From: a bacterium | GTDB lineage: Bacteria; UBA8248 | DNA: 64,000 nucleotides | Reading direction: 5' to 3' | NCBI GenBank assembly: GCA_965203325.1 | Contig: OZ241875.1 | Coordinates: 320,001-384,000, forward strand | In this document: piece after piece, positions 1 to 64,000 of the stretch | Numbering within the stretch: the stretch's first letter is position 1 | How the letters are laid out: each line of letters starts with the position of its first letter | Translations under genes and position numbers: made by a program | Notes under the pieces: model-generated | What the model was told of the DNA's origin: nothing | Database searches by the model: none | The model's input: only the letters and a program-made list of their open reading frames with translations

Positions 1-324
1 GAGAATGCTGATACGCTTGTAAATCAGGGCCGATGGATTCAGCAGTATTTCGACATTATCGAATCGAACAAAAGGCGTCTTGCTCTTTGCCCCGCCTTTT
101 TCTGTTTGCCCGTTGATGACGACTCCACTCGCCTCGATCTTGAACAATCCCAGTTCCAGCCGGTCGATGGATACTTTACGACCGAGGATTTTCTGCCCTT
201 CTCTCTCCGCAATTCTGATTACCTCATCTGAGGAAAGAAAAATTTGCACGGCGACGATCACAACGATTGTCAAAACGAAACTTATGCCGGCAATCCAAAC
301 CAACCATTTCAAGAATCGATACAT
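1..324 (-). CDS. AsmA/DUF748-like protein, N-terminal part (continues off the window's left edge)
   Basis: Hand translation from ATG at 324: MYRFLKWLVWIAGISFVLTIVVIVAVQIFLSSDEVIRIAEREGQKILGRKVSIDRLELGLFKIEASGVVI...; N-terminal TM helix followed by an 'LGRKVSI' AsmA-type beta pattern; frame open to position 1. Confidence 0.6.
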   Translation of the reverse strand, partial: MYRFLKWLVWIAGISFVLTIVVIVAVQIFLSSDEVIRIAEREGQKILGRKVSIDRLELGLFKIEASGVVINGQTEKGGAKSKTPFVRFDNVEILLNPSALIYKRISIL

Positions 325-481
325 AGTGGACCCATTGCGGAAAACAAAAAGGCGGCTCATAAAGCATAAGATAATTTAGATTTCATACCACTGCCTCATG
401 TTATATATTAGCAAAATGCGATTTTTTGTGTCTTCTTAATGTTTGAAACTGAATTCCTCTTTTTTGTAGTGAATCGCCTAT

Positions 482-1777
482 ATGAATAAGAATCCCGTTG
501 ACACGAACACAGATACTCAACGCCCAAAATCGAATCGAGGTCGAGAAGTCTTTTCCTGGTGCATGTACGATTTTGCGAACTCCGCTTTTCCAACACTTAT
601 CGTAACAGTTGCTTACAGCGTCTATTTCAAGACAATCGTAGCGGGGGGCGGTGGGAGAGGAGATTTCCTATGGGGGATTGCGCTCTCAATGGCCATGATT
701 TTAAGCGTGTCCATCACCCCGCCTTTGAGCGCGGTCGCCGACAAGCGAAGCACCCGAAAACGCTTTTTGGTGCTTTTCGCCTATATTTGCGTATTGGCCA
801 CCGCCCTTTTGGCAAATGTAACCGCCGGGATGATCTTTGCCGGGATGGCGCTTTTCATCATCGCCACCGGTGCATTCGAAAGCTCTCTCATCTTCTACAA
901 CTCTTTTTTGCCCGACGTCTCTACGCCGAGAACCGTCGGGAAGGTTAGTGGCTGGGGCTGGGGACTTGGATATCTGGGCGGTCTGCTTTGTCTTTTTTTG
1001 GTCAAACCTTTGTTGGCGGGAGGGTTTTCACAGGAAAATCTTCCCTTGTTCCGTATGAGCTTCGTTGCGGTCGCCGGGTTTTATGGCCTGTTCACGATCC
1101 CGTTAATTTTTTGGCTACGCGAGACCAAAGGCAATACCATAAAACCAAACGAAAAAGGCGCTTTCGCCGAACTATGGAATACGCTCCAAGACACGAGAAA
1201 AACTCCGGGCGCAATCAGGTTTCTTATCGCCTTTTTCCTCTATAACGACGGAATTGTCACCGTCATTTCTTTCAGTTCGATCTATGCGGTTTCTACGTTG
1301 AAATTCAGCATGGGCGAAGTATTGGGTCTCTTCATCATGGTTCAAGTCTCGGCCGGCGTCGGCGCGTTTGCGCTCGGGTATCTGGTGGACGCCTGGGGGG
1401 CGCGGAAGACGATTCTGCTGACCCTGGTGAATTGGTGTGTAGTCGTCATCGTGGCCTATTTCACTGAAACGAAATACGTCTTTCTGGGTATCTCGCTGCT
1501 GGCGGGACTATCCCTCGGTTCTAGCCAATCTGCAAGCCGCTCACTCATGGCCAGCTACATTCCTGAAAAAAGATCCGCGCAATCATTTTCGTTTTACGGT
1601 ATTTGCGGCAAAATGAGCTCGGTTCTCGGCCCACTTGTTTTCGGAGGCGTTTCCGCACTTACTGGAGAGCAAAGAACAGCAATATTATCCGTGCTCGTCT
1701 TTTTCCTGGTGGGAGGCGCCTTGCTGTGGCTAACGCCGGAAACCAAGAAATCGGATCTGGCGGACCAAGAGCTATGA
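482..1777 (+). CDS. MFS transporter (Atg22/UMF1-like)
   Basis: 431 aa, ~12 hydrophobic segments; 'WCMYDFANSAF', 'FYNSFLP', 'VSGWGWGLGYLGG' typical of this MFS subfamily. Confidence 0.85.
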   Translation: MNKNPVDTNTDTQRPKSNRGREVFSWCMYDFANSAFPTLIVTVAYSVYFKTIVAGGGGRGDFLWGIALSMAMILSVSITPPLSAVADKRSTRKRFLVLFAYICVLATALLANVTAGMIFAGMALFIIATGAFESSLIFYNSFLPDVSTPRTVGKVSGWGWGLGYLGGLLCLFLVKPLLAGGFSQENLPLFRMSFVAVAGFYGLFTIPLIFWLRETKGNTIKPNEKGAFAELWNTLQDTRKTPGAIRFLIAFFLYNDGIVTVISFSSIYAVSTLKFSMGEVLGLFIMVQVSAGVGAFALGYLVDAWGARKTILLTLVNWCVVVIVAYFTETKYVFLGISLLAGLSLGSSQSASRSLMASYIPEKRSAQSFSFYGICGKMSSVLGPLVFGGVSALTGEQRTAILSVLVFFLVGGALLWLTPETKKSDLADQEL

Positions 1778-1849
1778 TGCGTTTACTCTCTCTCCGAAAG
1801 CGCGACATGTTGAGCGTTTCGTCTCCTCCAGCCATCTCCCGGAGTTGAC

Positions 1850-2215
1850 TTGGAGTTTCGTGAACAGATTTACCAAAGGCTGATGTTTCATCTTGGAGAA
1901 ATCGAAGTTTCCAAGGAAACTGTCGATGCCTTCACGTCCGACATCGTCCATATTCTTGACCGCGTTACGCAGGACAGAATATACGAGGCGAGTTTACGCC
2001 AAATTCTCCAGCGTTACGCCGATGAGTGGGCGGAGCAGTCTTCTCGTAGAATTCTGGATTCCAAAAGTGATGAAGCCACGGAAATCGTATATGAAATGAT
2101 TGACCGCCAAGCCAGAAATCGCGCCGTCCGCGCACTCAGGAAAGTCCTGCTCGATACACTGCAAGGCCAGAAAAAACCATTGGACGATCTCGATTTTTTT
2201 AACGAAACCGAATAA
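1850..2215 (+). CDS. hypothetical protein
   Basis: 121 aa ORF with GGAG upstream of TTG, collinear with neighbours; no recognisable motif. Confidence 0.6.
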   Translation: MEFREQIYQRLMFHLGEIEVSKETVDAFTSDIVHILDRVTQDRIYEASLRQILQRYADEWAEQSSRRILDSKSDEATEIVYEMIDRQARNRAVRALRKVLLDTLQGQKKPLDDLDFFNETE

Positions 2216-2235
2216 TTCAAAAACAGAGGTTCTCG

Positions 2236-2631
2236 ATGCCAGAAAAAAAATTAGCGGAAGAAATCGCAAAACGCAGGGGTCGCAGATACCCGGCCCATGA
2301 ATTCATCGCCGAGAAATTTCCCGACTACATGGAAGCGCTTTTACATCTCGATGAGATCATCCGAGCGAAAGAAAGAAGATTCAATGAAGCAATGCATGAA
2401 CTCTTTCATATCATAGCACTCGCCGTTGAGGGTTCGAATCCGCATAATCAGCCACACCTCAAACAGCATCTGAAGAAAGGTCTCAAATTAGGCTTACACC
2501 CGGAAGAAATAGCTGAAGCACTTATGGTCTGCGTAAACCCGGCGGGCTCCAAGGTCCTCACGTATGGCGTCACCTGTATGCTCGAAGCAATGGATGAACT
2601 CAAAGCCGAGGGTTGGACATATCCCGACTAA
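2236..2631 (+). CDS. carboxymuconolactone decarboxylase (CMD/AhpD-like) family protein
   Basis: 'HELFHIIALAV...HLKQHLKKGLKLGLHPEEIAEAL' CMD helical pattern; GAGG RBS. Confidence 0.7.
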   Translation: MPEKKLAEEIAKRRGRRYPAHEFIAEKFPDYMEALLHLDEIIRAKERRFNEAMHELFHIIALAVEGSNPHNQPHLKQHLKKGLKLGLHPEEIAEALMVCVNPAGSKVLTYGVTCMLEAMDELKAEGWTYPD

Positions 2632-2664
2632 ATAGCTATTTCTCTTAAGCACATCTTTTGAGGC

Positions 2665-2994
2665 TCACGCTTCTGCTCGAATTGCCTCTTCACGCAATGG
2701 AGAATAAATACCGATATATGTGATGGGTGTGGGGGCATCCAGTCGATGCGGCACTCCTTTGGGTATGTGAACCACCTGACCCGCTTTGACATTGCGCGTT
2801 TCACCGGCGACTGTAAACGTAGCTTCGCCCTTCATGAGATATACGAGTTGCTCCACATCATGAGTATGGTCCTGTTCCGTTCCTCCCTCTCTTTCGATAT
2901 ACAACATCATGACCTGCTCGCCGACGACGAGCCTGCGCTCCCTACCCGGCATCTTTTGGGGTTCAATTTCCGCCAGATCATAGAAATATTGCAT
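2665..2994 (-). CDS. cupin domain protein
   Basis: 'HTHDVEQLVYLMKGEATFTV...GQVVHIPKGVPH' cupin motifs 1 and 2. Confidence 0.85.
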   Translation of the reverse strand: MQYFYDLAEIEPQKMPGRERRLVVGEQVMMLYIEREGGTEQDHTHDVEQLVYLMKGEATFTVAGETRNVKAGQVVHIPKGVPHRLDAPTPITYIGIYSPLREEAIRAEA

Positions 2995-3160
2995 CAGCCT
3001 ACTCCTTTTGGTTTACGTTTCGAATAGATTTTCAGATTGTTGACTTTTGGAGCCACAATCGCAAAATCATCACAAAACCCGCCTTGCAATCACACACCCA
3101 TCATCCCTAGAATCCTCTCCTGTTTCGTCGAACCTCCGCAGTTTACTAGAGGATAAATTC

Positions 3161-4573
3161 TTGGTGAATACCGACATCCGAGTTCGCTTTGCTCCATCCA
3201 ACACGGGCCACCTCCATATCGGTGGCGCGAGGACAGCACTGTTTAACTGGTTTTTTGCGAAACATCACGAAGGCACAGCCATTTTAAGAGTCGAAGATAC
3301 CGACCGGCAACGCTCTACGGAAGAATACTACGACGCAATCCTGGAAGCATTCAATTGGCTGGGTCTTGAATGGGATGAAGGCCCATATCGTCAATCTCAG
3401 CGGATGGATTTATACCAAGAAGCAGCCAATAAACTCCTATCTTCCGGCCATGCCTATCGGTGTACGTGCACACCAGATGAAGTGAACGCAATGCGTGAAC
3501 GAGCTCGCGCCGAGGGGAAAACACCGAAATACGACGGCACCTGTCGGGATCGATATGACAAGGACCCGGGTATTCCATTTTGCCTTCGCCTCCGGGCGCC
3601 TGATACCGGAGAAACCATTGTCAACGACATCCTTGCCGGAGAAGTATTGTTCGAGAATTCACAACTCGACGATATGGTCATCGTCCGAACTGATGGGACA
3701 CCCACATACAATTTTTGCGTGGCTATCGATGACATCGATATGAAGATTAGCCATGTGATCCGCGGCAACGACCATCTATCCAATACCCCCAGACAAGTTC
3801 TCGTCTATCGGGCCTTGAATGAACCCACACCAAAATTCGCACATATATCGATGATATTGGGACCCGACAAAAAAAGACTTTCAAAGCGTCATGGCGCAGA
3901 TTCGGTATTGGAATACAAAGAGCGCGGCTTTCTCCCCAATGCGTTGATCAACTATCTCGTTCGTCTCGGGTGGAGTCACGGGGATCAAGAAATTTTCTCC
4001 AAAGAAGAAATTATCGCAAAATTTTCCTTAGAAAATTTGAACAGGTCTGCCGCGATCTTCAATCCGGAAAAATTATTGTGGCTGAATCAGGAATACATTA
4101 AATCGACTGATAGTGATTTCCTCGTCAAATCGCTCGATACAGGTCTTAAGGAGCTGGGCTTATCACCAGAGCTACTCACACATGGAACACGCAAGGGCAT
4201 TGTGGATGAACTCAGAACCCGTTCGAGAACTTTAACGGATATGATAGATGGCGCTCGTTTTTTCTTTGAAAATGAAATCGAGTTGGACGAGAAAGCTGCA
4301 TCGAAATTCCTGAATTCCGAAAGTTCGAGTCTAATCATGAAATTGCGGGATGAACTCACCAATATCGATACATTTTCAACTGAAAACGTTAAATCGGCTT
4401 TTCATCACGTAATGGAAGAAGAAGCCGTAAAGCTCGGCAAACTGGCTCAACCCGTACGCGTCGCCATTACGGGCGGAACCATCAGTCCCGGTATCTTTGA
4501 AACACTCAGCCTTCTTGGAAAAGAGGAGAGTCTCCACCGCCTCGACGCGGCTTTGGCCAGAATCAATCAATAA
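3161..4573 (+). CDS. gltX: glutamate--tRNA ligase
   Basis: 'RVRFAPSNTGHLHIGGAR' (HIGH motif), 'LRVEDTD', 'HVIRGNDHLSN', 'KRLSKRHG' (KMSKS-like); start placed at TTG 3161 (or GTG 3164) after AGGA. Confidence 0.95.
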   Translation: MVNTDIRVRFAPSNTGHLHIGGARTALFNWFFAKHHEGTAILRVEDTDRQRSTEEYYDAILEAFNWLGLEWDEGPYRQSQRMDLYQEAANKLLSSGHAYRCTCTPDEVNAMRERARAEGKTPKYDGTCRDRYDKDPGIPFCLRLRAPDTGETIVNDILAGEVLFENSQLDDMVIVRTDGTPTYNFCVAIDDIDMKISHVIRGNDHLSNTPRQVLVYRALNEPTPKFAHISMILGPDKKRLSKRHGADSVLEYKERGFLPNALINYLVRLGWSHGDQEIFSKEEIIAKFSLENLNRSAAIFNPEKLLWLNQEYIKSTDSDFLVKSLDTGLKELGLSPELLTHGTRKGIVDELRTRSRTLTDMIDGARFFFENEIELDEKAASKFLNSESSSLIMKLRDELTNIDTFSTENVKSAFHHVMEEEAVKLGKLAQPVRVAITGGTISPGIFETLSLLGKEESLHRLDAALARINQ

Positions 4574-4632
4574 TTGACTTCACCATCGTCCTTGACGAAT
4601 AAAGAACTCATACATATAAACATCTAGGTTTT

Positions 4633-4706
4633 TGGGGGATCGTCTAGCGGCAGGACACCAGACTCTGGATCTGGGTACGGAGGTTCGAATCCTCCTCCCC
4701 CAGCCA
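4633..4706 (+). tRNA. tRNA-Gln (anticodon CTG)
   Basis: TGGGGGA...TCCCCCA-G-CCA acceptor stem; CCAGA-CT-CTG-GA-TCTGG anticodon arm; GGTTCGAATCC T-arm. Confidence 0.95.
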
Positions 4707-4774
4707 CTCAATTCTTACGAGTTATATTCGGCGCACGGAATTTCGTAGTATTCTTTCATCCTTTATCCAAGGAG

Positions 4775-5437
4775 ATGACAATGACTCTAAGAATCAATGA
4801 TGAAGTACCAGATTTTTCCGCCGATACGACCCAAGGCTCTATCAATTTTCATGAATGGATCGGTAATGGCTGGGCCATCATATTTTCGCATCCAAAGGAC
4901 TTTACACCCGTATGCACCACGGAACTCGGGACTATGGCCGGACTCAAGCCGGAATTCGATAAAAGAAACTGCAAAGTGATTGGCATCAGCGTCGACGGAG
5001 TTTCCGACCATGAGAAATGGTCGAAAGATATCGAAAGCTCTCAAGGGCATGCTGTGAATTATCCCCTGATTGGCGATCCCGAACTTAAAATCGTTAAAGC
5101 CTTTGACATGCTGCCTGCCGACTCAGGCGACACCTCAGATGGCCGGACGGCCGCAGATAATGCGACGGCACGCTCGGTTTTCGTTATCGGGCCGGACAAG
5201 AGAATCAAGGCGACGCTCACCTATCCAATGAGCACGGGCCGGAATTTCAGCGAAATCCTGAGACTGCTCGATTCCTGCCAGTTGACGGCCAGTGAACAGG
5301 TGGCGACCCCGGCGAACTGGCAACAGGGCGAAGATGTGATTATTTTGCCGGCTGTCTCGGATGAGGATGCGAAGAAGAAATACCCGGAGGGGTGGGAATC
5401 GCCACTTCCCTACATTCGGGTTGTAAAACAACCATAG
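4775..5437 (+). CDS. 1-Cys peroxiredoxin (Prx6 type)
   Basis: 'FSHPKDFTPVCTTE' active site; 'YPMSTGRNF', 'VATPANW'. Confidence 0.93.
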   Translation: MTMTLRINDEVPDFSADTTQGSINFHEWIGNGWAIIFSHPKDFTPVCTTELGTMAGLKPEFDKRNCKVIGISVDGVSDHEKWSKDIESSQGHAVNYPLIGDPELKIVKAFDMLPADSGDTSDGRTAADNATARSVFVIGPDKRIKATLTYPMSTGRNFSEILRLLDSCQLTASEQVATPANWQQGEDVIILPAVSDEDAKKKYPEGWESPLPYIRVVKQP

Positions 5438-5504
5438 GTAGGGGCATTGCAATCACCGATTGATGCGACCAAGCAGGTACAGGGTTAATACCTCGTTTCA
5501 GATA

Positions 5505-5541
5505 AAAAAAGAGCCGCGGCTGATACAAGCCGCGGCTCTTT
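5505..5541. terminator. bidirectional rho-independent terminator
   Basis: A-run + GAGCCGCGGCT-loop-AGCCGCGGCTC + TTT between convergent genes. Confidence 0.8.
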
Positions 5542-5561
5542 ATGCTTTCCTATGAAAAAGC

Positions 5562-6557
5562 TTAGTTTTTCCAACCCTCTGCAGCCATGGCCTCTTTCAC
5601 CATGCTCAGATCCATGCCTTCCTTACGAAGATCCACTGTACGTTTCGCTTTTCGCTTTTTCAGAAGAACCTTGCCCATGTGATCAAACCATTTGTAATCC
5701 GCCTCAGATGGGAGAAGGCCGAAAGTCAGATCGTTCACAGAAGCTTTCACTATTTTGAGCTTGATCTTCGAACCTTTCGATTGTAGATGGTTCAGGTATA
5801 CACGTGCAAACTTATCGCGGTTGTCTCTGTGCAATTTCATGCCACGAATGAATCCTCTCAAAAACTTCGTATACACATCTCTATCTTTCTTGAGGGTTTT
5901 TCCGTTGGCCATTAAAATCCACAGGTTGTTTGCATATTTGCAAAAAGTTTCCACTGTGCGGGCATATCCCCTGTCGATGGCAATGGCAGCTTGCGGGTTA
6001 TTCAAAGCTATCATATCCACTGTCCGGGATTTAAGCGCCGCCATGCGGGTATCATTGTTCATGTTCACGGTCGTGAAATCTTTCACGGTTAAACCATATT
6101 CCGGCAAGATGAAGGTTGTCAGCGTGAAATAAGTACCCGTAGCTTTACCTACTCCAAGTCTTTTGCCCTTCAAGTCATGCAAGGTTTTCACAGGTGATTT
6201 TGGAGATGTGAGAATTTTATTTGCTTTGCACCAATAATTTGCATTTCCGATTCCAGGGGCATTCGCTCTTTTCGATATGGCTGAGTAAAAAGCACGGTCG
6301 GCAGCGCCACCAATATCAAGAGAGTTCGCCAAAATCGCCTGACGCATTAATTTGCCCTGTGGGAATTGTTTAATGGTGTATTTTCCCTTGCCGATGGTTT
6401 GATTATAATAGCCCATCTTATGAGCAACGATGGTGACCGCTCCCATAACAGAGCGATGGTGGCCGATGCGGAATGGCGCTGCGTGAGCGGAAAATACCGT
6501 CAACAAAACTCCCGCCATGGCCAGGGCGACAACTAGAAAAATACCTCTGCGATTCAT
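5562..6557 (-). CDS. ABC transporter substrate-binding protein (SsuA/TauA/NMT1-like)
   Basis: Signal peptide ending AHA; 'SPVKTLHDLKGKRLGVGKAT' and 'ALKSRTVD' patterns; no permease or ATPase adjacent. Confidence 0.8.
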   Translation of the reverse strand: MNRRGIFLVVALAMAGVLLTVFSAHAAPFRIGHHRSVMGAVTIVAHKMGYYNQTIGKGKYTIKQFPQGKLMRQAILANSLDIGGAADRAFYSAISKRANAPGIGNANYWCKANKILTSPKSPVKTLHDLKGKRLGVGKATGTYFTLTTFILPEYGLTVKDFTTVNMNNDTRMAALKSRTVDMIALNNPQAAIAIDRGYARTVETFCKYANNLWILMANGKTLKKDRDVYTKFLRGFIRGMKLHRDNRDKFARVYLNHLQSKGSKIKLKIVKASVNDLTFGLLPSEADYKWFDHMGKVLLKKRKAKRTVDLRKEGMDLSMVKEAMAAEGWKN

Positions 6558-6783
6558 TACAAAATCCTCCTTGAGATTCATTGGCCCGAAGGCATCCATG
6601 GGTGAAACAGCAAGAAGAGCAACCCGTTACCGGGAAGCAAATTTCAATGTCGAAAATCCCATCAAATCAATATGAGAGAAACGTATCATACCTTGTGACA
6701 TAATTGCATCCTGCTTTGCCCCCGGAATTAATCTCTCATTTTCCATCCCGAAAAAATCTCCGACCTGTTTCGACTTGTTTTGA

Positions 6784-7995
6784 TTAGGCAGTGGATTCCG
6801 GTTCAGGACTTCGTCTTTGCAAGGACAAAGCCAAAACAAAACCCACAAGCAAAACGATTGGAAGCGTCCAAAAAGCATTCAGCATTCCGATTCTTTCCCC
6901 AAGAATAGAAAGGGGGAGCGCTGTTAATCCGGCCAATAATGTACCACCACCCAGTATCAATGAGCTTGCGAAGCCCCGATGCTCTGGCAAGTACTCTTGG
7001 GATAAGGCAACAGATACGCCCATTGGCACAAAAGCCCCTGCACCAATGATTGCCAGAGATATATAAGACCATTCCAAGGAAGTTAATTGAAAAACCAACA
7101 TACCGGCCAAGGCGCATCCAACGCCGATTGTAATCACTTTAGGCTTCCCGTACCTGTCACCTAAAATACCACCGAGCATGACGCCTATAGCTCCTGAGAT
7201 AAAAATGATCGAGTTAGCCATACCGCCTCGCCAAAGCCCAAAGCCCCTTTCAACAAATATCGTAGGCAAAAAGCCCGATAAATTCATCAAGGTCATCCCC
7301 CGCACAACCGCAATACCGAACAGGAGCAGTACAGGACCTCGTACATTTTTAAGCGCTATTATCAAACCCGTTTGCCCGCCTCCTGCGTAATTTTTTTTCT
7401 TTCTCTGGGGCGGAGCCGGCATCCCTAATTTCACACCCGCCATAGCGAGCACCGCCACAAGGATGAACACCCACAAATGCTCCATCCCCATCATTTCTGC
7501 GATAAAAATGGCGATCAACGGACCAATTGCGAAACCCAACCTTCCCGCCGTAACGAACAAGCTGACAATAAATCCGGCATGTTCGGAACTCAGCCTACCT
7601 GCCCGCGCGGCCATATCCGGATGGCATAACCCAAAAAGGATTCCCCCCATGATTACTGCAGCGGCCAAACCATATACGCTCGTCACCCAACCAATCGCTG
7701 TAAAAGCTATGGAACTTCCGATTAGGCCTACGGTTAGCCAGGGTAACCAAGGCCACCTGTCAATGACGATACCGGTGATGGGTTGCGTGATAGAGCCACT
7801 CACTGTCTGACAAGAAATCAAAAAACCGATTGTCGTGATACTGAGTCCTAATTTTTCTTTTAATAATGGGGCAAGGGGTGCGAAGAAATTGGCCTGGCTA
7901 TCCACCACGAAATGCGCAAAGAAAATGAGACCTGTTCCGGCCCAAGGTACAGTACGTAAGGATGGTTTTTCAGAATTCCGAGAGTTTTTTTTCAT
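6784..7995 (-). CDS. MFS transporter (Fsr-like)
   Basis: 'HFVVDSQANFFAPL', 'SITQPITG', 'GRLGFAIGPL', 'GDRYGKP'; ~12 TM. Confidence 0.8.
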   Translation of the reverse strand: MKKNSRNSEKPSLRTVPWAGTGLIFFAHFVVDSQANFFAPLAPLLKEKLGLSITTIGFLISCQTVSGSITQPITGIVIDRWPWLPWLTVGLIGSSIAFTAIGWVTSVYGLAAAVIMGGILFGLCHPDMAARAGRLSSEHAGFIVSLFVTAGRLGFAIGPLIAIFIAEMMGMEHLWVFILVAVLAMAGVKLGMPAPPQRKKKNYAGGGQTGLIIALKNVRGPVLLLFGIAVVRGMTLMNLSGFLPTIFVERGFGLWRGGMANSIIFISGAIGVMLGGILGDRYGKPKVITIGVGCALAGMLVFQLTSLEWSYISLAIIGAGAFVPMGVSVALSQEYLPEHRGFASSLILGGGTLLAGLTALPLSILGERIGMLNAFWTLPIVLLVGFVLALSLQRRSPEPESTA

Positions 7996-7997
7996 AT

Positions 7998-9014
7998 CTA
8001 CCTTGGGGCCAAGGCCCTCAACGTCCGTTCGACCGCTTCTTGATAACTCTCATCCGCCAACACGGGGTCGATCATCAAAGCCGGCATATCCACTCCGGCA
8101 TCATAGAAAGCCGCCAAGCGTTCCCGGCACCTCTCTGGCGGGCCGACAAGACAAAATTCATCGATGATGGCGTCTGTAATCCCCTCTCTCAAAGCCTTTT
8201 GATCGCCACGTTCGAAGGCTCGTTTTATGGATTCCGCCTCTTGTTCATAACCGCTTTTCCGAATCGAATTGTTGTATGCGGGAAGTCCCAACCAATATGT
8301 CAATGTTTGGCGGGCAGCTTCTCTCGCGAAGTTGAGGTCGTCACATAAGAAGGTATGTATTCCAAGATCAATCTCTACATCACGGGGATTTCTGTTTGCG
8401 CGTTTCGCGCCTGCGTCTCTCGCTTCCAAATAGGCGCCCATCCTTGATAGCGGAACCATATACGGCAACAATCCATCGGCTATTTCTCCGCCAAGCTCTG
8501 TCATCTTTGGGCCGACGGCTGCTATGTAAATTCGGACCGGATAGTTTGAGCGCCTGAATTTCAACTCCTCTCCCTGGTAAGTCTGGACAGGAAGAGGATA
8601 CACAGGCTCACCCTCCAGTACACCTTTCACCTCACTCACATATTTCCGCATATCTTCGAGAGGATTTCCGGGCTCTATCCCCATCGCTTTAATTCGGGGC
8701 GGGTGCCCAAGTCCGAGACCTAAGATATAGCGGCCGCCGGAGATTTCGCTGATCGCCGCCGCGCCTTGGGCCGCCATGGAAGCATGGCGCAAATAAATGA
8801 TGGCAACCGAACTCCCGATCTCGATCCTGGACGTGTATGCCGCCATCAACTGATTGATGGCCAGGGTGTCCGTCAAAGATTCTGTCGTATAAACACGATC
8901 ATATCCCAATTCCTCCCCAAGCCTGGAAACCTCTCCTAATCCCTTCAAGGAAATGTCCGCAAACGTGAGAAGCCAAAACCCGAGGCGATGCGTCATATCA
9001 AACCCTTCCGTCAA
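7998..9014 (-). CDS. LLM-class flavin/F420-dependent oxidoreductase
   Basis: 'TSRIEIGSSV', 'EISGGRYILGLGLG', 'IYIAAVGPKMTELGGEIADG', 'LVGPPERCRERL'. Confidence 0.88.
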   Translation of the reverse strand: MTEGFDMTHRLGFWLLTFADISLKGLGEVSRLGEELGYDRVYTTESLTDTLAINQLMAAYTSRIEIGSSVAIIYLRHASMAAQGAAAISEISGGRYILGLGLGHPPRIKAMGIEPGNPLEDMRKYVSEVKGVLEGEPVYPLPVQTYQGEELKFRRSNYPVRIYIAAVGPKMTELGGEIADGLLPYMVPLSRMGAYLEARDAGAKRANRNPRDVEIDLGIHTFLCDDLNFAREAARQTLTYWLGLPAYNNSIRKSGYEQEAESIKRAFERGDQKALREGITDAIIDEFCLVGPPERCRERLAAFYDAGVDMPALMIDPVLADESYQEAVERTLRALAPR

Positions 9015-9032
9015 CCATGTCCTTGGGCATAC

Positions 9033-9794
9033 TCATTGGCATAATCGACCCCCATCCATCAATATGACTGCCCCGTTCATATAGGATGCTTCATCAGAAG
9101 CCACGAAAACAGCGCAATCGGCGATTTCTTCCGGAGCAGCAAATCGCCCCAACGGTATATTACTCATCAGTTTCTCTCGTCTATCTGCTTGCGTTTCCAC
9201 GCGGTGCTTCGTCCCCTCACTCAGAGTCGTCCCCGGAGCTATCGCATTCACCCGAATCCCTTTGGGGCCTAGTTCGGCGGCATGCGCCTTCGTCATCAGG
9301 TGCATGGCCCCTTTCGTGGCACAATAGAGCGAATTATCGGGTACCCCTGCCTCGCCGGATGTCGAGCCGATGTTGATGATCTGACCATCTGCCCTGGGAA
9401 TCATGTGCTTGGCCGCCAATCCACTCAGAATGAACGAGGCCATCGCATTGACCTGAAAAAGCGCGACTACTTCTTCATGCGTAATTTCCTCTACGGGCTT
9501 GTTGCAGCGGATTCCGGCGCAGTTCACCAAAATATCGAGACTACCCAGATGCATCAGGGCGCGAGTCATCAAAGGAGCCGCATTCGCCAGGTTCGACAAA
9601 TCCACACCCTCGCCAGCCGCCGATATTCCCTGGGCCTTGCAATAAGCGAGGGTCGACTCCAAAGCTCTCTGGTTCCTGCCACCCGCCAAATATAGTGAAC
9701 AACTCTCTTCGGCGAAACGCCTTGAGATGGCGGAGCCGATTCCCACCGAGGCTCCGGTGATCAAGGCCGTCTTTCCTTGCAGTCGCAATCGCAT
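9033..9794 (-). CDS. SDR family oxidoreductase
   Basis: 'TGASVGIG', 'LVNCAG', YxxxK 'YCATK', 'GIRVNAIAPG'. Confidence 0.92.
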   Translation of the reverse strand: MRLRLQGKTALITGASVGIGSAISRRFAEESCSLYLAGGRNQRALESTLAYCKAQGISAAGEGVDLSNLANAAPLMTRALMHLGSLDILVNCAGIRCNKPVEEITHEEVVALFQVNAMASFILSGLAAKHMIPRADGQIINIGSTSGEAGVPDNSLYCATKGAMHLMTKAHAAELGPKGIRVNAIAPGTTLSEGTKHRVETQADRREKLMSNIPLGRFAAPEEIADCAVFVASDEASYMNGAVILMDGGRLCQ

Positions 9795-9808
9795 ATCGAA
9801 TAGTTCCT

Positions 9809-10357
9809 TTACTTTAACGGAGGCTCTGTTCCTTCCGGCACTTGTAGTTCAAATGCGTTGAGCGTCATCGAGACGGTCGTGTAATGTCCAATAAGACCGA
9901 TTAACTCCACCAGCCCACGCTCTCCGAAATGCTCGAATGCGTTCTGGTAAATCTCATCGCTCACGAAATGATTTTCGTGTAATGCGATACAAAAATCATA
10001 GATCGCTGCCTCATCGGCGGCCATTTCTTGGGGCCGCCTGTTCTCCTGAACCGCCTCGATAATCTCGGGGGATAAACCTCCCTTCCTGGCCAAAGGCTCA
10101 TGGGCGTACCATTCGTATTGCGAACCCCAGAACCGGGCGGTGATCAAAATCGCAAACTCGCTCAGCCTGGGCTCGAAGAGGGTGTCATAGCGTAGGTAAC
10201 GCCCCGTTTCCTCCAGCTTTTCAAGATAAGCCGGGCTTTTCAGCCACGCCAGAAACGGGCCGCGTACGCCTCCTCTGGGGCCGGAGGCGATTTTTTCATG
10301 GAGGTTTCTCTGCGCCTCCGTCATCTGTTCCATTGGTGTCTCGGTCAAACGTGCCAT
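9809..10357 (-). CDS. carboxymuconolactone decarboxylase family protein
   Basis: 'GPRGGVRGPFLAWL', 'LSEFAILITARFWGSQYEWYAH', 'FGERGLVELIGLIGHY'; start set at MARL. Confidence 0.85.
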   Translation of the reverse strand: MARLTETPMEQMTEAQRNLHEKIASGPRGGVRGPFLAWLKSPAYLEKLEETGRYLRYDTLFEPRLSEFAILITARFWGSQYEWYAHEPLARKGGLSPEIIEAVQENRRPQEMAADEAAIYDFCIALHENHFVSDEIYQNAFEHFGERGLVELIGLIGHYTTVSMTLNAFELQVPEGTEPPLK

Positions 10358-10576
10358 CGGTATGAGTTCTCCTATAGACTGAAAACGTGCGCGAACATTC
10401 ACCCTCCAACTGCTACATAAGAATTTCACAGGTTGCAAGGCGATGCTTAGTCTGATAAGCAGTTAACAAGGCTGCGGCCGGCGCGGCCAACTTGAATTTC
10501 TGGAAATGTACTTGGAGTGAAGGGCCCCCACCTGTTTCATCTCTACCCATTTCCAAAATATGCAGGAGATCAGCAA

Positions 10577-10792
10577 GTGCCAGAAGGAACAGTGAAGTGG
10601 TTCAATGACGCGAAGGGCTATGGATTCATTTCGCAGACGGATGGTGACGATGTTTTCGTCCACTTCTCCGCCATCCAGGGAGAGGGCTTCAAAACCCTGG
10701 AGGAAGGACAAAACGTGAACTTCGAAATTGTCCAGGGCCCGAAAGGGCTCCAAGCGGCCAACGTCACAAAGGGGGGTGACTCCGAAGAATAA
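10577..10792 (+). CDS. csp: cold-shock protein
   Basis: '[15 protein letters not shown]', 'DVFVHFSAI', '[10 protein letters not shown]'; GTG start after AGGAG. Confidence 0.95.
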
Positions 10793-10814
10793 CCCTCGTA
10801 CAGAGAAAACCCGA

Positions 10815-10846
10815 AACGACGGCTCACCCGGGCCGTCGTTTTTTTG
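10815..10846 (+). terminator. rho-independent terminator after csp
   Basis: AAACGACGGC-loop-GCCGTCGTTTTTTT. Confidence 0.8.
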
Positions 10847-10952
10847 TCCGCCGATATGACTCTCCCCCGCTTGCGGGAGGGTTGAGCCTCCATGATATAA
10901 CCCCATCGGCAGGACATCCAGGCGATCGACAACATAGAAAGAAAGGCATTTC

Positions 10953-12056
10953 ATGCGCGACGTCATTATCATCGGTGGCGGCATCATGGGTCTCCTCACG
11001 GCGAGAGAACTCCGCAAAACGGGCAGGAGCGTCACCATCATCGAAAAGGGCAGGCCCGGAGCAGGCGCCACCTGGGCTTCCGCTGGCATCATCTCCGCAC
11101 ACGGGACGAGCGGCTCCGCCGATATCGCCGGCCCCCCGGGTCTCAAGCTCCGGACCGCCTCCTATGAAAAATGGCCCCAACTCGCGGAAGCCATCGCCGA
11201 GGAAAGCGGAACGGACATCGAATACCGCCTCACCGGCGTATTGCTGATCGCCCTGGACGAGGCGGAAGCGGAGTCCATACAGGAAAAGGCCCGTGCGCGC
11301 GAGTGGGGCGAGGCGGAGTGGATGCCGCCCGACGTTTTGCAGGCCGAAGAGCCCTGCCTTTCAGATGAATTGTCGGGAGCGCTCCTGGTCACGGGCGGAA
11401 ACCTCGAAGTCAGAAAACTCGGGCCCGCGCTCGAGCTCGCCTGCAGGCGGGCGGGCGTGGAGATCATCACCGGATGCGCGGCCGAGGAAATCCTGAGCGA
11501 TGGCGATAAAGTCACCGGCGTCCGCACGGATGCGGGCGTCCACGAGGCGCCCGCCGTCTTCATCTGCGCAGGGATAGGAAGCCGCAGCGTGCCGGGCGCC
11601 GTTCCCCGGGCGCCCATCACCCCCCAGCGCGGGCAGATGCTCGCCATGGACGCCAGAGCGCTCGGGCTCAAGCGTGTCGTGCTGACCGTGAACGACCCCT
11701 ACCTCGTGCCCCGCGCCGACGGCCGCGTTCTGCTGGGCGCGACGAGAGAGTTCGCCGGCGAGGACCCGAGGCTCACCGTGGGCGGCATGGCCTGGCTGCT
11801 GAGCGAGGGCATCCGCATCGCGCCCGGAATCGCCGCTTGCGCCATCGAGGAGACCTGGAGCGGCTTCCGGCCCACCTCGTCGGACTATCTGCCCCTCATC
11901 GGCCAAGGCGCCCTCGATGGCCTTTACTTCTGCACCGGGCACGGGCCTTCGGGGGTCGGGCCTGCGCCTGCGAGCGTGAGGCTGGCGACGGCGCTCTATC
12001 TGGGAGACGCCCCGCCGATCGATCCGGCGCCCTATGACCCGATGCGCTTCGCGTAG
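10953..12056 (+). CDS. FAD-dependent oxidoreductase, glycine oxidase (ThiO/DAO-like)
   Basis: 'DVIIIGGGIMG', 'ATWASAGII', 'YLVPRADGRVLLGATRE', 'WSGFRP', 'CTGHG'. Confidence 0.85.
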   Translation: MRDVIIIGGGIMGLLTARELRKTGRSVTIIEKGRPGAGATWASAGIISAHGTSGSADIAGPPGLKLRTASYEKWPQLAEAIAEESGTDIEYRLTGVLLIALDEAEAESIQEKARAREWGEAEWMPPDVLQAEEPCLSDELSGALLVTGGNLEVRKLGPALELACRRAGVEIITGCAAEEILSDGDKVTGVRTDAGVHEAPAVFICAGIGSRSVPGAVPRAPITPQRGQMLAMDARALGLKRVVLTVNDPYLVPRADGRVLLGATREFAGEDPRLTVGGMAWLLSEGIRIAPGIAACAIEETWSGFRPTSSDYLPLIGQGALDGLYFCTGHGPSGVGPAPASVRLATALYLGDAPPIDPAPYDPMRFA

Positions 12057-12553
12057 CAAATGCGGGGAAATGCGGGCTTCGGAAGAAGTTTTTTAATTCG
12101 ATAAATTTCGATAATATATTAATGTATTACATTAACATATCCTGGCATTTTGCTAATTTAACGCAAAATATATCGTTAGTTTGACCCTCAAATAATTTCA
12201 GAAATTTATCGATATTTACCGTATTTTTCAGAAATTCGAAATCCGCGCGCTCGCTCGTACGATACGAGGATTTCACCGCTCCGCCGTGATGGGGGACGTA
12301 CATGTAGCGCGAGGGATTCGACCGCTTCGAGCGCGTCGCCGCGCTCATTCGCAGCGAGGGATTCTCCCGACTCACAGGGGTGAAAGCATCGCCCGAGATT
12401 GTCTTCGCCATCGCTTCTTCCTCAAGAAAACCGTGCGGATTCGACCGCTAGAACCGACCGGCCGCCTCTCCCTCGTGGAGAGAGCGGGCCGCTTTGCCAA
12501 TCTAGCGAAACGCCCGCCGCGCGTCGCAGCGCCAAATGCGGGGAAATGCGGGC
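12057..12553. repeat. AT-rich dispersed element, copy 1, bracketed by perfect 21-bp direct repeats
   Basis: CAAATGCGGGGAAATGCGGGC at 12057-12077 and 12533-12553; 12057-12242 aligns without gaps to 51103-51288. Confidence 0.85.
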
Positions 12554-12650
12554 AAACTCGGCTGATGCGGGGCTTGTTGAAAAAGCCGGTATGCAACCCC
12601 AACGAAGATCGCTCTCCACGGATGAGATTTTCAAATCCACTCCCCCCTTG

Positions 12651-12857
12651 AGGGGGTTGTTGAAAAACCCCTATCCGACCTTCAAGATTGTTCGCCGTAG
12701 GGACAGGCCTCCGTGCCTGTCCGAGGTCTCTTACGGGCATGGACATTCCCGATACGGGCGGGCACGGAGGCCCGCCCCTACGGTTGAAATTTTCATCCGC
12801 GGCGAGCGCGGCCATGATTCGCCATCCCTCTCTCCTCGGACTATTTCAACAACCTCT
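12651..12857. mobile_element. MITE-like element with GTTGTTGAAA ends enclosing a GTAG REP pair
   Basis: Left AGGGGGTTGTTGAAAAA (12651-12667), right TATTTCAACAACCTCT (12842-12857); internal GTAGGGACAGGCCTCCGTGCCTGTCC...GGGCGGGCACGGAGGCCCGCCCCTAC (12697-12781). Confidence 0.6.
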
Positions 12858-12942
12858 ACCATTGGCGTATAGCATTGACCCTGCCGGTATCAATCCGCCC
12901 CAATGACACAGCCAAACTCCCCCGCCCGGTGCAACGCCACCC

Positions 12943-14106
12943 CTACCTCACAGGCGCTATCCTGTAGACCGCTTCGCGTTCTTCCGAGAGAAACCACAGC
13001 GTTCCGTCGGGCGCTTCCTGGACGTCGCGCACGCGGCCCGTCTCGGGAAACGCCAGCCGCTCGACCTCTCTCAAGCCGCCTTTCGGGTCGAGGCGGGAGA
13101 TATAATCGAATTTGAGAGAGCTGACGAAAAAATGCCCGCGCCAGGCCGGCCACAGCTTTCCTGAATAGATATCCATCCCGCAGGGCGCGATGGAAGGGTC
13201 CCAGTAGAAATCGGGCTGCTCCATGCCCTCTTTCGCGGCGCCAACGCCGATCTTCCCGCCCCAGTAGTGCCGCCCGTAGGCGATGACAGGCCACCCGTAG
13301 TTCGCACCCTTCCTCACCCGGTTGATCTCGTCTCCGCCCCGCGCGCCGTGCTCGACGGCCCAGAGCGCGCCCGCCGCATCGAGCGCGGCGCCCTGGGGGT
13401 TCCTGTGGCCCCACGACCATATCTCGGGCCGCGCCCCTGCCCGCCCAACGAATGGATTATCCTCAGGAACGCTCCCGTCGCGCCTTATGCGGACGATCTT
13501 GCCGTGGTGCAGGGAAAGGTCCTGCGACTTGTCGGGGTCTCCCCGCTCGCCCAAGGTGAGAAAGAGCGTCCCGTCCGGCGCCTCCACGACCCTTGAGCCG
13601 AAATGCCGCCAGCCCGAGGCGGGCGCCGCCATCTCGAAGATGACGCGCAGGTTCTCGAGCCTTCGGTTGTCGCGTGAAAGCGCTGCGACGGCGAGCGCGG
13701 TGCCCGCCCCGCCAGGGTAAGGTTTCGAGTAGGTGAGGAAAATCTCGCGTGTCTTGGGAAAATCCCTCGCGGCGGCGACGTCCATCAGTCCGCCCTGGCC
13801 CCACGCATAGACTTGCGGGACGCCCGAAACTTTGATTCTGCGACGCGCGGAGTCAAAATGAAAAAGTGAGCCGCCGCGCTCGGTAACCAGAAACGCCCCG
13901 CCCGGCAGGAACGCAATCCCCCAGGGGGTGTCGAGACCTCCCGCCACCTTTTCGACCGATACCGGCCCGCTCAGTGTCTGGCGCACCACCGCCCATCCGG
14001 GAGTGGCGGTAAGGACAAGGAGCAGCAAAGCGATGAGGCAGGACAAAGCTGCCGGACGCCTACCGGCCCCGGCATCAGTCATCAAATTTCTCCAAACAAT
14101 CTTCAT
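12943..14106 (-). CDS. PQQ-dependent (soluble aldose) sugar dehydrogenase, YliI/GSDH family
   Basis: Signal peptide; 'LDTPWGIAFLP', 'GQGGLMDV', 'RHFGSR', 'EIWSWGHRNPQG', 'EHGARGGDEIN...NYGWP'. Confidence 0.92.
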   Translation of the reverse strand: MKIVWRNLMTDAGAGRRPAALSCLIALLLLVLTATPGWAVVRQTLSGPVSVEKVAGGLDTPWGIAFLPGGAFLVTERGGSLFHFDSARRRIKVSGVPQVYAWGQGGLMDVAAARDFPKTREIFLTYSKPYPGGAGTALAVAALSRDNRRLENLRVIFEMAAPASGWRHFGSRVVEAPDGTLFLTLGERGDPDKSQDLSLHHGKIVRIRRDGSVPEDNPFVGRAGARPEIWSWGHRNPQGAALDAAGALWAVEHGARGGDEINRVRKGANYGWPVIAYGRHYWGGKIGVGAAKEGMEQPDFYWDPSIAPCGMDIYSGKLWPAWRGHFFVSSLKFDYISRLDPKGGLREVERLAFPETGRVRDVQEAPDGTLWFLSEEREAVYRIAPVR

Positions 14107-14163
14107 GATTTCCCTCCCGGCGGCTACGGGCGGATTTTATCGCGAGAGAAAGGATGGGCGCCA

Positions 14164-14680
14164 GTAGGGACAGGCCTCTGTGCCTGTCCAATAAAGGGCG
14201 GCACAGAGGCCCGCCCCTACAGGGTCGTTTCAATCCTTAGGGTTCCCGTTGTGACAGCCCCGTGGAGAGGTACATCCCTGCAAACCATCGCATACCCCGT
14301 AGGGACAGGTCGCGACCTGTCCCCTTTTGAAAATCATGACTTCACCTTAGTTCGTCAATCCGATTGCAGAGGCTGTTGTAGGGGCCGCATACATGCGGCC
14401 CTTTGTCGGAATGGGAAAAATCAGGGTCGCATATATGCGACCCCTACAGAAAAACATGACTCTCGCCTTGGTTCGTCATTCCGGTGTCATTTCCGACCTA
14501 AGAGGGAGGGAATGCGGAATCCAGGCTGACCGAAATGGCAGAAAGGCGAGAATGCGGCGATCCGGTTCGGGTGACGCGATTCTCCCGGCCGCGTGTTCCC
14601 TCATCCGCTCTGGATTCCGGCATTCGCCGGAATGACGGCGGTGGTCAATTCTGACCAAGGAGAACTTTTTAACAACCCCT
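14164..14680. repeat. cluster of REP-type palindromes (three GTAG types plus CGTC type) and a MITE-like end
   Basis: GTAG pair 14164-14220; GTAGGGACAGGTCGCGACCTGTCCC 14299-14323; GTAGGGGCCGCATACATGCGGCCC...GGGTCGCATATATGCGACCCCTAC 14378-14447; CGTCATTCCGG...TGGATTCCGGCATTCGCCGGAATGACG ~14474-14637; TTTTTAACAACCCCT 14666-14680. Confidence 0.85.
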
Positions 14681-14781
14681 CTTCGGTCGGGTTTGACCCA
14701 CCGGTGCGGATTGCGGGGGCGTATCGATCAATTACAATGCGGGGAACTGGAACGCCGGACTATCTGCGAGGATCAGGATAC

Positions 14782-15516
14782 ATGCCCGAAAACCGAACCG
14801 ATCGAGCGCATCCAGAAGGCGACGCACGCCGGAGCCGACTGGGGATGCCGGCGGGACTGCTCGCCGCGCTGGTCATCGCTGTCCTGGCATTCGCCGGGGT
14901 CGGCGTGCGCTACTGCGCTCGCGGGGATTTCGACGTCATTCATGCCGTTTTGAGCCTGTTCTTTTCGATCAACCTGCTGATCTGCTATTTCGAGGCGTGC
15001 CTGTTCTTAAGACGCGACTATATCGAGGCGCGCACCGAGTATTGGCGCGAGCGTCGGGACGAGACGGGCGGAACACCGGCCGTCCAATTCCTCCTCACAA
15101 AGGTTCCGCTCACGAAGACACTGTCGCCGACGGTGTGGGCGGATATCTGGGCGACGTACGCACAGTTCGACAGCTCCTACGCGGACCGGCGCACTTACGG
15201 TTTCAACGTGGATATCGCGAACGGCTTTGCGACGCCGGTCCCGACACTCCTCCTCTACGCCGCCTATACGTTCGATATACTGCCCGCCCTCGTCGCGGGC
15301 ATTATCGGGGTGATGCTGTTCTGGCAATTGACGTACATGACCTCGGTCTACCTGGTCAGCTTCTTCGTAGCCAACCGGCAAGCCCGGATCAGCCGGGGCG
15401 AACTGTATATCTACATCCTTGCGATGAATGCCCCCTGGATACTATGCCCGCTGCTGGGGCTGTACGTCTCGGTCCGCCTGATCCTGGACGGGGACTACAG
15501 CGTTTTGGGTTATTGA
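14782..15516 (+). CDS. integral membrane protein, EXPERA/EBP (sterol isomerase)-like
   Basis: 5-6 TM; 'WATYAQFDSSY' and 'AMNAPWILCP' resemble the EBP W-x-x-Y-x-x-x-D-x-x-Y and N-x-x-W-x-x-x-P motifs. Confidence 0.55.
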   Translation: MPENRTDRAHPEGDARRSRLGMPAGLLAALVIAVLAFAGVGVRYCARGDFDVIHAVLSLFFSINLLICYFEACLFLRRDYIEARTEYWRERRDETGGTPAVQFLLTKVPLTKTLSPTVWADIWATYAQFDSSYADRRTYGFNVDIANGFATPVPTLLLYAAYTFDILPALVAGIIGVMLFWQLTYMTSVYLVSFFVANRQARISRGELYIYILAMNAPWILCPLLGLYVSVRLILDGDYSVLGY

Positions 15517-15716
15517 GGGTGGGTTTTCGGGGACGACGGCTTTCGAGCCGACCAAACTCGTCTTGACCTATGTTGTTGTCGCACGCGCGATTTTCTGATT
15601 TGGGCATTGCGCATCTTTTTGGTCAATAGAATTTTCTGATCTCCCTCACTGCGGCGTGTCAGGGCTTCAACGTAGAAATTATTACCGTTTAGCCCTCATG
15701 TTAACAAATTCTTCTC

Positions 15717-16328
15717 CTAGGGAGGAAACCAATTGTTTAGTATGCCTTTCAATTCCAGAAAAGCCGTGTCTTGGCATCGACGTAAGGAAACGCTTTCTGC
15801 CATCTGAAGATATAGAGATGCGCTGCGAGGTTTTTGCGCTTCCCGTAAAGCCGCTTCAAAAGCCTCTTTAGGCCGTATGGGTTTTACTTCTCCTTCTCGT
15901 AAATAGTTTTGCTCGACCAACCAACGACGAAGGTTTGGCTGCCGACCTCGCCATCCCGCCACTTCGTCGACGTGCGGAGAATCGCCCCAAATCCAAACCT
16001 CCAGTTCAGGAGCAAGCACGATGGCCTTGGCCCGTTCTCTCCATGCGGAACTGGCGAAACTCGCATTCAAGTTTTCTTGTAAGACCAGGCGAGAAGTCGC
16101 CTCCTGCCCACTTCCCTCATGATCGAACATGAGCAAAGCGTAGCGGTATTGGTTGGCAAAATTGGAAATGAATTCAACACCGTGTACTGCACAACCTGGA
16201 TCGTGTTGCGGATGGGTATAGATATCTTTTTCGAGCGCTCGAATGCCTAGCGCCTGAGGCCTGGAAAGCAATCCCTTCAACGTATGTTCCAAGTCTTTAT
16301 CGGCAACGACAATAACAAGGTCTTTCAA
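15717..16328 (-). CDS. ATPase-partner protein, TOPRIM/DUF4276-like (resembles MADS MAD4)
   Basis: TTG start overlaps the ATPase stop (TTGA); 'KDLVIVVADKD', 'HPQHDPGC', 'LLMFDHEGSG', 'PELEVWIW'. Confidence 0.6.
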   Translation of the reverse strand: MKDLVIVVADKDLEHTLKGLLSRPQALGIRALEKDIYTHPQHDPGCAVHGVEFISNFANQYRYALLMFDHEGSGQEATSRLVLQENLNASFASSAWRERAKAIVLAPELEVWIWGDSPHVDEVAGWRGRQPNLRRWLVEQNYLREGEVKPIRPKEAFEAALREAQKPRSASLYLQMAESVSLRRCQDTAFLELKGILNNWFPP

Positions 16329-17587
16329 CCCAAAACCCCTGAGGCGAGTAACGTCCCAAGATCGGCTTCTCCGTGCCACTGCAGTAGTTTGGGATGTTTA
16401 GAACCAAGAACAATATCTGTTGCTCCTGAATCATCCTTGGCGAAACATAGCACATCGTCAATTTTAGCTTCACTTAAGACCACCGGTGAATGAGTCGCTA
16501 GTAAAACTTGGGCTGCATAAACCGAGGAGAGAGAATCATAAACGGTTGCCACGGCGCGTGGGTGGATGCCGTTCTCCGGTTCTTCGATCAGATAGATCCC
16601 TTTTAGTTCGTCGAGATAAGCAGGCAAGGTTAGCGCAGTAAGCCGGAGCGTGCCATCGGACACCATCCAGGAAGGCACTTTCAAACCACCCTTATATTCA
16701 TAGACCATATAGCAATGTTTATCCTCCGGGCGCTCAATTGTCGTAATATCTACGAGATCGTCGAGCGCCGTCCGAAGGTGCGCAATCCAGTCACCATGCC
16801 TTTGCTCGTCTTCTTGCCGCAGACGGGCGACTACCCAAGGCAAATTCGATCCATTGGGTAAAAAACCAGTTACTCGGGTAGGTGGGCTAGGTTGTCTGAT
16901 CGCGAGGCTGTTTAGAACAAACTGTTGTACACCAGTGCTCAAATATTCTCGAAACCACGAAGCTACCGGAAGTGACTTTTCATCCGCAGGAAGGTTGCCG
17001 AGGGCCGATTTTTGCGGCCCTAGCTTAAACGAGGGGGCCCAGCCCTTTCCCCCTTGGGGGTAGGTCTCGCTGTAAAAATTATCATTCCCGCCCGGTACTT
17101 TATTGACCACGGTCTTGTAGTTAGGTCCACCTTTAGTCGTCAACAGCGACGCCGGCGCGTTGAGAGGCATGGGGAACAGCGTATGCTGAGGCGGTTCTAC
17201 GGCATGGTTTTTTTTGAGCAAGAACTTCTCTGCCTTGAATTCGAACTGGCGCTGTGTTTCGTCGAAACCGATAGCCACCTCGTACCGCGCCGTGCCCATC
17301 TCCGGTTTCGCCGTCTGTCCACGCAAGTCATCGGGGATGCGGACCTCTATGGCCAGTTCCAGTTTCTCGCCCTGACGCAGAAAGAGGAGTTCTTCCGGGT
17401 TTGTGGTTCGGCTCGACAACGCCTCATCCAATCCCTTGGCTACCAGATCACGAAGAAATCCGACGACGTCGAGAAAGGTCGTCTTGCCGCTGGCGTTCGG
17501 TCCGACCAGAACGTGAAACGGCTCAAGAGGTCTCGACACGTACCGCAAGCATCGATAATTCAAGGCTTCAATCAGTGTAATCATCAA
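16325..17587 (-). CDS. AAA_21/OLD-type ABC ATPase (resembles MADS MAD3)
   Basis: Walker A 'GPNASGKTT', signature 'SDGTLR', Walker B/D-loop 'LIEEPENGIHP', H-loop 'ATHSP'. Confidence 0.88.
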   Translation of the reverse strand: MMITLIEALNYRCLRYVSRPLEPFHVLVGPNASGKTTFLDVVGFLRDLVAKGLDEALSSRTTNPEELLFLRQGEKLELAIEVRIPDDLRGQTAKPEMGTARYEVAIGFDETQRQFEFKAEKFLLKKNHAVEPPQHTLFPMPLNAPASLLTTKGGPNYKTVVNKVPGGNDNFYSETYPQGGKGWAPSFKLGPQKSALGNLPADEKSLPVASWFREYLSTGVQQFVLNSLAIRQPSPPTRVTGFLPNGSNLPWVVARLRQEDEQRHGDWIAHLRTALDDLVDITTIERPEDKHCYMVYEYKGGLKVPSWMVSDGTLRLTALTLPAYLDELKGIYLIEEPENGIHPRAVATVYDSLSSVYAAQVLLATHSPVVLSEAKIDDVLCFAKDDSGATDIVLGSKHPKLLQWHGEADLGTLLASGVLG

Positions 17588-17641
17588 ATTGTTCCGTCTT
17601 AGATTTCTTGGGTGTGGCGTTTAGCATGGTCCGATTCTCGC

Positions 17642-17669
17642 GTAGGGACAGGTCGCGACCTGTCCCTAC
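17642..17669. repeat. GTAG REP, perfect 28-bp palindrome
   Basis: GTAGGGACAGGTCGCGACCTGTCCCTAC; same core at 14299, 19143 and 25101. Confidence 0.9.
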
Positions 17670-17691
17670 CACTTACTTGTTCCCGCGATCC

Positions 17692-18000
17692 CTACGCCGT
17701 GGCCTCTTCCCTCAGCGGCTTCGTGTACGCGATGGCCGCCACGTCGAAGTATTCGAGGCTCGCGTTGTTCGCCCGGCGGAAGCTGCGCTGCTTTTCGGAG
17801 TTGAACCAGGCGTCGGCGGTGGCCTTGTCCTCGAAGTGGTAGACCGACGCCATGCGGCCCGTCTCCTCGTTCATGCCCCAGGTCTTGTCGATGAGGCCGG
17901 GCACCTCGTTCTCGAAAAAGGCGGCGGCCTGCTCCTTGTCCGCGCGGACCTCGGCGAGCGTGGGCGCGACGGCGGGATAGTGTAGAATGACCATCATCAT
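17692..18000 (-). CDS. YdhR-like monooxygenase (dimeric alpha-beta barrel)
   Basis: 'PGLIDKTWGMNEETGRMASVYHFEDKATADAW'. Confidence 0.65.
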   Translation of the reverse strand: MMMVILHYPAVAPTLAEVRADKEQAAAFFENEVPGLIDKTWGMNEETGRMASVYHFEDKATADAWFNSEKQRSFRRANNASLEYFDVAAIAYTKPLREEATA

Positions 18001-18173
18001 GGTGGCGTCCTCCTCAGGATGTCCGAAAACCGATTGGAGTTATCGTCTTGCGTTTATTTTGCGTGAAATGATAGCCCAGAGGGGCGAATCCGCCAAACGC
18101 AGGCGAAGCCGGCGCGCGGGAGCCGGAAATCTCAAGAAACGGGGAAACCTCAAGCGAAAAGGAGCATGAAGCA

Positions 18174-19121
18174 ATGAGCGAGGCAGCGTATCGGGAGATG
18201 TACGAGAGGGCGCGGGTGAACCTGGAAAAATCGGGCGGGGGAAACCCCTACGACATCCTGGGGCCGGATCTCCCCGGCACGCAGACGGCGCTCGCGGGAT
18301 TCACGCGCTTCGGCCTCAAAATGCGCCTCATGCTCACCGATTCCGCCGACACCGGGTTCGATTTTCTCGGCAAGAAGCTCAAAAGCCCCATCATGACGGG
18401 TTCGATGAGCGCGAACACGCTGGCGGCCCACTGGGCGGACGGGTTTCTGCAGGTCGCCAGGGGCGCTGAACGCTTCGGGACGCAGTACTGGATAGGCGAC
18501 TGCTCGGATGACGCATGGCGCGAAGCGGCCGCCGCACATCCTTCCGCGATCCGCATCGTGAAACCCTGGCGCGACAGGCAGCGCACGCTCACCTCACTCA
18601 AACTCGCCGAAGACACCGGCGCCTTCGCCGTGGGTATGGATTTCGAATCCGGCTTTTACAACCCCGAATGCGAACCCCAGAGAGCGGACGCGCTCGAGGG
18701 CTACGTGAAGGCGACAGGACTTCCCTTCGTCTTCAAGGCGGTGGGCTCGGCCGATACGGCGCGCATCGCGCGCGACGCAGGGGCTGCTTCCATCATCGTC
18801 ACCACGCACGGAGGGGCGCACGGGCCCTCCTGGGCGCATCCCATGGAAATCCTGCCCGAAGTCGTAGACGCCGTGGGGGACGACGTGCTGATCCTGGCCG
18901 AAAGCGGCGTCCGTAGAGGCGACGACGTTTTGAAACTCCTGGCCCGTGGCGCGAAAGGGGTCACTTCGGGGCGGGCGCTCGTGCTCGGCCTGTTCGCGAA
19001 CGGCCCCGCCGGCGTGGCCGAGATGCTCGAACTCATGCAGGCGGAACTCGAAAAATCCATGGTGCTGGCGGGCTGCAAGGACCTGGCCTCGATTTCGGGG
19101 GACATCCTGATTGAGAGGTGA
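18174..19121 (+). CDS. FMN-dependent alpha-hydroxy-acid oxidase-like protein (divergent)
   Basis: 'LGKKLKSPIM', 'LPFVFKAV', 'IVTTHGG', 'ESGVRRGDDVLKLLARGA', 'MVLAGC'. Confidence 0.8.
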   Translation: MSEAAYREMYERARVNLEKSGGGNPYDILGPDLPGTQTALAGFTRFGLKMRLMLTDSADTGFDFLGKKLKSPIMTGSMSANTLAAHWADGFLQVARGAERFGTQYWIGDCSDDAWREAAAAHPSAIRIVKPWRDRQRTLTSLKLAEDTGAFAVGMDFESGFYNPECEPQRADALEGYVKATGLPFVFKAVGSADTARIARDAGAASIIVTTHGGAHGPSWAHPMEILPEVVDAVGDDVLILAESGVRRGDDVLKLLARGAKGVTSGRALVLGLFANGPAGVAEMLELMQAELEKSMVLAGCKDLASISGDILIER

Positions 19122-19142
19122 AGCAAGAAAGATTCGGAACCC

Positions 19143-19302
19143 GTAGGGACAGGTCGCGACCTGTCCTCACCAACGCCACGACGACAATATCGAAGCGACA
19201 ATCGTTATTTTGTAGGGGTCGCATATATGCGACCCTGTTTTTGCCTTCCAACGACGGGCCGCATATATGCGGCCCCTACACACGGGGGTTGTTGAAAAAC
19301 CC
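19143..19302. repeat. REP + REP pair + MITE-like end
   Basis: GTAGGGACAGGTCGCGACCTGTCC 19143-19166; GTAGGGGTCGCATATATGCGACCC...GGGCCGCATATATGCGGCCCCTAC 19212-19279; GGGGGTTGTTGAAAAACCC 19284-19302. Confidence 0.85.
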
Positions 19303-19334
19303 TTTGTCAAAAAACCAACCCCCCCTACAAACAT

Positions 19335-20426
19335 TCACACCGCCTCGGGCAACAGCGGCAGAAGATACTTCCCGAAATTGCGCGCCTCTTCATCATGCGG
19401 CCAGCCGGAGAGGATGAACGTGGTCGCGCCCACCTCGATGTATTCGCGCATGGCGTCGGCCACCAACTCGGGGCTTCCCACGAGCATGGTGCCCGCCCCC
19501 TGGCGCACGAGGTTGATCCCCGAAAACAGCGCAGGCCCGTGCCAGAGCTTTCCCTCCGCCGTCATGGCGTTCATGCGCTGCTGGGAGACGGATTCCACCT
19601 GTCCGGCCACCTCGCCGGTGACGGAGGAACTCTCCCCGTAGGACGCCGTGCCCGCAATGATGGATTCAGCCTCTTCCTTTGCCTGCGCGTCGTTCTCGCG
19701 CACCAGGATGTGGAAGCGCACACCGAGCCTCAAATCGCGGCCATGCTCCTCGCGCGCCATCCTTTTCACCTCTTCGTATTCCTCGGCAATCTGCCAGGGG
19801 GGCTCGCCCCACTTGAGGAATACGTCGGCGTGCTTGGCGATGACTTTCTTGGCGGCGGGCGAGCTTCCTCCGAAATAAAGGGGCGGCCCTCCCGGCCGCG
19901 CGGGGCCGGGGAAGACGAAGCCGTCCTCCACCTGGTAGTGCGCGCCCTGGTAGTTCACCCTCTCCTCCCCGTCCGTCCAGAACGCGCGCACGATATCCAG
20001 AAACTCATCCGCCCGCTCGTAGCGACCGTCGTGGTCCGCCCAGTCGCCGTAGCGGCGCGCATCCACGGATGATCCTCCGGGCACGACGTTGACCGTGAGA
20101 CGTCCGCCCGAGATGAAGTCGAGCGTGTTCGCCTGCTGCACGGCGAAGGTCGGCGTGGTGAGGCCGGGTCGTATGGCGACGCAGAATTTGATGCGCTCGG
20201 TCTCGCGCGCGATCGCGGAGGCCAGGAGCCAGCCGTCCGAACACGAGGTGTTGCACGGAATGAGCATGTTCGTCAGGCCGCTCGCCTCCGCCGTCTGCGC
20301 CACGTGGACGAGATAGTCGATCTCGGGCGGTATCTCCACCTCGCCCGTGCCGAGCCTGGTGGCGTCGCCGCGCTTGTTCGAGGGCAGATACCAGGCGTAT
20401 TCGATGGGTGTTGTGTCGTTTTCCAT
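19335..20426 (-). CDS. LLM-class flavin-dependent monooxygenase (SsuD/alkanesulfonate monooxygenase-like)
   Basis: 'WYLP...GD', 'AIRPG', 'SGGRLTVNVVPG', 'HDGRYERADEFL', 'LYFGGSS', 'GAGTMLVGSPE', 'FILSGWPH'. Confidence 0.88.
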   Translation of the reverse strand: MENDTTPIEYAWYLPSNKRGDATRLGTGEVEIPPEIDYLVHVAQTAEASGLTNMLIPCNTSCSDGWLLASAIARETERIKFCVAIRPGLTTPTFAVQQANTLDFISGGRLTVNVVPGGSSVDARRYGDWADHDGRYERADEFLDIVRAFWTDGEERVNYQGAHYQVEDGFVFPGPARPGGPPLYFGGSSPAAKKVIAKHADVFLKWGEPPWQIAEEYEEVKRMAREEHGRDLRLGVRFHILVRENDAQAKEEAESIIAGTASYGESSSVTGEVAGQVESVSQQRMNAMTAEGKLWHGPALFSGINLVRQGAGTMLVGSPELVADAMREYIEVGATTFILSGWPHDEEARNFGKYLLPLLPEAV

Positions 20427-20500
20427 TGCGCGCGCGTCCTTTATTTCCTGTCACATCATCTCGAAACGGAGCGGTTCCTCTTCCGGCGGATAAGTTTGCG

Positions 20501-20539
20501 AAAAAAAACGCCCCGCCCGCAAGGGGGCGAGGCATTTTT
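20501..20539 (-). terminator. probable terminator downstream of phoX
   Basis: A8 followed by GC hairpin CGCCCCGCCC-GCAA-GGGGGCGAGGC. Confidence 0.6.
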
Positions 20540-20581
20540 ATAGGGCGCTCTACGCGCCAGGCCGCAGGACAGGGTGCGGGA

Positions 20582-22507
20582 TCAGCCGATAACCCCGCCG
20601 TCGTCGCGGGTGATGGCGACCACGGCCGAGCGTGGCGTGGTGTCGCCGCCGTCCGGGAAATGGCTGTCGCCTCCCCGCTCGCCGGGGTGCTGTATGCCCA
20701 CAAACATGGTCTTCCCGTCCGCGCTCCACTCGATGCCGGTGACCTCGCACTGCCTGGGACCGACCATGAATCGGCGTATCTCGCCCGTGACCGGGTCGCC
20801 CACAAGCATCTGGTTGTTGCCCTGACCCGCGAAGCCCTTCGCGTTCTTGTAGTTGCCGTCGGTCTGAATCCACAGCATGCCATTCCTGTCGAACGCGAGG
20901 CCGTCGGGCGAATTGAACATGTTATCGGGCGTCACGTTCTTGGAGCCCGCATTCGGACCCTTGTGGACGGCGGGGTTGCCCGCGACGACGTATAAATCCC
21001 ACGAAAAGGCGTTCGAGAGGTGGTCGCCCCCATCCGGCGCCCAGCGGACGATCTGCCCGTAGCTGTTCTTCGCCCGCGGGTTCGGACCGCCGACGGGGGT
21101 GGGGTCGCCGCCCTTGTTGGGCTTCACGCCGCGATTTTTATTATTGGTGAGGCAGCAGTAGATTTCCGCCTTCTTTGGGTTCGCCGCCACCCACTCGGCG
21201 CGGTCCATCGTCGTCGCCTTGACGGCCGAGGCCGCGACGCGCGTGTGGACGCAAATCTCCGCCTGAGAGGCCAGACCCGTGGATTTCGGCGTGAGTTCCA
21301 CCCACTCGCCCCGGCCGTTTTCCGCGAATTTCGCCGCGTAGAGTTTGCCCGTCTCCAGGAGATTCGAGTTGTCGCCGCCCTCGGCGTAGCGGCCCTCGCT
21401 CACGAACTTGTAGATGAACTCGCCGCGCTCGTCGTCCCCCATGTAGACGACCACCCGGCCGTTCGCGGCGAGGACGACTTCCGCGTTCTCGTGCTTGAAG
21501 CGCCCGAGCGCGGTGCGTTTTTTGGGGGTGGATTCGGGGTCGAGCGGGTCGATCTCGACGATGTAGCCCGCGCGATGAGGCTCATTCGGGTGTTTCGAGA
21601 TATCGAAGCGCTCATCCGTCATCTCCCAGCGGTATCCCCAATTCTTGGGACCCACGCCGTAGCGCTTGAACTCGGGCGAAACCTTCACCTCGGGGTCGCT
21701 CGATGAGAAATAGCCGTGAAAATTCTCCTCGCACGTGAGATACGTGCCCCACGGCGTCGCGCCGTTTCCGCAGTTGTTCCAGGTGCCGAGACAGCGGGCG
21801 CCTTCGGGGTCGGCCGCCGTCTTCATGAGGGCGTGGCCCCGGGCGGGGCCGGTGACCTCCATCGGCGTGTCGGGCGTGATCTTGCGGTTGTAGGAGGAAT
21901 CCTTAACGATGGACCACCTGCCGCCCTTCTGCGCAATCTCCATGATCGACACCCCGTGCGCCGCCTTGCTCTTTCGCACGTCATCGGCGGACGCGGGCTT
22001 TCCGCCGCCCTTCCCGCCGTGGATGATGTCGATGTTCACGTACTCGTTGTTGACGGCGAGGACGTTCCTGCCGCCGGCGTGAAAGAGCGACATGCCGTCG
22101 TTGTTGTCACCGAAGGCGAGTTCCTGGCTCGCGCCCGTGCCGCGCGTCGCGTGGTCGAACTCGGGCCCGCGCGTCCACATGGGGTCTCCCCACCTGGCGA
22201 CGACGTGCCAGCTGTAGCCCTTGGGCACGGTGACCGTGTCGCGCGTGCCTGCGGGCACGGCCTCGAAGCCGAAGCGGTTCGCGTTCGCGAAGGCCGAGAG
22301 CAGGTCGAGCCCGCCCGCGCTCATGACGAACGCCGTCGCAGCGAAGGCGGCGCCGCGGCCCAGGAAGCCCCGCCGGGACATCATCTTCTCCACCAGCTTT
22401 TCGAAATCCGTCTCCTCGTGACGCGGATAATGGATCTCGTCGAACTCATCCGGTGAATACTCCTCGTGCGCGGCGAGCTGCGCTTCGCGCGTTACATCCT
22501 CGTGCAT
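20582..22507 (-). CDS. phoX: PhoX family alkaline phosphatase (Tat-exported)
   Basis: 'SRRGFL' Tat motif; 'GDNNDGM', 'NCGNGATPWGTYLTCEEN', 'LGRFKHE', 'MDRAE', 'SPDGL', 'CEVTG', 'IQHPGE'. Confidence 0.93.
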   Translation of the reverse strand: MHEDVTREAQLAAHEEYSPDEFDEIHYPRHEETDFEKLVEKMMSRRGFLGRGAAFAATAFVMSAGGLDLLSAFANANRFGFEAVPAGTRDTVTVPKGYSWHVVARWGDPMWTRGPEFDHATRGTGASQELAFGDNNDGMSLFHAGGRNVLAVNNEYVNIDIIHGGKGGGKPASADDVRKSKAAHGVSIMEIAQKGGRWSIVKDSSYNRKITPDTPMEVTGPARGHALMKTAADPEGARCLGTWNNCGNGATPWGTYLTCEENFHGYFSSSDPEVKVSPEFKRYGVGPKNWGYRWEMTDERFDISKHPNEPHRAGYIVEIDPLDPESTPKKRTALGRFKHENAEVVLAANGRVVVYMGDDERGEFIYKFVSEGRYAEGGDNSNLLETGKLYAAKFAENGRGEWVELTPKSTGLASQAEICVHTRVAASAVKATTMDRAEWVAANPKKAEIYCCLTNNKNRGVKPNKGGDPTPVGGPNPRAKNSYGQIVRWAPDGGDHLSNAFSWDLYVVAGNPAVHKGPNAGSKNVTPDNMFNSPDGLAFDRNGMLWIQTDGNYKNAKGFAGQGNNQMLVGDPVTGEIRRFMVGPRQCEVTGIEWSADGKTMFVGIQHPGERGGDSHFPDGGDTTPRSAVVAITRDDGGVIG

Positions 22508-22595
22508 CTCTCATCCCCCACTGTGTGAGATTCCAGAATAACGCATCGGCGCGCGAATGACGCGCCCGCATCATGCGATTTCGTCATCGGGGCGG

Positions 22596-22662
22596 ATTAT
22601 AACGGCCCGCCGTCGCGCGTACGTTACAAAATCGTGGAAAATTCATGAAAAACGGAAGACGG
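22596..22662 (-). promoter_or_regulatory. phoX promoter with Pho-box-like 11-bp-phased repeats
   Basis: Minus strand CCGTCTT/TTTTCAT/TTTCCAC/TTGTAAC at plus-strand 22656, 22645, 22634, 22623; TATAAT at 22596-22601. Confidence 0.6.
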
Positions 22663-22760
22663 CAAGAAGAACCTAAGCGAGACTCACTATCCCCATGAGG
22701 GCCAATCGCAACCGATGAAGGAGCGATGGCGGAATGCCGATTGAAGAATAGTGGGTTGAA

Positions 22761-22815
22761 GGGACAACCCCCCGTGGTTGTCCTCTCACGGACAGGCACA
22801 GGGGCCTGTCCCTAC
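22761..22815. repeat. REP pair
   Basis: GGGACAACCCCCCGTGGTTGTCC...GGACAGGCACAGGGGCCTGTCCCTAC. Confidence 0.75.
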
Positions 22816-22857
22816 GGGTTCCCTGCAGCCCCGGGGCGCCAGCCGCGCCAGAATTGC

Positions 22858-23895
22858 TCAAGTCGATTCGAGCGCCGCCTCGACTTTTTTCGCCACCTCG
22901 GCCGGAACCCAGCTCTTCCAGACCCTGTTGGTCTTCAGGAAATGGATCGCGGTGACCTTCGCGTCGCCGCCGGCTTCTTTTTCGAGATAGGAGAGTACCC
23001 CCGAGACGACTTTCGAGGGGAGCGAGTATTTTTCGAGGAAGGCGACGATCTCCGGATGCCTGGCCGCGAACTTCGTCGTGACCGTTTTGGGCAACTCCAT
23101 CGTCCGGTAGGCGACGGCTTTCTCGGGATTCCCCATGGCCTCCACCCCGCCCTTCTTGAGCGCGTTCACATGCTTCATCATCGCGTCCCAGTCGGCCTCG
23201 TTCCACCTGGGCTCTTCGAGCTGGACGAGGTCGAGCTGGCCGAGCAGCGGCGTCGGCGCCCAGTAATAGGCGAGCACCGGTTTTTTCTTGAGATACGCGC
23301 CCTTGATGGCCGCCGCGAGCGCGCCGCCCGAGCCGGGCCGGAAATTCGTAAAATGTTTTTCCAGCCCGTAGGCGCGCAGCTTCACCGTGTTGATGACCTC
23401 GCACGCCCAGCCGGGGATGCAGTTCACGAACCGGCCCCTGGAGGGTTCTTCGGGGTCCTTGAAGAGGTGCTTGTACTTCGCCAGGTCGTAGACCGTCTTC
23501 AAGCCCGGGTTCGCCTTCTGGACGAAGCGCGGGATGAACCAGCCCTGTATGCTGTCGGGCGTGTTCACGCTCAGCTTCTTGACCTTGCCCTCCTTCTCGG
23601 CGAGGTCGTACTGATCCTTCGTGCTGTCGTACCAGAGTTCCATGATCAGGTCGTTCTTGCCCTCGTAGTGGGCCGCCATGGTCGGCAGCGTGCCGCCGTA
23701 GATGAGCCGCACCCGGCAGCCGTAGCCGTGTTTCAGGATGAAGGCGGCCACCTGCCCGTGAAAGTTGGCGCTGTCCCAGTTCAAGTCGCCGATGCGGACC
23801 CTGCAGGCGGCCTCGGCTCTGTTGGGCTGCGAGACGAGGGCGCTCAGCCCGAGGATGAGAACGAAAGCGAGCATAATCAAAGGCTTGTGCTTCAT
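22858..23895 (-). CDS. glycine betaine/proline-type ABC substrate-binding protein (ProX/OpuAC family)
   Basis: 'LNWDSA', 'ILKHGYGC', 'LFKDPEEPSRGRFVNCIPGWAC', 'FRPGSGGAL', 'YYWAPTPL'. Confidence 0.88.
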   Translation of the reverse strand: MKHKPLIMLAFVLILGLSALVSQPNRAEAACRVRIGDLNWDSANFHGQVAAFILKHGYGCRVRLIYGGTLPTMAAHYEGKNDLIMELWYDSTKDQYDLAEKEGKVKKLSVNTPDSIQGWFIPRFVQKANPGLKTVYDLAKYKHLFKDPEEPSRGRFVNCIPGWACEVINTVKLRAYGLEKHFTNFRPGSGGALAAAIKGAYLKKKPVLAYYWAPTPLLGQLDLVQLEEPRWNEADWDAMMKHVNALKKGGVEAMGNPEKAVAYRTMELPKTVTTKFAARHPEIVAFLEKYSLPSKVVSGVLSYLEKEAGGDAKVTAIHFLKTNRVWKSWVPAEVAKKVEAALEST

Positions 23896-24179
23896 GACTT
23901 GCCTCCAAGATTTAGGTATTCAGGACGGGACGAAACGTGGGTTTCATGATGAAAATATAGAAAGTCGGCCCCTTCAGTCAAACCAGCGTGAGAAACGAGG
24001 GGTTGACTCTTTCGCATGTGTCGGGGTCGTCCACACCGCCAAAATGTCGAACAAGGCCATGCCGGCCCGTCATCAATCCCGCCCCGCCCTTCCCATGCGG
24101 GCGCGCAGGCTGTAGATTGGGTCTCGCCGAAAATTGTCGCGCACAACGCCACGAGAACGCCTCAAACCCCGGGAACCGG

Positions 24180-25064
24180 ATGAACCCCCAGCTCATCGCC
24201 GCATCCTACGCCATGTCCACCGCCGTGGTGTTCGCTATCTTCAGCGTGTGCATCAGGAAGGGAGGCGAGCACGCCAACGCGCTCACGGGCGTCTTCATCG
24301 GCCTGTTCACCTCACTGCCCGTCATGCTCGCCGTCACCTGGTACTACTGGGAGCCCGAGTGGTGGAACCTCCCGGCGTTTTTCTTCTTCTCGCTGGCGGG
24401 CCTCACGGGACCGGCGATGTCGCGCGTGTTTCTCTACTTGAGCATCTCCTATCTGGGCGTCGCGCGGGCCATGCCGTTCGTATCGCTGACGCCCCTGTTC
24501 TCCACCTCGCTCGCCATCGCCTTCCTGGGCGAGCGGCCGGGCGCGCTCATCCTGGCGGGCACGCTCTTCATCGTGCTGGGAAGCGCCGCGCTCAGCTACA
24601 AGAAGACAGACGACACCTCCTGGCAGCGAAAACACCTCTGGCTGGCGTTTTTCAGCGCCGTCGCCGCCGCGTTCTCGTTCCTTTTCCGAAAACTCGCCTT
24701 CGCCCACGTCGAGGCCCCCGTCATGGGCGCGACACTCACCACACTGGCGGGGTTTCTCTTCCTCATCACCTTCATCCCCCTGTTCCCCAAGGACCAGAAG
24801 CCGAACCAGTTCGACCGCCCCAAGGCCTGGTACATCTTCGGGCTGTGCGGACTGCTGAACGCTTTGGGATTTTTCCTGCACTTCACGGCACTCAACATCG
24901 GCGACCTCTCGGTCGTCTCCCCGCTCACCTCGACGGCGCCCGTCTTCAGCCTCATCATGAGCTACTTCCTGCTCAGAAGCGTGGAGCGCATCACGCCCGC
25001 CATCCTCGTCGGCACGGCCTGCATGGTGATAGGCGCCGCCCTCATCGGCTGGCGCATACGTTAG
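24180..25064 (+). CDS. DMT/EamA family transporter
   Basis: 10 TM in two repeats; 'LGVARAMP', 'FLGER', 'VVSPLTSTAPVF'. Confidence 0.85.
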   Translation: MNPQLIAASYAMSTAVVFAIFSVCIRKGGEHANALTGVFIGLFTSLPVMLAVTWYYWEPEWWNLPAFFFFSLAGLTGPAMSRVFLYLSISYLGVARAMPFVSLTPLFSTSLAIAFLGERPGALILAGTLFIVLGSAALSYKKTDDTSWQRKHLWLAFFSAVAAAFSFLFRKLAFAHVEAPVMGATLTTLAGFLFLITFIPLFPKDQKPNQFDRPKAWYIFGLCGLLNALGFFLHFTALNIGDLSVVSPLTSTAPVFSLIMSYFLLRSVERITPAILVGTACMVIGAALIGWRIR

Positions 25065-25100
25065 GAAAACACGACGTCGGTGAAGTAATGGAATTCATAA

Positions 25101-25124
25101 GGACAGGTCGCGACCTGTCCCTGC
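25101..25124. repeat. REP (GGACAGGTCGCGACCTGTCC type)
   Basis: Core identical to the 17642 palindrome. Confidence 0.8.
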
Positions 25125-25340
25125 GGAAAGCGGATGGGTTTGCGGGGGAGAACCCGCGTATCGGCCTTTATTTCTCCCCGCGTCAGGCGCGAAAAAACAT
25201 CCCGCAACGATAAAATTTCCGCTAGAATGGTTCATGCGCGCCGTGGGGGAGAGAGTGCGCGCACACAGGCCGCCTCTTGTCCCCCCTGTCTTGCGCGAAA
25301 AACCGGCGGGGCCGAAATTGAAGGGAAGGAGGGTCGGCCG

Positions 25341-26573
25341 ATGATGATGTTTCGATTCTCGCTATACGGCTTCCTCAAGAACCAGACCTATTTCGAGCCC
25401 TTCCTCATCCTCGCCTTCCTGGAAAAAGACCTCTCCTTCTTCCAGATCGGGATTCTCATCGGCTTCCGCGAGGTGTGCATCAACATCTTCGAGATCCCCA
25501 GCGGCGCGGTGGCCGACATTTACGGCAGAAGGCGCTCGATGATCTTCTCGTTCCTGGCCTACATCGCCTCGTTCCTCGTCTTCGGTCTTTCGGCGTCCTT
25601 CGCCGCCCTGTTCCTCGCCATGTTCGCCTTCGCCCTGGGCGATTCGTTCCGCACGGGCACGCACAAGGCGATGATATTCGAGTGGCTGAGAATCCAGGGC
25701 CGCGAGAAAGAACGCACCCGCGTCTACGGGTTCACGCGCTCGTGGTCGAAGATAGGCTCGGCCGTCTCGGTCGTGGTCGCGAGCGCGTTCATCTTCACAG
25801 GGGCGCGCTACAGCGACATCTTCCTGCTCGCCGTCATCCCCTACGCAATGAACGTCGTGAACTTCATGGGATACCCCACCGAACTCGAAGGCGCTCGCTC
25901 CCCGGACGCGAAAATCCCGGGCGTCTGGGAACACCTCAAGAACTCCATGCGCACGGCGTTCAGCGACAAGCCGCTGCGCGGCATCCTGGTGGAAGCGATG
26001 AGCTACGAGGGCACCTACAAGGTCGCCAAGGACTACATCCAGCCCGTCATCAAGCAGGCCGCCTTAGGGCTGGCCCTCCTCGCCGCCTGGCAGCAGCACC
26101 AGCGCGTGGCGGTTCTGGTGGGGGCGGCCTACTTCGTCCTGCACCTTCTCTCGAGCTTCGCCTCACGCGGGGGACACCGCCTCGTCGCCTCGGCGGGGTC
26201 CGAGGAAGCCGCCGCGAAATCGCTCTGGGGCGCCACCGCCCTCGTCTACGCCACGCTCGCCTGGGGGCTCTGGACGGGCTGGGAGTTCATCGTCATCGCG
26301 GGCTTCGTCGTTCTGGCCGTACTGCAGAACTTCTGGCGGCCCGTGCTCATCAGCCGCATCGACGCCCACAGCACGCCCGAGGCGGGCGCGACGATACTCT
26401 CGGTGGAATCGCAGGGCAAATCCGTCCTCGCGATGGGCCTCGCCCCCCTCATCGGCCTCTGCGTGGACGCCTTCGGCCTCGTGGGGATGAGCGTCGTCGC
26501 GCTGCTGATCACCGCGCCCTTCGCCCTCACGAGCCTCGGCGGCACGCGAGAACGGGCGGTTCACCAGCCCTAG
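25341..26573 (+). CDS. MFS transporter
   Basis: 'FEIPSGAVADIYGRRRS', 'FRTGTHKAMI'; AAGGAGG RBS. Confidence 0.85.
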   Translation: MMMFRFSLYGFLKNQTYFEPFLILAFLEKDLSFFQIGILIGFREVCINIFEIPSGAVADIYGRRRSMIFSFLAYIASFLVFGLSASFAALFLAMFAFALGDSFRTGTHKAMIFEWLRIQGREKERTRVYGFTRSWSKIGSAVSVVVASAFIFTGARYSDIFLLAVIPYAMNVVNFMGYPTELEGARSPDAKIPGVWEHLKNSMRTAFSDKPLRGILVEAMSYEGTYKVAKDYIQPVIKQAALGLALLAAWQQHQRVAVLVGAAYFVLHLLSSFASRGGHRLVASAGSEEAAAKSLWGATALVYATLAWGLWTGWEFIVIAGFVVLAVLQNFWRPVLISRIDAHSTPEAGATILSVESQGKSVLAMGLAPLIGLCVDAFGLVGMSVVALLITAPFALTSLGGTRERAVHQP

Positions 26574-26742
26574 GCTCCATCTTCCCCGGACGAACCGAAC
26601 CGCTCGAATGCTTGGAACCACCCGGAATGAAATGATAGAGTCGACACACCCGGCTTTCGAAGTGTTCGACTCAAAGCCACTGTTCGCGGACGGAAGCACA
26701 CCGAAAAAAGGACGGCCTCCCGCCGCCCGTCAGGAGCGCGAC

Positions 26743-27924
26743 GTGAGCGACGCCGACAATCGAGACGATTTGGGCATCACCCTCGGGGTCGAGGAGGAAT
26801 TCTTTCTCGTCGACCCCGAATCGCGCGATCTCATCGCCGACCCCGACCCGGAGATATTCGAAGCCTGCGAAGCCCGGATCGGCCCCCACAAGGTCACGCG
26901 GGAGGCGCTACGCCCCCAGCTCGAGACGAACACGCGGGTGTGCGCGTCGGTGGCCGAGGCGCGCGAGGCGCTCCGCGAGACCCGGCGGGTCGTCATCGAG
27001 GCGGCGGAGGCGCACGGGGCGGCGGTGCTGGCCGCCTCCACACATCCCTTCGCGCAGTGGCGGGAGTTGGCGATCACGCCCAAGGAGCGATATAGGCGCT
27101 TCGAGGTGACTTTTCAGGAGACCCTGCGCCGCCTGGTCATCGGCGGAATGCACGTCCACGCGGGCTTCGGCGACCCCGAATCACGCATCCGGGTCATGAC
27201 GGCCATGCGCCGCTATCTGCCCGCGCTCCACGCGCTCTCCACCTCCTCGCCCTTCAACAGCGGGCACGACACGGGCTACAAGTCCTACCGTCTGAACCTC
27301 ATCGGCGGACTCCCGCGCACCAGCCTGCCCGGCCCGCTGCGCTCCCGGGTGGAGTATGAGGAGATCATCGCGGAGTACCGGCGAATGAACTTCATCGAGA
27401 ACGGCAGCGAACTCTGGTGGGACATCCGCCCCGCCCACGCCTTCCCGACGGTGGAGCTTCGCATCTGCGACATCTGCCCCAGGGTCGAGGACGCCGTCTG
27501 CATCGCGGCGCTCTACGCCTCTCTCCTCAGGCGGCTCATGCGCCTGGACGAAGAGAGCGCGCTGCCGCCCGAGCCGCTCACCGAGATCATCGCGGAGAAC
27601 CGCTGGGTCGCCCAACGATACGGAACGCTCGCCTTCTTCGGCGATACGACGCGTGAGAACGCGCGGGTGGACATCGACGACTTCATGCACGAACTCGTCG
27701 AGACGCTCGCGCCCGACGCCCGCGCGTTGGGCTGCGAGGCCGAAACCCGCCATGCGCTCGCCATCATCCGCGAGGGCAGCGGCGCGGACCGCCAGGTCGA
27801 CCTCTACCGCCTGCGCCGCCTGGAAGGCGACACGGACGAGGAAGCACTCCGCCGCGTGGTGGACCTGGTGCTCGCCGAAACCAAGGAAGGGCTGTGGGAA
27901 TCCTTCGGTGAAACCTTCGGTTGA
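26743..27924 (+). CDS. carboxylate-amine ligase (YbdK/GCS2 family)
   Basis: 'TLGVEEEFFLVD', 'GMHVHAG', 'ALSTSSPF', 'WWDIRP', 'TVELRICD'. Confidence 0.9.
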   Translation: MSDADNRDDLGITLGVEEEFFLVDPESRDLIADPDPEIFEACEARIGPHKVTREALRPQLETNTRVCASVAEAREALRETRRVVIEAAEAHGAAVLAASTHPFAQWRELAITPKERYRRFEVTFQETLRRLVIGGMHVHAGFGDPESRIRVMTAMRRYLPALHALSTSSPFNSGHDTGYKSYRLNLIGGLPRTSLPGPLRSRVEYEEIIAEYRRMNFIENGSELWWDIRPAHAFPTVELRICDICPRVEDAVCIAALYASLLRRLMRLDEESALPPEPLTEIIAENRWVAQRYGTLAFFGDTTRENARVDIDDFMHELVETLAPDARALGCEAETRHALAIIREGSGADRQVDLYRLRRLEGDTDEEALRRVVDLVLAETKEGLWESFGETFG

Positions 27925-28018
27925 GAAGCGCGCGCCTAGCGCGGCGCAAGTCCGTCATGTATTCCGTCCCACAAAAGTGCATTTATTGACACGAATGACT
28001 TGACGCACGACCGAATTC

Positions 28019-28034
28019 GTGCAAATATATGCAC
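28019..28034. promoter_or_regulatory. probable HicB operator palindrome
   Basis: GTGCA-AATATA-TGCAC just downstream of TTGACA (27986) and TTGACG (28000). Confidence 0.55.
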
Positions 28035-28261
28035 GCGAAAAGGGTAATGCAATACCAATAGAAACCAAAAGAAACAAAATCAAGCGCAGGTTGGAAAGGG
28101 ACGGCTGGTATCTCTCACGCCACGGTTCCAACCACGACATCTATCGTCACCCGCGTAAAAGCGGCACAATTACGCTGCCGCGACACCGGACGCTCTCGCC
28201 AGGAGTCGTCCGTACGATTGCCGCACGAGCCGGATGGACGGACCAGGAGGGAACGACATGA
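28019..28261 (+). CDS. hicA: HicA family toxin (start uncertain)
   Basis: 'RLERDGWYLSRHGSNHDIYRHP...ITLPRHRTLSPGVVRTIAARAGW'. Confidence 0.85.
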   Translation: MQIYAREKGNAIPIETKRNKIKRRLERDGWYLSRHGSNHDIYRHPRKSGTITLPRHRTLSPGVVRTIAARAGWTDQEGTT

Positions 28262-28644
28262 CCCGATACCCCGCATTGATCGATGGCGAGGAGGGCGCAT
28301 ACGGCGTCATCTTCCCTGATCTTCCCGGTATTGCCGCGATGGGCGAAACCCTGGATGAGGCGCTCGTCAACGCCGAGGAAGCGTTGCGCGACTACGTGAT
28401 TGAGGCGGAAAAGCACGACGAGGAGGTTGTCGCTCCAACCGCCATCGAGAACGTAGACACCCCGCCCGGGTGCGCGCTCGTCTCCATTCCGATGATTCGC
28501 CTCTCGGGACGCAGCGTCCGCGCCAACCTGTCGCTTGACGAAGGCGTCGCCGCCTTTATCGACGGTGAAGCCGCCAGGCGCGGGATGACGCGCACGGCCT
28601 ACGTCGAATGGATGGCGCGTCGCGTCGCGCAGATGGGGGGGTAG
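28258..28644 (+). CDS. hicB: HicB family antitoxin with C-terminal RHH-like domain
   Basis: 'YGVIFPDLPGIAAMGETLDEALVNAEEAL', 'VRANLSLDEG...IDGEAARRGMTR'; ATGA overlap with hicA. Confidence 0.92.
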   Translation: MTRYPALIDGEEGAYGVIFPDLPGIAAMGETLDEALVNAEEALRDYVIEAEKHDEEVVAPTAIENVDTPPGCALVSIPMIRLSGRSVRANLSLDEGVAAFIDGEAARRGMTRTAYVEWMARRVAQMGG

Positions 28645-28688
28645 CGTCGCGCTCGCAAGCAACAGCCCGCATGGGGGATTCCCCACCC

Positions 28689-28835
28689 GTCATTCCAGCG
28701 CATGCCGGAATGACGAACCCAGGCAAAAGTTTTGTGATTCGGCGTAGGGGTCAGACATATATGTCTGACTATGTGTTCTCCCGTTTTCCGAGTTTTCGCC
28801 CGAGCGATTGGGCGGGCACTTAGGTCTGCCCCTAC
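28689..28835. repeat. CGTC REP + GTAG REP pair
   Basis: CGTCATTCCAGCGCATGCCGGAATGACG; GTAGGGGTCAGACATATATGTCTGAC...GGGCGGGCACTTAGGTCTGCCCCTAC. Confidence 0.75.
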
Positions 28836-28976
28836 GTGTCGCTCCCGATTGATGACGGTTATGCAACAGACCCCCGATCGCATTGACCGCTCAAGTCAAA
28901 ACAAACTAGACTGCCCCCATCCACCAGACATGGCGGGCCTGTGGCCCGGTTCTCCGCGCAAGACGGGAAGTCAATC

Positions 28977-29471
28977 GTGCGAAATATCGAACGAAACCTC
29001 TCCTGGATTCTTCTCCTCTCGCTCACCCTCATGCTCACCGCGCAGGTCATCGCGCGCTACATCTTCTTCACCTCGATCAGCTGGATCGAGGAGTTCTCGC
29101 GCATCGTCTTCATCTGGTTCATCTACCTGACGATCAGCTGGATCATCCTGCAGGGACGACACATCCGCGTGAACGCCATTGCGATGATAACGCCCGCCTC
29201 CTGGGCGCGTCCGATAGTCTTTTTCTCCGACTGCCTGTGGATGCTTTTCAACGTCCTGATGACGTATTACGGCTATCTTTTCGTGAAAAGCGAAATTGAC
29301 GTCTGGTCGGAGACTGACATCCTGCAGATCCCCGAAGCCGCCGTTCACGCGATCATCCCCATCGGGTTCGGGCTGATGACCATACGGCTCGCCCAGTATA
29401 TGTACCGCGTCTACGTGATAGGCGGACCCGAAGTGGTCTATGAGGTCGAAAAGCAGGAGGAGGAACGATGA
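28977..29471 (+). CDS. dctQ: TRAP transporter small permease
   Basis: 'QVIARYIF..SISWIEEFSRIVFIW', 'HIRVN'; 4 TM. Confidence 0.9.
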   Translation: MRNIERNLSWILLLSLTLMLTAQVIARYIFFTSISWIEEFSRIVFIWFIYLTISWIILQGRHIRVNAIAMITPASWARPIVFFSDCLWMLFNVLMTYYGYLFVKSEIDVWSETDILQIPEAAVHAIIPIGFGLMTIRLAQYMYRVYVIGGPEVVYEVEKQEEER

Positions 29472-30754
29472 ACATGCCCCTGCTGCTGCTCGGCTCCCTG
29501 GCCGTGTTCCTCTTCATCCGCGTGCCGGTGGGCGTCTCCCTGGGGCTGGCCTCCATCCTCGTCTACTACGCCACCGGAGAGCACTTCGAGAGTCTGGCCC
29601 TCTCCTACTACGACGGGCTGGACAAGTTCCCCTTCATCGCCGTGCCCATGTTCCTGCTCGCGGGCGCACTCATGGAAAAAGGCGGCATCAGCAAGCGCCT
29701 CATCTCGGTGGCGGATTGCTTCGTAGGCAACGTGCGAGGCGGCCTCGCCCACGTCACCATACTCGCGTGCATGCTTTTCTCGGCGATTTCGGGTTCCGGC
29801 CCCGCCACGACGGCCGCCGTGGGCGGTCTCATGATCCCCACCATGCTCAGGCGCCAGTACGACAAGAACTACTCGGGCGCGGTATCGGCCTGCGGGGGGA
29901 CGCTCGGTATCCTCATCCCGCCGAGCATCACCTTGATCGTCTACGGCGTCAGCGCCGATCAGTCCGTCACAAGGCTGTTCATCGCGGGCTTTCTGCCCGG
30001 CATTCTGCTCGGCTGCATGCTCATGTGCTGCGCCACCATCTTGTCGCGCTTCATGACGGTGGAATCGGATTCCGAGCCCTTCTCCGTCGCGCGCACGCTG
30101 CGCACCATCTGGGAATCGCGCTGGGCGCTCCTGGCGCCGGTCGTCATCATCGGCGGCATCTACGGCGGCTTCGTGACGCCGACGGAGAGCGCCGTCATCG
30201 CCGTGCTCTACGGTTGGGTGATCGGCATGTTCGTCTACCGGGAACTCAACTGGCGAAGGACGCGCGAGTGTCTCGAAATCGCGGCCCTCGTCACCGGAAC
30301 CATCGCCATCATCTGGGGGGCGTCGCTCGCGTTCGGCGAACTCATAACGATCCACCAGATTCCCCAGTTGGTGACGGCCTTCATCCAGCGCGTGACGACT
30401 TCGCCGTTCATGATCCTCATGCTCATCAGCCTGTTCCTCACCTTCGTGGGGATGTGGCTGAACACCATGGCGCAGGTCATCATCCTCACGCCGATGTTCC
30501 TGCCCGTCATCCTGGCGGCGGGCATCGACCCCATCCACTTCGGCATCGTGTTCGTGGTGAACTGCGAGATCGGCTACCTCACGCCGCCTCTGGGCACGAG
30601 CCTGTTCGTGGCGATGGGCATCGCGGACACGACGCTGGGCGCCATCGCCAAGGCCGTCCTGCCGTTCATCGCGACGATGTTCCTGTGCGTCATCATTCTC
30701 TCGCTTTTCCCCAGCATCTCCCTCATCCTCCCGAACCTCATGCTCGGCAGGTGA
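29468..30754 (+). CDS. dctM: TRAP transporter large permease
   Basis: 'AISGSGPAT', 'GILIPPSI', 'TPTESA', 'GIDPIHFG', 'TPPLG'. Confidence 0.93.
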   Translation: MNMPLLLLGSLAVFLFIRVPVGVSLGLASILVYYATGEHFESLALSYYDGLDKFPFIAVPMFLLAGALMEKGGISKRLISVADCFVGNVRGGLAHVTILACMLFSAISGSGPATTAAVGGLMIPTMLRRQYDKNYSGAVSACGGTLGILIPPSITLIVYGVSADQSVTRLFIAGFLPGILLGCMLMCCATILSRFMTVESDSEPFSVARTLRTIWESRWALLAPVVIIGGIYGGFVTPTESAVIAVLYGWVIGMFVYRELNWRRTRECLEIAALVTGTIAIIWGASLAFGELITIHQIPQLVTAFIQRVTTSPFMILMLISLFLTFVGMWLNTMAQVIILTPMFLPVILAAGIDPIHFGIVFVVNCEIGYLTPPLGTSLFVAMGIADTTLGAIAKAVLPFIATMFLCVIILSLFPSISLILPNLMLGR

Positions 30755-30779
30755 GGAGCTAACCCAAAGGAGGCAAGAC

Positions 30780-31793
30780 ATGCGACATATGAAAAAAGGT
30801 TTTACGGTGATGGTGGGCGTCATCCTCATCGCGGGACTCGTCGGCTTCGCTGCGCCCAAGGCCGAAGCCGCCAAGTACGTGATGAAGTTCGCCCACAACA
30901 ACCCTCCCAAGCCGCAGCTTCTCTATCAGGCCGCGGCGCTGACCATGCAGAAAAACCTGCAGGTCTACTCCAAGGGGAACATCGACATCCAGATATTCCC
31001 CTCCTCCCAACTCGGCAAGGACCGCGTGGCCGCGAAGAAGGTGCAGCTCGGCTCGGTGCAGATGCAGATCGTGGCGTCCAACAACATCACGGCCTTCGAC
31101 AGGCGGCTCGACATCTTCACCCTGCCCTTCATGTTCGGCAGCTTCAAGGGCGCGGCGAAAGTGTTCAACAGCGACATCGGTCAGACCATCGGGGAGAATT
31201 TCCGCAAGAAATCGGGCATCCGCGTGCTGGGCTTCATCGCCACGGGCTTCCGGAACATGATGAACAGCAAGCACCCCATCATGAAGCCCGCGGACCTGGG
31301 CGACCTGCGCATGCGGATCGCGAAAAACCCCATCATGGTGCAGACGTACAAGGCGCTGGGCGGCAGCACCATCGGCATGGCGCCGACGGAGCTGTTCAGC
31401 GCGCTCAGCACCAAGACGGTGGACGGCCACGACGGCGGCTCGAGCTGGGCGTGGGCCATGAAGCTCTACGAGGTGCAGAAGTTCCTCTCCATCACCCGGC
31501 ACCAGCTCGTGGCGGGCGCGCTCATCATGAACGACAAGTATTACAACAAGCTGCCCAAGGACATGCAGAAAGCCGTTCTGATGGCGGCGCGCGACACCAT
31601 CGCCTGGGCGAACGCCTACGCGGAAGAGAACGAAAAAGACATCATGAAAGGGTTTGCGGCGAAGGGGCTCACGATCGCCACGCCCGATCTCAAGCCCTTC
31701 CGCGAGGCCGTACGACCCGTGCACAAGATGTTCGCCGACAAGGTGGGCGGCATCGAGTTGATCAACCGCATCCTGAAGATGCAGGAAGGCTAG
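30780..31793 (+). CDS. dctP: TRAP transporter substrate-binding protein
   Basis: 'IQIFPSSQLG', 'FTLPFMF', 'GFRNM', 'DLGDLRMR', 'LYEVQKF'. Confidence 0.92.
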   Translation: MRHMKKGFTVMVGVILIAGLVGFAAPKAEAAKYVMKFAHNNPPKPQLLYQAAALTMQKNLQVYSKGNIDIQIFPSSQLGKDRVAAKKVQLGSVQMQIVASNNITAFDRRLDIFTLPFMFGSFKGAAKVFNSDIGQTIGENFRKKSGIRVLGFIATGFRNMMNSKHPIMKPADLGDLRMRIAKNPIMVQTYKALGGSTIGMAPTELFSALSTKTVDGHDGGSSWAWAMKLYEVQKFLSITRHQLVAGALIMNDKYYNKLPKDMQKAVLMAARDTIAWANAYAEENEKDIMKGFAAKGLTIATPDLKPFREAVRPVHKMFADKVGGIELINRILKMQEG

Positions 31794-31804
31794 TCAACCA
31801 TACA

Positions 31805-31841
31805 GCGCGCGGCGGCTTCCGGGTCGCCGCGCGCCGTTTTT
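31805..31841 (+). terminator. terminator-like hairpin after dctP
   Basis: GCGCGCGGCGGC-loop-GTCGCCGCGCGC followed by CGTTTTT. Confidence 0.65.
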
Positions 31842-31859
31842 CGAGAAAAGGATAAGGCA

Positions 31860-32615
31860 ATGAGCGGCTTCGAGGGGCAAAGCGCCATCGTCACGGGTGC
31901 TGCGACGGGCATCGGTGAATCCGCAGCGAGAATCCTGGCCCAAAGGGGGGCGGAAGTCACCGTCATGGATTTCGACGCGGAAGGCGCCGAAGCCGTCACG
32001 AAATCCATCAACGAAGGCGGAGGCGCGGCTCACTGCGCCGTCGTCGACCTGACCGACTGGGAGGCGACTGAAACAGCAGTCAACGAGGCGCACCACCGGG
32101 CTGGCAGTATTGACGTTCTCGTACACAGCGCGGGCGGATTTCCGCAATACGTGAGCCTGCTCGATTGCCCCGTGGACGCCTGGGACAGTGTGGTGAACTC
32201 GAACCTGAAATCGATGTTCTATCTCCTGAAGGCCGCGGCTCCCCTGATGGTTGAAGCCAACTACGGACGCTTCGTTACCCTTTCGAGCATGGCCGCGCGC
32301 AGCGGCGTGAATCCCAATCCGCCGCATTACACCGCCGCCAAGGCGGGCGTGCTCGGCCTTACCCGCCAGGCGGCGCGCGAACTCGGGCCGTACGGCATCA
32401 CGGTGAACGCCGTGGCCCCGGCCAACGTGCAAACGCCGAGAGGGCTCAAAATCAGGACGCCCGAGCGCATCGCCCACATCGAGAAATCATCGCCCTTGGG
32501 CAGACTCTCCGAATCCCACGAAATCGCGGAAGCCGTCATTTTCCTCTGCAGCAAGGAGGCCGGTTACATCACCGGCGTCACGCTCGACGTGAACGGCGGC
32601 GCGACGATGGTGTGA
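31860..32615 (+). CDS. SDR family oxidoreductase
   Basis: 'TGAATGIG', 'YTAAK', 'GITVNAVAP'. Confidence 0.92.
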   Translation: MSGFEGQSAIVTGAATGIGESAARILAQRGAEVTVMDFDAEGAEAVTKSINEGGGAAHCAVVDLTDWEATETAVNEAHHRAGSIDVLVHSAGGFPQYVSLLDCPVDAWDSVVNSNLKSMFYLLKAAAPLMVEANYGRFVTLSSMAARSGVNPNPPHYTAAKAGVLGLTRQAARELGPYGITVNAVAPANVQTPRGLKIRTPERIAHIEKSSPLGRLSESHEIAEAVIFLCSKEAGYITGVTLDVNGGATMV

Positions 32616-32617
32616 GC

Positions 32618-33175
32618 CTATGGAATGATGCAGGAACTGGGTGTGAAGAGGCCATGCTTTGTTCTTGGGCAGTGCTCCCACCGTAAACGCTCTTGTTCAG
32701 CTTCGAACTCCCTTCGTTTTCGTTCCTGTTCCTTTCGCTTCCGTTTCCTCTCCAGTCTCGCCTCACGTCTCGCCTTGCGCCTCTCCTCACGCCGCCTCTC
32801 CTTCTCCAGTCGATGCTTCAGATCGGCATCAAGAACGGAAACGGCAGATTCCATTTTCTTGACTTGCTTTTTCAGTCCGAACACTTCTGATTTGAGCGTC
32901 TTGTTTTCCTGCCTCAATTTTCTAACTTCTTCCAGCAGTTCGCAAACCTCGTATTTCGACCCCGGCTGTGAGCAGAGCATTTTAAGCGCATAAAAATGCG
33001 GTACGTAGCCCTTAAAAGCATCCCTGTGGAAGGGGATTTCCCACTTCGGGGCCGGCTTATACGCAATTTTTTTCTGGCCGCCAGAAACCCAACTATGGAC
33101 GACGCCAGCGGTTCCTACAGCGAACCCGAGCACGAATATCGCAAAGATAATCGACAACTTCATCAAATTTCTCAT
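32618..33175 (-). CDS. hypothetical membrane-anchored coiled-coil protein
   Basis: N-terminal hydrophobic segment, long E/K/R-rich heptad region, GAGGAG RBS; upstream TTGACT-N17-TAAACT on the minus strand. Confidence 0.6.
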   Translation of the reverse strand: MRNLMKLSIIFAIFVLGFAVGTAGVVHSWVSGGQKKIAYKPAPKWEIPFHRDAFKGYVPHFYALKMLCSQPGSKYEVCELLEEVRKLRQENKTLKSEVFGLKKQVKKMESAVSVLDADLKHRLEKERRREERRKARREARLERKRKRKEQERKRREFEAEQERLRWEHCPRTKHGLFTPSSCIIP

Positions 33176-33394
33176 CGTCTGCTTGCTCCTCTTTGGCTAA
33201 AGGCAGTTGAGAGAACAATTTTCAAGTGTGACAAAATCTAAGTTTAGTCATATCTAAATTAAAAGTCAATCATGTCAAATTATCTGGCTGGAGTAGGCGA
33301 GAACGCAAGTACTCTATATAATTTAGGACGGCATCAAGTTCCGAGGAGGGAGTCTTCCACGCTAACTGCTCTATAGGTCTTGGGAAATAACTCT

Positions 33395-34294
33395 CTAGGC
33401 GTTTTGGAGGGCATGCTTCACCAGGGAGACTACCTCGGAGAACCGTTCGGCGACGAAGACCTCCGCCTCGCGCAGGAGCCTTTTCTTTCCCGAGGGCGCG
33501 CCGCGGCCACGTTCTATGAGCGCGCCCGTGTGGCTCACGCTCGCGGGCGTGGGCGAGGTTTCCCAGAATTCACCGGGAATCATCGCCACAACGGGTTTCG
33601 TGAACCCGCCGGACGCAATGAAGCGCGCCGCCTCCTCTTCCCTGTCCGTGCCGGGTTCACCGAACATGACGACGACGCGCGTCTCGGGGTCTTGCTCGAA
33701 CAGGGCGAGCATCTCGACGAAGGCGGAGCCGATGAGCAAATCCCCTCCCAGGGCCACGTAGGTGCTCTGGCCGATGCCCGCCCGCGTCAGAAACAGGCAT
33801 ATCTCCGCTCCCATCCCTCCGCTTCTGCTCACCACGCCCACGGGGCCGGGGCGGAACATGAGGTCAGGCACCTCGCCCCCTGTGCCGCCGAGTTTCGCCT
33901 TCCCCGGACTCACCATCCCCTGGCTGTTGGGGCCGATGACGAAGGTGCCCATCTGCGCCGCGCGCGTGAGCAGCGCGCAGGCGTCGTGGTGCGGCACGCC
34001 CTCCGCGAGAATGTGCACGGTGGGAATCCCCGCCTCGATGGCCTCCAGGGCCGCCTCGCGTACGAAGCGCGCGGGCACGAAGAGCACGGAGAGATCGATT
34101 TCATGGTCGCGCAAAGCGTCGGCTACGGTTCCGTATACGGGCACGCCGCCGACCGACTCGCCCCCTTTTCCAGGAGATACGCCCGCCACCACGCGGGTGC
34201 CGTAGTCCGTCATGGTGGGCAGAAGACGCCTCGCCTCGGCCCCCGTAGCGCCCTGCACGAGCACGCGGGTATCCGAATCCAGCAGAATGCTCAT
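33395..34294 (-). CDS. acyl-CoA synthetase alpha subunit (SucD/CcsB-like)
   Basis: 'VLVQGATG', 'VAGVSPGKGG', 'IGPNSQG', 'VVSRSGGM', 'FGEPG', phospho-His 'SHTGA'. Confidence 0.88.
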   Translation of the reverse strand: MSILLDSDTRVLVQGATGAEARRLLPTMTDYGTRVVAGVSPGKGGESVGGVPVYGTVADALRDHEIDLSVLFVPARFVREAALEAIEAGIPTVHILAEGVPHHDACALLTRAAQMGTFVIGPNSQGMVSPGKAKLGGTGGEVPDLMFRPGPVGVVSRSGGMGAEICLFLTRAGIGQSTYVALGGDLLIGSAFVEMLALFEQDPETRVVVMFGEPGTDREEEAARFIASGGFTKPVVAMIPGEFWETSPTPASVSHTGALIERGRGAPSGKKRLLREAEVFVAERFSEVVSLVKHALQNA

Positions 34295-35517
34295 CTCTCA
34301 TCCCGCCCGTAAGCGCGCGCCACGATTCGCCGGGCCAGGTCTTCTATCGACGCCTCATCCTCATGCCATTCCACGCCCGGCACCTCGGCGATGAGCCGTC
34401 TCGCTTCCTCCACCCCCGGACCGGCGTAGCGGATAATGACGGGGAACTTTTCGAAATCAAGCCTCGCTTCCTTGAGCGCGCGAACCACGCCTGCGACTTT
34501 AATATCCACCCGCGTGAAATTACTCACGTTCCCCGCCAGGAGCAGCCCCTTGATGCCCGGTTTCGATAGCACTGCCTTCACCGCGCGGCGCATCTTCTCC
34601 TCGTAGCGCCCGGGCGTGATGTCGAACGTGGTGGCCGGCCTGCCGCCCTCGTCCAGAAGCGCTTCGAGGCTCGAGAGACCATACCCTCCGCCGGTGACCA
34701 TGAAGCCGATGTCGCCATCCATTTCACTGAACCGAATCGCGCCCACGTGGGGGTCGACCGCGTCTATCTCGCGCATGCGCATCTCGAGTTCGGTGAAAGG
34801 CCGCCAGCCGTTTCCGCCCTCCACGCCCAGCTTGGCTTCAAGCTCCGGATGGCGGAAGAGCGCCTGCGCATCGAGCTGCACCACGCCCGCCGCCGCCACC
34901 ACCCGGCCGTCGGCCAACTCCGCCAGAGGGTTCACCTCTATCATCTCGCAGTCATGGGCGCAGAAGACCCCGTACATCGCGCACGCGGCGCGGGCGACCT
35001 GCTCCGCCAGATCGCCCGAAAGACCCGCGCGACCCACAAGTTCGAGAGCGTCTTCAATAGCAAGCCCCTCCAAAATGTTCACGGGCCACTCGATGAGTTT
35101 GTCGGGATGGTTTTCGGCCAGTTCCTCCACGTCCACGCCGCCCTCGGCGCTGAAGAGGATGAGCGGGCATTTTCTCGGCGCATCGAAGGAGATAGAGCAG
35201 AAAATCTCGCGCTCTATCTCAAGCGCTTCCATGACGATGAGTTTCTTGACGGGAAAGCGCCGCACTTCCATGCCGAGAATGGCCTCTGCGCCCGCGCGGG
35301 CCTCTAACGCATTCGCGGCGAACTTCACCGCGCCCGCTCTTCCGCGCTTGCCCACCGGCACGAGCGCCTTGATGACGGCGCGTCCGCCCAGGCGTTCGGT
35401 GGCGCGGGCGGCTTCATCTGCGTCCGTGCAGACCTCGAAGCAGGGAACGGGGAGACCGCCTTCGGCCAGAAGCGTCAGGGAGTCGTTTTCCAGAAGGCGG
35501 GACAAGAGGGTCTCCAC
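34291..35517 (-). CDS. ATP-grasp acyl-CoA synthetase beta subunit (SucC/CcsA-like)
   Basis: 'VIKALVPVGKRGRAGAV', 'FSAEGGVDVE', 'EVNPL', 'MVTGGG', 'GNVSNFTRVD'. Confidence 0.85.
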   Translation of the reverse strand: METLLSRLLENDSLTLLAEGGLPVPCFEVCTDADEAARATERLGGRAVIKALVPVGKRGRAGAVKFAANALEARAGAEAILGMEVRRFPVKKLIVMEALEIEREIFCSISFDAPRKCPLILFSAEGGVDVEELAENHPDKLIEWPVNILEGLAIEDALELVGRAGLSGDLAEQVARAACAMYGVFCAHDCEMIEVNPLAELADGRVVAAAGVVQLDAQALFRHPELEAKLGVEGGNGWRPFTELEMRMREIDAVDPHVGAIRFSEMDGDIGFMVTGGGYGLSSLEALLDEGGRPATTFDITPGRYEEKMRRAVKAVLSKPGIKGLLLAGNVSNFTRVDIKVAGVVRALKEARLDFEKFPVIIRYAGPGVEEARRLIAEVPGVEWHEDEASIEDLARRIVARAYGRDER

Positions 35518-35714
35518 TCAGAATACGTTCGGCGCGTTATCGCGAGAAAACCTGAAAGATGCGCACTAGCTAGCACTTGGGCCTTCGGGCGTCAAGATTT
35601 ACGGGGAAAATGCGCGTATTCGCCCGAGCGCCGCTTGCGAAAGTATATTGATGAGATAGAATCATCCCAACGAGCAAAACCCATTTTTCTTCGATTTCCT
35701 ACGGAGGAGAGTCT

Positions 35715-36713
35715 ATGCGTATTCACAAGAGATTGATCGCAGCAATTGGCGTCTTTGCAGCCGCGGCTTTCGCCGCATCTGTTGCGAGCGCCGCCACCAC
35801 CAACATCACCATCGTCGGCGCGGGCAAGGGCGCGGGCGCGTTCCGCATGGCGGCGGGCCTCGCCGAGGCGGTGAACAAGACGAGCAAGACCGTCAACGTC
35901 ACCAACCGCGAGTCCAAGGGCTTCGTCGCCAACACGCGCCTCGTCGCCAGCGGCCGCTCCGAGATCGGGATGACGAACGGGATCTTCGTCGACTTCATCC
36001 AGCGCAAGCAGAAGCCCTTCCACAAGGGCAAGGCGATGATGACCATCCGGGGCATCGGCCCGGTATCGACCTCCTGGTTCCAGGTGACGACGTTCCACAA
36101 GACCGGCATCAAGTCCTACCACGATCTCGCCGGCAAGCGGGTGAACATGGGTCCGAGAGGAAGCTCCACCCTGTTCATGATGAAGTTCATCACCGACAAC
36201 CTAGGCATCACCGACAAGATCCGCAAGGACTACATGGGCTGGGCGCAAGCCGCCACCAACATGATCGACGGCAAGCTCGACGCTTTCGGCATCCCGAACC
36301 CGGTGCCCTCGCCCTCGATCCTGCGCGCCTCGCGCAGCGGCCCGCTCCGCATCCTGAGCATCCCCGACGAGGTGCGTGATAAGTTCGTCGCCCTGAGCTC
36401 GGGCTACTACAAGGACAACAAGGACGCCAGCCCCTACCAGGGGATGAAGGGCAAGAAGTTCAAGACGGTCGCCTACACCATCTTCGCGGTGGCGAACGAG
36501 AAGGTGCCCAACGACGTGATTCACGAGGTGACGCGGCGGGTGTACGACAAGGCGAACCGCGACTTCCTGATCAACGTCTTCAAGGGCTGGAAGATCGGGC
36601 TGGACTTCGCCGCCAAGTCGGATGAGTTCATCAAGCAGATGGGCAACTTCAACATGAAGCTCCACCCCGGCGCCGCGCGCTACTGGAAGGCGAAGGGTTA
36701 CAACACCAACTAG
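35715..36713 (+). CDS. TAXI family TRAP solute receptor
   Basis: 'ESKGFVANTRL', 'DLAGKRVNMGPRGS', 'DGKLDAF', 'LHPGAARYW'. Confidence 0.9.
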   Translation: MRIHKRLIAAIGVFAAAAFAASVASAATTNITIVGAGKGAGAFRMAAGLAEAVNKTSKTVNVTNRESKGFVANTRLVASGRSEIGMTNGIFVDFIQRKQKPFHKGKAMMTIRGIGPVSTSWFQVTTFHKTGIKSYHDLAGKRVNMGPRGSSTLFMMKFITDNLGITDKIRKDYMGWAQAATNMIDGKLDAFGIPNPVPSPSILRASRSGPLRILSIPDEVRDKFVALSSGYYKDNKDASPYQGMKGKKFKTVAYTIFAVANEKVPNDVIHEVTRRVYDKANRDFLINVFKGWKIGLDFAAKSDEFIKQMGNFNMKLHPGAARYWKAKGYNTN

Positions 36714-36800
36714 ACGATTCCCGGCTCCCCCGGAGGGCGGTGGCGCCTTCCGGGGGCCGGTGAAGCGCCTGTCATCGGCCTCGGGTGAGAAAGGGCGGCG

Positions 36801-39407
36801 ATGAGGAAGGTTTTCGATTCTCTCTGGGAGTGGATGCGGTTCATCTTCGCCCCGGAGTCGGCCACCCGCAGGGATATCGAACCCGGCTTCCAGAAACAAA
36901 ACCTGCCCGTCTTCGTGTTCCTTACCGTTCTCCTTCTCGTCTACATCGTTTTCTTCGCCGGAAGAACGTACAACCTCTACCTCCCCTACGAGATCGCCTG
37001 GGACTGGCAGGAGGTCGAATTCCCGGCTCTCGATGCCTGGCTATACGCCCTCATCTGGCTCTACGTCTCGGGCCTGTGCATCTTCCCGAGGGCGGCGATT
37101 CTGCTTTCATCGTTCGCGTTCGCCGCCTATTTTCTCTACGGCGCGGCGAACAAGGCGCCCGTGGATTTAGGCCTCGGCTTCGGCGAGGTCATCGTCTACG
37201 CCCTCTCCCCGCTCCTCACGGAGGGGATGGAGAAATCCCTCTCGGCGATTTGGGAAACGCTCTACTTCCCGGGGCTGGCCATCTATGCGTTTCATTTCTA
37301 TCTGCCCCTGTACGTGATCTTCACCGCCATCCTGACGTTCGTCTTCTACCCGGCGCGCGCGGGCGCACCGATGAGACGGCCCTCCGCCGTGGACCTCCTG
37401 CTGTGCGCGGGCGTGGTCGTGTTCACGGTGGAATACATCATGAACTTCGCCGACCGGGGCGACCGCGCGGGCCTTGTCCTCTGGACGGACGTCGCCATGG
37501 GAACCATCGCCGTCATCGTTTCAATCGAAATGTGCCGCCGGGTGCTGGGTTGGGTGCTACCGCTGCTGGGACTCTTTTTCTTCTACTACGCCATGTACGG
37601 CAACTATTTCCCCGGACGGCTCCTGCACAAGGGGTTTTCCTACAACGAGGTCGTGAACTTCATCTACGGCACTTCGGGCATCTTCGGCGTCATCGCGAAC
37701 GTCTATGCGAGCTACGTGTTCCTGTTCATCCTCTTCGGCGTCTTTCTGGAAAAGACGAAGGTCGGCGACGTGTTCATCGATCTCTCCTACGCCCTGGTGG
37801 GCCGCCTGCGCGGAGGAGCGGCCAAGGCCTCGGTCGTATCGAGCGGCATGGTGGGTTCGGTGGTGGGAAGCGGGGCTGCGAACATCGTCATCACGGGCAC
37901 CTTCACGATCCCGCTCATGAAGCGCGCGGGCTACAAGGCCCACTACGCGGGAGCCGTGGAGGCGGTCTCCTCGATCGGCGGCCACCTGCTGCCGCCCATC
38001 ATGGGTTCGGCGGCCTTCCTCGTGGCGGCGTTCACCGAGACCGACTACGGGTGGATAGCGCTCATATCGCTCGTGCCCGCGCTGATGTACTACTTCTCGG
38101 TCTACATGTCGGTGCACTTCCGCTCGGGGCTGGACGGCATCCACGGCCTCTCGAAAGAGGAACTGCCCGAACTACTGCCCCTGCTCAAAAAAGAGGGCTA
38201 CCTGCTGCTCCCGGTGTTGCTGCTCATCTTCCGCCTCATCATCGGGCGCTCGCCTTTCGACGCGGCGCTCTGGTCCATCGTCCTGGCGATGGTTCTGGGA
38301 TTTTTCCGTGAGGACACCCGCCTGCTGGCCTTGCCGCCGGTTCTCGCGCGCCTGGTGGGACGGCCCGGATGGAGCACACGCAACGACAGGCTCGAATACC
38401 AGGCCGCAGCGCACCACAAGAAACTCATGGAATCGGGGAAAAGCCTGGAAGATGCGGATGCCGAGGCGGAAGTTTATCTCGAAGCGGCCAAGACCGAACC
38501 GCCCGGAAACCCACTCATGGAGAACTGGCCCCTGCTCGCCGGAGTGGGCCTGCTTATCGTGCTTCCGGTGGCGGGGCATACCTTCCCTGAGGCGATCTTC
38601 TGGTCGGCGCTCGCGGCGATTGTGCTCTCCTCCCCGCGCGTTCTGGACGGGCTGGAGCGAGGCGCCGTCAACTCGCTGATCATCGGCGTGACAGCAGGCG
38701 TGATGGGCATCGTGCTCGCAGGCGTGTCGATGCCCGGCCTCGGCATCAAATTCTCCTCGATCATCCTGGGCTACGCCGCCATCATCGACAACGCATTCGG
38801 CATCACGGGAACGACGCTGCCAGTGGCGATTCTGCTCTGCGCCATCGCCAGCTACATCATGGGGATGGGTATGACGATCACGGCGAGCTACGTGCTGCTC
38901 TCGATCCTCGCCGTGCCCGCGCTCGTGGAGTTGGGCGTTCCGCTTCTGAGCGCGCACCTGATGATCCTGTGGCTGAGCCAGGACGCCTCGCTCACGCCGC
39001 CCTTCGCGCTGGGCGCGTTCATCGCGGCGGGCGTGGCGCGCGCGGACCCGATGCGCACCGGCTTCGCCTCGCTCAAACTCGGCAAGGCGCTCTACATCGT
39101 CCCCTTCCTGATGGCCTACACCCCGATCAACATCACGGCGGGCGCCGCATGGTTCGACATCATCATCGTCTGGGTGACCGGCTTCATGGGCTTTTTCTGC
39201 ACCTCGGCGTCGCTTGAAGGCTACATGCGCAGAAAGCTCGAAATCTGGGAGCGCGTCGTCTTCGCCGTGGCGGGCGGTCTGCTGTTCTTCTACGTGCCGT
39301 GGATGAAGATAACGGGCACCGTCATCATGGCCGTCATGATCGCCATCCAGTTCATGAGCGCGAAGGACGAAGGCGCAGCCTCACAAAGCCCTGCGGCGTC
39401 TTCGTAA
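36801..39407 (+). CDS. TRAP 4TM/12TM fused permease
   Basis: 'GGAAKASV', 'SGAANIVITGTFTIPLMK', 'EAVSSIGG..PPIMGS', 'GMGMT..ASY', 'TPPFAL'. Confidence 0.92.
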   Translation: MRKVFDSLWEWMRFIFAPESATRRDIEPGFQKQNLPVFVFLTVLLLVYIVFFAGRTYNLYLPYEIAWDWQEVEFPALDAWLYALIWLYVSGLCIFPRAAILLSSFAFAAYFLYGAANKAPVDLGLGFGEVIVYALSPLLTEGMEKSLSAIWETLYFPGLAIYAFHFYLPLYVIFTAILTFVFYPARAGAPMRRPSAVDLLLCAGVVVFTVEYIMNFADRGDRAGLVLWTDVAMGTIAVIVSIEMCRRVLGWVLPLLGLFFFYYAMYGNYFPGRLLHKGFSYNEVVNFIYGTSGIFGVIANVYASYVFLFILFGVFLEKTKVGDVFIDLSYALVGRLRGGAAKASVVSSGMVGSVVGSGAANIVITGTFTIPLMKRAGYKAHYAGAVEAVSSIGGHLLPPIMGSAAFLVAAFTETDYGWIALISLVPALMYYFSVYMSVHFRSGLDGIHGLSKEELPELLPLLKKEGYLLLPVLLLIFRLIIGRSPFDAALWSIVLAMVLGFFREDTRLLALPPVLARLVGRPGWSTRNDRLEYQAAAHHKKLMESGKSLEDADAEAEVYLEAAKTEPPGNPLMENWPLLAGVGLLIVLPVAGHTFPEAIFWSALAAIVLSSPRVLDGLERGAVNSLIIGVTAGVMGIVLAGVSMPGLGIKFSSIILGYAAIIDNAFGITGTTLPVAILLCAIASYIMGMGMTITASYVLLSILAVPALVELGVPLLSAHLMILWLSQDASLTPPFALGAFIAAGVARADPMRTGFASLKLGKALYIVPFLMAYTPINITAGAAWFDIIIVWVTGFMGFFCTSASLEGYMRRKLEIWERVVFAVAGGLLFFYVPWMKITGTVIMAVMIAIQFMSAKDEGAASQSPAASS

Positions 39408-39457
39408 TACCTGAGTTTCTAAAACCCATCTAAGAGATCGTGTTTTTTATAGTCGGA

Positions 39458-40396
39458 TTAAGCTGGTAAGGAGCGCGCGAGACACGCCTTGAGCGCGCCG
39501 CCGCAGTAGGAGCGGGCGAAATCCTCCCCGTGCGCGGCGCTCAGACGCTCGGCAAAGTCCCCTATCCCCCAGATTCCGCGGAACTCATCGAAAAGCCGCG
39601 TGCCGTCGGGAGCGGGCCGGTTGATACCCGCAAAGTCGCTGCCGAGGGCCACCTGGTGGGCGGCGATTTCGGCCAGAAACTCGATTTCCTCCAGATGGCG
39701 CTCGAACGTCTCGTAGAACCCCGGGTGCGGCGCCAAGCCGATGAGCGCGCCTGTCTCGAAAAGCCTCCTGGCCATATCGCGCGGAAGCCCCCGCTCGCCG
39801 AAGACGGGCAGCAGCGGCTCGTCCAGATGCCCGTGGGAGTAGTGCATTTCCTGCCCCGTGACGAGGGCCAGATCGATCATGTCCGATTTCGTGCGGTGGT
39901 TCGCGTGCGCGCAATCCACCATGAAACCCGTCCGCCAGGCCTGCATCAAGAAAGCGCGGCCCAGGTCGGTCAGGCCGCGCACGGGGTCTCCCATCGCCCC
40001 GCCGCCAAGAGGGTTGTCGTCGTTGTACATGGGGCCGACGCTGCGCACGCCCTCCTCCCAAAGCCATTCGAGGAGCTTCAGGTCGTCTTCGGTTTCGATG
40101 AAATAGATGCCTTCCGCGTGGATCAACTGCCTGCCCACACCGTCTAAATCCGCTCGCGTGAGAACGATGCTCAGGCCCTCCGCCGAACGGATCCGCTCCA
40201 GGTCGCGCCTTACCAGATCGAATTGCGCGTCCTGCGGCGCGCCTTCCAGACGCTCCAGAGCCGAGAACACCCCGCCCAGCTTCGCTGCTGTCACGATGTC
40301 TATCTGCTCCGCCAGATAGGCGCGCTCATCGGGCAGATCGACCATCCAGCGCAGGTCGGTGTGAAAATCCCAAACATCCTTGAACTCTATCGGCAT
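39458..40396 (-). CDS. membrane dipeptidase (M19)-like amidohydrolase
   Basis: 'DFHTD', 'HAEG', 'GLTDLGR', 'VDCAHA', 'YSH', 'VALGSDFAG'. Confidence 0.75.
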   Translation of the reverse strand: MPIEFKDVWDFHTDLRWMVDLPDERAYLAEQIDIVTAAKLGGVFSALERLEGAPQDAQFDLVRRDLERIRSAEGLSIVLTRADLDGVGRQLIHAEGIYFIETEDDLKLLEWLWEEGVRSVGPMYNDDNPLGGGAMGDPVRGLTDLGRAFLMQAWRTGFMVDCAHANHRTKSDMIDLALVTGQEMHYSHGHLDEPLLPVFGERGLPRDMARRLFETGALIGLAPHPGFYETFERHLEEIEFLAEIAAHQVALGSDFAGINRPAPDGTRLFDEFRGIWGIGDFAERLSAAHGEDFARSYCGGALKACLARSLPA

Positions 40397-40535
40397 CCGT
40401 ATTTTCTCCAGATATCAGCGTCAGATAATTCTCTCGACGAAAACGCCATCATAACACGCGAAAACAGGGGTTCGCCTTTGCGCTGCGCCGCAAGCTCGCA
40501 TAGTCTGTCGGCTTTGTTTTCAGGGAGGACGTTCC

Positions 40536-41324
40536 ATGTCGACAACGAAACCTTTGGTGCTTGTCGAGCGCAACGGCCCGCTCGCCACGCTCACGCTCAA
40601 CCGCCCCGAGAAGCGAAACGCCATGAACACGCAGATGACCCGCGAGGCGAAATCGGCGATTGCGGGGCTTTCGGGGGCGGATGATCTGCGCGTTCTGATC
40701 ATCGAGGGCGCGGGCAGCGTCTTCTCCGCCGGGGCCGACGTGGTCGAGATGAGCGCGCTCACCGAAGACAACGCGCGCGACTTCATCTCGAATCTCCACT
40801 CCCTCATCCGCAGCGTGCGCGAGTTCCCGCATCCTGTGGTCTGCAAGTGCCGGGGCTACGTTCTGGGTGGCGCTCTGGAGTTGATGCTCGGCTGCGACCT
40901 CCGCGTCGCGGCGGACGATACGAAGTTCGGCATGCCCGAGGTGCGGGTCGGGGTGCCCTCCGTCATCGAGGCCGCGCTGTTCGTGCCATTCTGCGGCCTG
41001 GGCACAGCACAGGACTTGCTCCTGACGGGCAGAACATTCGACGCCCGGGAGGCCCATCGAATGGGAATCGTTCAGCGGATATGCCCGCAATCCGAACTGG
41101 AAGAAACAACGCACGAAGCCGTCGCGGATCTTCTCCAGGCCGCTCCCGGCGCGCTCAGCGCCCAGAAGACGCTTTTGAAGCGATGGATGCAGGCCTATCT
41201 GGAAGCCGCGGTTCCTCCTTCCATCGACGCCTTCGAGGCCTCTTTCCAGAGCGGAGAGCCGCAGGAAGGCATGGCCGCCGCTCACGAGAAGCGTCCCCCC
41301 TACTGGGCGCCCGGAGAGAAATGA
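40536..41324 (+). CDS. enoyl-CoA hydratase/isomerase family protein
   Basis: 'LTLNRPEKRNA', 'FSAGAD', 'LGGALEL', 'FGMPEVRVG'. Confidence 0.92.
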   Translation: MSTTKPLVLVERNGPLATLTLNRPEKRNAMNTQMTREAKSAIAGLSGADDLRVLIIEGAGSVFSAGADVVEMSALTEDNARDFISNLHSLIRSVREFPHPVVCKCRGYVLGGALELMLGCDLRVAADDTKFGMPEVRVGVPSVIEAALFVPFCGLGTAQDLLLTGRTFDAREAHRMGIVQRICPQSELEETTHEAVADLLQAAPGALSAQKTLLKRWMQAYLEAAVPPSIDAFEASFQSGEPQEGMAAAHEKRPPYWAPGEK

Positions 41325-41409
41325 AACAGCGCATCCCTTTGCGGTGGCGTTCGCCGTTTCTGTGTGGCATCTTCACTCATCCCGCTGCAAAGATGAAAAA
41401 GGAACAAAA

Positions 41410-41739
41410 GTGACGGAAGACGAGATATTGATCGAACGCATCCGCCCGATTCTCAGGCGCCGCAAGGGGTTTTCAGAAAAACGGATGTTTAGCGGCGTGT
41501 GCTTCATGATCAACGGCAATATGTGCGCCGGAACCTGGAAGGGCGCGCTCATCGTGCGTCTCGCCAGGGAAAACCACGAGGCGACGCTTGCCGAACCGCA
41601 TACCAAGCCGGCCGATATGGCGGGCCGGGTGATGAAGGGTTGGGCGCTGGTCGAACCGGCGGGGATTTCGACCGAAGACGATCTGAAAGCGTGGGTGCGG
41701 CGGGCGGCGAAGTTCGCAGGCTCGCTCCCGCCCAAGTGA
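41410..41739 (+). CDS. TfoX/Sxy N-terminal domain protein
   Basis: 'EKRMFSGVCFMINGNMCAG', 'MAGRVMKGWALV'. Confidence 0.85.
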   Translation: MTEDEILIERIRPILRRRKGFSEKRMFSGVCFMINGNMCAGTWKGALIVRLARENHEATLAEPHTKPADMAGRVMKGWALVEPAGISTEDDLKAWVRRAAKFAGSLPPK

Positions 41740-41808
41740 GGTCATCGCAAAACGCCTTCTGCGCAACCGCTTTATGGCGCGTGGATTTACTCACTCGAAG
41801 GATGAACG

Positions 41809-42804
41809 ATGAAAGCAATTACCGTTCAGGGAGACGCCGGAATCGAGGGACTGGTCTACGGCGAGGTTCCCACGCCGGAGCCGGGAGAAGGCGAAGTGCG
41901 GGTGAAACTCCTGGCCTCAGGGATCAACCACATCGACGTCTACCAGTGTACCCCCGCCATGGTGCAGCACGAAAAACCCCACACCATGGGGGCGGACGGC
42001 GCGGGCGTCGTGGATAAGGCGGGGCCGGGCGCGGCCTTGAAGCCGGGTGCTGAGGTGGTCGTCGACCCCAACCTGGGCGACCCCACCCAGCCGGATTACG
42101 GCCTCGTGGGCGCGCAAAGTGCGGGCACGCACGCGGAATTCATCGTCCTGCCGGAGCAGAATTTCTTTCCGAAACCGGAGAATCTGACGTTCGAAGAAGC
42201 GGCGGCGATTCCCTTAGCCCTTTGCACGGCCTACCGCCAGCTCATCAGCCGCGCGCGGCTTGCGGCGGGCGAGAGCGTCCTCATCCACGGGGTGGGCGGC
42301 GGCGTCATGCTCTATTGCCTGCAACTTGCAGTCCATGTGGACGCTTGCACCATCGTCACCTCATCGAGTGAAGAAAAACTCGAAACCGCAAAATCCCTGG
42401 GCGCCGACGTGTGCGTCAACTACAAGACGCAGGACGTGGCCAAAGCCGTGATGGAAGCCACCAATGGCCGGGGAGCCGACGTTGTGGTCGACAACGTGGG
42501 CGCGCCCACCTTCGCGCTGAGCGCGAAATGCGTCGCGCTGAACGGACGCATCACCATCGTGGGCGGAGCGGCGCACCACGTGATCCCCGAGGTGAACCTG
42601 CGCGACTTGTATTTCAAGCAGGTCGACATCCACACCTCCACCATGGCGACGCCGGAAGAATTTCATGCGGCGATGACCCTCGCCGCCGAGGGGAAGATAA
42701 AGGCCCACATCGATTCCACTTATCCGCTTTCGCGCTTCAGAGAGGCCATCGAACGCGTGGCGGAGGGCCGGCAATTCGGAAAAGTGGTGATAACGAGAGA
42801 ATAG
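41809..42804 (+). CDS. MDR family (quinone oxidoreductase-like) dehydrogenase
   Basis: 'GINHID', 'GADGAGVV', 'VLIHGVGGGV', 'GRGADVVVDNVG', 'FGKVVI'. Confidence 0.88.
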   Translation: MKAITVQGDAGIEGLVYGEVPTPEPGEGEVRVKLLASGINHIDVYQCTPAMVQHEKPHTMGADGAGVVDKAGPGAALKPGAEVVVDPNLGDPTQPDYGLVGAQSAGTHAEFIVLPEQNFFPKPENLTFEEAAAIPLALCTAYRQLISRARLAAGESVLIHGVGGGVMLYCLQLAVHVDACTIVTSSSEEKLETAKSLGADVCVNYKTQDVAKAVMEATNGRGADVVVDNVGAPTFALSAKCVALNGRITIVGGAAHHVIPEVNLRDLYFKQVDIHTSTMATPEEFHAAMTLAAEGKIKAHIDSTYPLSRFREAIERVAEGRQFGKVVITRE

Positions 42805-42872
42805 GAACGAGGCGACAGCGCGCGCCCTCCATAACCGCGCGAATAATTCATCTTTGGAGAAAGTATTAAAAA

Positions 42873-44021
42873 ATGAAAAGACGTCTCGCCAAAACCGTCG
42901 CCGCGACCGCAGGTGGAGAGCGCGCCAATCACATGACGGCCAAGAAACCGGCGGGCCTGGTGCCGCTCGATTCGGGAACGCCCAACTTCCCCACGCCGGA
43001 GCACATCACGAACGCCGCAAAGGAAGCGCTTGACCAGGGCTTGACGGGCTACGCTCCCGGACAGGGTGATCCTGAATTTCTGGAAGCCGTGTGCGAGCAC
43101 GTCGAGCGCGAGGCGGGCGCGAACTACACGCCGGGTTCGGTCATCGCGACGAACGGGGCGAGTTCGGGCATTTATGCCGTCATGACGACGTTCCTAAACC
43201 CGGGCGATGAGGCCATCCTGATGGACCCCACGTTTTCGCTCTACGCCCACGTCGCGCTGCAACTCGGAGCCGTCCCCGTCTCCGTGCCGCACGACGCGGA
43301 CTACCAAATCGACGTAGAAGCTGTGCGCCGCGCCGTCACACCGCGCACCCGCCTCATCCTCGTCAACAACCCGAACAACCCCACGGGCGTGGTCTACCGC
43401 CGCGAGGACCTGGCGGCTCTCGCCGAACTCGCCACGGAGCACGACCTCATGCTCGTATCGGATGAAGCCTATGCGAAAATCCTGCAACCAGGCTTCGAGC
43501 ACGTGCCCCTGCTCTCGTTCACCGAGCACCGCGATCACCTCATTCTGCTCGACACTTTCTCCAAGACCTATTCGATGACCGGCTGGCGGCTGGGCTTTAT
43601 GGTCGTACCCGAAGACCTGCCCCAGCCGATGTTCAGCGTTCACCGCTCCATCAACGGGCCGATCAACACCTTCGTCCAGCGCGCGGGCGCAGTGGCGCTC
43701 AGAAGCTCGCAGGAGTGCGTGGAGGAGTTCGGGCGCGAATACCACAAGCGGGGCCGCCTCATGAACGAGATGACGCGCGACATTCCAGGTCTCATGCCCA
43801 TCGAGCCCCAGGGCGGTTTCTACCAATACTGCCGGTATGAATACCCCATCCCTTCGAGCGAGGTTCGAAAGCGCGTCTGGGAGGCCGGGGCGGCCATCCG
43901 CAGCGGGTCGGAATTCGGCGCTTCGGGCGAAAATCACCTGCGCTTCACCTATTCGGTAGATGAAGAAGTCATCGAAAAGGGCATGAAGATTGTGCGCGAG
44001 GTGTTTCGCCACCTAGGCTGA
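42873..44021 (+). CDS. PLP-dependent aminotransferase class I/II
   Basis: 'NNPNNPTG', 'SDEAY', 'FSKTYSMTGWRLG'. Confidence 0.92.
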   Translation: MKRRLAKTVAATAGGERANHMTAKKPAGLVPLDSGTPNFPTPEHITNAAKEALDQGLTGYAPGQGDPEFLEAVCEHVEREAGANYTPGSVIATNGASSGIYAVMTTFLNPGDEAILMDPTFSLYAHVALQLGAVPVSVPHDADYQIDVEAVRRAVTPRTRLILVNNPNNPTGVVYRREDLAALAELATEHDLMLVSDEAYAKILQPGFEHVPLLSFTEHRDHLILLDTFSKTYSMTGWRLGFMVVPEDLPQPMFSVHRSINGPINTFVQRAGAVALRSSQECVEEFGREYHKRGRLMNEMTRDIPGLMPIEPQGGFYQYCRYEYPIPSSEVRKRVWEAGAAIRSGSEFGASGENHLRFTYSVDEEVIEKGMKIVREVFRHLG

Positions 44022-44078
44022 GACTCTTGATTCGCCAATCATGAACCGCCCTTCCCCCGGCGGCTCCTCACAGCCTCA

Positions 44079-45017
44079 TCAATAGACGGGCAGGATGTCC
44101 TTCTCGTAGGTCTCATCCACGCCCCGGGCGGCGGCGTAGAAGATTTCCTGCAGCCTGCGCGTGATTTCGCCCGGCTTCCCGTCCCCCACCTCGATGCGGT
44201 CGAGCGAGAGCACGGGCGCGACCTCGGCGGCGGAGCCGCATATCATCGCCTCATCGGCCACATAGATCTCCGTGCGATCCATGGGCCGCTCGACAGGTTC
44301 GGGGCCGATGTGCCTGCCGAACATCTCGAGCACGCTATCGCGCGTGATGCTCTCGAGAATCGAAGCCGTCACCGGCGGCGTGATGAGCTTTCCTTCACGG
44401 ACGATCATGATGCACGTGCCCGTGCCCTCGGCCACCGTGCCGTTCTGGTTCAGTAGAAGCGCGTCGTCATACCCGTTGATACGCGCCTCGACGCCCGCGA
44501 GCCTGCCGTTCTGGTAATTCGCCGAAGCCTTGACGCGCGGCGGCACGGTATCGTCCGAGATGCGCCGCCAACTGCTCACGCACAGGTTCACGCCCCCCTC
44601 CTGTCGCTTGCGGTTGCTGTTCGGCCCCCCGCTGATGAAGACGCAGGTATCCACCTCGTCCGCCGCGTAGCCCTTCATGTCCAGGGGTCCCGAATCATCG
44701 AAATACACGTTGAGGCGAAAGTGGAGGTCTTCCTTGAACTCGTTCGCCCGTATCCATTCAATCACGGCGTCCTTGAATTCTTCCGCCGTATAGGGCGGCG
44801 TCATCCGCATCACCCGCATCGAATCGAACAGCCGCCGGATGTGCGGGTCCATTTTCCAGAGGAACAGGTTGTTTCGCTCCTCGCTCCAATAGGCGCGAAT
44901 CCCCTCGTACACGCTCGAGCCTCTCAAGACCGCCTGGCTGAAAACGCTGATCTTGGCTTCCTCGGGCGGAACCACCTCTCCGTTGAGCCATACCTTGGCA
45001 TGATCGTAGCTGGGCAC
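44079..45017 (-). CDS. branched-chain amino acid aminotransferase-like (class IV)
   Basis: 'YEGIRAY', 'KASANY', 'EGTG', 'LESITR', 'ADEAMICGSAAEV'. Confidence 0.88.
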   Translation of the reverse strand: MPSYDHAKVWLNGEVVPPEEAKISVFSQAVLRGSSVYEGIRAYWSEERNNLFLWKMDPHIRRLFDSMRVMRMTPPYTAEEFKDAVIEWIRANEFKEDLHFRLNVYFDDSGPLDMKGYAADEVDTCVFISGGPNSNRKRQEGGVNLCVSSWRRISDDTVPPRVKASANYQNGRLAGVEARINGYDDALLLNQNGTVAEGTGTCIMIVREGKLITPPVTASILESITRDSVLEMFGRHIGPEPVERPMDRTEIYVADEAMICGSAAEVAPVLSLDRIEVGDGKPGEITRRLQEIFYAAARGVDETYEKDILPVY

Positions 45018-45186
45018 GTGAACCTCCCATGTGGAAGTAGAATTGAGCCGTCAACACCGGAAACACGGCATCATGGACAATTTGATAGCGAGTTGACAAG
45101 GGGGGTCCCCGCCTTGACGCTCGGGCGCGCTTGGGCGTAGCGTTGTCCCGGACAAATTTCAGAATCCCTCCCTTCTGGAGATTTTC

Positions 45187-46557
45187 ATGCAGCAGCCCAC
45201 GGATACCCCGAAACTGGCGGACGCCTACGCCGAATCCCTGCCCGCCTCGCGCGCGCTATACGATCGGGCGCAAGAGGTTTTCCCCGACGGGGTGACGCAC
45301 GACAACCGCAGGATGCAACCGTTTCCCATCTACGTCGAGCGCGCCGAGGGCGCATATAAGTGGGACGTGGACGGCAACCGCTACATCGACTACTGGATGG
45401 GCCACGGCGCGCTCCTGTTCGGACACAACCCGCCCCACATCCGGGATGCCGTGAGCGAGGCCGTTCTCAAAGGCTCGCACTACGGCGCGAGCCACAGGCC
45501 GGAGGTGGAATGGGGTGAGTGGGTGCAGCGTCTCGTGCCGTGCGCCGAGCGGGTGCGATTCACGGCTTCGGGCACCGAGGCGACGCACATGGCGCTTCGG
45601 CTCGCGCGCGCCTTCACGGGCAGAAAGCGCATCGTGAAATTCGCGGGCCATTTCCACGGCTGGCACGAGGGGCTTGAGATCGGCGTGCGCGCCCCCTACA
45701 CGAACGAACCCGAAGCGGGCCAACTGGAAGTAGTAACCGACCTCGTGGCCGTATGTCCGCCGGGTGATCTGGAAGCCGTCCGGGAGGCGCTCGCATCACG
45801 GGAGGTCGCCGCGCTCATCCTGGAGCCGACGGGCGGGCACTTCGGCACCATCCCGATGAAACAGGATTTCGTGGCCGCGCTCAGGGAGGAAACACAAAAA
45901 GCGGGAACCCTGCTCGTTTTCGATGAGGTGGTGACCGGCTTTCGCGTATCGCCGGGCGGCGCGCAGGCGCACTTCGGCGTAACGCCCGATCTCACCAGCC
46001 TCGCCAAGATACTCGCGGGCGGCCTGCCGGGAGGAGCCGTCGCAGGCCGGGCGGACGTGCTCGAATATCTCGCCACCAAGCCGGACCCCGAGATGAACAG
46101 GCACACCAAAATCGCCCACCACGGCACCTTCAATGCGAACCCCATCTCCGCCGCCGCTGGCGTCGCCATGCTCTCATCTTTGGCCGATGGCCGGGCGACC
46201 GAGCAGGTGAACGCGCAGGCGCAAAAGCTGAGATACGGAATGAACGAGATACTCGCGCAGGAGGCGGTGGCCTGGCGGGTGTACGGCGAATACAGCGACT
46301 GGAAGATTCTCTTCGACGCCGACGCCCCGCCGCGTGACGGGGCGGATCAGGACGTGAGCGGGATCGACTGGCGGCGCCTCGATTCCAAGAACGCGCAGAA
46401 AAGCCGCGCGCTCAGACAAGCGCTCATCTTGCACGGGGTGGATTTCAACGGCGCGCGCGCCCTCGTGGGAACCTGCCATACGGACGACGTGATCGAGGAA
46501 ACACTCGCCGCCTTCCGCGCCGGCGTCCAGACCATGAAGGAAGAAGGAGTCGCCTAG
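45187..46557 (+). CDS. class III aminotransferase (glutamate-1-semialdehyde aminomutase-like)
   Basis: 'WDVDGNRYIDY', 'SGTEAT', 'FDEVVTGFR', 'LAKILAGGLP', 'HGTFNANP'. Confidence 0.88.
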   Translation: MQQPTDTPKLADAYAESLPASRALYDRAQEVFPDGVTHDNRRMQPFPIYVERAEGAYKWDVDGNRYIDYWMGHGALLFGHNPPHIRDAVSEAVLKGSHYGASHRPEVEWGEWVQRLVPCAERVRFTASGTEATHMALRLARAFTGRKRIVKFAGHFHGWHEGLEIGVRAPYTNEPEAGQLEVVTDLVAVCPPGDLEAVREALASREVAALILEPTGGHFGTIPMKQDFVAALREETQKAGTLLVFDEVVTGFRVSPGGAQAHFGVTPDLTSLAKILAGGLPGGAVAGRADVLEYLATKPDPEMNRHTKIAHHGTFNANPISAAAGVAMLSSLADGRATEQVNAQAQKLRYGMNEILAQEAVAWRVYGEYSDWKILFDADAPPRDGADQDVSGIDWRRLDSKNAQKSRALRQALILHGVDFNGARALVGTCHTDDVIEETLAAFRAGVQTMKEEGVA

Positions 46558-46599
46558 CGTTTCCAAGCCCCCCAGAGATACCATAAAGGAGAGCCGCAC

Positions 46600-47850
46600 T
46601 TGCAAAGCGCGCTGAAAGGCCTTTTGAGCCTCGAATCCGGACGCATCGTGGACGACATGGAACACCCCTTCACCTGCCCTGAGACGGGCGGGAACCTGCA
46701 GGGCAGCTACGACGTCGAGTGGATAAAGGCGAACGTGGACCGGGACGAAATCGCCCGCAGACCCCGGGGCATCTGGCGCTGGCGGGAGCTTTTGCCCGTG
46801 CGCGATGAGAAGAACGTGGTATCGCTTGTGGAGGGCGATACCCCCCTCATCCACGCGGAGAGGCTCGGAGAAGCGCTCGGGTACGGAAATCTCTATATCC
46901 TGGATGAATCGAGAAACCCCACCGGCTCGTTCAAGGACAGGGGCGGTTCGGTCACCATCAGCAAATGCAGGGAAGTGGGCGTGGACCGCATCGTGCTGCC
47001 CTCATCGGGCAACGCGGCGGCCTGTTTCAGCGCCTATTGCGCGCGGGGCGGCATCGAGTTCATCGGCTTCGTGCGCGACGACAGCTCGGCCGTCCATTGC
47101 CTCCAGGTCGGCGCTTACGGGGCGTTCACGCTCATCATCGAGGGCGATCAGGGCACGGGCGGGCGTTTCGCCGAAGAAGTGTCCAAGGAACTCGGTTGCC
47201 TGCACGCCACCCTGCCCCGGAATCTCTACAGGATCGAGGGGAAAAAGACGGCCGCCTACGAGATCGCCGAAAAACTCGGCTGGCGCGCGCCCGACCGCGT
47301 CGTCTGCCCGACGGCGGGCGGCACGATGGCGCTCGCGATGGACCAGGGCTTCCGCGAACTGCTGGCTCTCGGCTGGATAGAGGAGATGCCGGCGATCGAC
47401 GTCGTGCAGGTAGACGGCTGCGCGCCCATCGTCAAAGCCCTTCACTCAGGCGGAAAAGTCGAACCCTGGGGTGAGGTGCGCACAAAATCCGCTGGCCTCA
47501 CGAGTCCCTCGCCCGGCGCGGGCGAGCGCGTGGCCGATGTCGTCAGGCGTTCGGAGGGCCATGGCGTGCTCGTGAACGATGCGATGAACCTGAAAGCGGA
47601 GTTTCTCATCGCCGGAAGTGAGGGGCTTTTCCTGCAACCCGCTTCGGCGGCGTCCGCCGCGAGCCTGATGGCGGGCGCCGAGCGGCCCGGAAGACCGGAA
47701 GCCGACGAGGTAATCGTCTGCATCGGCACGGGCACTGGCAAAAACGCGGCGGAGGTAGCGGGCGAGGTCCTCGGCAAGCCGGGGCGCATTCCGCCGGACA
47801 TCGACGCCTTCAAGCGGGCGCGCGCATCCTGGCGGGGGGACGGCGTCTGA
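46600..47850 (+). CDS. threonine synthase-like PLP enzyme
   Basis: 'WRWRELLP', 'EGDTPL', 'NPTGSFKDRG', 'SSGNA', 'EGKKTAAYEI'. Confidence 0.85.
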   Translation: MQSALKGLLSLESGRIVDDMEHPFTCPETGGNLQGSYDVEWIKANVDRDEIARRPRGIWRWRELLPVRDEKNVVSLVEGDTPLIHAERLGEALGYGNLYILDESRNPTGSFKDRGGSVTISKCREVGVDRIVLPSSGNAAACFSAYCARGGIEFIGFVRDDSSAVHCLQVGAYGAFTLIIEGDQGTGGRFAEEVSKELGCLHATLPRNLYRIEGKKTAAYEIAEKLGWRAPDRVVCPTAGGTMALAMDQGFRELLALGWIEEMPAIDVVQVDGCAPIVKALHSGGKVEPWGEVRTKSAGLTSPSPGAGERVADVVRRSEGHGVLVNDAMNLKAEFLIAGSEGLFLQPASAASAASLMAGAERPGRPEADEVIVCIGTGTGKNAAEVAGEVLGKPGRIPPDIDAFKRARASWRGDGV

Positions 47851-48050
47851 AGCATCTGAATGTATTCACGCAACTCCCGGGAATCCAGCACGCCACTCCC
47901 TGGCGCGCTTTCATCTCATAACAGCATTCTCCATACAGATAAAAAGCGAAAGAAAATACTCTTTTTTTCAATTTTTTATCATCTACTACTTCAGAATAAT
48001 CCATGTAACTGTCTATAGATAAACTCATTATACGGCTATCAAAAAACCTC

Positions 48051-48110
48051 TTGATTTTCGTATTATTTTCGTATACATTTTCTCCCTCACGCCAATTTAT
48101 ACAGGGAGAA
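48051..48110 (+). promoter_or_regulatory. sigma70-like promoter with repeats upstream of the radical SAM gene
   Basis: TTGATT (48051)-N17-TACATT (48074); ATTTTCGTA direct repeats at 48054 and 48065; TTCTCCCT...AGGGAGAA inverted repeat covering the RBS. Confidence 0.5.
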
Positions 48111-48115
48111 CGACC

Positions 48116-49360
48116 ATGGTGACGGAAAAAACCCTCCACAAACTGGCCATCCTCGGCGGCCAATCCTTCGACGACAGGGAGGGCCCGCCCGGCTTTCGGA
48201 AAAAGCCCAAATACCGCCGCAAGTTCCTGGCCTCGGACACACCGGCGATATTTCCCGTCCCCTTCAAGGGCGGGCGCATCATGCCGCTTCTCTCCACCAT
48301 GATGACCAACGCCTGCAGCTACGACTGCCACTATTGCCCCATGCGGGCCTCGCGCGACATGCCGCGCTACGCCTTCGGCCCCGAGGAATTGGCCGACACT
48401 TTCATGGCGTTAAAGAAAAGAAACCGCGCCGAGGGGCTTTTCCTCACCAGCGGGGTTCCGGGCAGCGGCGTCACAGGCGTGGACAAGATGATAGCGGCGG
48501 CCGAAATCCTGCGCTTCAAGCACCACTTCGGCGGCTATATTCACCTCAAAATGCTGCCGGGGGTGGAGGATTCCCAACTCGGCCGCGCCGCGCAGATAGC
48601 CACGAGGCTCTCCGTGAACCTGGAAGCCGCCACCCAGCAGGGCCTTCACGCCATGGCGCCCGAGAAAAGCCTGGTAACCGACCTGAAACCCGCCCTCGAA
48701 TACGCCGGAAAAATGGCGCGTGAGTCGTATTTCGAGAGAACGGGCCTTATCGCCGATGGCGTGACGACCCAGTTCATCGTCGGCGCAAGCGGGGAGAGCG
48801 ACATGGACGTCCTCGCTGCCTCACACTCCCTCCAGAAGAAGGGTCTTTTGCGCCACACCCATTTCAGCGCCTTCAAGCCCGTGGAGGATACGCCGATGGA
48901 CGGGGTGCCCTCTGTCTCCAAGACGCGCGAGCACAGGCTCTATCAGGCGGAGCACCTCCTGCGCGAATATGAGTTCGGGCTGGATGAGATTCCCGCCGCA
49001 GACGGCAACCTCGCGCTCGACGAGGACCCCAAAACGACGTGGGCCAGGCGGAACCTCTCGCAGTTCCCGGTGGAGATCATGACCGCGGACCCCCGTACCC
49101 TCATGCGCGTGCCGGGTATCGGCCCCACCTGGGCGAAGCGCCTGGTGGAAGTGCGCAGAAAGGCGCACATCCGCGATTTCAGGGATTTGACGCGCCTCGG
49201 CCGCATCCGGAAATCGGCGGCGGGCTGGCTCGCGCTGCGCGGAAAACGCCTGGGGCCCGAACCCGTCCTCGCCACACAGATGAGCCTCGACCTCCGGCAC
49301 AGGGGCAAACGGCGCGTTCATCCCTCGATGAGCAACTTGCCGCCGTGCTCTTTTCGCTGA
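48116..49360 (+). CDS. putative DNA modification/repair radical SAM protein with C-terminal HhH
   Basis: CxxxCxxC 'CSYDCHYC', 'GLFLTSG', 'GYIHLK', 'SVNLE', 'TQFIVG', 'REHRLYQA', HhH 'LMRVPGIG'. Confidence 0.88.
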   Translation: MVTEKTLHKLAILGGQSFDDREGPPGFRKKPKYRRKFLASDTPAIFPVPFKGGRIMPLLSTMMTNACSYDCHYCPMRASRDMPRYAFGPEELADTFMALKKRNRAEGLFLTSGVPGSGVTGVDKMIAAAEILRFKHHFGGYIHLKMLPGVEDSQLGRAAQIATRLSVNLEAATQQGLHAMAPEKSLVTDLKPALEYAGKMARESYFERTGLIADGVTTQFIVGASGESDMDVLAASHSLQKKGLLRHTHFSAFKPVEDTPMDGVPSVSKTREHRLYQAEHLLREYEFGLDEIPAADGNLALDEDPKTTWARRNLSQFPVEIMTADPRTLMRVPGIGPTWAKRLVEVRRKAHIRDFRDLTRLGRIRKSAAGWLALRGKRLGPEPVLATQMSLDLRHRGKRRVHPSMSNLPPCSFR

Positions 49361-49482
49361 TGAGGCTGCCGAAACAAGCGTATGGGTTATGCGCCCCCGC
49401 TTGACGGGGAAAAGCGATGGGACTACCCTTCCCGTCTCTCGCCATCGCACCTGTTGGCGCGATACGAGCGACGCCGCTTCAT

Positions 49483-49557
49483 GGCCCCTTCGTCTAGCGG
49501 TCAGGACACCGGCCTCTCACGCCGGTAACAGGGGTTCGAGTCCCCTAGGGGTCACCA
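49483..49557 (+). tRNA. tRNA-Glu (anticodon CTC)
   Basis: GGCCCCT...AGGGGTC-A-CCA; CCGGC-CT-CTC-AC-GCCGG; GGTTCGAGTCC. Confidence 0.95.
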
Positions 49558-49595
49558 GTCGGACGAAACCCGCCAGAATGCAGGTCAACTGTCGC

Positions 49596-50240
49596 TCAAC
49601 CCCACCTGTTCACGTGCACGATCTCTTCGAGCGGACGCCGCTGGGCGGGCCGGAAATTCGTCCCCAGCGTCCAGGCCACAGGGATGAGCGCCGCCTGCAT
49701 GAAATCATCCGGCACGCCGAGAAGCTCCGCGGCTTCGGCCTCACAGCGCAGGTGCAGGGTGGTGAACACCGAACCCAGGCCGCGTGAGCGCAGCGCCAGT
49801 TGAAAACTCCACACCGCCGGGATGACGGACCCCATGAGGCCCGCCCACATGAACCGCGGCGGGTTTTCGGGCAGGAAATTCTGGATGCAGGGAATCACGT
49901 GCACGGGGGCGCGCTCGATGTTCTCGGCCAGATAGATAGCGGAATCGAACACCCGCTCGTCCTGCGCGGCGCCGCTCTCCCTCGCCTGCGCCAGACCTTC
50001 CGCGAGGTATTCATCCCCACCCTTACGGTAGAGCCGCCCGAGTTCGCGTCTCAAACCCTCATCCGTCACCACGAGCCAGCGCCAGCCCTGCCGGTTCGAG
50101 CCCGTCGGGGCCTGCAGGCCGAGTTCGAGGCAATCCATCACGACCTCCGTCGGCACATCGCGCTCGAAATCGAGCCGCTTGCGCACCGAGCGCGTCGTGG
50201 AGAGGAGTTTGTCGGTCATTTCCAGGTCAAAGTCGGCCAT
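49596..50240 (-). CDS. nitroreductase family protein
   Basis: 'TTRSVRKRLD', 'APTGSNRQGW', 'LALRSRGLGS'. Confidence 0.9.
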   Translation of the reverse strand: MADFDLEMTDKLLSTTRSVRKRLDFERDVPTEVVMDCLELGLQAPTGSNRQGWRWLVVTDEGLRRELGRLYRKGGDEYLAEGLAQARESGAAQDERVFDSAIYLAENIERAPVHVIPCIQNFLPENPPRFMWAGLMGSVIPAVWSFQLALRSRGLGSVFTTLHLRCEAEAAELLGVPDDFMQAALIPVAWTLGTNFRPAQRRPLEEIVHVNRWG

Positions 50241-50403
50241 GTGGCACTCCTTTCAGTTTCGTGTACAAGTACATTTCACGCGAGATGTGCGCCATGTTAT
50301 CAGAACGGCTTCCCGCTCGTAACGCGTCGTGCCCTCAGGTTCCCAACCGGGTAGGGTTCTTCTATAATCCCCCGAAATCCTGAACCCCATGAAGAGGAAA
50401 ACC

Positions 50404-51087
50404 ATGACGAACCAGGCAAGCGAGACGAGCAAAATCCGGCTGCTGAACCCCGATGAGGCGGCGGGCGATACGGCCCGTTTTTTCGAGGCGACGCGCGAGT
50501 TTCTGGGCCGCATCCCCAATTCCGCGCTCGCGCTGGCGAACACCCCCTACATCGCGCGCTTCTACCTCCCCTTCAACGCCACGCTCCAGCGCGAGGGCAT
50601 GGGCGGGCTTTTGACGTGCAAGATCAAGGAGATCGTCGTTCTCAAGACGAGCTTCGTCAACGCTTGCGCCTACTGAATCGCGCACAACACCGCGCTTGGT
50701 CAAGCGACGGGAATCACGGATGCGCAGATCGAGGCCATCACCTCGGACGACTACATGACATCCCCGGTTTTAAGTCCCCGTGAGCGCGCCGCCTGCCTGT
50801 GGGCGGAGCATTTTACGAGAAACACCGCGCGAGAGAACCCGGGCGTGCTCGAGGAAGTGAAGCGGCATTTCACCGACGGCGAGATTGTCGAGATGTCCCT
50901 CATGAGCGGCAAGCAGGGGATGATGAACCGCTTCATGGACTCGTTCGCCATCCCCATCGAGGAGGAGGGCGAGGTGAACAAGATCAGGAAATCCGTGCGC
51001 GGGAACCCCGAGAAGATGAAGGCCTATCTGCAATCGCTCATCGACAACTGGCCCGAGGAGTTCCCCGAACCCAACCCGGATGACTAG
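50404..51087 (+). CDS. AhpD/CMD-family probable selenoprotein (CxxU; UGA at 50674-50676)
   Basis: ORF-track pieces 50389-50676 and 50755-51087 share a frame; read-through gives 'KEIVVLKTSFVNAC-A-Y-U-IAHNTALGQATGITDAQIEAI', the AhpD CxxCxxH motif. Confidence 0.8.
50690..50710 (+). promoter_or_regulatory. candidate bacterial SECIS hairpin
   Basis: CCG-CGCTT-[GGTC]-AAGCG-A-CGG; G-starting apical loop begins 21 nt after the UGA. Confidence 0.6.
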
Positions 51088-51102
51088 GGACGCTCCCGAG
51101 AG

Positions 51103-51457
51103 GAAATGCGGGCAAATGCGGGGTCCGGAAAACTCTTTTTAATTCGATAAATTTCGATAATTTTATAATGCATTACTTTAATATATTCCAGCAAATTGCT
51201 AATTCATAATATAATATACCGTTAGTTTGACCCATGAACCTTTTCAGGAATTTATCGATATTTATCGAATTGTTCATCAATTCGAATTTCAGGGTTCCCG
51301 TCCTGGTTCGGGGCAATTTCATCGCTTGAACGTCCTCTTTCGTCTCGAACCGGCTGCGGCGGCCCGACGACGCCACCGGGTCTGCCCGCATGAACGGGCG
51401 GCCGGAGCATAACGCGGAAGCGGCGGGGAGAAGGTCCGGCAAATGCGGGGAAATGCG
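51103..51457. repeat. AT-rich dispersed element, copy 2
   Basis: GAAATGCGGGCAAATGCGGGG (51103-51123) and CAAATGCGGGGAAATGCG (51440-51457); core homologous to 12057-12242. Confidence 0.85.
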
Positions 51458-51487
51458 CGACCAACCCTCCCTGCCCCGTCAGCCCGA

Positions 51488-52522
51488 TCACAAATAATCC
51501 TTAACCTCCACCGTTTCACCCAGGCGCGAGCTCGCGTCCGCCGCGTAGACGACGGCCAGGTTCTCGTGCGCCACGCGGCCGTCGACTTCGGGCGTTCTAT
51601 CCCCGCGCACGCAATCGGCGAAATCTTCCAGCGCATCGCGGAACATGTCCCCCTCGGGCATGTCGTATACCGAATCTTCCCCGAGCGGGTCCCGGTCCAC
51701 ATGCAGGCGGATGGGTTCTGACGCCTTGGAGGGGTCGCGCCACTGCTGGCCGGTGATGCGGAAATGCGCGACGCCCTTCGTGCCGTGCACGTTCATGTGA
51801 AACGCCCAGGGGCACGCCCAGCCCCCGCCGACGTAGGAGAGCGCGCCGTTCTCGTGCTCCAGGATCATCATCGAGGTGTCATCCACGTCCTCGGTCGCAT
51901 AGGCGCGCTTTAACTTCGCGGTGACGCTCCTGATCGGCCCGTGCAGGTAGCGGAAGGTGTCGATGTGGTGGATGGACAGCTGGATGACCACGCCGGTGGG
52001 GTTGAGTTCGCGGCTCGAGCGCCATCTGTCGGGCGTGAGTTCCAGCCCACGCTCGGTGCAGAAGTTGCTCTCGCTCATCGAGATTTTCCCGATTTCGCCC
52101 GCGTCTATCAGCTCCTTCATGCGGCGCGAGACGGCCAGACGGCGCGCGCTGTGGCCCACCGCCAGCTTGACGCCCACGCCCTCCGCCGCATCGACGATGG
52201 CCCTTGAGTGCTCCAGGCTGTGCGCGATGGGCTTTTCGCAATAGACGTGCTTGCCCGCGGCGGCCAGCGCCTCGATGTGTTCCTTGTGGTTATGGTTGGG
52301 CGTCGTGAGTATGACGGCCTCGATTTCATCGTCGCTCAAAAGCGCCTCGAAGCTCTCCGCCTCTCTCGCGCCGTAGCGCTCCATGAAGGCGCGGCGCTTT
52401 TCCGCCGTGCGGCTGTAGCACGAGACGATCCTGATTTTACCGCCGCGAAGTGCTGCGTCGGCGAGCACGTTTGCCCAGCGGCCCAGCCCCATCGAGGCGA
52501 CGCGCAGGGGTTCGAACGACAT
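51488..52522 (-). CDS. Gfo/Idh/MocA family oxidoreductase
   Basis: 'GLGRWA', 'AGKHVYCEKPIA', 'IHHIDTF'. Confidence 0.9.
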   Translation of the reverse strand: MSFEPLRVASMGLGRWANVLADAALRGGKIRIVSCYSRTAEKRRAFMERYGAREAESFEALLSDDEIEAVILTTPNHNHKEHIEALAAAGKHVYCEKPIAHSLEHSRAIVDAAEGVGVKLAVGHSARRLAVSRRMKELIDAGEIGKISMSESNFCTERGLELTPDRWRSSRELNPTGVVIQLSIHHIDTFRYLHGPIRSVTAKLKRAYATEDVDDTSMMILEHENGALSYVGGGWACPWAFHMNVHGTKGVAHFRITGQQWRDPSKASEPIRLHVDRDPLGEDSVYDMPEGDMFRDALEDFADCVRGDRTPEVDGRVAHENLAVVYAADASSRLGETVEVKDYL

Positions 52523-52575
52523 GTTGTTTCTCCTTGGAGTTAAATATCCGGGTGTCGGCTGAATCCAGTATTCAT

Positions 52576-52876
52576 GGGGTTGTTGAAAAGGCCCCCCATC
52601 GAGAGTGTTCGCCGGAATGAAGGGCGTTGTGATTTCTCAAAAGGATGTTCCCGTAGGGACGCTTCGTGAAGCGCCCGTTTCTCCAGTGGGTCGTTCGCGA
52701 ACGACCCCTACGTCACAACCAGAGACGGCGACCGTAGGGGCGACCCCCTGTGGTCGCCCTGCTCCCGCGCCCGTCCTGACGAAGGACAACCATGGAAGGC
52801 AGGACAGGCACGGGGGCCTGTCCCTACGAAAACCGCAAACCCTCCCACCCTCATCGGCTTTTTCCACAACCCCCTA
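52576..52876. mobile_element. MITE-like element with GTTGTTGAAAA ends enclosing two GTAG REP pairs
   Basis: Left GGGGTTGTTGAAAAG (52576), right CTTTTTCCACAACCCCCTA (52858-52876); REP pairs 52653-52711 and ~52734-52827. Confidence 0.6.
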
Positions 52877-52920
52877 TGAGGCGAATGAAACCCTGCAAAC
52901 GCACTCCATCTCTGCCGGCG

Positions 52921-53388
52921 TCAGATACTCACCTGGAAATTGGGCAGACGCACGCCCCCTCCCGCATCCGCCGGGGCCGCGCTCAACTCCTCGAGCGTGG
53001 TTTCGCGCAGCGTCTTGTCGATGGCGTCTTCGAGTTTTTTCCAAAGCGTACGGCTTCCGCATACCGGGATGTTCGGGCACGGCGCCGAGGGAGGCGCATC
53101 GCCGCAATCGACGGGCTGAATCGTCTCGCCCACCGCGCAGAGAACGTCGCGCATGTTGATCTCAGAAGGCGGCATGGCGAGGATGTAGCCGCCTCCCGGC
53201 CCCCTCGTGCTGCTCACCAGAGAGGCCCTGCGCATTTTCACGAACAATTGTTCGAGATAGTGCTGGCTGATGCCGAGCTTGCCTGCAATCTGCGGCAGGG
53301 GCACGGGATGCGTCTGCGAATGCCTCGCCAGCTCAATCATGGCGAGCACGGCGTATCGCCCCTTGGTCGATATCTTCATCGGCGGCAT
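52921..53388 (-). CDS. Rrf2 family transcriptional regulator (IscR/CymR-like)
   Basis: 'KISTKGRYAV', 'YLEQLF', 'STRGPGGGY', Cys triad 'VDC...PC...VC'. Confidence 0.92.
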   Translation of the reverse strand: MPPMKISTKGRYAVLAMIELARHSQTHPVPLPQIAGKLGISQHYLEQLFVKMRRASLVSSTRGPGGGYILAMPPSEINMRDVLCAVGETIQPVDCGDAPPSAPCPNIPVCGSRTLWKKLEDAIDKTLRETTLEELSAAPADAGGGVRLPNFQVSI

Positions 53389-53417
53389 CCTCTCATCGTC
53401 TCTCCCTGCCCCGAACG

Positions 53418-54227
53418 CTAAACGAGCGCACCACGCCCTGAGGGAATTTTCGTCTGCTTGCTCCCGGCGAGCGCGCAGGCAGGACAATCCGGGTCCTGTG
53501 CCACGCGCACGCTCCCGACGGCGTTTTTGCGTAAATCGGCCGCCATCAGCCTGTTCGACCAGGCAGGCGCAAGCCCCTTGAGAACACGCAGCGCGTCGGC
53601 AGCCTGCGCCATGCCCACGAAACCGGCCACCGCGCCGAAAACACCCGCATCCCCGCAGTCGAGGCCGCGGGCGTCCTCGCCCTCCTCGCCCACCAGACAC
53701 CGCAGGCACGCGCTCCGGCCCGGTAGAATCGTCATCATCTGGCCGAAAAAGCGTAAAATCCCGCCCATCACCCACGGCTTGCCGGCTGCGGCGCAGGCGT
53801 CGTTCAGCGCGAGTTTGGCGGCCAGGTTGTCGCTGCCATCAACGATGACGTCATAGGGCGCGATGATTCTGGCGGCGTTCCGGCGCGTGAGTTTCTGGGG
53901 AATCATGTCCACCGCTACCTCGGCGGAGAGCCTGAATATGGAATCGGCGCCCGAGTCCACCTTCAGGCGGCCGATGTCCTCGGTCCGGTGGAGAATCTGG
54001 CGGGCCAGGTTGTCGAGCGTCACCACGTCGTGATCCGCAAGGCCGACCCGTCCCACGCCCGCCGCCGCAAGGGCGAGCGCCGCGGGACAGCCCAGGCCGC
54101 CGACCCCCACGATGAGCGCGGATGAGCGCGCCAGAGCGCTTTTTTCGCTCATGCGCGCCGTGGATGCGCTCACGGACGCCGGCGGCGCTTCATCGGGCAA
54201 CCTCGCGCGTGGATTATGAAGGCTCAC
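53418..54227 (-). CDS. ThiF/MoeB family E1-like adenylyltransferase, catalytic-type subunit lacking the N-terminal RYSR segment
   Basis: 'IVGVGGLGCP', 'DHDVVTLDNLARQ', 'DGSDN', 'CLRC', 'LDCGDAG', 'CPAC'; start GTG 54227 (GTGA overlap) or ATG 54152. Confidence 0.88.
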   Translation of the reverse strand: MSLHNPRARLPDEAPPASVSASTARMSEKSALARSSALIVGVGGLGCPAALALAAAGVGRVGLADHDVVTLDNLARQILHRTEDIGRLKVDSGADSIFRLSAEVAVDMIPQKLTRRNAARIIAPYDVIVDGSDNLAAKLALNDACAAAGKPWVMGGILRFFGQMMTILPGRSACLRCLVGEEGEDARGLDCGDAGVFGAVAGFVGMAQAADALRVLKGLAPAWSNRLMAADLRKNAVGSVRVAQDPDCPACALAGSKQTKIPSGRGALV

Positions 54228-54718
54228 GCGCTTGTCTCCTCGAGAATTTCCAGATCGCTCTCGATAAAGGTCTTTTGCTCCGCGTCCCAGGAATACACCT
54301 TCTGCCCGAGCACCATGCCTTCCCGCACGCTCATGACGACGTGCTCGGCATCGGGAAACGCCGGGATATCCCCGAAAGGAACCGCCGCATCCACGTCTTC
54401 CTGCGAGAAATAGGCGTCCTCGTCCGGGTGGCTGTGGAATATGCCGCGAACCACCTCGCCCGCCTTCTCCGCTTCTCTCACGATGCGCTCGAACTCGAAG
54501 GGATCGATCAAGAATGCGCGCCGCGCCGTCCGCGGATAAAATTCGGGGTCTTTCTCGTGCATCTCGTTCTGCACGTTCCTGCAAGGCAGGAGGGCGAGCG
54601 ATTCCTCCTGTCCCCCCTTTGTGCGTGGTGGCCCTATGATCAGCCCGCAGCACTCATCGGGATACGCCTCGCGCGCGTGGCGGTGCATCGTCTCCACCTG
54701 TTCACGATTCAGACGCAA
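54224..54718 (-). CDS. JAMM/M67 metallopeptidase (Mec-like)
   Basis: 'AYPDECCG' and 'FHSHPDEDAYFSQED' (E...HxH-x7-S-x2-D); TTG start after GGGAGG. Confidence 0.9.
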   Translation of the reverse strand: MRLNREQVETMHRHAREAYPDECCGLIIGPPRTKGGQEESLALLPCRNVQNEMHEKDPEFYPRTARRAFLIDPFEFERIVREAEKAGEVVRGIFHSHPDEDAYFSQEDVDAAVPFGDIPAFPDAEHVVMSVREGMVLGQKVYSWDAEQKTFIESDLEILEETSA

Positions 54719-54732
54719 ACCAAACCTCCCTC

Positions 54733-54960
54733 GGGTTGGTTGAAAAAGTTCTGATTCAGTGGTTTGGTTCGACGTATGTGAAGGTGTATGTCGGACATAT
54801 ATGTCCGACATATATGCGACCCTGCCCTTTACGCCTGCCAACCACGGGCCGCATATATGCGGCCCCTACACGAGCAATCGCGCCCAATGCGGGCCTGTTG
54901 AAAAAGCCTTCGTCGGTCGGCTTGATTGCCCTCTCACCTACATGAAAACCAACCCCCCCT
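54733..54960. repeat. REP/MITE composite inside the sulfur-carrier operon
   Basis: GGGTTGGTTGAAAAAG; CATATATGCGACCCTG...GGGCCGCATATATGCGGCCCCTAC; CCTGTTGAAAAAGCC; AAAACCAACCCCCC; similar order to 19212-19326. Confidence 0.75.
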
Positions 54961-54962
54961 CC

Positions 54963-55901
54963 TCAGCGCGCTTCGCTCAGGTACCTGTCCCCCCCGTCGG
55001 GGAACAGGGTGACGATAACGCCCTTGCCTATCTGCTTCGCCACCTCGCGAACGCCCACGAGCGCAGCGCCCGCCGAATGCCCGATGAAAAGACCCTCTTC
55101 CTTGGCGATGCGCTCGGCGAGGTCGTAGCTTTCCTCGGTGCTCGCCAGAATCAGATTGTCGTGCACACCCTCATCGTAAATCTTCGGGCGAATGGCCGTG
55201 GGGATGTGCTTCATGCCCTCCAGGCCGTGAAACGATTCCGAGGGCATGACCGCATGCACCACGACGCCCGGTTTTCTCTCTTTCAGGCCGCGTCCCGTGC
55301 CCACCAGGGTGCCCGTGGTGCCGAGACCCGCAATGAAATGCCCCACGCGCCCGCCTGTCTGCTCCAGAATCTCTACAGCCGTGGTCTCGACGTGGGCGAG
55401 CGGGTTCGCCGGGTTGTCGTACTGACACGGCAGGAAATACTTCTCCGGCTCATCCTGATACATCTTCGCCGCCAGGCGCTGCGCGCCGTCCGAACCCTCC
55501 AGGGGATCCGAGAGAACGATATCGGCCCCGTAGCCCTTCAAGGTCGCCTTGCGCTCGTCGCTCGCGTTCGCAGGCAGGACGAGTCGGACGGGAACCCCGA
55601 GTGCTGCGCCGATCATGGCGTAGGCGATGCCGGTGTTGCCGCTCGTGGAATCGAGCAGAATCTTGCCGGGCCGCAACGCTCCCGTTTCCAGGCCGTCCTT
55701 CACCATGAAGAGCGCCGGCCTGTCCTTCACCGAACCGCCCGGGTTGAACCACTCCGCCTTGGCGAAGACCTCCACGTCCGGGAATTCGCTCTCGAACATC
55801 TTGATTTCGAGCAGGGGGGTGTTGCCGATACACTTGATGATTGGGGAATCCTCTAAATTTCTGAACGCGCTCGCGGGATTCGCCACCGTCGATTCGACCA
55901 T
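54963..55901 (-). CDS. cysteine synthase family protein (CysM-like)
   Basis: 'IGNTPL', 'NPGGSVKDRPA', 'STSGNTG', 'GLGTTGT', 'HGLEGMK', 'FPDGGDRYLS'. Confidence 0.9.
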   Translation of the reverse strand: MVESTVANPASAFRNLEDSPIIKCIGNTPLLEIKMFESEFPDVEVFAKAEWFNPGGSVKDRPALFMVKDGLETGALRPGKILLDSTSGNTGIAYAMIGAALGVPVRLVLPANASDERKATLKGYGADIVLSDPLEGSDGAQRLAAKMYQDEPEKYFLPCQYDNPANPLAHVETTAVEILEQTGGRVGHFIAGLGTTGTLVGTGRGLKERKPGVVVHAVMPSESFHGLEGMKHIPTAIRPKIYDEGVHDNLILASTEESYDLAERIAKEEGLFIGHSAGAALVGVREVAKQIGKGVIVTLFPDGGDRYLSEAR

Positions 55902-55934
55902 TGATATGGCCCTCGCGCTTTGCTCCTGAAAATC

Positions 55935-56585
55935 TCAGGAAAAATTCGCACGCGCCTCCATCAGGCCGTGCGAAAAATCGAATCGGGCCTGCGCAGTCGA
56001 CCCCACTGTATCCATTTCATCCACCAGATGCCGCAAGGCTCTCGCGGCCAGCCATGCGCCCAAAGCGCCCTGGGCCGCCACCGTTGATGCGCCCCCTCCA
56101 GGCGGCGTCACGTCCGGCTTCCCGAAAACGCCGGGGCCCTCGTGAATTTCTCCTGACTCCCCACGGGAGACGCCTCGGAGCGCGATTTTCGCCGAAGCCT
56201 CGCATCTCTCATCAACCGGGGCTCCTTCATCGCCCAGCCGGATGAGGACGTCGAAAACCTCCCCTGCTCCCTCGCCCGGGCGAACGGGAACCAGCCTCGA
56301 ATCGGGATTGAGCCTCTTGAGGCCACTCCCCAGGCTGCCGCCAAAGAAGGCGGAGAGCGGCGATTTCGGCTTAAGCCCATCGCTCTCATCGAGCGGACAC
56401 CAGCCGATGCGTCCCACGCCCGCCGCCGCCAGATAGACCAGGGCGGTGAGCGCCGCGCTCTCCTCATCCTCCGAATATGCGATGAGGACGGAAGACGCCA
56501 GCAGGCGCTCCTGGCCGGCTCCCCCCACTTCGGGGAGAAGAATGTGGCGGCTGTAGCGCTGAATCTGCTCTTCGCTCAAGCCCAA
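55935..56585 (-). CDS. degenerate ThiF/MoeB-like protein with RYSR finger but no P-loop
   Basis: 'LSEEQIQRYSRHILLPEVGGAGQERLLASSVLI', 'YLAAAGVGRI', 'LKRLNPD', 'GALGAWLAARALR'; GxGGxG, NLxRQ and CxxC motifs absent. Confidence 0.75.
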   Translation of the reverse strand: MGLSEEQIQRYSRHILLPEVGGAGQERLLASSVLIAYSEDEESAALTALVYLAAAGVGRIGWCPLDESDGLKPKSPLSAFFGGSLGSGLKRLNPDSRLVPVRPGEGAGEVFDVLIRLGDEGAPVDERCEASAKIALRGVSRGESGEIHEGPGVFGKPDVTPPGGGASTVAAQGALGAWLAARALRHLVDEMDTVGSTAQARFDFSHGLMEARANFS

Positions 56586-56617
56586 GGGGCGACTCTCCTC
56601 TCGGAGGATGCGGACGA

Positions 56618-56896
56618 TTACAGGCCGCCCGCGATGGCCGGCACGATGGAGACCTCATCCCCATCGCTCACCGCCGTTCCCTCTCCCTGCAGAAAGCGGA
56701 TGTCCTCCTGGTTCACATAAATGTTCACGAAACGCCGCAGCTTGCCCTCCTCGTCATAGAGGCGCTGGCCGATGCCCGCGAACTGGCCCTCGAGGTTCGC
56801 GAGCACTTCCTTCACGTCCGCGCCCGCGATCTCCACGGCGTCCTGCTGCTGTGTGAACTCCTGCAAAGGTGTCGGAATACGAACCGTTACCGCCAT
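56618..56896 (-). CDS. MoaD/ThiS/CysO-type ubiquitin-like sulfur carrier, C-terminus GG-L
   Basis: 'VTVRIPTPL', 'LRRFVNIYVNQEDIRFL', 'DGDEVSIVPAIAGGL'. Confidence 0.92.
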   Translation of the reverse strand: MAVTVRIPTPLQEFTQQQDAVEIAGADVKEVLANLEGQFAGIGQRLYDEEGKLRRFVNIYVNQEDIRFLQGEGTAVSDGDEVSIVPAIAGGL

Positions 56897-56949
56897 TTCT
56901 CTCTCCTGATCTGAAAACCCCGCTCTCCGGGGATGTTGAAGTAAGATTC

Positions 56950-57909
56950 CTAACGAAAATGCTGTTCCAGACTATAATATCTCTCCCAGCCGTCGGGAAT
57001 GACAACCACCACGTTTTCCTCGGGACTCATCCGCCGCGCCACCTCAAGAGCAGCACTTACCGCCGCTCCCGCCGAAATGCCTGCGGCCATGCCCTCTTCG
57101 CGGCTCAGGGCCTTGCTCATCTCATACGCCTCCGAATCGCTGACCGGCATCACCTCGTCGATGATCGCGCGGTTCAACACAGCGGGAATGAAGCCCGCGC
57201 CGATTCCCTGAATCTGGTGCGGGCCGGGCTCCCCGCCGGAAAGAACGGGAGATGCGGCGGGCTCCACGCCGATGACGAGCGTTTCAGGTCTTCTATCCTT
57301 CAGGACCTCCCCCACCCCCGTGATGGTGCCTCCCGTCCCCACGCCCGCCACGAAAGCGTCTATGGATTCCGCGCCCATATCGCGCAGAATCTCGCGCGCC
57401 GTGGTTCTGCGGTGGATTTCCGGGTTGGCCGGGTTGTTGAACTGCTGGGGCATGAAGTAGTCCGGGTTCTCCTCCAGGATGGCTTCGGCCAGTACTAGCG
57501 AGCCGTACATGCCGCCCTCGCTGGAGCTGAAGACCACCTCGGCCCCGTAGCCCGTGAGCAGGGAGTTGCGCTCGTGGCTCATGCTCTTGCTGAGCACGAT
57601 GATCGTCTTGTAGCCGCGAATCGCGCCGATGAGCGCCAGGCCGATGCCTGTGTTGCCGCTCGTGGGCTCGATGATCGTCCCGCCGGGCTTCAGGAGGCCG
57701 CGCCGCTCGCCGTCGAGCACCATGCTGAGCGCGATGCGATCCTTCACGCTTCCGCCGGGGTTGTATTGCTCGAGCTTGGCGAATACGCGCGCGCCGGACG
57801 CATCGGGCAGGCGTTGCAGCTGAACGAGGCTCGTGCCTCCGATGCGATCGATGAGCGAGGGAAGCGCCCTCAGAATCTGGGGCGGGCGACCCCGTGTTCC
57901 CAATGCCAT
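56950..57909 (-). CDS. cysK: cysteine synthase A
   Basis: 'NPGGSVKDRIA', 'EPTSGNTGIGLA', 'PQQFNNPAN', 'GVGTGGTITG', 'PHQIQGIGAGFIP'. Confidence 0.88.
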   Translation of the reverse strand: MALGTRGRPPQILRALPSLIDRIGGTSLVQLQRLPDASGARVFAKLEQYNPGGSVKDRIALSMVLDGERRGLLKPGGTIIEPTSGNTGIGLALIGAIRGYKTIIVLSKSMSHERNSLLTGYGAEVVFSSSEGGMYGSLVLAEAILEENPDYFMPQQFNNPANPEIHRRTTAREILRDMGAESIDAFVAGVGTGGTITGVGEVLKDRRPETLVIGVEPAASPVLSGGEPGPHQIQGIGAGFIPAVLNRAIIDEVMPVSDSEAYEMSKALSREEGMAAGISAGAAVSAALEVARRMSPEENVVVVIPDGWERYYSLEQHFR

Positions 57910-58114
57910 GAAAGTGCCCTTCCAGTTCTTTTTATACGGACCCAGACGAGCGTGAGCCTATAATTCCCAAACAAATTTGTCAAGAATTCCATCTTAAAGA
58001 GATTTCCCGTTTTTTCTCCTCCTCGACATATTCCCGACATACTCCCAATATATTCTCGGTGTGCTACATTTTCATGTCGCATCGCCTTATGATGTGACGC
58101 GAAAGGAGAAAGAC

Positions 58115-58936
58115 ATGGCGAAACCCGAGAGCCTGCCCCCCATCGCCTTGACGATAGCGGGCTCGGATTCGGGCGGCGGAGCCGGGATTCAGGCGGATAT
58201 CAAGACTTTCAGCGCATTCGGCGTCTACGGCGCCTCGGTCATCACCGCGCTGACGGCGCAGAACACCGTGGGCGTGCAGGGGGTGCACGGCGCGCCGCCC
58301 GATTTCATCGCGGCGCAATTCGACTCGGTGTGCACGGATTTGGACGTGGCGAGCGCGAAAATCGGTATGCTCGCCACGGTCGACGTCATCGAGGTCGTCG
58401 CTGCGAAGCTCAAAGAGCACGCGCTCGCGCGCGTCGTGCTCGACCCGGTGATGGTCGCCAAAAGCGGAGACCGCCTGCTCGCGCCCGATGCGAGAGAGGC
58501 GCTCGTCGAAAAACTTTTCCCGCTGGCCGAGGTCGTCACCCCCAATACGGAAGAGGCGCGCGACATTCTGGAGACCGGAGAAATCGAAAACCTCGCGCAG
58601 ATGAGAGACGCCGCCCGGGCGCTTCATGAGCGCGGGGCGAAATGCGTACTGCTCAAAGGAGGCCACATCACCTACGGGGCTGTGGACATTTTCTTCGACG
58701 GCGAAAATGAGGTCGCGCTCGAGGGCAGGCGGGTCGACACCCCCCATACCCACGGTACGGGGTGCACGCTCTCTTCCGCCATCGCGGCGGGGCTTGCGCT
58801 GGGGGATTCCACCACCTCGGCGGTGAGGCGGGCGAAAGATTTCATCCAGGGCGCCATCGAGAACGCGCTCGCCATCGGAAACGGCCGAGGCCCGCTCAAC
58901 CACATGTACCGCCAACGCGAGGGAAAATCGCCATGA
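58115..58936 (+). CDS. thiD: hydroxymethylpyrimidine/phosphomethylpyrimidine kinase
   Basis: 'LTIAGSDSGGGAGIQADIKT', 'TAQNT', 'DPVMVAKSG', 'HTHGTGCTLS'. Confidence 0.95.
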   Translation: MAKPESLPPIALTIAGSDSGGGAGIQADIKTFSAFGVYGASVITALTAQNTVGVQGVHGAPPDFIAAQFDSVCTDLDVASAKIGMLATVDVIEVVAAKLKEHALARVVLDPVMVAKSGDRLLAPDAREALVEKLFPLAEVVTPNTEEARDILETGEIENLAQMRDAARALHERGAKCVLLKGGHITYGAVDIFFDGENEVALEGRRVDTPHTHGTGCTLSSAIAAGLALGDSTTSAVRRAKDFIQGAIENALAIGNGRGPLNHMYRQREGKSP

Positions 58937-59020
58937 GCCGCGTATTCTCGCGCAAACGGATTTTTCATATGACAGGCCACGATTTCACAAGCTGCGATTC
59001 TACAAACCGAAGGAGCCGTT

Positions 59021-59425
59021 ATGAGCGATAGCAAACCATTGCGCGTGCGGGAGAGCGAAGCCCTGAGCGGGGAATTGCCCGTGCCCGGGGGCAGGAGCAT
59101 GTTCCGCATTCTGCTGGATGAGGAGACCGTGGGCGCCAGACAGTTCGCCCTGCTCATCAACGAATTCGACCCGGGCCTCACCTCCACCGCCCACAAACAC
59201 GACAAGGAGGAACACGCCTTCTACATCATCAGCGGTACGGGGGTGATCGACATCGAAGGGGAGAAGATACCCGTCGAAGCGGGCGATGCGGTTTTCGTGC
59301 CTCCGGGCAAGATGCACCAAATCACGAGCACGGGTGACGCGCTGTTCAAATATATGGTTTTATACTCGCCTCCGGGACCCAACGTCGCGCTCCGGGAAAA
59401 AGGCGGCTATGGACTCGCCGAATGA
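59021..59425 (+). CDS. cupin domain protein
   Basis: 'HKHDKEEHAFYIISGTG...GDAVFVPPGKMH'. Confidence 0.88.
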   Translation: MSDSKPLRVRESEALSGELPVPGGRSMFRILLDEETVGARQFALLINEFDPGLTSTAHKHDKEEHAFYIISGTGVIDIEGEKIPVEAGDAVFVPPGKMHQITSTGDALFKYMVLYSPPGPNVALREKGGYGLAE

Positions 59426-59502
59426 TTCGGGCCCGACGCGTGAAACCGTCTTCATGAAATCGGTATAATGGACTGACTTGAAATCCTTATCGGGAACAGA
59501 AA

Positions 59503-62052
59503 ATGACAACCGTGCTTTCGTTTCAGGTAGTGCCCAGCATTCCTCCGGAATTGAAGGGTCTCGAGGAAATCGCAGACAACATCGCCTTCGACTGGGACCA
59601 TCGCGCGCGTGCGCTTTTCAGCAGGCTGGACGACGCCCTGTGGCAGGATTGCCACTACAACCCCGCGCAGATGCTGCGCTCCGTCTCTCAGGAGAAGCTC
59701 GATGCGGCGGCGCGCGATGCGCATTTTCTCCGCGATATGGAAAGCGTGCTCAAGGAACTTCACGCATATCTCCACAAACCGTCCTGGTACCAGAACCTGC
59801 CCGAGAGCGAAAAGAACGAGAACCAGCGCATCGCTTATTTCAGCATGGAATTCGGGCTGACGGAATCCGTGCCCAACTACTCGGGCGGCCTGGGCGTCCT
59901 GGCAGGCGACCACATGAAGTCCGCGAGCGACTTGGGGCTCCCTCTCATCGGCGTGGGCCTCGCCTACGGCCAGGGATATTTTCGCCAGCATCTGGGGGCC
60001 GACGGCTGGCAGCAGGAGCGCTACCCGGACAACGATTTTCACCACACACCCTTCCATCTCGAGGAAGATGAGAACGGAGAACCCGTCACAGTGGAAGTCG
60101 ATTACCCGGACGGCCTCCTCACCGCACAGGTCTGGCACGTGCAGGTGGGCCGAAACCCCATCTACCTCCTGGACGCCAACGTGCCCGGAAACGCGCCCTC
60201 GCTGCGCGAAATCACCCTGGCCCTCTACGGCGGGGACATGGAGACGCGGATTCGCCAGGAGATACTGCTCGGCATCGGCGGCGTGAGACTGCTCCACGAG
60301 CTCAACCTCCCGCCTGTCGTCTGCCACATGAACGAGGGGCATTCCGCCTTCCTGGCGCTCGAGAGAATCCGTTATTCGATGGGGAAATTCGGCATCGACC
60401 CCGGCGCGGCCCGGGAACTGACCTCCGCCGGAAACGTTTTCACGACGCACACGCCCGTCCCGGCGGGCATCGACATCTTTCCGCCCGACATGATGGAGAA
60501 ATACTTTCGCGACTATGCGGAATCCCTCTCCATGGAATGGGACGACTTTCTGGGCCTTGGCCGGGTGAATCCCGAGCAGGGGGACGAGCCTTTCAACATG
60601 GCCGTCCTCGCGCTGCGCCTCTCCTCGGCGGCGAACGGCGTCAGCAAGCTGCACGGCGAGGTTTCGCGAAAGATGTGGCAATCCATGTGGCCGGAAGTCC
60701 CCGAGCAGGACATCCCCATCGACTCCATCACGAACGGCGTCCACTTTCCCACCTGGGTATCGCCCGGGATGAAGGAGCTGTTCGACAGGCATCTGGGCGG
60801 CGCCTGGGTGGACGAGACGGACAAACCCGATATCTGGGAGAGAGTCGCCTCCATCCCGGAGAACGAACTCTGGGGCGTCCGGGAGAACAGCCGCGAGCGG
60901 CTCATCAAATTCTGCCGCGCGCACGCGCTGAAGCGGCCGCTGGGAAGCGTCACCCGCCCCAACGTCACCATCCTCCCCGACCCCGGGGCGCTTACGATCG
61001 GCTTTGCGAGACGCTTCGCCACCTACAAGCGCGCCACTCTTTTACTCAAGAGGCCCGAGCGCCTGGTCGCGCTCCTCACGAACGAGCAAAACCCCGTTCA
61101 AATCATATTCGCCGGCAAAGCCCACCCGAGGGACATGGAGGGCAAGAGCTTCATTCGCGAACTCCTCCATTTCGCCCGAAGGGAGAACGTGCGGGACAAG
61201 CTCGTATTCGTGGAGGATTACGACATCCACGTCGGGCGGCAACTCGTGCAGGGGGTGGATTTGTGGCTCAACAACCCCCGCCGCCCGCAGGAAGCGAGCG
61301 GCACCAGCGGCATGAAGGCCGCCGCCAACGGCGCCCTGAACCTGAGCATCATGGACGGCTGGTGGGCGGAAGGGTATGCGAGCCATTTGGGGTGGGCCAT
61401 CGGCGGCCTCGAGACCTACAACGACCCCGGCTACCAGGACGAGATGGAGTGCGAGAGCCTGTTCAACACCCTGGAGCAGGTCGTGGTTCCCCTTTTCTAT
61501 GAACGGGGCGATGCGGGTATTCCATACGGCTGGGTGGAGATGATCAAGAACTCGCTGCAATCCCTCTGCCCCTACTTCAACACGAATCGAATGGTGCGCG
61601 AATACGCCGAAAAATTCTACCTGCCCCTGGGAGCGCACCATGCGCGCCTCATGGCGGACGAGAGAACGCCCGCCAAATCGCTCTCCGAATGGAAAGAGCG
61701 CGTGCGCCGCGCCTGGCCCGGGGTGGAGATCACCCGGATATCGATGGCGCAAAACGGCGTCGTTCCGCTCGGCGCGAAAATGAGGGTCGAGGCGGAGGTG
61801 GCGCTCGGGAACCTCTCCCCCGAAGAAGTCCGGCTCGAGATTTACGAAGGCCCCCTGAAAGAGGAAAGCCTGCTGGCCGGCGAGATCGTCTCTCCCATGC
61901 ACTACTCGGAAGACCTCGGCGGCGGCGCTTACCGTTTTCACGGCGAGATAGAATGCCGCAAACCGGGCATGCACGGCGTGTCGGTGCGCGCGCTGCCCCA
62001 CCACCGGCATCTCATCCATCCGCTCAGCCTGCACCTCTTGACCTGGGGCTAG
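59503..62052 (+). CDS. glgP: alpha-glucan (glycogen/maltodextrin) phosphorylase
   Basis: 'AYFSMEFG', 'YSGGLGVLAGD', 'HMNEGH', 'FARRFATYKRA', PLP site 'EASGTSGMKA'. Confidence 0.95.
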   Translation: MTTVLSFQVVPSIPPELKGLEEIADNIAFDWDHRARALFSRLDDALWQDCHYNPAQMLRSVSQEKLDAAARDAHFLRDMESVLKELHAYLHKPSWYQNLPESEKNENQRIAYFSMEFGLTESVPNYSGGLGVLAGDHMKSASDLGLPLIGVGLAYGQGYFRQHLGADGWQQERYPDNDFHHTPFHLEEDENGEPVTVEVDYPDGLLTAQVWHVQVGRNPIYLLDANVPGNAPSLREITLALYGGDMETRIRQEILLGIGGVRLLHELNLPPVVCHMNEGHSAFLALERIRYSMGKFGIDPGAARELTSAGNVFTTHTPVPAGIDIFPPDMMEKYFRDYAESLSMEWDDFLGLGRVNPEQGDEPFNMAVLALRLSSAANGVSKLHGEVSRKMWQSMWPEVPEQDIPIDSITNGVHFPTWVSPGMKELFDRHLGGAWVDETDKPDIWERVASIPENELWGVRENSRERLIKFCRAHALKRPLGSVTRPNVTILPDPGALTIGFARRFATYKRATLLLKRPERLVALLTNEQNPVQIIFAGKAHPRDMEGKSFIRELLHFARRENVRDKLVFVEDYDIHVGRQLVQGVDLWLNNPRRPQEASGTSGMKAAANGALNLSIMDGWWAEGYASHLGWAIGGLETYNDPGYQDEMECESLFNTLEQVVVPLFYERGDAGIPYGWVEMIKNSLQSLCPYFNTNRMVREYAEKFYLPLGAHHARLMADERTPAKSLSEWKERVRRAWPGVEITRISMAQNGVVPLGAKMRVEAEVALGNLSPEEVRLEIYEGPLKEESLLAGEIVSPMHYSEDLGGGAYRFHGEIECRKPGMHGVSVRALPHHRHLIHPLSLHLLTWG

Positions 62053-62148
62053 CCCCGGCGCGCCCGAAAGCGTATTTCAGGTTTTTCCCCGCTCCTGATA
62101 GACTGTTCGTGATGCAGGAAGATCCGCAGGCTCGGAGGAAAATACTTC

Positions 62149-62463
62149 ATGGACGACAAAAAATCATTCATCGTCGAAATCGGCCAGGGGGGAAGAGTCC
62201 GCCTCCCCAAGGATGTCATGAAATCCCTGGGCGCCGGGCCCGGGAATCAGATCCGTTTCGAGATCGGGGATGATTCCGTGCGGATTCTGCGGCACCACAT
62301 CAAAGACCCGTTCGCCGAAGCGGCCCAAAAGAAGACGCCCGACATCCAGGATTTGATGAGTCAACAGGCGGCCAGAAGAAAAGAGGCGGCCGACCTCTTC
62401 GAGAAGGGGATGCAGGAAAAACACGAAATCAGACCCGAAGACCGGGAGGATTTCTGGCGATAG
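62149..62463 (+). CDS. AbrB/MazE/SpoVT-type DNA-binding domain protein
   Basis: 'IGQGGRVRLPKDVMKSLGAGPGNQIRF'. Confidence 0.75.
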   Translation: MDDKKSFIVEIGQGGRVRLPKDVMKSLGAGPGNQIRFEIGDDSVRILRHHIKDPFAEAAQKKTPDIQDLMSQQAARRKEAADLFEKGMQEKHEIRPEDREDFWR

Positions 62464-62502
62464 CGGCGAAAAGCAGGTAAAGCAACACCGCTGCGGAACC
62501 CT

Positions 62503-63999
62503 CTACAAATTGAACCCTTCCTCGAAGCGGATGTTGGCCGCCTGCCTGAGTTTTTCCAGATACTGATTGAAGACCATCGCCCTTTTCAGGCGAAGCAGGC
62601 CCTGGCGGAAATCGGCTTTTTCGGACTCGAACTTCTCCATGTCGGTCTGCGGCTTTTCCAACACCTCGAACAAAACCACGTCGCTACCGGATTGGGCCAT
62701 TCCGAACTCGCCCTGCTTGAGGTCAAACGCGAGGTTCGACAACTCCGGGGAGCGCCCGAGTTCGTCGGGAACGTCCGCACGCTTGAAGGCTTCGGGCTTG
62801 AGGACTTCGAGGCTGAGTTCCCCGGCGATAGATGCAAGGCCGCGTTTTTTATCCTTGAGCTCCTGAAGCCAAAGCGCCGCTTTTCGTTTCGCAACCTCCG
62901 CACCCTTCAAGCGCAGGAACGAAGCCTCCACCTGTTTGCGCACCGCCGGGAACTCGGGAACGAAAGGCTCCCTTTTCGCTTCGAGGCGGACGAAGTTGAC
63001 GCCCTCCGCCCCTTCCCGCTCCCTGGATATCTTCTCCTCGCCGCTCAGACCGAAGGCAAGCTCGCTCACCACGCCGGAGGCAGGCACCGTTTGCGAAAGG
63101 CGGCCTCTCTCGAAGAACCCGGTTCTCCCCTTTTGCAGTCCGGCGAGGGCAGGCTCCGCCTTCTTGTCCTCCACCGCGTAGCGGATTTTTCTCAATTCAT
63201 TCTTCGCCCGCTCTCTGGCGCGCAAGGCCCGCAAATCCTTTTCCACCTGTTCTCTAACTTCTTCGAACGGCTTCGCGCCGGGCAAGACCTTATCCCGCAC
63301 CCACAGCAGGTGCATCCCGAAAGAAGTCTTCACCGGCTCGCTCACCTCGCCTTTCTTCAGGCGATACGCCACCTGCTCCAGTTCGGGCAGCATCTGGCCC
63401 CTGCCGAAAACGCCGAGGTCGCCCCCGCGCTCCGCCCCCGGACCTTCCGAGTGCGCCTTGGCCAGTTCGGTGAATTTCTCGCCCTTCAAGACGCGCTCGC
63501 GCAGCGCATCGAGACGCTTCCGGGCCGCATCCACCTGCTCTTTTTTCGCGTTGGGAGAAAGTTTCACCAGAATCTGATTGACCGACACGCTCTCCTTGCG
63601 CTCATGTTTCGCGCGGGTGCGCGTGTAGTGCGACCTCAAGTCCGCATCGCTGAGTTCGACCTCTTTCGCCACTGCGGAAAACGGGAGATGCCACCAGGAT
63701 ACCTGCCGCTGGGGGCCGGTCTTGAATTGTTCCTTATTCTTATCGTAATGGGCTTTCAGGTCGGTTTCGAGTTTCGGCACATCCGCGGAGAAGGCCTCCG
63801 GCTTCAGGTGAACGGCGGCCAGTTTGATTTCCTCGTTTCTCCACTCATAAGCACCCCGCGTTTCCTGCTCGCTCACCAGCACGCCCATGCCCACGTAGTC
63901 GCGAAGCTGGCCGAGCAGAACGACCCGCCGCTGATCCTCCTCGAACTGGCGGGGGGTGATGCCGTTCGACTCCAGGATGCTGCGATATCGCCCGGCGTC
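62503..63999 (-). CDS. SurA/PpiD-like peptidyl-prolyl isomerase (5' end outside the window)
   Basis: Parvulin motifs 'FTELAKAHSE', 'GGDLG', 'VSEPVKTSFGMHL'; frame open to the window end ('YRSILESNGITPRQFEE'). Confidence 0.88.
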   Translation of the reverse strand, partial: DAGRYRSILESNGITPRQFEEDQRRVVLLGQLRDYVGMGVLVSEQETRGAYEWRNEEIKLAAVHLKPEAFSADVPKLETDLKAHYDKNKEQFKTGPQRQVSWWHLPFSAVAKEVELSDADLRSHYTRTRAKHERKESVSVNQILVKLSPNAKKEQVDAARKRLDALRERVLKGEKFTELAKAHSEGPGAERGGDLGVFGRGQMLPELEQVAYRLKKGEVSEPVKTSFGMHLLWVRDKVLPGAKPFEEVREQVEKDLRALRARERAKNELRKIRYAVEDKKAEPALAGLQKGRTGFFERGRLSQTVPASGVVSELAFGLSGEEKISREREGAEGVNFVRLEAKREPFVPEFPAVRKQVEASFLRLKGAEVAKRKAALWLQELKDKKRGLASIAGELSLEVLKPEAFKRADVPDELGRSPELSNLAFDLKQGEFGMAQSGSDVVLFEVLEKPQTDMEKFESEKADFRQGLLRLKRAMVFNQYLEKLRQAANIRFEEGFNL

Positions 64000-64000
64000 G

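Follow-up and report, generated by a model that had tools for sequence, protein, structure and literature searches.

A genus-specific family of polar intergenic repeats that shares a doublet with phage-like operons and carries the attachment site of integrase islands

The AT-rich elements that were found in the analysed window, a stretch of 64,000 nucleotides corresponding to bases 320001-384000 of a 4.39 Mb single-contig bacterial genome, are one polar unit type of a modular family of intergenic repeats restricted to a single genus of uncultured bacteria. The elements are linked to phage-like operons of the same genome by a shared tandem doublet, and one of their parts, the R module, is the chromosomal attB of integrase/relaxase islands of 37-60 kb. 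We consider it rather probable that the unit is a polar DNA platform driven by a late-type promoter and belonging to a regulon of phage-like genes, with the R boxes doubling as attB.

Structure and distribution of the element

The cores of copy 1 (12057-12242) and copy 2 (51103-51288) were aligned without gaps over 186 bases with 39 mismatches, an identity of 79.0%. The runner-up gapless identity elsewhere in the window was 0.42, and the 99.9th percentile was 0.35. The G+C content of both cores is 29-30% (24-25% in the AT part), as compared to 60% for the window. Copy 1 begins 2 nt past the stop codon of a DAO-family oxidoreductase gene (10953-12056, plus strand) and faces the convergent GSDH gene (12943-14106, minus strand). 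Copy 2 begins 17 nt past the stop codon of an open reading frame at 50755-51087 (plus strand), and the convergent gene that it faces is of the GFO/IDH/MocA type (51488-52522, minus strand). The 21-bp repeat CAAATGCGGGGAAATGCGGGC occurs exactly at 12057 and again at 12533 in copy 1, and the two halves of a 12-bp inverted repeat, TCGATAAATTTC and GAAATTTATCGA, are likewise exact at 12098 and 12201. On recount, the gapless match with its 39 mismatches, the AT-richness, the perfect direct and inverted repeats of copy 1 and the position of both copies just past stop codons between convergent genes were all as the preliminary description had given them.

In copy 1, the left doublet AAATGCGGGG-AAATGCGGGC lies at 12058-12077 on the minus strand and forms the distal end of the unit, with no -10 hexamer behind it. 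It is followed by the junction of an A-run and a T-run (12082-12094; family consensus AAAAAnnTTTTT), which is a conserved block in an alignment of 57 sequences, and by the L boxes (12099-12116), of which CGATAAAT occupies 12099-12106 and CGATAATA 12109-12116. An AT-rich spacer (12117-12195) with the semi-conserved stretches TTAATGTATTACATTAA (12119-12135), TTGCTAATT (12150-12158) and CGTTAGTTTGACCC (12174-12187) leads to the R module TTTCAGAAATTTATCGATATTTACCGTATTTTTCAG (12196-12231), the family-wide version of which is the island attB; its boxes are at 12204-12211 and 12214-12221. The GC-rich variable segment (12232-12498, minus strand) is a presumed leader transcribed from the right-hand promoter; inside it starts the open reading frame 12127-12411 (minus strand), which lacks a coding signature. 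The segment extends to the -10-like hexamer TAGATT (12499-12504, minus strand). This hexamer lies 29 nt behind the right doublet (12534-12553, minus strand), which is a putative upstream promoter element and presumed activator site pointing leftwards.

Copy 2 has the same parts in the same order: the left doublet AAATGCGGGC-AAATGCGGGG (51104-51123, minus strand), the A-run/T-run junction GAAAACTCTTTTT (51129-51140), the L boxes (51145-51162) with CGATAAAT at 51145-51152 and CGATAATT at 51155-51162, and the R module (51242-51272) with ATTTATCG at 51250-51257 and 51260-51267. Its GC-rich variable segment (51273-51405, minus strand) is not alignable with that of copy 1. The -10-like hexamer TATGCT (51406-51411, minus strand) again lies 29 nt behind the right doublet AAATGCGGGG-AAATGCGCG (51441-51459, minus strand), a putative promoter element. 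In both copies the boxes inside each L or R block are spaced by 10 bp, and the distance from the first CGATAAAT box to the first ATTTATCG box is 105 bp, or about ten helical turns. The doublet pattern occurs five times in the window at up to two mismatches, compared with 0.05 occurrences expected from shuffled sequences.

The element had initially been described as present twice, which proved to be an undercount. Six full 186-bp AT cores were located in the genome, at coordinates 147269 (+), 332057 (+), 371103 (+), 511055 (+), 702945 (+; diverged) and 4034283 (-); all six had E-values of < 1e-35 in an AT-core nhmmer search that gave 85 matches overall. The doublet AAATGCGGGSAAATGCG had 76 genome matches at up to one mismatch, with none for the reversed control, and AAATGCGGGS doublets numbered 103 at up to two mismatches. 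R modules with iterated CGATAAAT were present in at least 65 copies. According to our own crude gene calls (3447 genes, covering 83% of the genome), an intergenic position was assigned to 98 of the 103 doublets and to 63 of 65 R modules. The elements were found at synteny breaks. In this genome their orientation showed no bias relative to the neighbouring genes, and with respect to the replichores there was no bias either (62/103, 30/54 and 26/56) and no clustering along the genome. As no preference of orientation toward genes or replication is seen, a benefit to the flanking genes is not evident, and selfish spread of the elements is possible.

The family is confined to a narrow group of bacteria. 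Of 22 genomes of the same genus, 19 gave a match to the 541-bp element of copy 1, as against none of 18 genomes of other genera. A scan with a 20-nt block in one genome per species yielded 41 loci, mostly in metagenome-assembled genomes of Nitrospinota/Nitrospinaceae or in ones already among the genomes compared here, the remainder being single chance matches in unrelated taxa. Across most of the genus there are 35-104 doublets per genome, with the exception of G015 and G019 (3-4) and of G008 and G009 (0-3); in other genera the number is 0-3 per genome, and the reversed control gave 0 everywhere. The family thus amounts to dozens of copies per genome across one genus.

The doublet and the phage-like late operons

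A hexamer was regarded as -10-like when it had at least four of six matches to TATAAT, including A2 and T6. Behind the 103 doublets of the genome, such a hexamer starts at an offset of 29 in 45 cases and at offsets of 28-30 in 54, and at no other offset between 0 and 59 were more than three hexamers seen. We also compared 59 AT-core copies from 16 genomes, six of them from this genome and 53 from 15 relatives. The hexamer was present 28-30 nt behind 46 of the 52 right doublets that were found in these elements and behind none of the 59 left doublets. As it follows right doublets and never left ones, the unit is polar. The reverse complement of the doublet reads CGCATTT-S-CCCGCATTT and consists of two 10-bp direct repeats. 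No conserved -35 was found between the doublet and the -10, and a simple sigma-70 scan, for which a -35 was required, gave 0 sites in both copy regions, as would be expected of a promoter type without a -35.

A -10 at a fixed distance, here 28-30 nt, is what characterizes a promoter with an upstream activator site. Judged by its sequence, the right doublet is the upstream element of a predicted minus-strand promoter that points into the element. Geometry and conservation by themselves suggest promoter activity and actual transcription, and the two 10-bp direct repeats would suit the binding of an activator. The preliminary description had been misled by its premise that a location between convergent genes needs no promoter, and had named arm/core-type sites among its suggestions; with a -10 at 28-30 nt, the right doublet contradicts this premise and is better read as a putative promoter upstream element.

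The same doublet stands in front of phage-like genes. Four solo doublets with the -10 hexamers CTAGAT, TATATT, TATATT and TAGAAT were located between 1.605 and 1.637 Mb of the genome. Three of them lie 84-180 nt upstream of the first genes of a capsid-protease, a large terminase and a small terminase operon, and the fourth precedes an endolysin gene by about 460 nt, a short unassigned open reading frame lying in between. The capsid operon encodes a 692-aa capsid-protease fusion (PF25209), and the others a large terminase (PF05876) with a portal protein, a small terminase like gp27 of Mu, and the endolysin. Ordinary cellular genes separate these operons. Of 22 genomes of the genus, 20 have one copy of the capsid gene, and no capsid match was obtained in G008 and G009. 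Its identity within the genus goes from 96% down to 77% and ranks the genomes as the housekeeping DAO gene does, and in other genera it is 72% and about 40%. The phage-like genes look domesticated, given the single copy, an identity that follows that of a housekeeping gene and the interspersed cellular genes. The operons would form one co-regulated, functional system.

The doublet with a CTAGAT-like hexamer is found upstream of the capsid gene in 20 of 21 loci of the genus, among them those of G001, G006, G015 and G019, genomes in which no AT-core family was found. In our reading, the phage-like late genes presumably had the doublet as a cis-element from early on, and the dispersed elements are probably a later expansion that carries it. 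As the elements and the phage-like late operons have the doublet/-10 promoter in common, the elements would be wired to the late regulon. A derivation of the AT core from the AT-rich region upstream of the capsid promoter was also considered; it gave only a weak nhmmer match (E = 6.7e-4) and is not claimed.

The AT core and its R module

Five R modules of the genome are broken at the identical position, between ..AAAATACGAT and TAATCATTGTCAT.., and the sequence from the break leads on for about 200 nt into an integrase gene. Four further R modules hold the matching right junction, and the paired junctions bound islands of approximately 37, 60, 44 and 41 kb. The 60-kb island encodes two tyrosine integrases with Arm-DNA-bind_3 and Phage_integrase domains, HU, a TetR regulator, a TrwC relaxase and a type I restriction-modification system. 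At the 702.9-kb locus, an element of the AT-core type is intact in G016, G011 and G010 and is split in this genome by the 37-kb island, with the 8-bp sequence ATCGTATT at both junctions. The same locus has an interior of another subfamily between identical doublet ends in G012 and no element in G007. In a flank query for a second empty site, the flank was itself found to be repeat-rich. Both window copies are unoccupied by an island; it is at other loci of the family that the attributes of a tyrosine-recombinase attB were seen, namely occupied and empty forms, a short junction core and an adjoining integrase. A multi-copy attB explains the four or five island copies in one genome. The idea of a recombination platform, put forward when the element was first described, thus holds for the ATTTATCG block, with empty sites and a linked recombinase found, and fails for the doublets.

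The arrangement of the AT core was found to be rigid. All 59 copies keep the left doublet in register; in 52 of them the offset of the L block AATTCGATAAATTTCGATAA is 203-205, and in 51 that of the R block is 313-316. Past the first doublet, at a distance of 302-706 bp (median 432), comes another that points the same way. The 57-sequence alignment has as its conserved blocks the doublet, AAAAAnnTTTTT, the L boxes, TACTTTAATAT, GTTAGTTTGA..CC.TAAAC.TTTTC and the R boxes. At the DAO locus, 10 of 15 genomes of the genus retain the copy directly behind the stop codon, with unchanged core length. It is degenerate in three of the 15, one of which, G003, has the 10-bp unit ATTTTCAGAT iterated where others have ATTTATCGAT, and it is absent in two (G001 and G006), where no doublet remains. 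A 4.4-kb transposon of the IS1595 type, accompanied by an 8-bp duplication, ATATTTAC, interrupts the copy-1 orthologue of G012. In our preferred reading, the geometry of the AT core would be under selection locus by locus, as the retention at the DAO locus and the near-invariant spacing suggest.

The many copies, nearly all intergenic and without preference of orientation, could also stem from a non-autonomous transposable element of the MITE kind. Its terminal inverted repeats would then be the L and R CGATAAAT blocks, which are inverted to each other and would be recognized by a transposase acting in trans, and the conserved boxes would have no use beyond the movement of the element itself. 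Inverted box pairs do bound an AT-rich body of about 130 bp, there are several subfamilies with swapped interiors, such as that of G012 between the same doublet ends, and the location at synteny breaks fits as well. However, conserved sequence continues beyond the supposed inverted repeats and takes in both doublets and the A/T junction, and retention of the DAO-locus orthologue in 10 of 15 genomes with unchanged spacing is not expected of a dead copy. Moreover, no target-site duplication was seen when the occupied DAO locus was compared with the empty loci of G001 and G006, the right flanks being non-homologous, and a blastn search with the 541-bp element gave no match, and hence no matching transposon end, in phage and plasmid collections. 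We regard a MITE-like origin as unlikely.

The AT core could alternatively be a pac-like terminase site or an origin-like unwinding site behind a late promoter, in which case particles would start filling at some 50-100 defined chromosomal sites. The elements and the terminase operons have a common promoter type, the phage-like genes look domesticated, and the layout resembles that of P1 pac, a 161-bp site downstream of a late promoter in which the repeat clusters HEX4 and HEX3 flank IHF and cut sites, as outlined in PMC10028697. As in P1 pac, a segment of about 160 bp has two clusters of short repeats around a bend-prone centre and a putative late-type promoter upstream; going by that outline, the resemblance is one of form only. 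P1 itself has only one pac, which lies within pacA and contains Dam-methylated hexamers, unlike the elements, which are dispersed in many copies. Furthermore, no CGATAAAT boxes and no AT-rich segment were found in or beside the small-terminase operon, and there is no orientation bias with replication. Such a packaging or unwinding site is in our view distinctly improbable. We give a comparably small chance to the proposal that the elements are landing pads of a domesticated gene-transfer-agent-like system of these sponge-associated Nitrospinota. There, some 50-100 dispersed units would be turned on simultaneously by a late activator, and the rigid AT cores would be pac-like or origin-like sites from which DNA export starts at defined positions, not at random. 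A literature search at the level of abstracts returned nothing on elements of this kind or on gene transfer agents in Nitrospinota.

The AT core probably works as DNA and not as a protein or a folded RNA, and it lacks both coding and RNA-structure signals. The entropy per codon position, taken from 58 copies over the 28 codons that follow the R anchor, was 1.20/1.35/1.25, which gives no codon periodicity and no excess at the third position. RNAalifold returned -0.88 kcal/mol for the AT core and essentially no consensus structure. Covariation in the 12-bp inverted repeat and the central palindrome did not go beyond that of shuffled alignments (observed = shuffled); changes in one flank of the inverted repeat are uncompensated, and the spacer palindrome is not kept as a pairing. 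No Rfam family was matched by the element at gathering score, and in E-value mode the top score was 11.9 bits against a gathering score of 235. A simple terminator scan found 0 sites in both copy regions. The original description of a non-coding platform of fixed spacing, acting at the level of DNA, has therefore stood up, with no Rfam family for the element and near-invariant spacing over 59 copies.

A small gene with the conserved C-terminus ..FLKNTxNIDKFLK.. (candidate open reading frames at 12127-12411, minus strand, 94 codons, and in copy 2 at 51173-51442) or a structured small RNA is a very remote prospect, the latter having neither an Rfam family nor covariation. The frame is open to a common stop codon in 21 of 58 AT cores, the ATG of copy 1 and a Shine-Dalgarno-like GAGGAAG are kept in eight orthologues, and G007 differs by a 45-nt (15-codon) deletion, so that a short peptide from the copy-1 open reading frame keeps a slight chance. 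Against this, substitutions in the GC-rich part are spread evenly over the codon positions (8/9/10, 11/10/10 and 11/12/6 in three orthologue pairs), 16 of 58 cores have a stop codon five codons past the anchor, the R module is also open on its opposite strand, the length difference between long and short R modules is a single 10-nt unit and not a multiple of three, and the two small open reading frames have no Pfam family at or above the curated cut-off.

A possible role and comparison with known systems

In the reading that we prefer, a promoter-driven platform within the late regulon, the order of parts on the minus strand would be the right doublet, the -10 hexamer 28-30 nt later, the variable GC-rich leader, the AT array and the left doublet. 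The AT array would present the R boxes (units of ATCGATAAAT), a spacer of about 85 bp and the L boxes, inverted and 105 bp away, and would be followed by the A-run/T-run junction and the second doublet without a -10. Once made, the late activator would bind both ends of every element. Transcription would start at the right end, cross the GC-rich segment and enter the AT core, of which the phased boxes and A-tracts would bind one or more proteins. The R boxes would additionally be used as attachment site by the integrase/relaxase islands. The binding partners of the CGATAAAT boxes and the function of the unit in the cell are matters on which we infer rather than observe. The role that we prefer would be regulatory: the unit may titrate the late activator, its two doublets may be joined by looping, or it may act on read-through; for the latter, candidates are a roadblock to transcription into the convergent neighbour and the nucleation of a silencer on the tract of 24% G+C.

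The elements join three subjects that are usually separate, namely dispersed repeats, a phage-like regulon and the choice of target by conjugative islands. If the promoter reading is true, a phage-late activator controls dozens of extra transcription units in uncultured symbionts, and a regulatory signal of a mobile element has been colonising the host genome. The combination of doublet, 29 nt and -10 also offers annotators a simple signature of late-type promoters in this lineage.

In the late promoters that depend on P2 Ogr, P4 Delta or Mu C, a conserved upstream site replaces the -35 and lies at a fixed distance to the -10. Promoters of this type are repeated before head, packaging and lysis operons, and their site is a dyad. 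The doublet is similar in having an upstream site in place of the -35 and in standing before head, packaging and lysis operons. In contrast to the P2/P4/Mu type, the site is here a tandem direct repeat of a 10-bp unit, and it has been copied to dozens of intergenic positions that are not phage-like. The REP/BIME, ERIC and BOX repeats are also genus-restricted, intergenic, modular and multi-copy, and they are mostly palindromic and thought to form RNA or DNA hairpins. The present elements differ from these in that no hairpin is conserved and the unit is polar, with a predicted promoter.

The closest parallels in organization come from Neisseria. In the neisserial mosaic elements, as summarised in PMC3898611, RS units are flanked by dRS3 repeats, which are the target of phage Nf1 (the MDA island). 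The dRS3 unit itself has a length of 20 bp, with terminal inverted repeats of 6 bp, and is not known to carry a promoter. Like the mosaics, which exist in hundreds of copies, the family is modular and intergenic, and a conserved short repeat is the target of the recombinase of a mobile element; the association of the mosaics with rearrangements, in the same summary (PMC3898611), has its counterpart in the location of our elements at synteny breaks. Unlike dRS3, the bounding repeats are here 10-bp direct doublets, one of which is a putative promoter element common to phage-like operons, and the invader is not a filamentous phage, as in Neisseria, but a tyrosine-integrase/relaxase island of 37-60 kb. 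The Correia elements, which are MITEs of Neisseria, carry transcription initiation signals and a site for the DNA-bending protein IHF in the outline given by PMC3898611, and are likewise intergenic repeats with promoter signals. Our units differ from them in being 300-700 bp long and polar, with direct doublets at their ends, in having no visible target duplication and in a promoter that is predicted to be of the activator-dependent type. Altogether, the family appears to be set apart from these neisserial repeats by its direct doublets, its polarity, a putative promoter common to phage-like operons and the use of a part of it as attB.

Integrative islands and synteny breaks

A single family of integrative elements, which carry tyrosine integrases and a TrwC relaxase along with type I restriction-modification, was found in four or five copies in the genome, outside the window, and every copy is inserted in an R module, an iterated-box block, of the intergenic repeat family. 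Copies lie at genome positions 703110-740099, 971522-1031777 (stretches L148 and L149), 1219802-1264194 and 3830748-3871609. One more left end, the fifth, is at 2380155, and no right end was found for it. Elements of the repeat family also lie at synteny breaks, at genome positions 1874118-1877134 (L044) and 866133-869149 (L038); in relatives, flanks that adjoin each other in this genome are separated by 1.6 kb, 9 kb or about 600 kb, or fall on different contigs.

Variation in and around copy 1

The orthologue of copy 1 (window 12057-12553) in G003, a genome of the same genus, has, in place of the R block, a tandem array of the 10-bp unit ATTTTCAGAT, repeated four to six times, while the doublets are retained (L140). 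This replacement may reflect boxes co-varying with their putative binder. In G012, another relative, the AT core of the copy 1 orthologue is split by a 4.4-kb low-GC transposon (L073, about 1925-6365) with inverted ends of ~27 bp and an 8-bp duplication, ATATTTAC. Judging from its translation, the transposon would encode an IS1595-like transposase and methyltransferase pieces, as well as a protein of 360 aa whose C-terminus is HNH-type.

Other short repeat families adjoin the right doublet, both at window 12554-12700 and in the right flanks of many elements (e.g., L134 and L138). One of the repeats abutting right doublets reads GGTCAAAnCCGAyTGATGAnGG and in places forms tandem hairpin-like units, GTCAATCGC..GCGATTGAC, with three copies in genome G004; a second is the word TTGTTGAAAAAGCC. 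Within the GC-rich variable segment of copy 1, GGATTCGACCGCT occurs twice (window 12324-12340 and 12437-12450) and is kept in orthologues. Read on the minus strand it is GCGGTCGAATCC, which resembles a tRNA T-arm.

Phage-like late operons

Outside the window, four phage-like late operons are scattered among cellular genes at genome positions 1600001-1640000 (L146 1-20000 and L147 1-20000). They carry, respectively, a capsid-protease fusion with a minor tail protein, a large terminase as two ORFs together with a portal, a small terminase, and an endolysin. The capsid gene is single-copy, and its divergence parallels that of the species across the genus and beyond. The operons resemble a phage remnant that has been domesticated or has long been fixed, and they may be gene-transfer-agent-like.

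Other features of the window

The G+C content of window 1-10000 is 45-53%, versus about 62% elsewhere in the window, and a tRNA is located within this stretch at 4633-4703; the stretch is possibly a foreign island. At window 10486-10844 (+), a match to the Rfam cspA thermoregulator scored 85.6 bits against a gathering score of 78. It overlaps an ORF of 91 aa (10517-10792, +), which, judging by the translated G012 orthologue, is taken to be a cold-shock-protein gene. The cspA thermoregulator family is defined in enterobacteria, and the match in the window falls outside that group.

What the first reader, a model, noticed from the sequence alone, without database searches (positions are those of the whole stretch)
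53418..56585. Two complementary half-functional ThiF/MoeB genes: candidate heterodimeric bacterial E1
Seen: the operon has two E1-fold genes. 55935-56585 keeps the N-terminal 'RYSRHILLPEVGGAGQ' segment, 'YLAAAGVG', 'RLNPD' and a C-terminal 'GALGAWLAARALR' helix. Its P-loop is replaced by 'IAYSEDEESA' and it lacks NLxRQ, DxxDN and the Zn CxxC motifs. 53418-54227 has GVGGLG, DxxxxDNLARQ, DGSDN, CLRC/CPAC and a Cys at the catalytic-loop position, but no RYSR segment from either possible start. Established: in homodimeric E. coli MoeB the N-terminal Arg14 reaches into the partner subunit's ATP site, and in eukaryotic NAE1(APPBP1)-UBA3 and SAE1-UBA2 the inactive subunit supplies that Arg. Inference: the two proteins form an obligate inactive/active heterodimer that activates the adjacent ubiquitin-like carrier, a two-gene bacterial parallel of eukaryotic E1 subfunctionalisation inside a sulfur-relay operon.
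Basis: partly seen in the sequence, partly recalled or inferred. Interest (0 to 1): 0.82.

Follow-up and report, generated by a model that had tools for sequence, protein, structure and literature searches.

The report
Two-gene split E1 enzyme, Nitrospinota
In a cysteine-synthesis operon of a Nitrospinota bacterium, the enzyme that activates the sulfur-carrier protein appears to be split into an active subunit lacking its N-terminal arginine-finger segment and a catalytically dead paralogue that keeps it, much like the two-subunit E1 enzymes of eukaryotes.

Summary
The operon reads cysK, ThiS-like carrier, B, cysM, JAMM peptidase, A, Rrf2, all on the minus strand.

- **A (53418-54227):** a complete ThiF/MoeB adenylation domain, but it starts at about MoeB residue 22 and so lacks the RYxRQ arginine-finger segment.
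- **B (55935-56585):** has a ThiF fold but no P-loop, NLxRQ, DxxDN or Zn cysteines. It keeps a nearly invariant RYSRH N-terminus and the dimer helix.
- **Co-occurrence:** in 51 Nitrospinota genomes, B occurs in 30 and A in 29 of those same 30. The exception stops at a contig end.
- **Co-loss:** seven genomes lacking the pair keep the operon without both genes, with remnants of B or A in the gaps. That implies at least three joint losses.
- **Selection on B:** dN/dS is 0.37 overall and 0.17 for the N-terminus.
- **Predicted A:B dimer:** ipSAE 0.92 against 0.00 for the best control, though this may reflect likeness to solved homodimers.
- **Wider distribution:** dozens of other degenerate RYxRQ-only ThiF clusters and natural dead-plus-active fusions exist.

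Binding and activity are untested, and "obligate" is unproven because the MoeB/ThiF arginine finger is reported as non-essential. This scan noted similar pairs before on other DNA. I rate it a new variant of a known kind.

The parts
56950..57909 (-). cysK-type cysteine synthase, first gene of the operon
   Evidence: Pfam PALP 8.7e-77. NCBIfam TIGR01139 cysK scores 396.5 bits, above its cut-off of 350.95. It holds the same position in all 21 operons examined.
56618..56896 (-). ThiS/MoaD/SAMP-like sulfur-carrier protein (92 aa), ending in GG plus one residue (L)
   Evidence: Pfam ThiS 2e-17. NCBIfam SAMP1 scores 54.2 bits, below its cut-off of 60. Across 21 genomes the C-terminus is GG followed by 1-2 residues, and longer in one genome. 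This implies trimming by a peptidase.
55935..56585 (-). B: catalytically dead ThiF-fold protein (216 aa) keeping the N-terminal RYSRH arginine-finger segment and the dimer helix
   Evidence: No Pfam hit. NCBIfam MoeB models match residues 3-69 only. The AF2 model has pLDDT 69.2 and pTM 0.73, and its best Foldseek hits are ThiF 1zud (E 1e-9, TMq 0.67), Uba4 and MoeB. Among 25 aligned family members R10, Y11, S12, H14, L16, L17, P18, G21, G24 and Q25 are invariant. dN/dS is 0.37 overall and 0.17 for residues 1-65.
54963..55901 (-). cysM-like cysteine synthase (312 aa)
   Evidence: Pfam PALP 3.2e-63. TIGR01138 cysM scores 342.5 bits, below its equivalog cut-off of 394.2.
54224..54841 (-). JAMM/Prok-JAB metallopeptidase. 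The conserved part starts at about residue 37 of this ORF, so the true start may lie further in.
   Evidence: Pfam Prok-JAB 6.8e-20. Orthologues align from residues 17-47 onward. Its stop overlaps A's GTG start.
53418..54227 (-). A: active-type ThiF/MoeB adenylation domain lacking the N-terminal RYxRQ segment. The conserved start is the ATG at 54155, giving 245 aa.
   Evidence: Pfam ThiF 7.1e-62, covering profile positions 14-238 of 238. The alignment to MoeB 1jw9 begins at MoeB residue 27. In the 23-sequence alignment the P-loop, the R, K and D equivalents of MoeB Arg73, Lys86 and Asp130, four Zn cysteines and the Cys187 equivalent are invariant. The 17 orthologues lack RYxRQ, while five of the six nearest non-orthologous ThiF proteins have it.
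52921..53400 (-). Rrf2-family regulator (IscR/CymR-like), last gene of the operon
   Evidence: Pfam Rrf2 1.9e-36. TIGR00738 scores 126.7 bits, above its cut-off of 73.3.

Best explanation
A and B form a heterodimer that is the dedicated E1-like activating enzyme of the operon's ThiS-like carrier.

- A supplies the only ATP site, the Zn site and the crossover-loop cysteine.
- B is a dead paralogue. It supplies the second half of the ThiF-type dimer and, in trans, the N-terminal RYSRH segment that A has lost. B's R13 aligns with MoeB Arg14.
- The JAMM peptidase trims the residue(s) after the carrier's GG.
- A:B adenylates the carrier, which is then thiocarboxylated. The sulfur donor is unknown, because A has no rhodanese domain.
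- The cysM-like synthase uses the thiocarboxylate to make a carrier-cysteine adduct, and the JAMM peptidase releases cysteine. This follows the published CysO/CysM/Mec pathway.

Shown here: the motif complementarity, the fold of B, strict co-occurrence and co-loss, purifying selection, and the existence of natural fusions. Inferred: physical binding, single-site catalysis and the pathway chemistry.
For: 1. Complementary anatomy.
- A keeps every MoeB catalytic residue but starts at about MoeB residue 22.
- B keeps the N-terminus and lacks the P-loop, NLxRQ, DxxDN and CxxC motifs.

2. B has the ThiF fold.

3. Co-occurrence.
- Full-length B is in 30 of 51 Nitrospinota genomes.
- An A orthologue (336 bits or more) is in 29 of those 30 and in none of the other 21. 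The exception, G022, is cut at a contig end.
- All 21 operons read in full have the same seven-gene order.

4. Joint loss.
- Seven genomes without the pair (G023, G034, G039, G010, G037, G042, G038) keep cysK-ThiS-cysM-JAMM-Rrf2, though in G038 only the last 70 residues of cysM are found.
- Remnants of B remain in G037 (E 9e-13) and G023 (8.7e-7). A remnant of A remains in G010 (1.2e-5).
- A tree of operon proteins needs 5 changes of the joint state, and well-supported branches force at least 3.

5. Selection.
- B's dN/dS is 0.37: 0.17 for residues 1-65, 0.49 for 66-165 and 0.28 for 166-216.
- B's predicted interface residues are more conserved than the rest (0.72 against 0.58, Mann-Whitney p 2e-4). 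21 of the 46 positions conserved in at least 90% of sequences lie in the interface.

6. Complex prediction.
- ipSAE was 0.92, 0.92 and 0.91, against 0.00 for the best of 3 controls. In calibration the mark was reached by 116 of 157 solved complexes and 2 of 215 mismatched pairs.
- The runs agree in at least 95% of contacts and the partner pLDDT is at least 80.
- B residues 6, 9-14, 16-17 and 19-20 touch A residues 47-48, 50-52, 54 and 57-59. That stretch holds the Arg73 equivalent.

7. Rosetta-stone fusions.
- P0250, P0361, P0344 and the incomplete P0286 have a degenerate RYxRQ-bearing N-terminal half. Their active C-terminal half matches the A profile from position 3-5 and has no second RYxRQ.
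- A fifth two-domain protein, P0310, has a C-terminal half that also lacks NLxRQ and CxxC.
- The AF2 model of P0361 has pLDDT 65.7. Its best whole-length Foldseek hits are single-chain eukaryotic E1s: UBA7 8oif (TMq 0.62), then UBA6 and UBA1.

8. Literature passages seen.
- The MoeB Arg14 and ThiF Arg11 fingers come from the neighbouring subunit.
- BilD's inactive domain gives Arg9 to the active site.
Against: - No experiment shows binding or activity.
- The complex pass may come from the model's memory of solved ThiF/MoeB homodimers. A:A and B:B were not predicted, so a preference for the heterodimer is not shown.
- The MoeB and ThiF arginine fingers are reported as not essential (passages). 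A might therefore work without B.
- The finger arginine is not strictly invariant. One of the 25 aligned B proteins (P0059, a cluster of 22 sequences) has RYSHH.
- B evolves faster than every neighbouring gene. It is 41-95% identical across genomes, against 74-98% for cysK.
- Co-loss shows functional coupling, not physical contact.
- The genome also has a canonical rhodanese-MoeB with its own RYSRH. That enzyme presumably serves the carrier in genomes lacking A and B.
Confidence: 0.68

Rival explanations
1. B binds A, but as a regulator or adaptor rather than as a catalytic helper. For example it could be a 'poison' subunit that limits activity to one site, or a scaffold that docks the carrier, CysM or a sulfur donor.
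For: - The dimer prediction and the co-loss fit this reading equally well.
- The arginine finger is reported as non-essential in MoeB and ThiF.
- One B cluster has His at the finger position.
- B's middle third evolves fast, with dN/dS 0.49.
Against: - The most conserved part of B is exactly the segment that A has lost.
- In 39 aligned diverse degenerate homologues, R10, Y11 and R13 are invariant.
- B has no invariant cysteine that could carry a persulfide.
- Fusions keep the dead domain N-terminal to the active one, with a single RYxRQ.
Confidence: 0.17
2. A works alone, as a homodimer without an arginine finger. B has a separate role in the same pathway without binding A.
For: - The arginine finger is non-essential in MoeB and ThiF, and is absent in E. 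coli TcdA.
- A keeps the dimer helix and all active-site residues.
Against: - It does not explain why B keeps a ThiF dimer helix and the RYSRH segment under purifying selection.
- It does not explain why the two non-adjacent genes are always gained or lost together.
- It does not explain why other lineages fuse the two domain types.
Confidence: 0.1
3. B is a decaying relic of a duplicated ThiF gene with no function.
For: - There is no Pfam hit.
- B is the fastest-evolving gene of the operon.
- One genome (G048) has an in-frame TAG in B.
Against: - An intact frame occurs in 29 of the 30 genomes that have B, down to about 40% identity.
- dN/dS is 0.37, and 0.17 at the N-terminus.
- Where the pair is lost, B is deleted down to short remnants rather than kept as a full-length open frame.
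Confidence: 0.03

Closest known systems
E. coli MoeB-MoaD and ThiF-ThiS (homodimeric E1-like adenylyltransferases; PDB 1jw9, 1zud)
   Same: A is 136 bits, E 1.5e-38, to MoeB and keeps the P-loop, the Arg73, Lys86 and Asp130 equivalents, the Zn cysteines and the Cys187 equivalent. B has the same fold. The partner protein is a GG-type beta-grasp carrier.
   Different: The known enzymes are homodimers with two active sites, each completed by the other subunit's N-terminal Arg. Here one gene has lost the Arg segment and the other has lost the active site, so at most one site per dimer is possible.
Eukaryotic heterodimeric E1s NAE1-UBA3 and SAE1-UBA2
   Same: They pair an inactive adenylation-fold subunit with an active one. 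The inactive subunit provides an N-terminal Arg, as passages on BilD and eukaryotic E1s state. SAE1 chains appear among the Foldseek hits of B.
   Different: The pair here has no catalytic-cysteine domain insertion, no ubiquitin-fold domain and no E2. The carrier feeds sulfur chemistry, not protein conjugation. The origin is independent: A nests among bacterial ThiF/MoeB proteins.
BilD, the E1 of bacterial BilABCD antiviral operons (Chambers et al. 2023 preprint, PMC10557695; passages read)
   Same: It is a bacterial E1 with an inactive and an active adenylation domain forming a pseudo-dimer, with Arg9 supplied by the inactive domain.
   Different: BilD is one polypeptide with a CYS domain. 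It works with an E2 and a deubiquitinase in phage defence. Here the two halves are separate genes in a cysteine-synthesis operon. That paper states that all other known bacterial E1-like proteins form homodimers.
Yeast Tcd1-Tcd2 (ThiF-family ct6A dehydratase; NAR 2026, PMC13139853; passages read)
   Same: Two ThiF-family paralogues form a heterodimer. One (Tcd1) gives the arginine finger but lacks an ATP-binding Arg, and the other (Tcd2) holds the catalytic residues.
   Different: It is eukaryotic, its substrate is tRNA, and both subunits still bind nucleotide. In that system the R59A finger mutant lost only 26% of activity.
Actinobacterial CysO-CysM-Mec-MoeZ cysteine pathway (papers listed; listing and abstracts seen only)
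   Same: The parts list matches: a ThiS-like carrier, a CysM-type synthase, a JAMM peptidase and a ThiF-family activator.
   Different: There the activator is a single MoeZ with a rhodanese domain. Here the operon's activator is the A/B pair without a rhodanese domain, and a separate rhodanese-MoeB lies elsewhere in the genome.

Membership tests
ThiF/MoeB adenylation domain (Pfam PF00899): protein A | Pfam gathering score and GxGGxG nucleotide loop | tested here: met
   209.1 bits against a cut-off of 28.1. GVGGLG is conserved in the orthologues.
ThiF/MoeB adenylation domain (Pfam PF00899): protein A | Catalytic Arg73, Lys86 and Asp130 equivalents, four Zn cysteines and the crossover-loop Cys | tested here: met
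   All are invariant in the 23-sequence alignment and align to the MoeB 1jw9 residues.
ThiF/MoeB adenylation domain (Pfam PF00899): protein A | N-terminal RYxRQ segment carrying the arginine finger (MoeB Arg14) | tested here: not met
   The match starts at profile position 14 and at MoeB residue 27. All 17 aligned orthologues lack the segment.
ThiF/MoeB adenylation domain (Pfam PF00899): protein B | Pfam gathering score | tested here: not met
   No Pfam family at E <= 0.01. NCBIfam MoeB models match residues 3-69 only, far below their cut-offs.
ThiF/MoeB adenylation domain (Pfam PF00899): protein B | ThiF/MoeB three-dimensional fold | tested here: met
   The AF2 model (pLDDT 69.2) has as best Foldseek hits ThiF 1zud (E 1e-9, TMq 0.67), Uba4 6yub and MoeB 1jw9.
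ThiF/MoeB adenylation domain (Pfam PF00899): protein B | Nucleotide loop and catalytic residues | tested here: not met
   GxGGxG, NLxRQ, DxxDN and CxxC are all absent.
Heteromeric (inactive plus active) E1 architecture | Two paralogous adenylation folds, one of them dead | tested here: met
Heteromeric (inactive plus active) E1 architecture | The two form a dimer, and the dead one's N-terminal Arg reaches the active ATP site | tested here: inconclusive
   This is a prediction only: ipSAE 0.92 against 0.00 for the best control. B residues 9-14 touch A's NLARQ stretch, but contacts to ATP are not reported.
Canonical ubiquitin-type E1 (UBA1, NAE1-UBA3, BilD) | Inserted catalytic-cysteine domain and a partner E2 | tested here: not met
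   A is 245-269 aa with no insertion. All seven operon genes are assigned to other families and none is an E2.
CysO-type carrier-dependent cysteine synthesis operon | GG-type ThiS-like carrier, CysM-type synthase and JAMM peptidase together | tested here: met
   Pfam ThiS, PALP and Prok-JAB all match. The same order holds in 21 operons. The cysM equivalog cut-off is not reached (342.5 against 394.2).
CysO-type carrier-dependent cysteine synthesis operon | The carrier is thiocarboxylated and used by CysM | not testable with these tools
   This needs biochemistry.

The most novel reading that the evidence does not exclude
The A/B pair is one visible stage of a recurrent route to E1 asymmetry in bacteria.

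- First stage: two complete ThiF paralogues in one operon. This state survives in a relative (L010) with the same seven-gene order.
- Second stage: complementary degeneration into an Arg-finger donor and an active subunit, as in this window.
- Third stage: fusion into single-chain dead-plus-active E1s, as in P0361, P0344 and P0250.

On this reading, two-subunit or pseudo-dimeric sulfur-carrier E1s are widespread and unrecognised. At least 48 non-Nitrospinota clusters at 50% identity are degenerate RYxRQ-only ThiF proteins. The eukaryotic inactive/active E1 layout would then have had ready-made prokaryotic precursors outside the phage-defence systems.
Probability: 0.25. Interest if true: 0.88.

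Novelty: new variant of a known kind. Interest (0 to 1): 0.7.

Why it matters
Bacterial ThiF/MoeB-type E1-like enzymes are described as symmetric homodimers. A 2023 preprint states that all known bacterial E1-like proteins except BilD form homodimers.

A conserved two-gene pair would change that picture. One subunit keeps only the trans-acting N-terminal segment and the dimer surface, and the other keeps only the active site. That would show that the asymmetry typical of eukaryotic E1s also arose inside ordinary sulfur metabolism.

The pair also gives a small, tractable system of about 245 plus 216 residues. It can be used to ask what the "non-essential" arginine finger and the second subunit really contribute.

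There is a practical gain for annotation too. B-type proteins get no Pfam family, and A-type proteins are simply named MoeB/ThiF. Current annotation therefore misses the pairing.

Tried and rejected
**Origin of A and B.** I asked whether B descends from the B-position ThiF and A from the A-position ThiF of the two-ThiF operon in L010. The result was inconclusive. A (support 100) and B (support 97) are each one clade. B sits on a long branch of unresolved position, and A does not group with the L010 gene. The "ancestral state" idea therefore rests on gene order alone.

**Pairs outside Nitrospinota.**
- The metagenome scan with P0251 returned one locus, and it holds a canonical ThiF.
- The profile of diverse degenerate proteins (A6) scores canonical ThiF at about 200 bits, so it cannot separate the two types in whole-genome searches.
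- None of the 74 non-orthologous loci held a P-loop-less ThiF.
- Pairing outside Nitrospinota therefore remains untested by me.

**RNA elements.** Rfam at E <= 0.1 over 52500-58500 found nothing.

**Expression.** Contigs from two RNA libraries (X22, X23; 88-95% alike, so from relatives) cover 55681-56367, 56424-56994, 55814-56072 and 56506-57045. They span B and its junctions with cysM and ThiS. The tool warns that such contigs do not prove transcription. No RNA-library contig lay on most of A, which shows nothing either way.

**Literature.**
- Six searches found no description of a two-gene bacterial ThiF/MoeB heterodimer.
- The "inactive" passages of Iyer et al. 2006 concern E2-like domains only.
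- Burroughs et al. 2009, on the E1-like superfamily, could not be opened. The id I recalled was not held, so an earlier mention there cannot be excluded.

**Decaying-pseudogene reading of B.** Rejected.


Full report
**Anatomy**

Between 52921 and 57909 the minus strand carries seven closely spaced genes:
- a cysK-type cysteine synthase (56950-57909);
- a 92-aa ThiS/MoaD/SAMP-like carrier (56618-56896);
- B (55935-56585);
- a cysM-like synthase (54963-55901);
- a Prok-JAB/JAMM peptidase (54224-54841);
- A (53418-54227);
- an Rrf2-family regulator (52921 to about 53400).

The JAMM stop overlaps A's GTG in a GTGA. The carrier ends in GG plus one residue. In 21 genomes it ends in GG plus 1-2 residues, and in one it runs longer. 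A peptidase must therefore expose the GG.

**Check of the observation**

A:
- It is a full ThiF domain (Pfam 7.1e-62), but the match starts at profile position 14 of 238.
- Against E. coli MoeB 1jw9, residue 6 of the 245-aa form aligns with MoeB residue 27. The protein therefore begins at about MoeB residue 22 and lacks the segment holding Arg14.
- In a 23-sequence alignment the 17 orthologues (51-90% identical to the window's A) lack RYxRQ. Five of the six nearest non-orthologous ThiF proteins (39-47% identical) have it. The sixth, P0206, is 240 aa and also starts late.
- The P-loop, the equivalents of MoeB Arg73, Lys86 and Asp130, four Zn cysteines and the Cys187 equivalent are invariant.
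- Most orthologues are 244 aa and start at the Met that corresponds to 54155.

B:
- It gets no Pfam family.
- NCBIfam MoeB/ThiF models match residues 3-69 only.
- An AF2 model (pLDDT 69.2, pTM 0.73) has ThiF 1zud (E 1e-9, TMq 0.67), Uba4 and MoeB as best Foldseek hits. SAE1 chains also appear.
- B is therefore a whole but catalytically stripped ThiF fold.

**B is a conserved family, not debris**

- The first search listed about 70 B-family rows among the best 120, down to 38% identity. The named ones are from Nitrospinae/Nitrospinota.
- In 25 aligned members the invariant positions cluster in the N-terminal segment (R10, Y11, S12, H14, L16, L17, P18, G21, G24, Q25). Others are the YLxxxGxG stretch, N93 and D95, the helix around G173 and G176, and a C-terminal VGSTxQARFD motif.
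- R13 aligns with MoeB Arg14 (profile position 2 aligns to MoeB residue 3). It is Arg in 24 of 25 sequences. P0059, a cluster of 22 sequences, has His there.
- Pairwise Nei-Gojobori dN/dS over 21 genomes used 115-163 pairs with dS between 0.05 and 1.5. The pairs are not independent.

| Gene or region | dN/dS |
|---|---|
| B, whole | 0.37 |
| B, residues 1-65 | 0.17 |
| B, residues 66-165 | 0.49 |
| B, residues 166-216 | 0.28 |
| A | 0.27 |
| JAMM | 0.175 |
| Rrf2 | 0.14 |
| cysK, ThiS, cysM | about 0.10 |

B is the fastest-evolving gene of the operon, but it is clearly constrained.

**Co-occurrence and co-loss**

- Among the 51 Nitrospinota species genomes held, a full-length B match (E 4e-66 or better) is in 30.
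- A profile of A orthologues gives a bimodal result. It scores 336-448 bits in 29 genomes and 255 bits or less for every other match. Those weaker matches are chiefly the canonical enzyme of about 400 aa.
- The 29 genomes are the B set minus G022, whose B lies on a contig that ends before A's position.
- None of the other 21 genomes has an A-type match.
- G009, from another family, appears to carry a divergent pair split over two short contigs. One holds cysK, ThiS and a B-like N-terminus. The other holds cysM, JAMM and an A-like gene 49% identical to A that starts right after JAMM.
- All 20 further operons fetched, plus the window, show the same seven-gene order.
- Seven genomes without the pair were read: G023 and G034 (same genus as the window), G039, G010, G037, G042 and G038. 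They keep cysK-ThiS-cysM-JAMM-Rrf2 with both A and B missing, although the two genes are separated by cysM and JAMM. In G038 only the last 70 residues of cysM are found.
- The gaps hold remnants. G037 has the two ends of B (E 9e-13). G023 has B's C-terminal motif (8.7e-7). G010 has A's C-terminal end (1.2e-5). These are therefore losses, not gains.
- On a tree of cysK, cysM and ThiS, the joint presence or absence needs 5 changes. Well-supported branches force at least 3.
- I found no genome with only one of the two genes, apart from the contig-end case.

**Predicted complex**

- A (245 aa, alignment of 49 rows), ATP and B (alignment of 52 rows) gave ipSAE 0.92, 0.92 and 0.91. The best of 3 controls gave 0.00.
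- In the tool's calibration the mark was reached by 116 of 157 solved complexes and 2 of 215 mismatched pairs.
- The runs agree in at least 95% of contacts, and the partner pLDDT is at least 80.
- The confident interface includes B residues 6, 9-14, 16-17 and 19-20, which is the RYSRH segment. It also includes A residues 47-48, 50-52, 54 and 57-59, the DNLARQ stretch that holds the Arg73 equivalent. The two glycine-rich helices pack against each other (A 168-190, B 168-185).
- B's interface residues are more conserved than the rest (0.72 against 0.58, p 2e-4). 21 of the 46 positions conserved in at least 90% of sequences are in the interface, which makes up 55 of 216 residues.
- Caveats: solved ThiF/MoeB homodimers exist, so the pass may reflect likeness. 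A:A and B:B were not run.

**Beyond this phylum**

- A profile of B was searched against 1.84 billion representatives. It gave 8356 hits at E <= 0.001, and the best 150 were listed.
Of these, 52 are at least 180 aa long, have an RYxRQ-type N-terminus and lack GxGGxG. All but two of those also lack the NLxRQ and DxxDN patterns. 48 of the 52 are outside the Nitrospinota family, and many keep two CxxC pairs.
- In an alignment of 38 of them plus the window's B, R10, Y11, R13, G21, G24 and Q25 are invariant.
- Five listed proteins have two ThiF-like domains: P0250, P0361, P0344, P0310 and the incomplete P0286.
- In four of them (all but P0310), the N-terminal half matches the degenerate profiles from position 1-2. 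The C-terminal half matches the A profile from position 3-5 at 121-226 bits. There is only one RYxRQ per protein. P0310's C-terminal half is itself degenerate.
- An AF2 model of P0361 is of modest quality (pLDDT 65.7, pTM 0.78, from five sequences). Its best whole-length Foldseek hits are single-chain eukaryotic E1s: UBA7 8oif (TMq 0.62), then UBA6 and UBA1. MoeB and ThiF cover only one half, at TMq about 0.40.
- These fusions are Rosetta-stone support that the two domain types work as a pseudo-dimer.
- I could not test whether the other degenerate proteins sit beside RYxRQ-less partners.
- This scan's earlier notes report such pairs in three other genomes. I did not verify them.

**A possible precursor state**

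- A MAG labelled Nitrospinota (L010) has the same order: cysK, ThiS, ThiF, cysM, JAMM, ThiF, Rrf2. Both of its ThiF genes are complete, with RYSRH, GAGGLG and NLQRQ.
- 27 of the 74 other loci, mostly Nitrospira and its relatives, also hold two complete ThiF genes.
- This fits duplication followed by complementary degeneration. The domain tree does not resolve it, however.

**Mechanism proposed**

- Shown: complementarity, fold, co-inheritance, constraint and fusions.
- Inferred: A:B is the dedicated single-site E1 of the operon's carrier.
- The JAMM peptidase trims the carrier, and A:B adenylates it.
- An unknown donor supplies sulfur. A has no rhodanese domain, while the genome's canonical 399-aa enzyme is a rhodanese-MoeB with its own RYSRH.
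- The cysM-like enzyme and the JAMM peptidase then complete a CysO-type cysteine synthesis.
- Genomes that lost A and B presumably use the canonical enzyme.

**Comparison with what is known**

- ThiF Arg11 and MoeB Arg14 are arginine fingers from the neighbouring subunit, but they are reported as not essential. Yeast Tcd1-Tcd2 is a ThiF-family heterodimer with the same division of labour (PMC13139853, passages).
- BilD is a fused inactive-plus-active bacterial E1 in which Arg9 comes from the inactive domain. That paper says all other known bacterial E1-like proteins form homodimers (PMC10557695, passages).
- A 2025 review describes MoeB and ThiF as homodimers in which both subunits are active (PMC12355090, passages).
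- Six full-text searches found no two-gene bacterial ThiF/MoeB heterodimer. Burroughs et al. 2009 could not be read.

**Verdict**

"Obligate" and binding itself remain to be shown. I rate it a new variant of a known kind, and this scan has noted similar pairs before on other DNA.

Noticed in passing
L010 3653-9978 (genome G053): A MAG labelled Nitrospinota has the same seven-gene order as the window, but with two complete ThiF genes at the B and A positions. Each has RYSRH, GAGGLG and NLQRQ. This may be the state before degeneration.
   Followed up: partly
L007, L008, L013, L018, L031 and 21 further loci: Operons of Nitrospira and related groups carry two complete ThiF genes about 1.8 kb apart, with cysK, a ThiS-like gene and a JAMM gene (27 of 74 loci). 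Why two full E1-like genes sit in one operon is unexplained.
   Followed up: partly
L123 7076-7240 (genome G038): In this operon, which lacks A and B, only the last 70 residues of cysM are found between ThiS and JAMM. The operon may be decaying further.
   Followed up: no
protein P0310 (433 aa): This two-domain protein has an N-terminal KYMKH instead of RYxRQ. Its C-terminal half has GCGGEG and lacks NLxRQ and CxxC, so both halves may be degenerate.
   Followed up: no
protein P0059 (cluster of 22 sequences): This B-family member has RYSHH, with His at the position aligned to the MoeB Arg14 finger.
   Followed up: no
G048:C79:65631-66275; G029 contigs C6 and C8: B of G048 has one in-frame TAG. 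G029 holds two copies of the whole pair, and its contamination estimate is 16%.
   Followed up: no
window 52921-57909: The public runs that hold most of this stretch include several labelled sponge or coral metagenome. Contigs from two sponge metatranscriptome libraries, from 88-95% identical relatives, cover B and its junctions with ThiS and cysM.
   Followed up: partly
G000:C1:3849674-3850105: A third, weak ThiF-family match in the window's own genome (41.8 bits, profile positions 22-171, within a 496-aa open frame) was not characterised.
   Followed up: no
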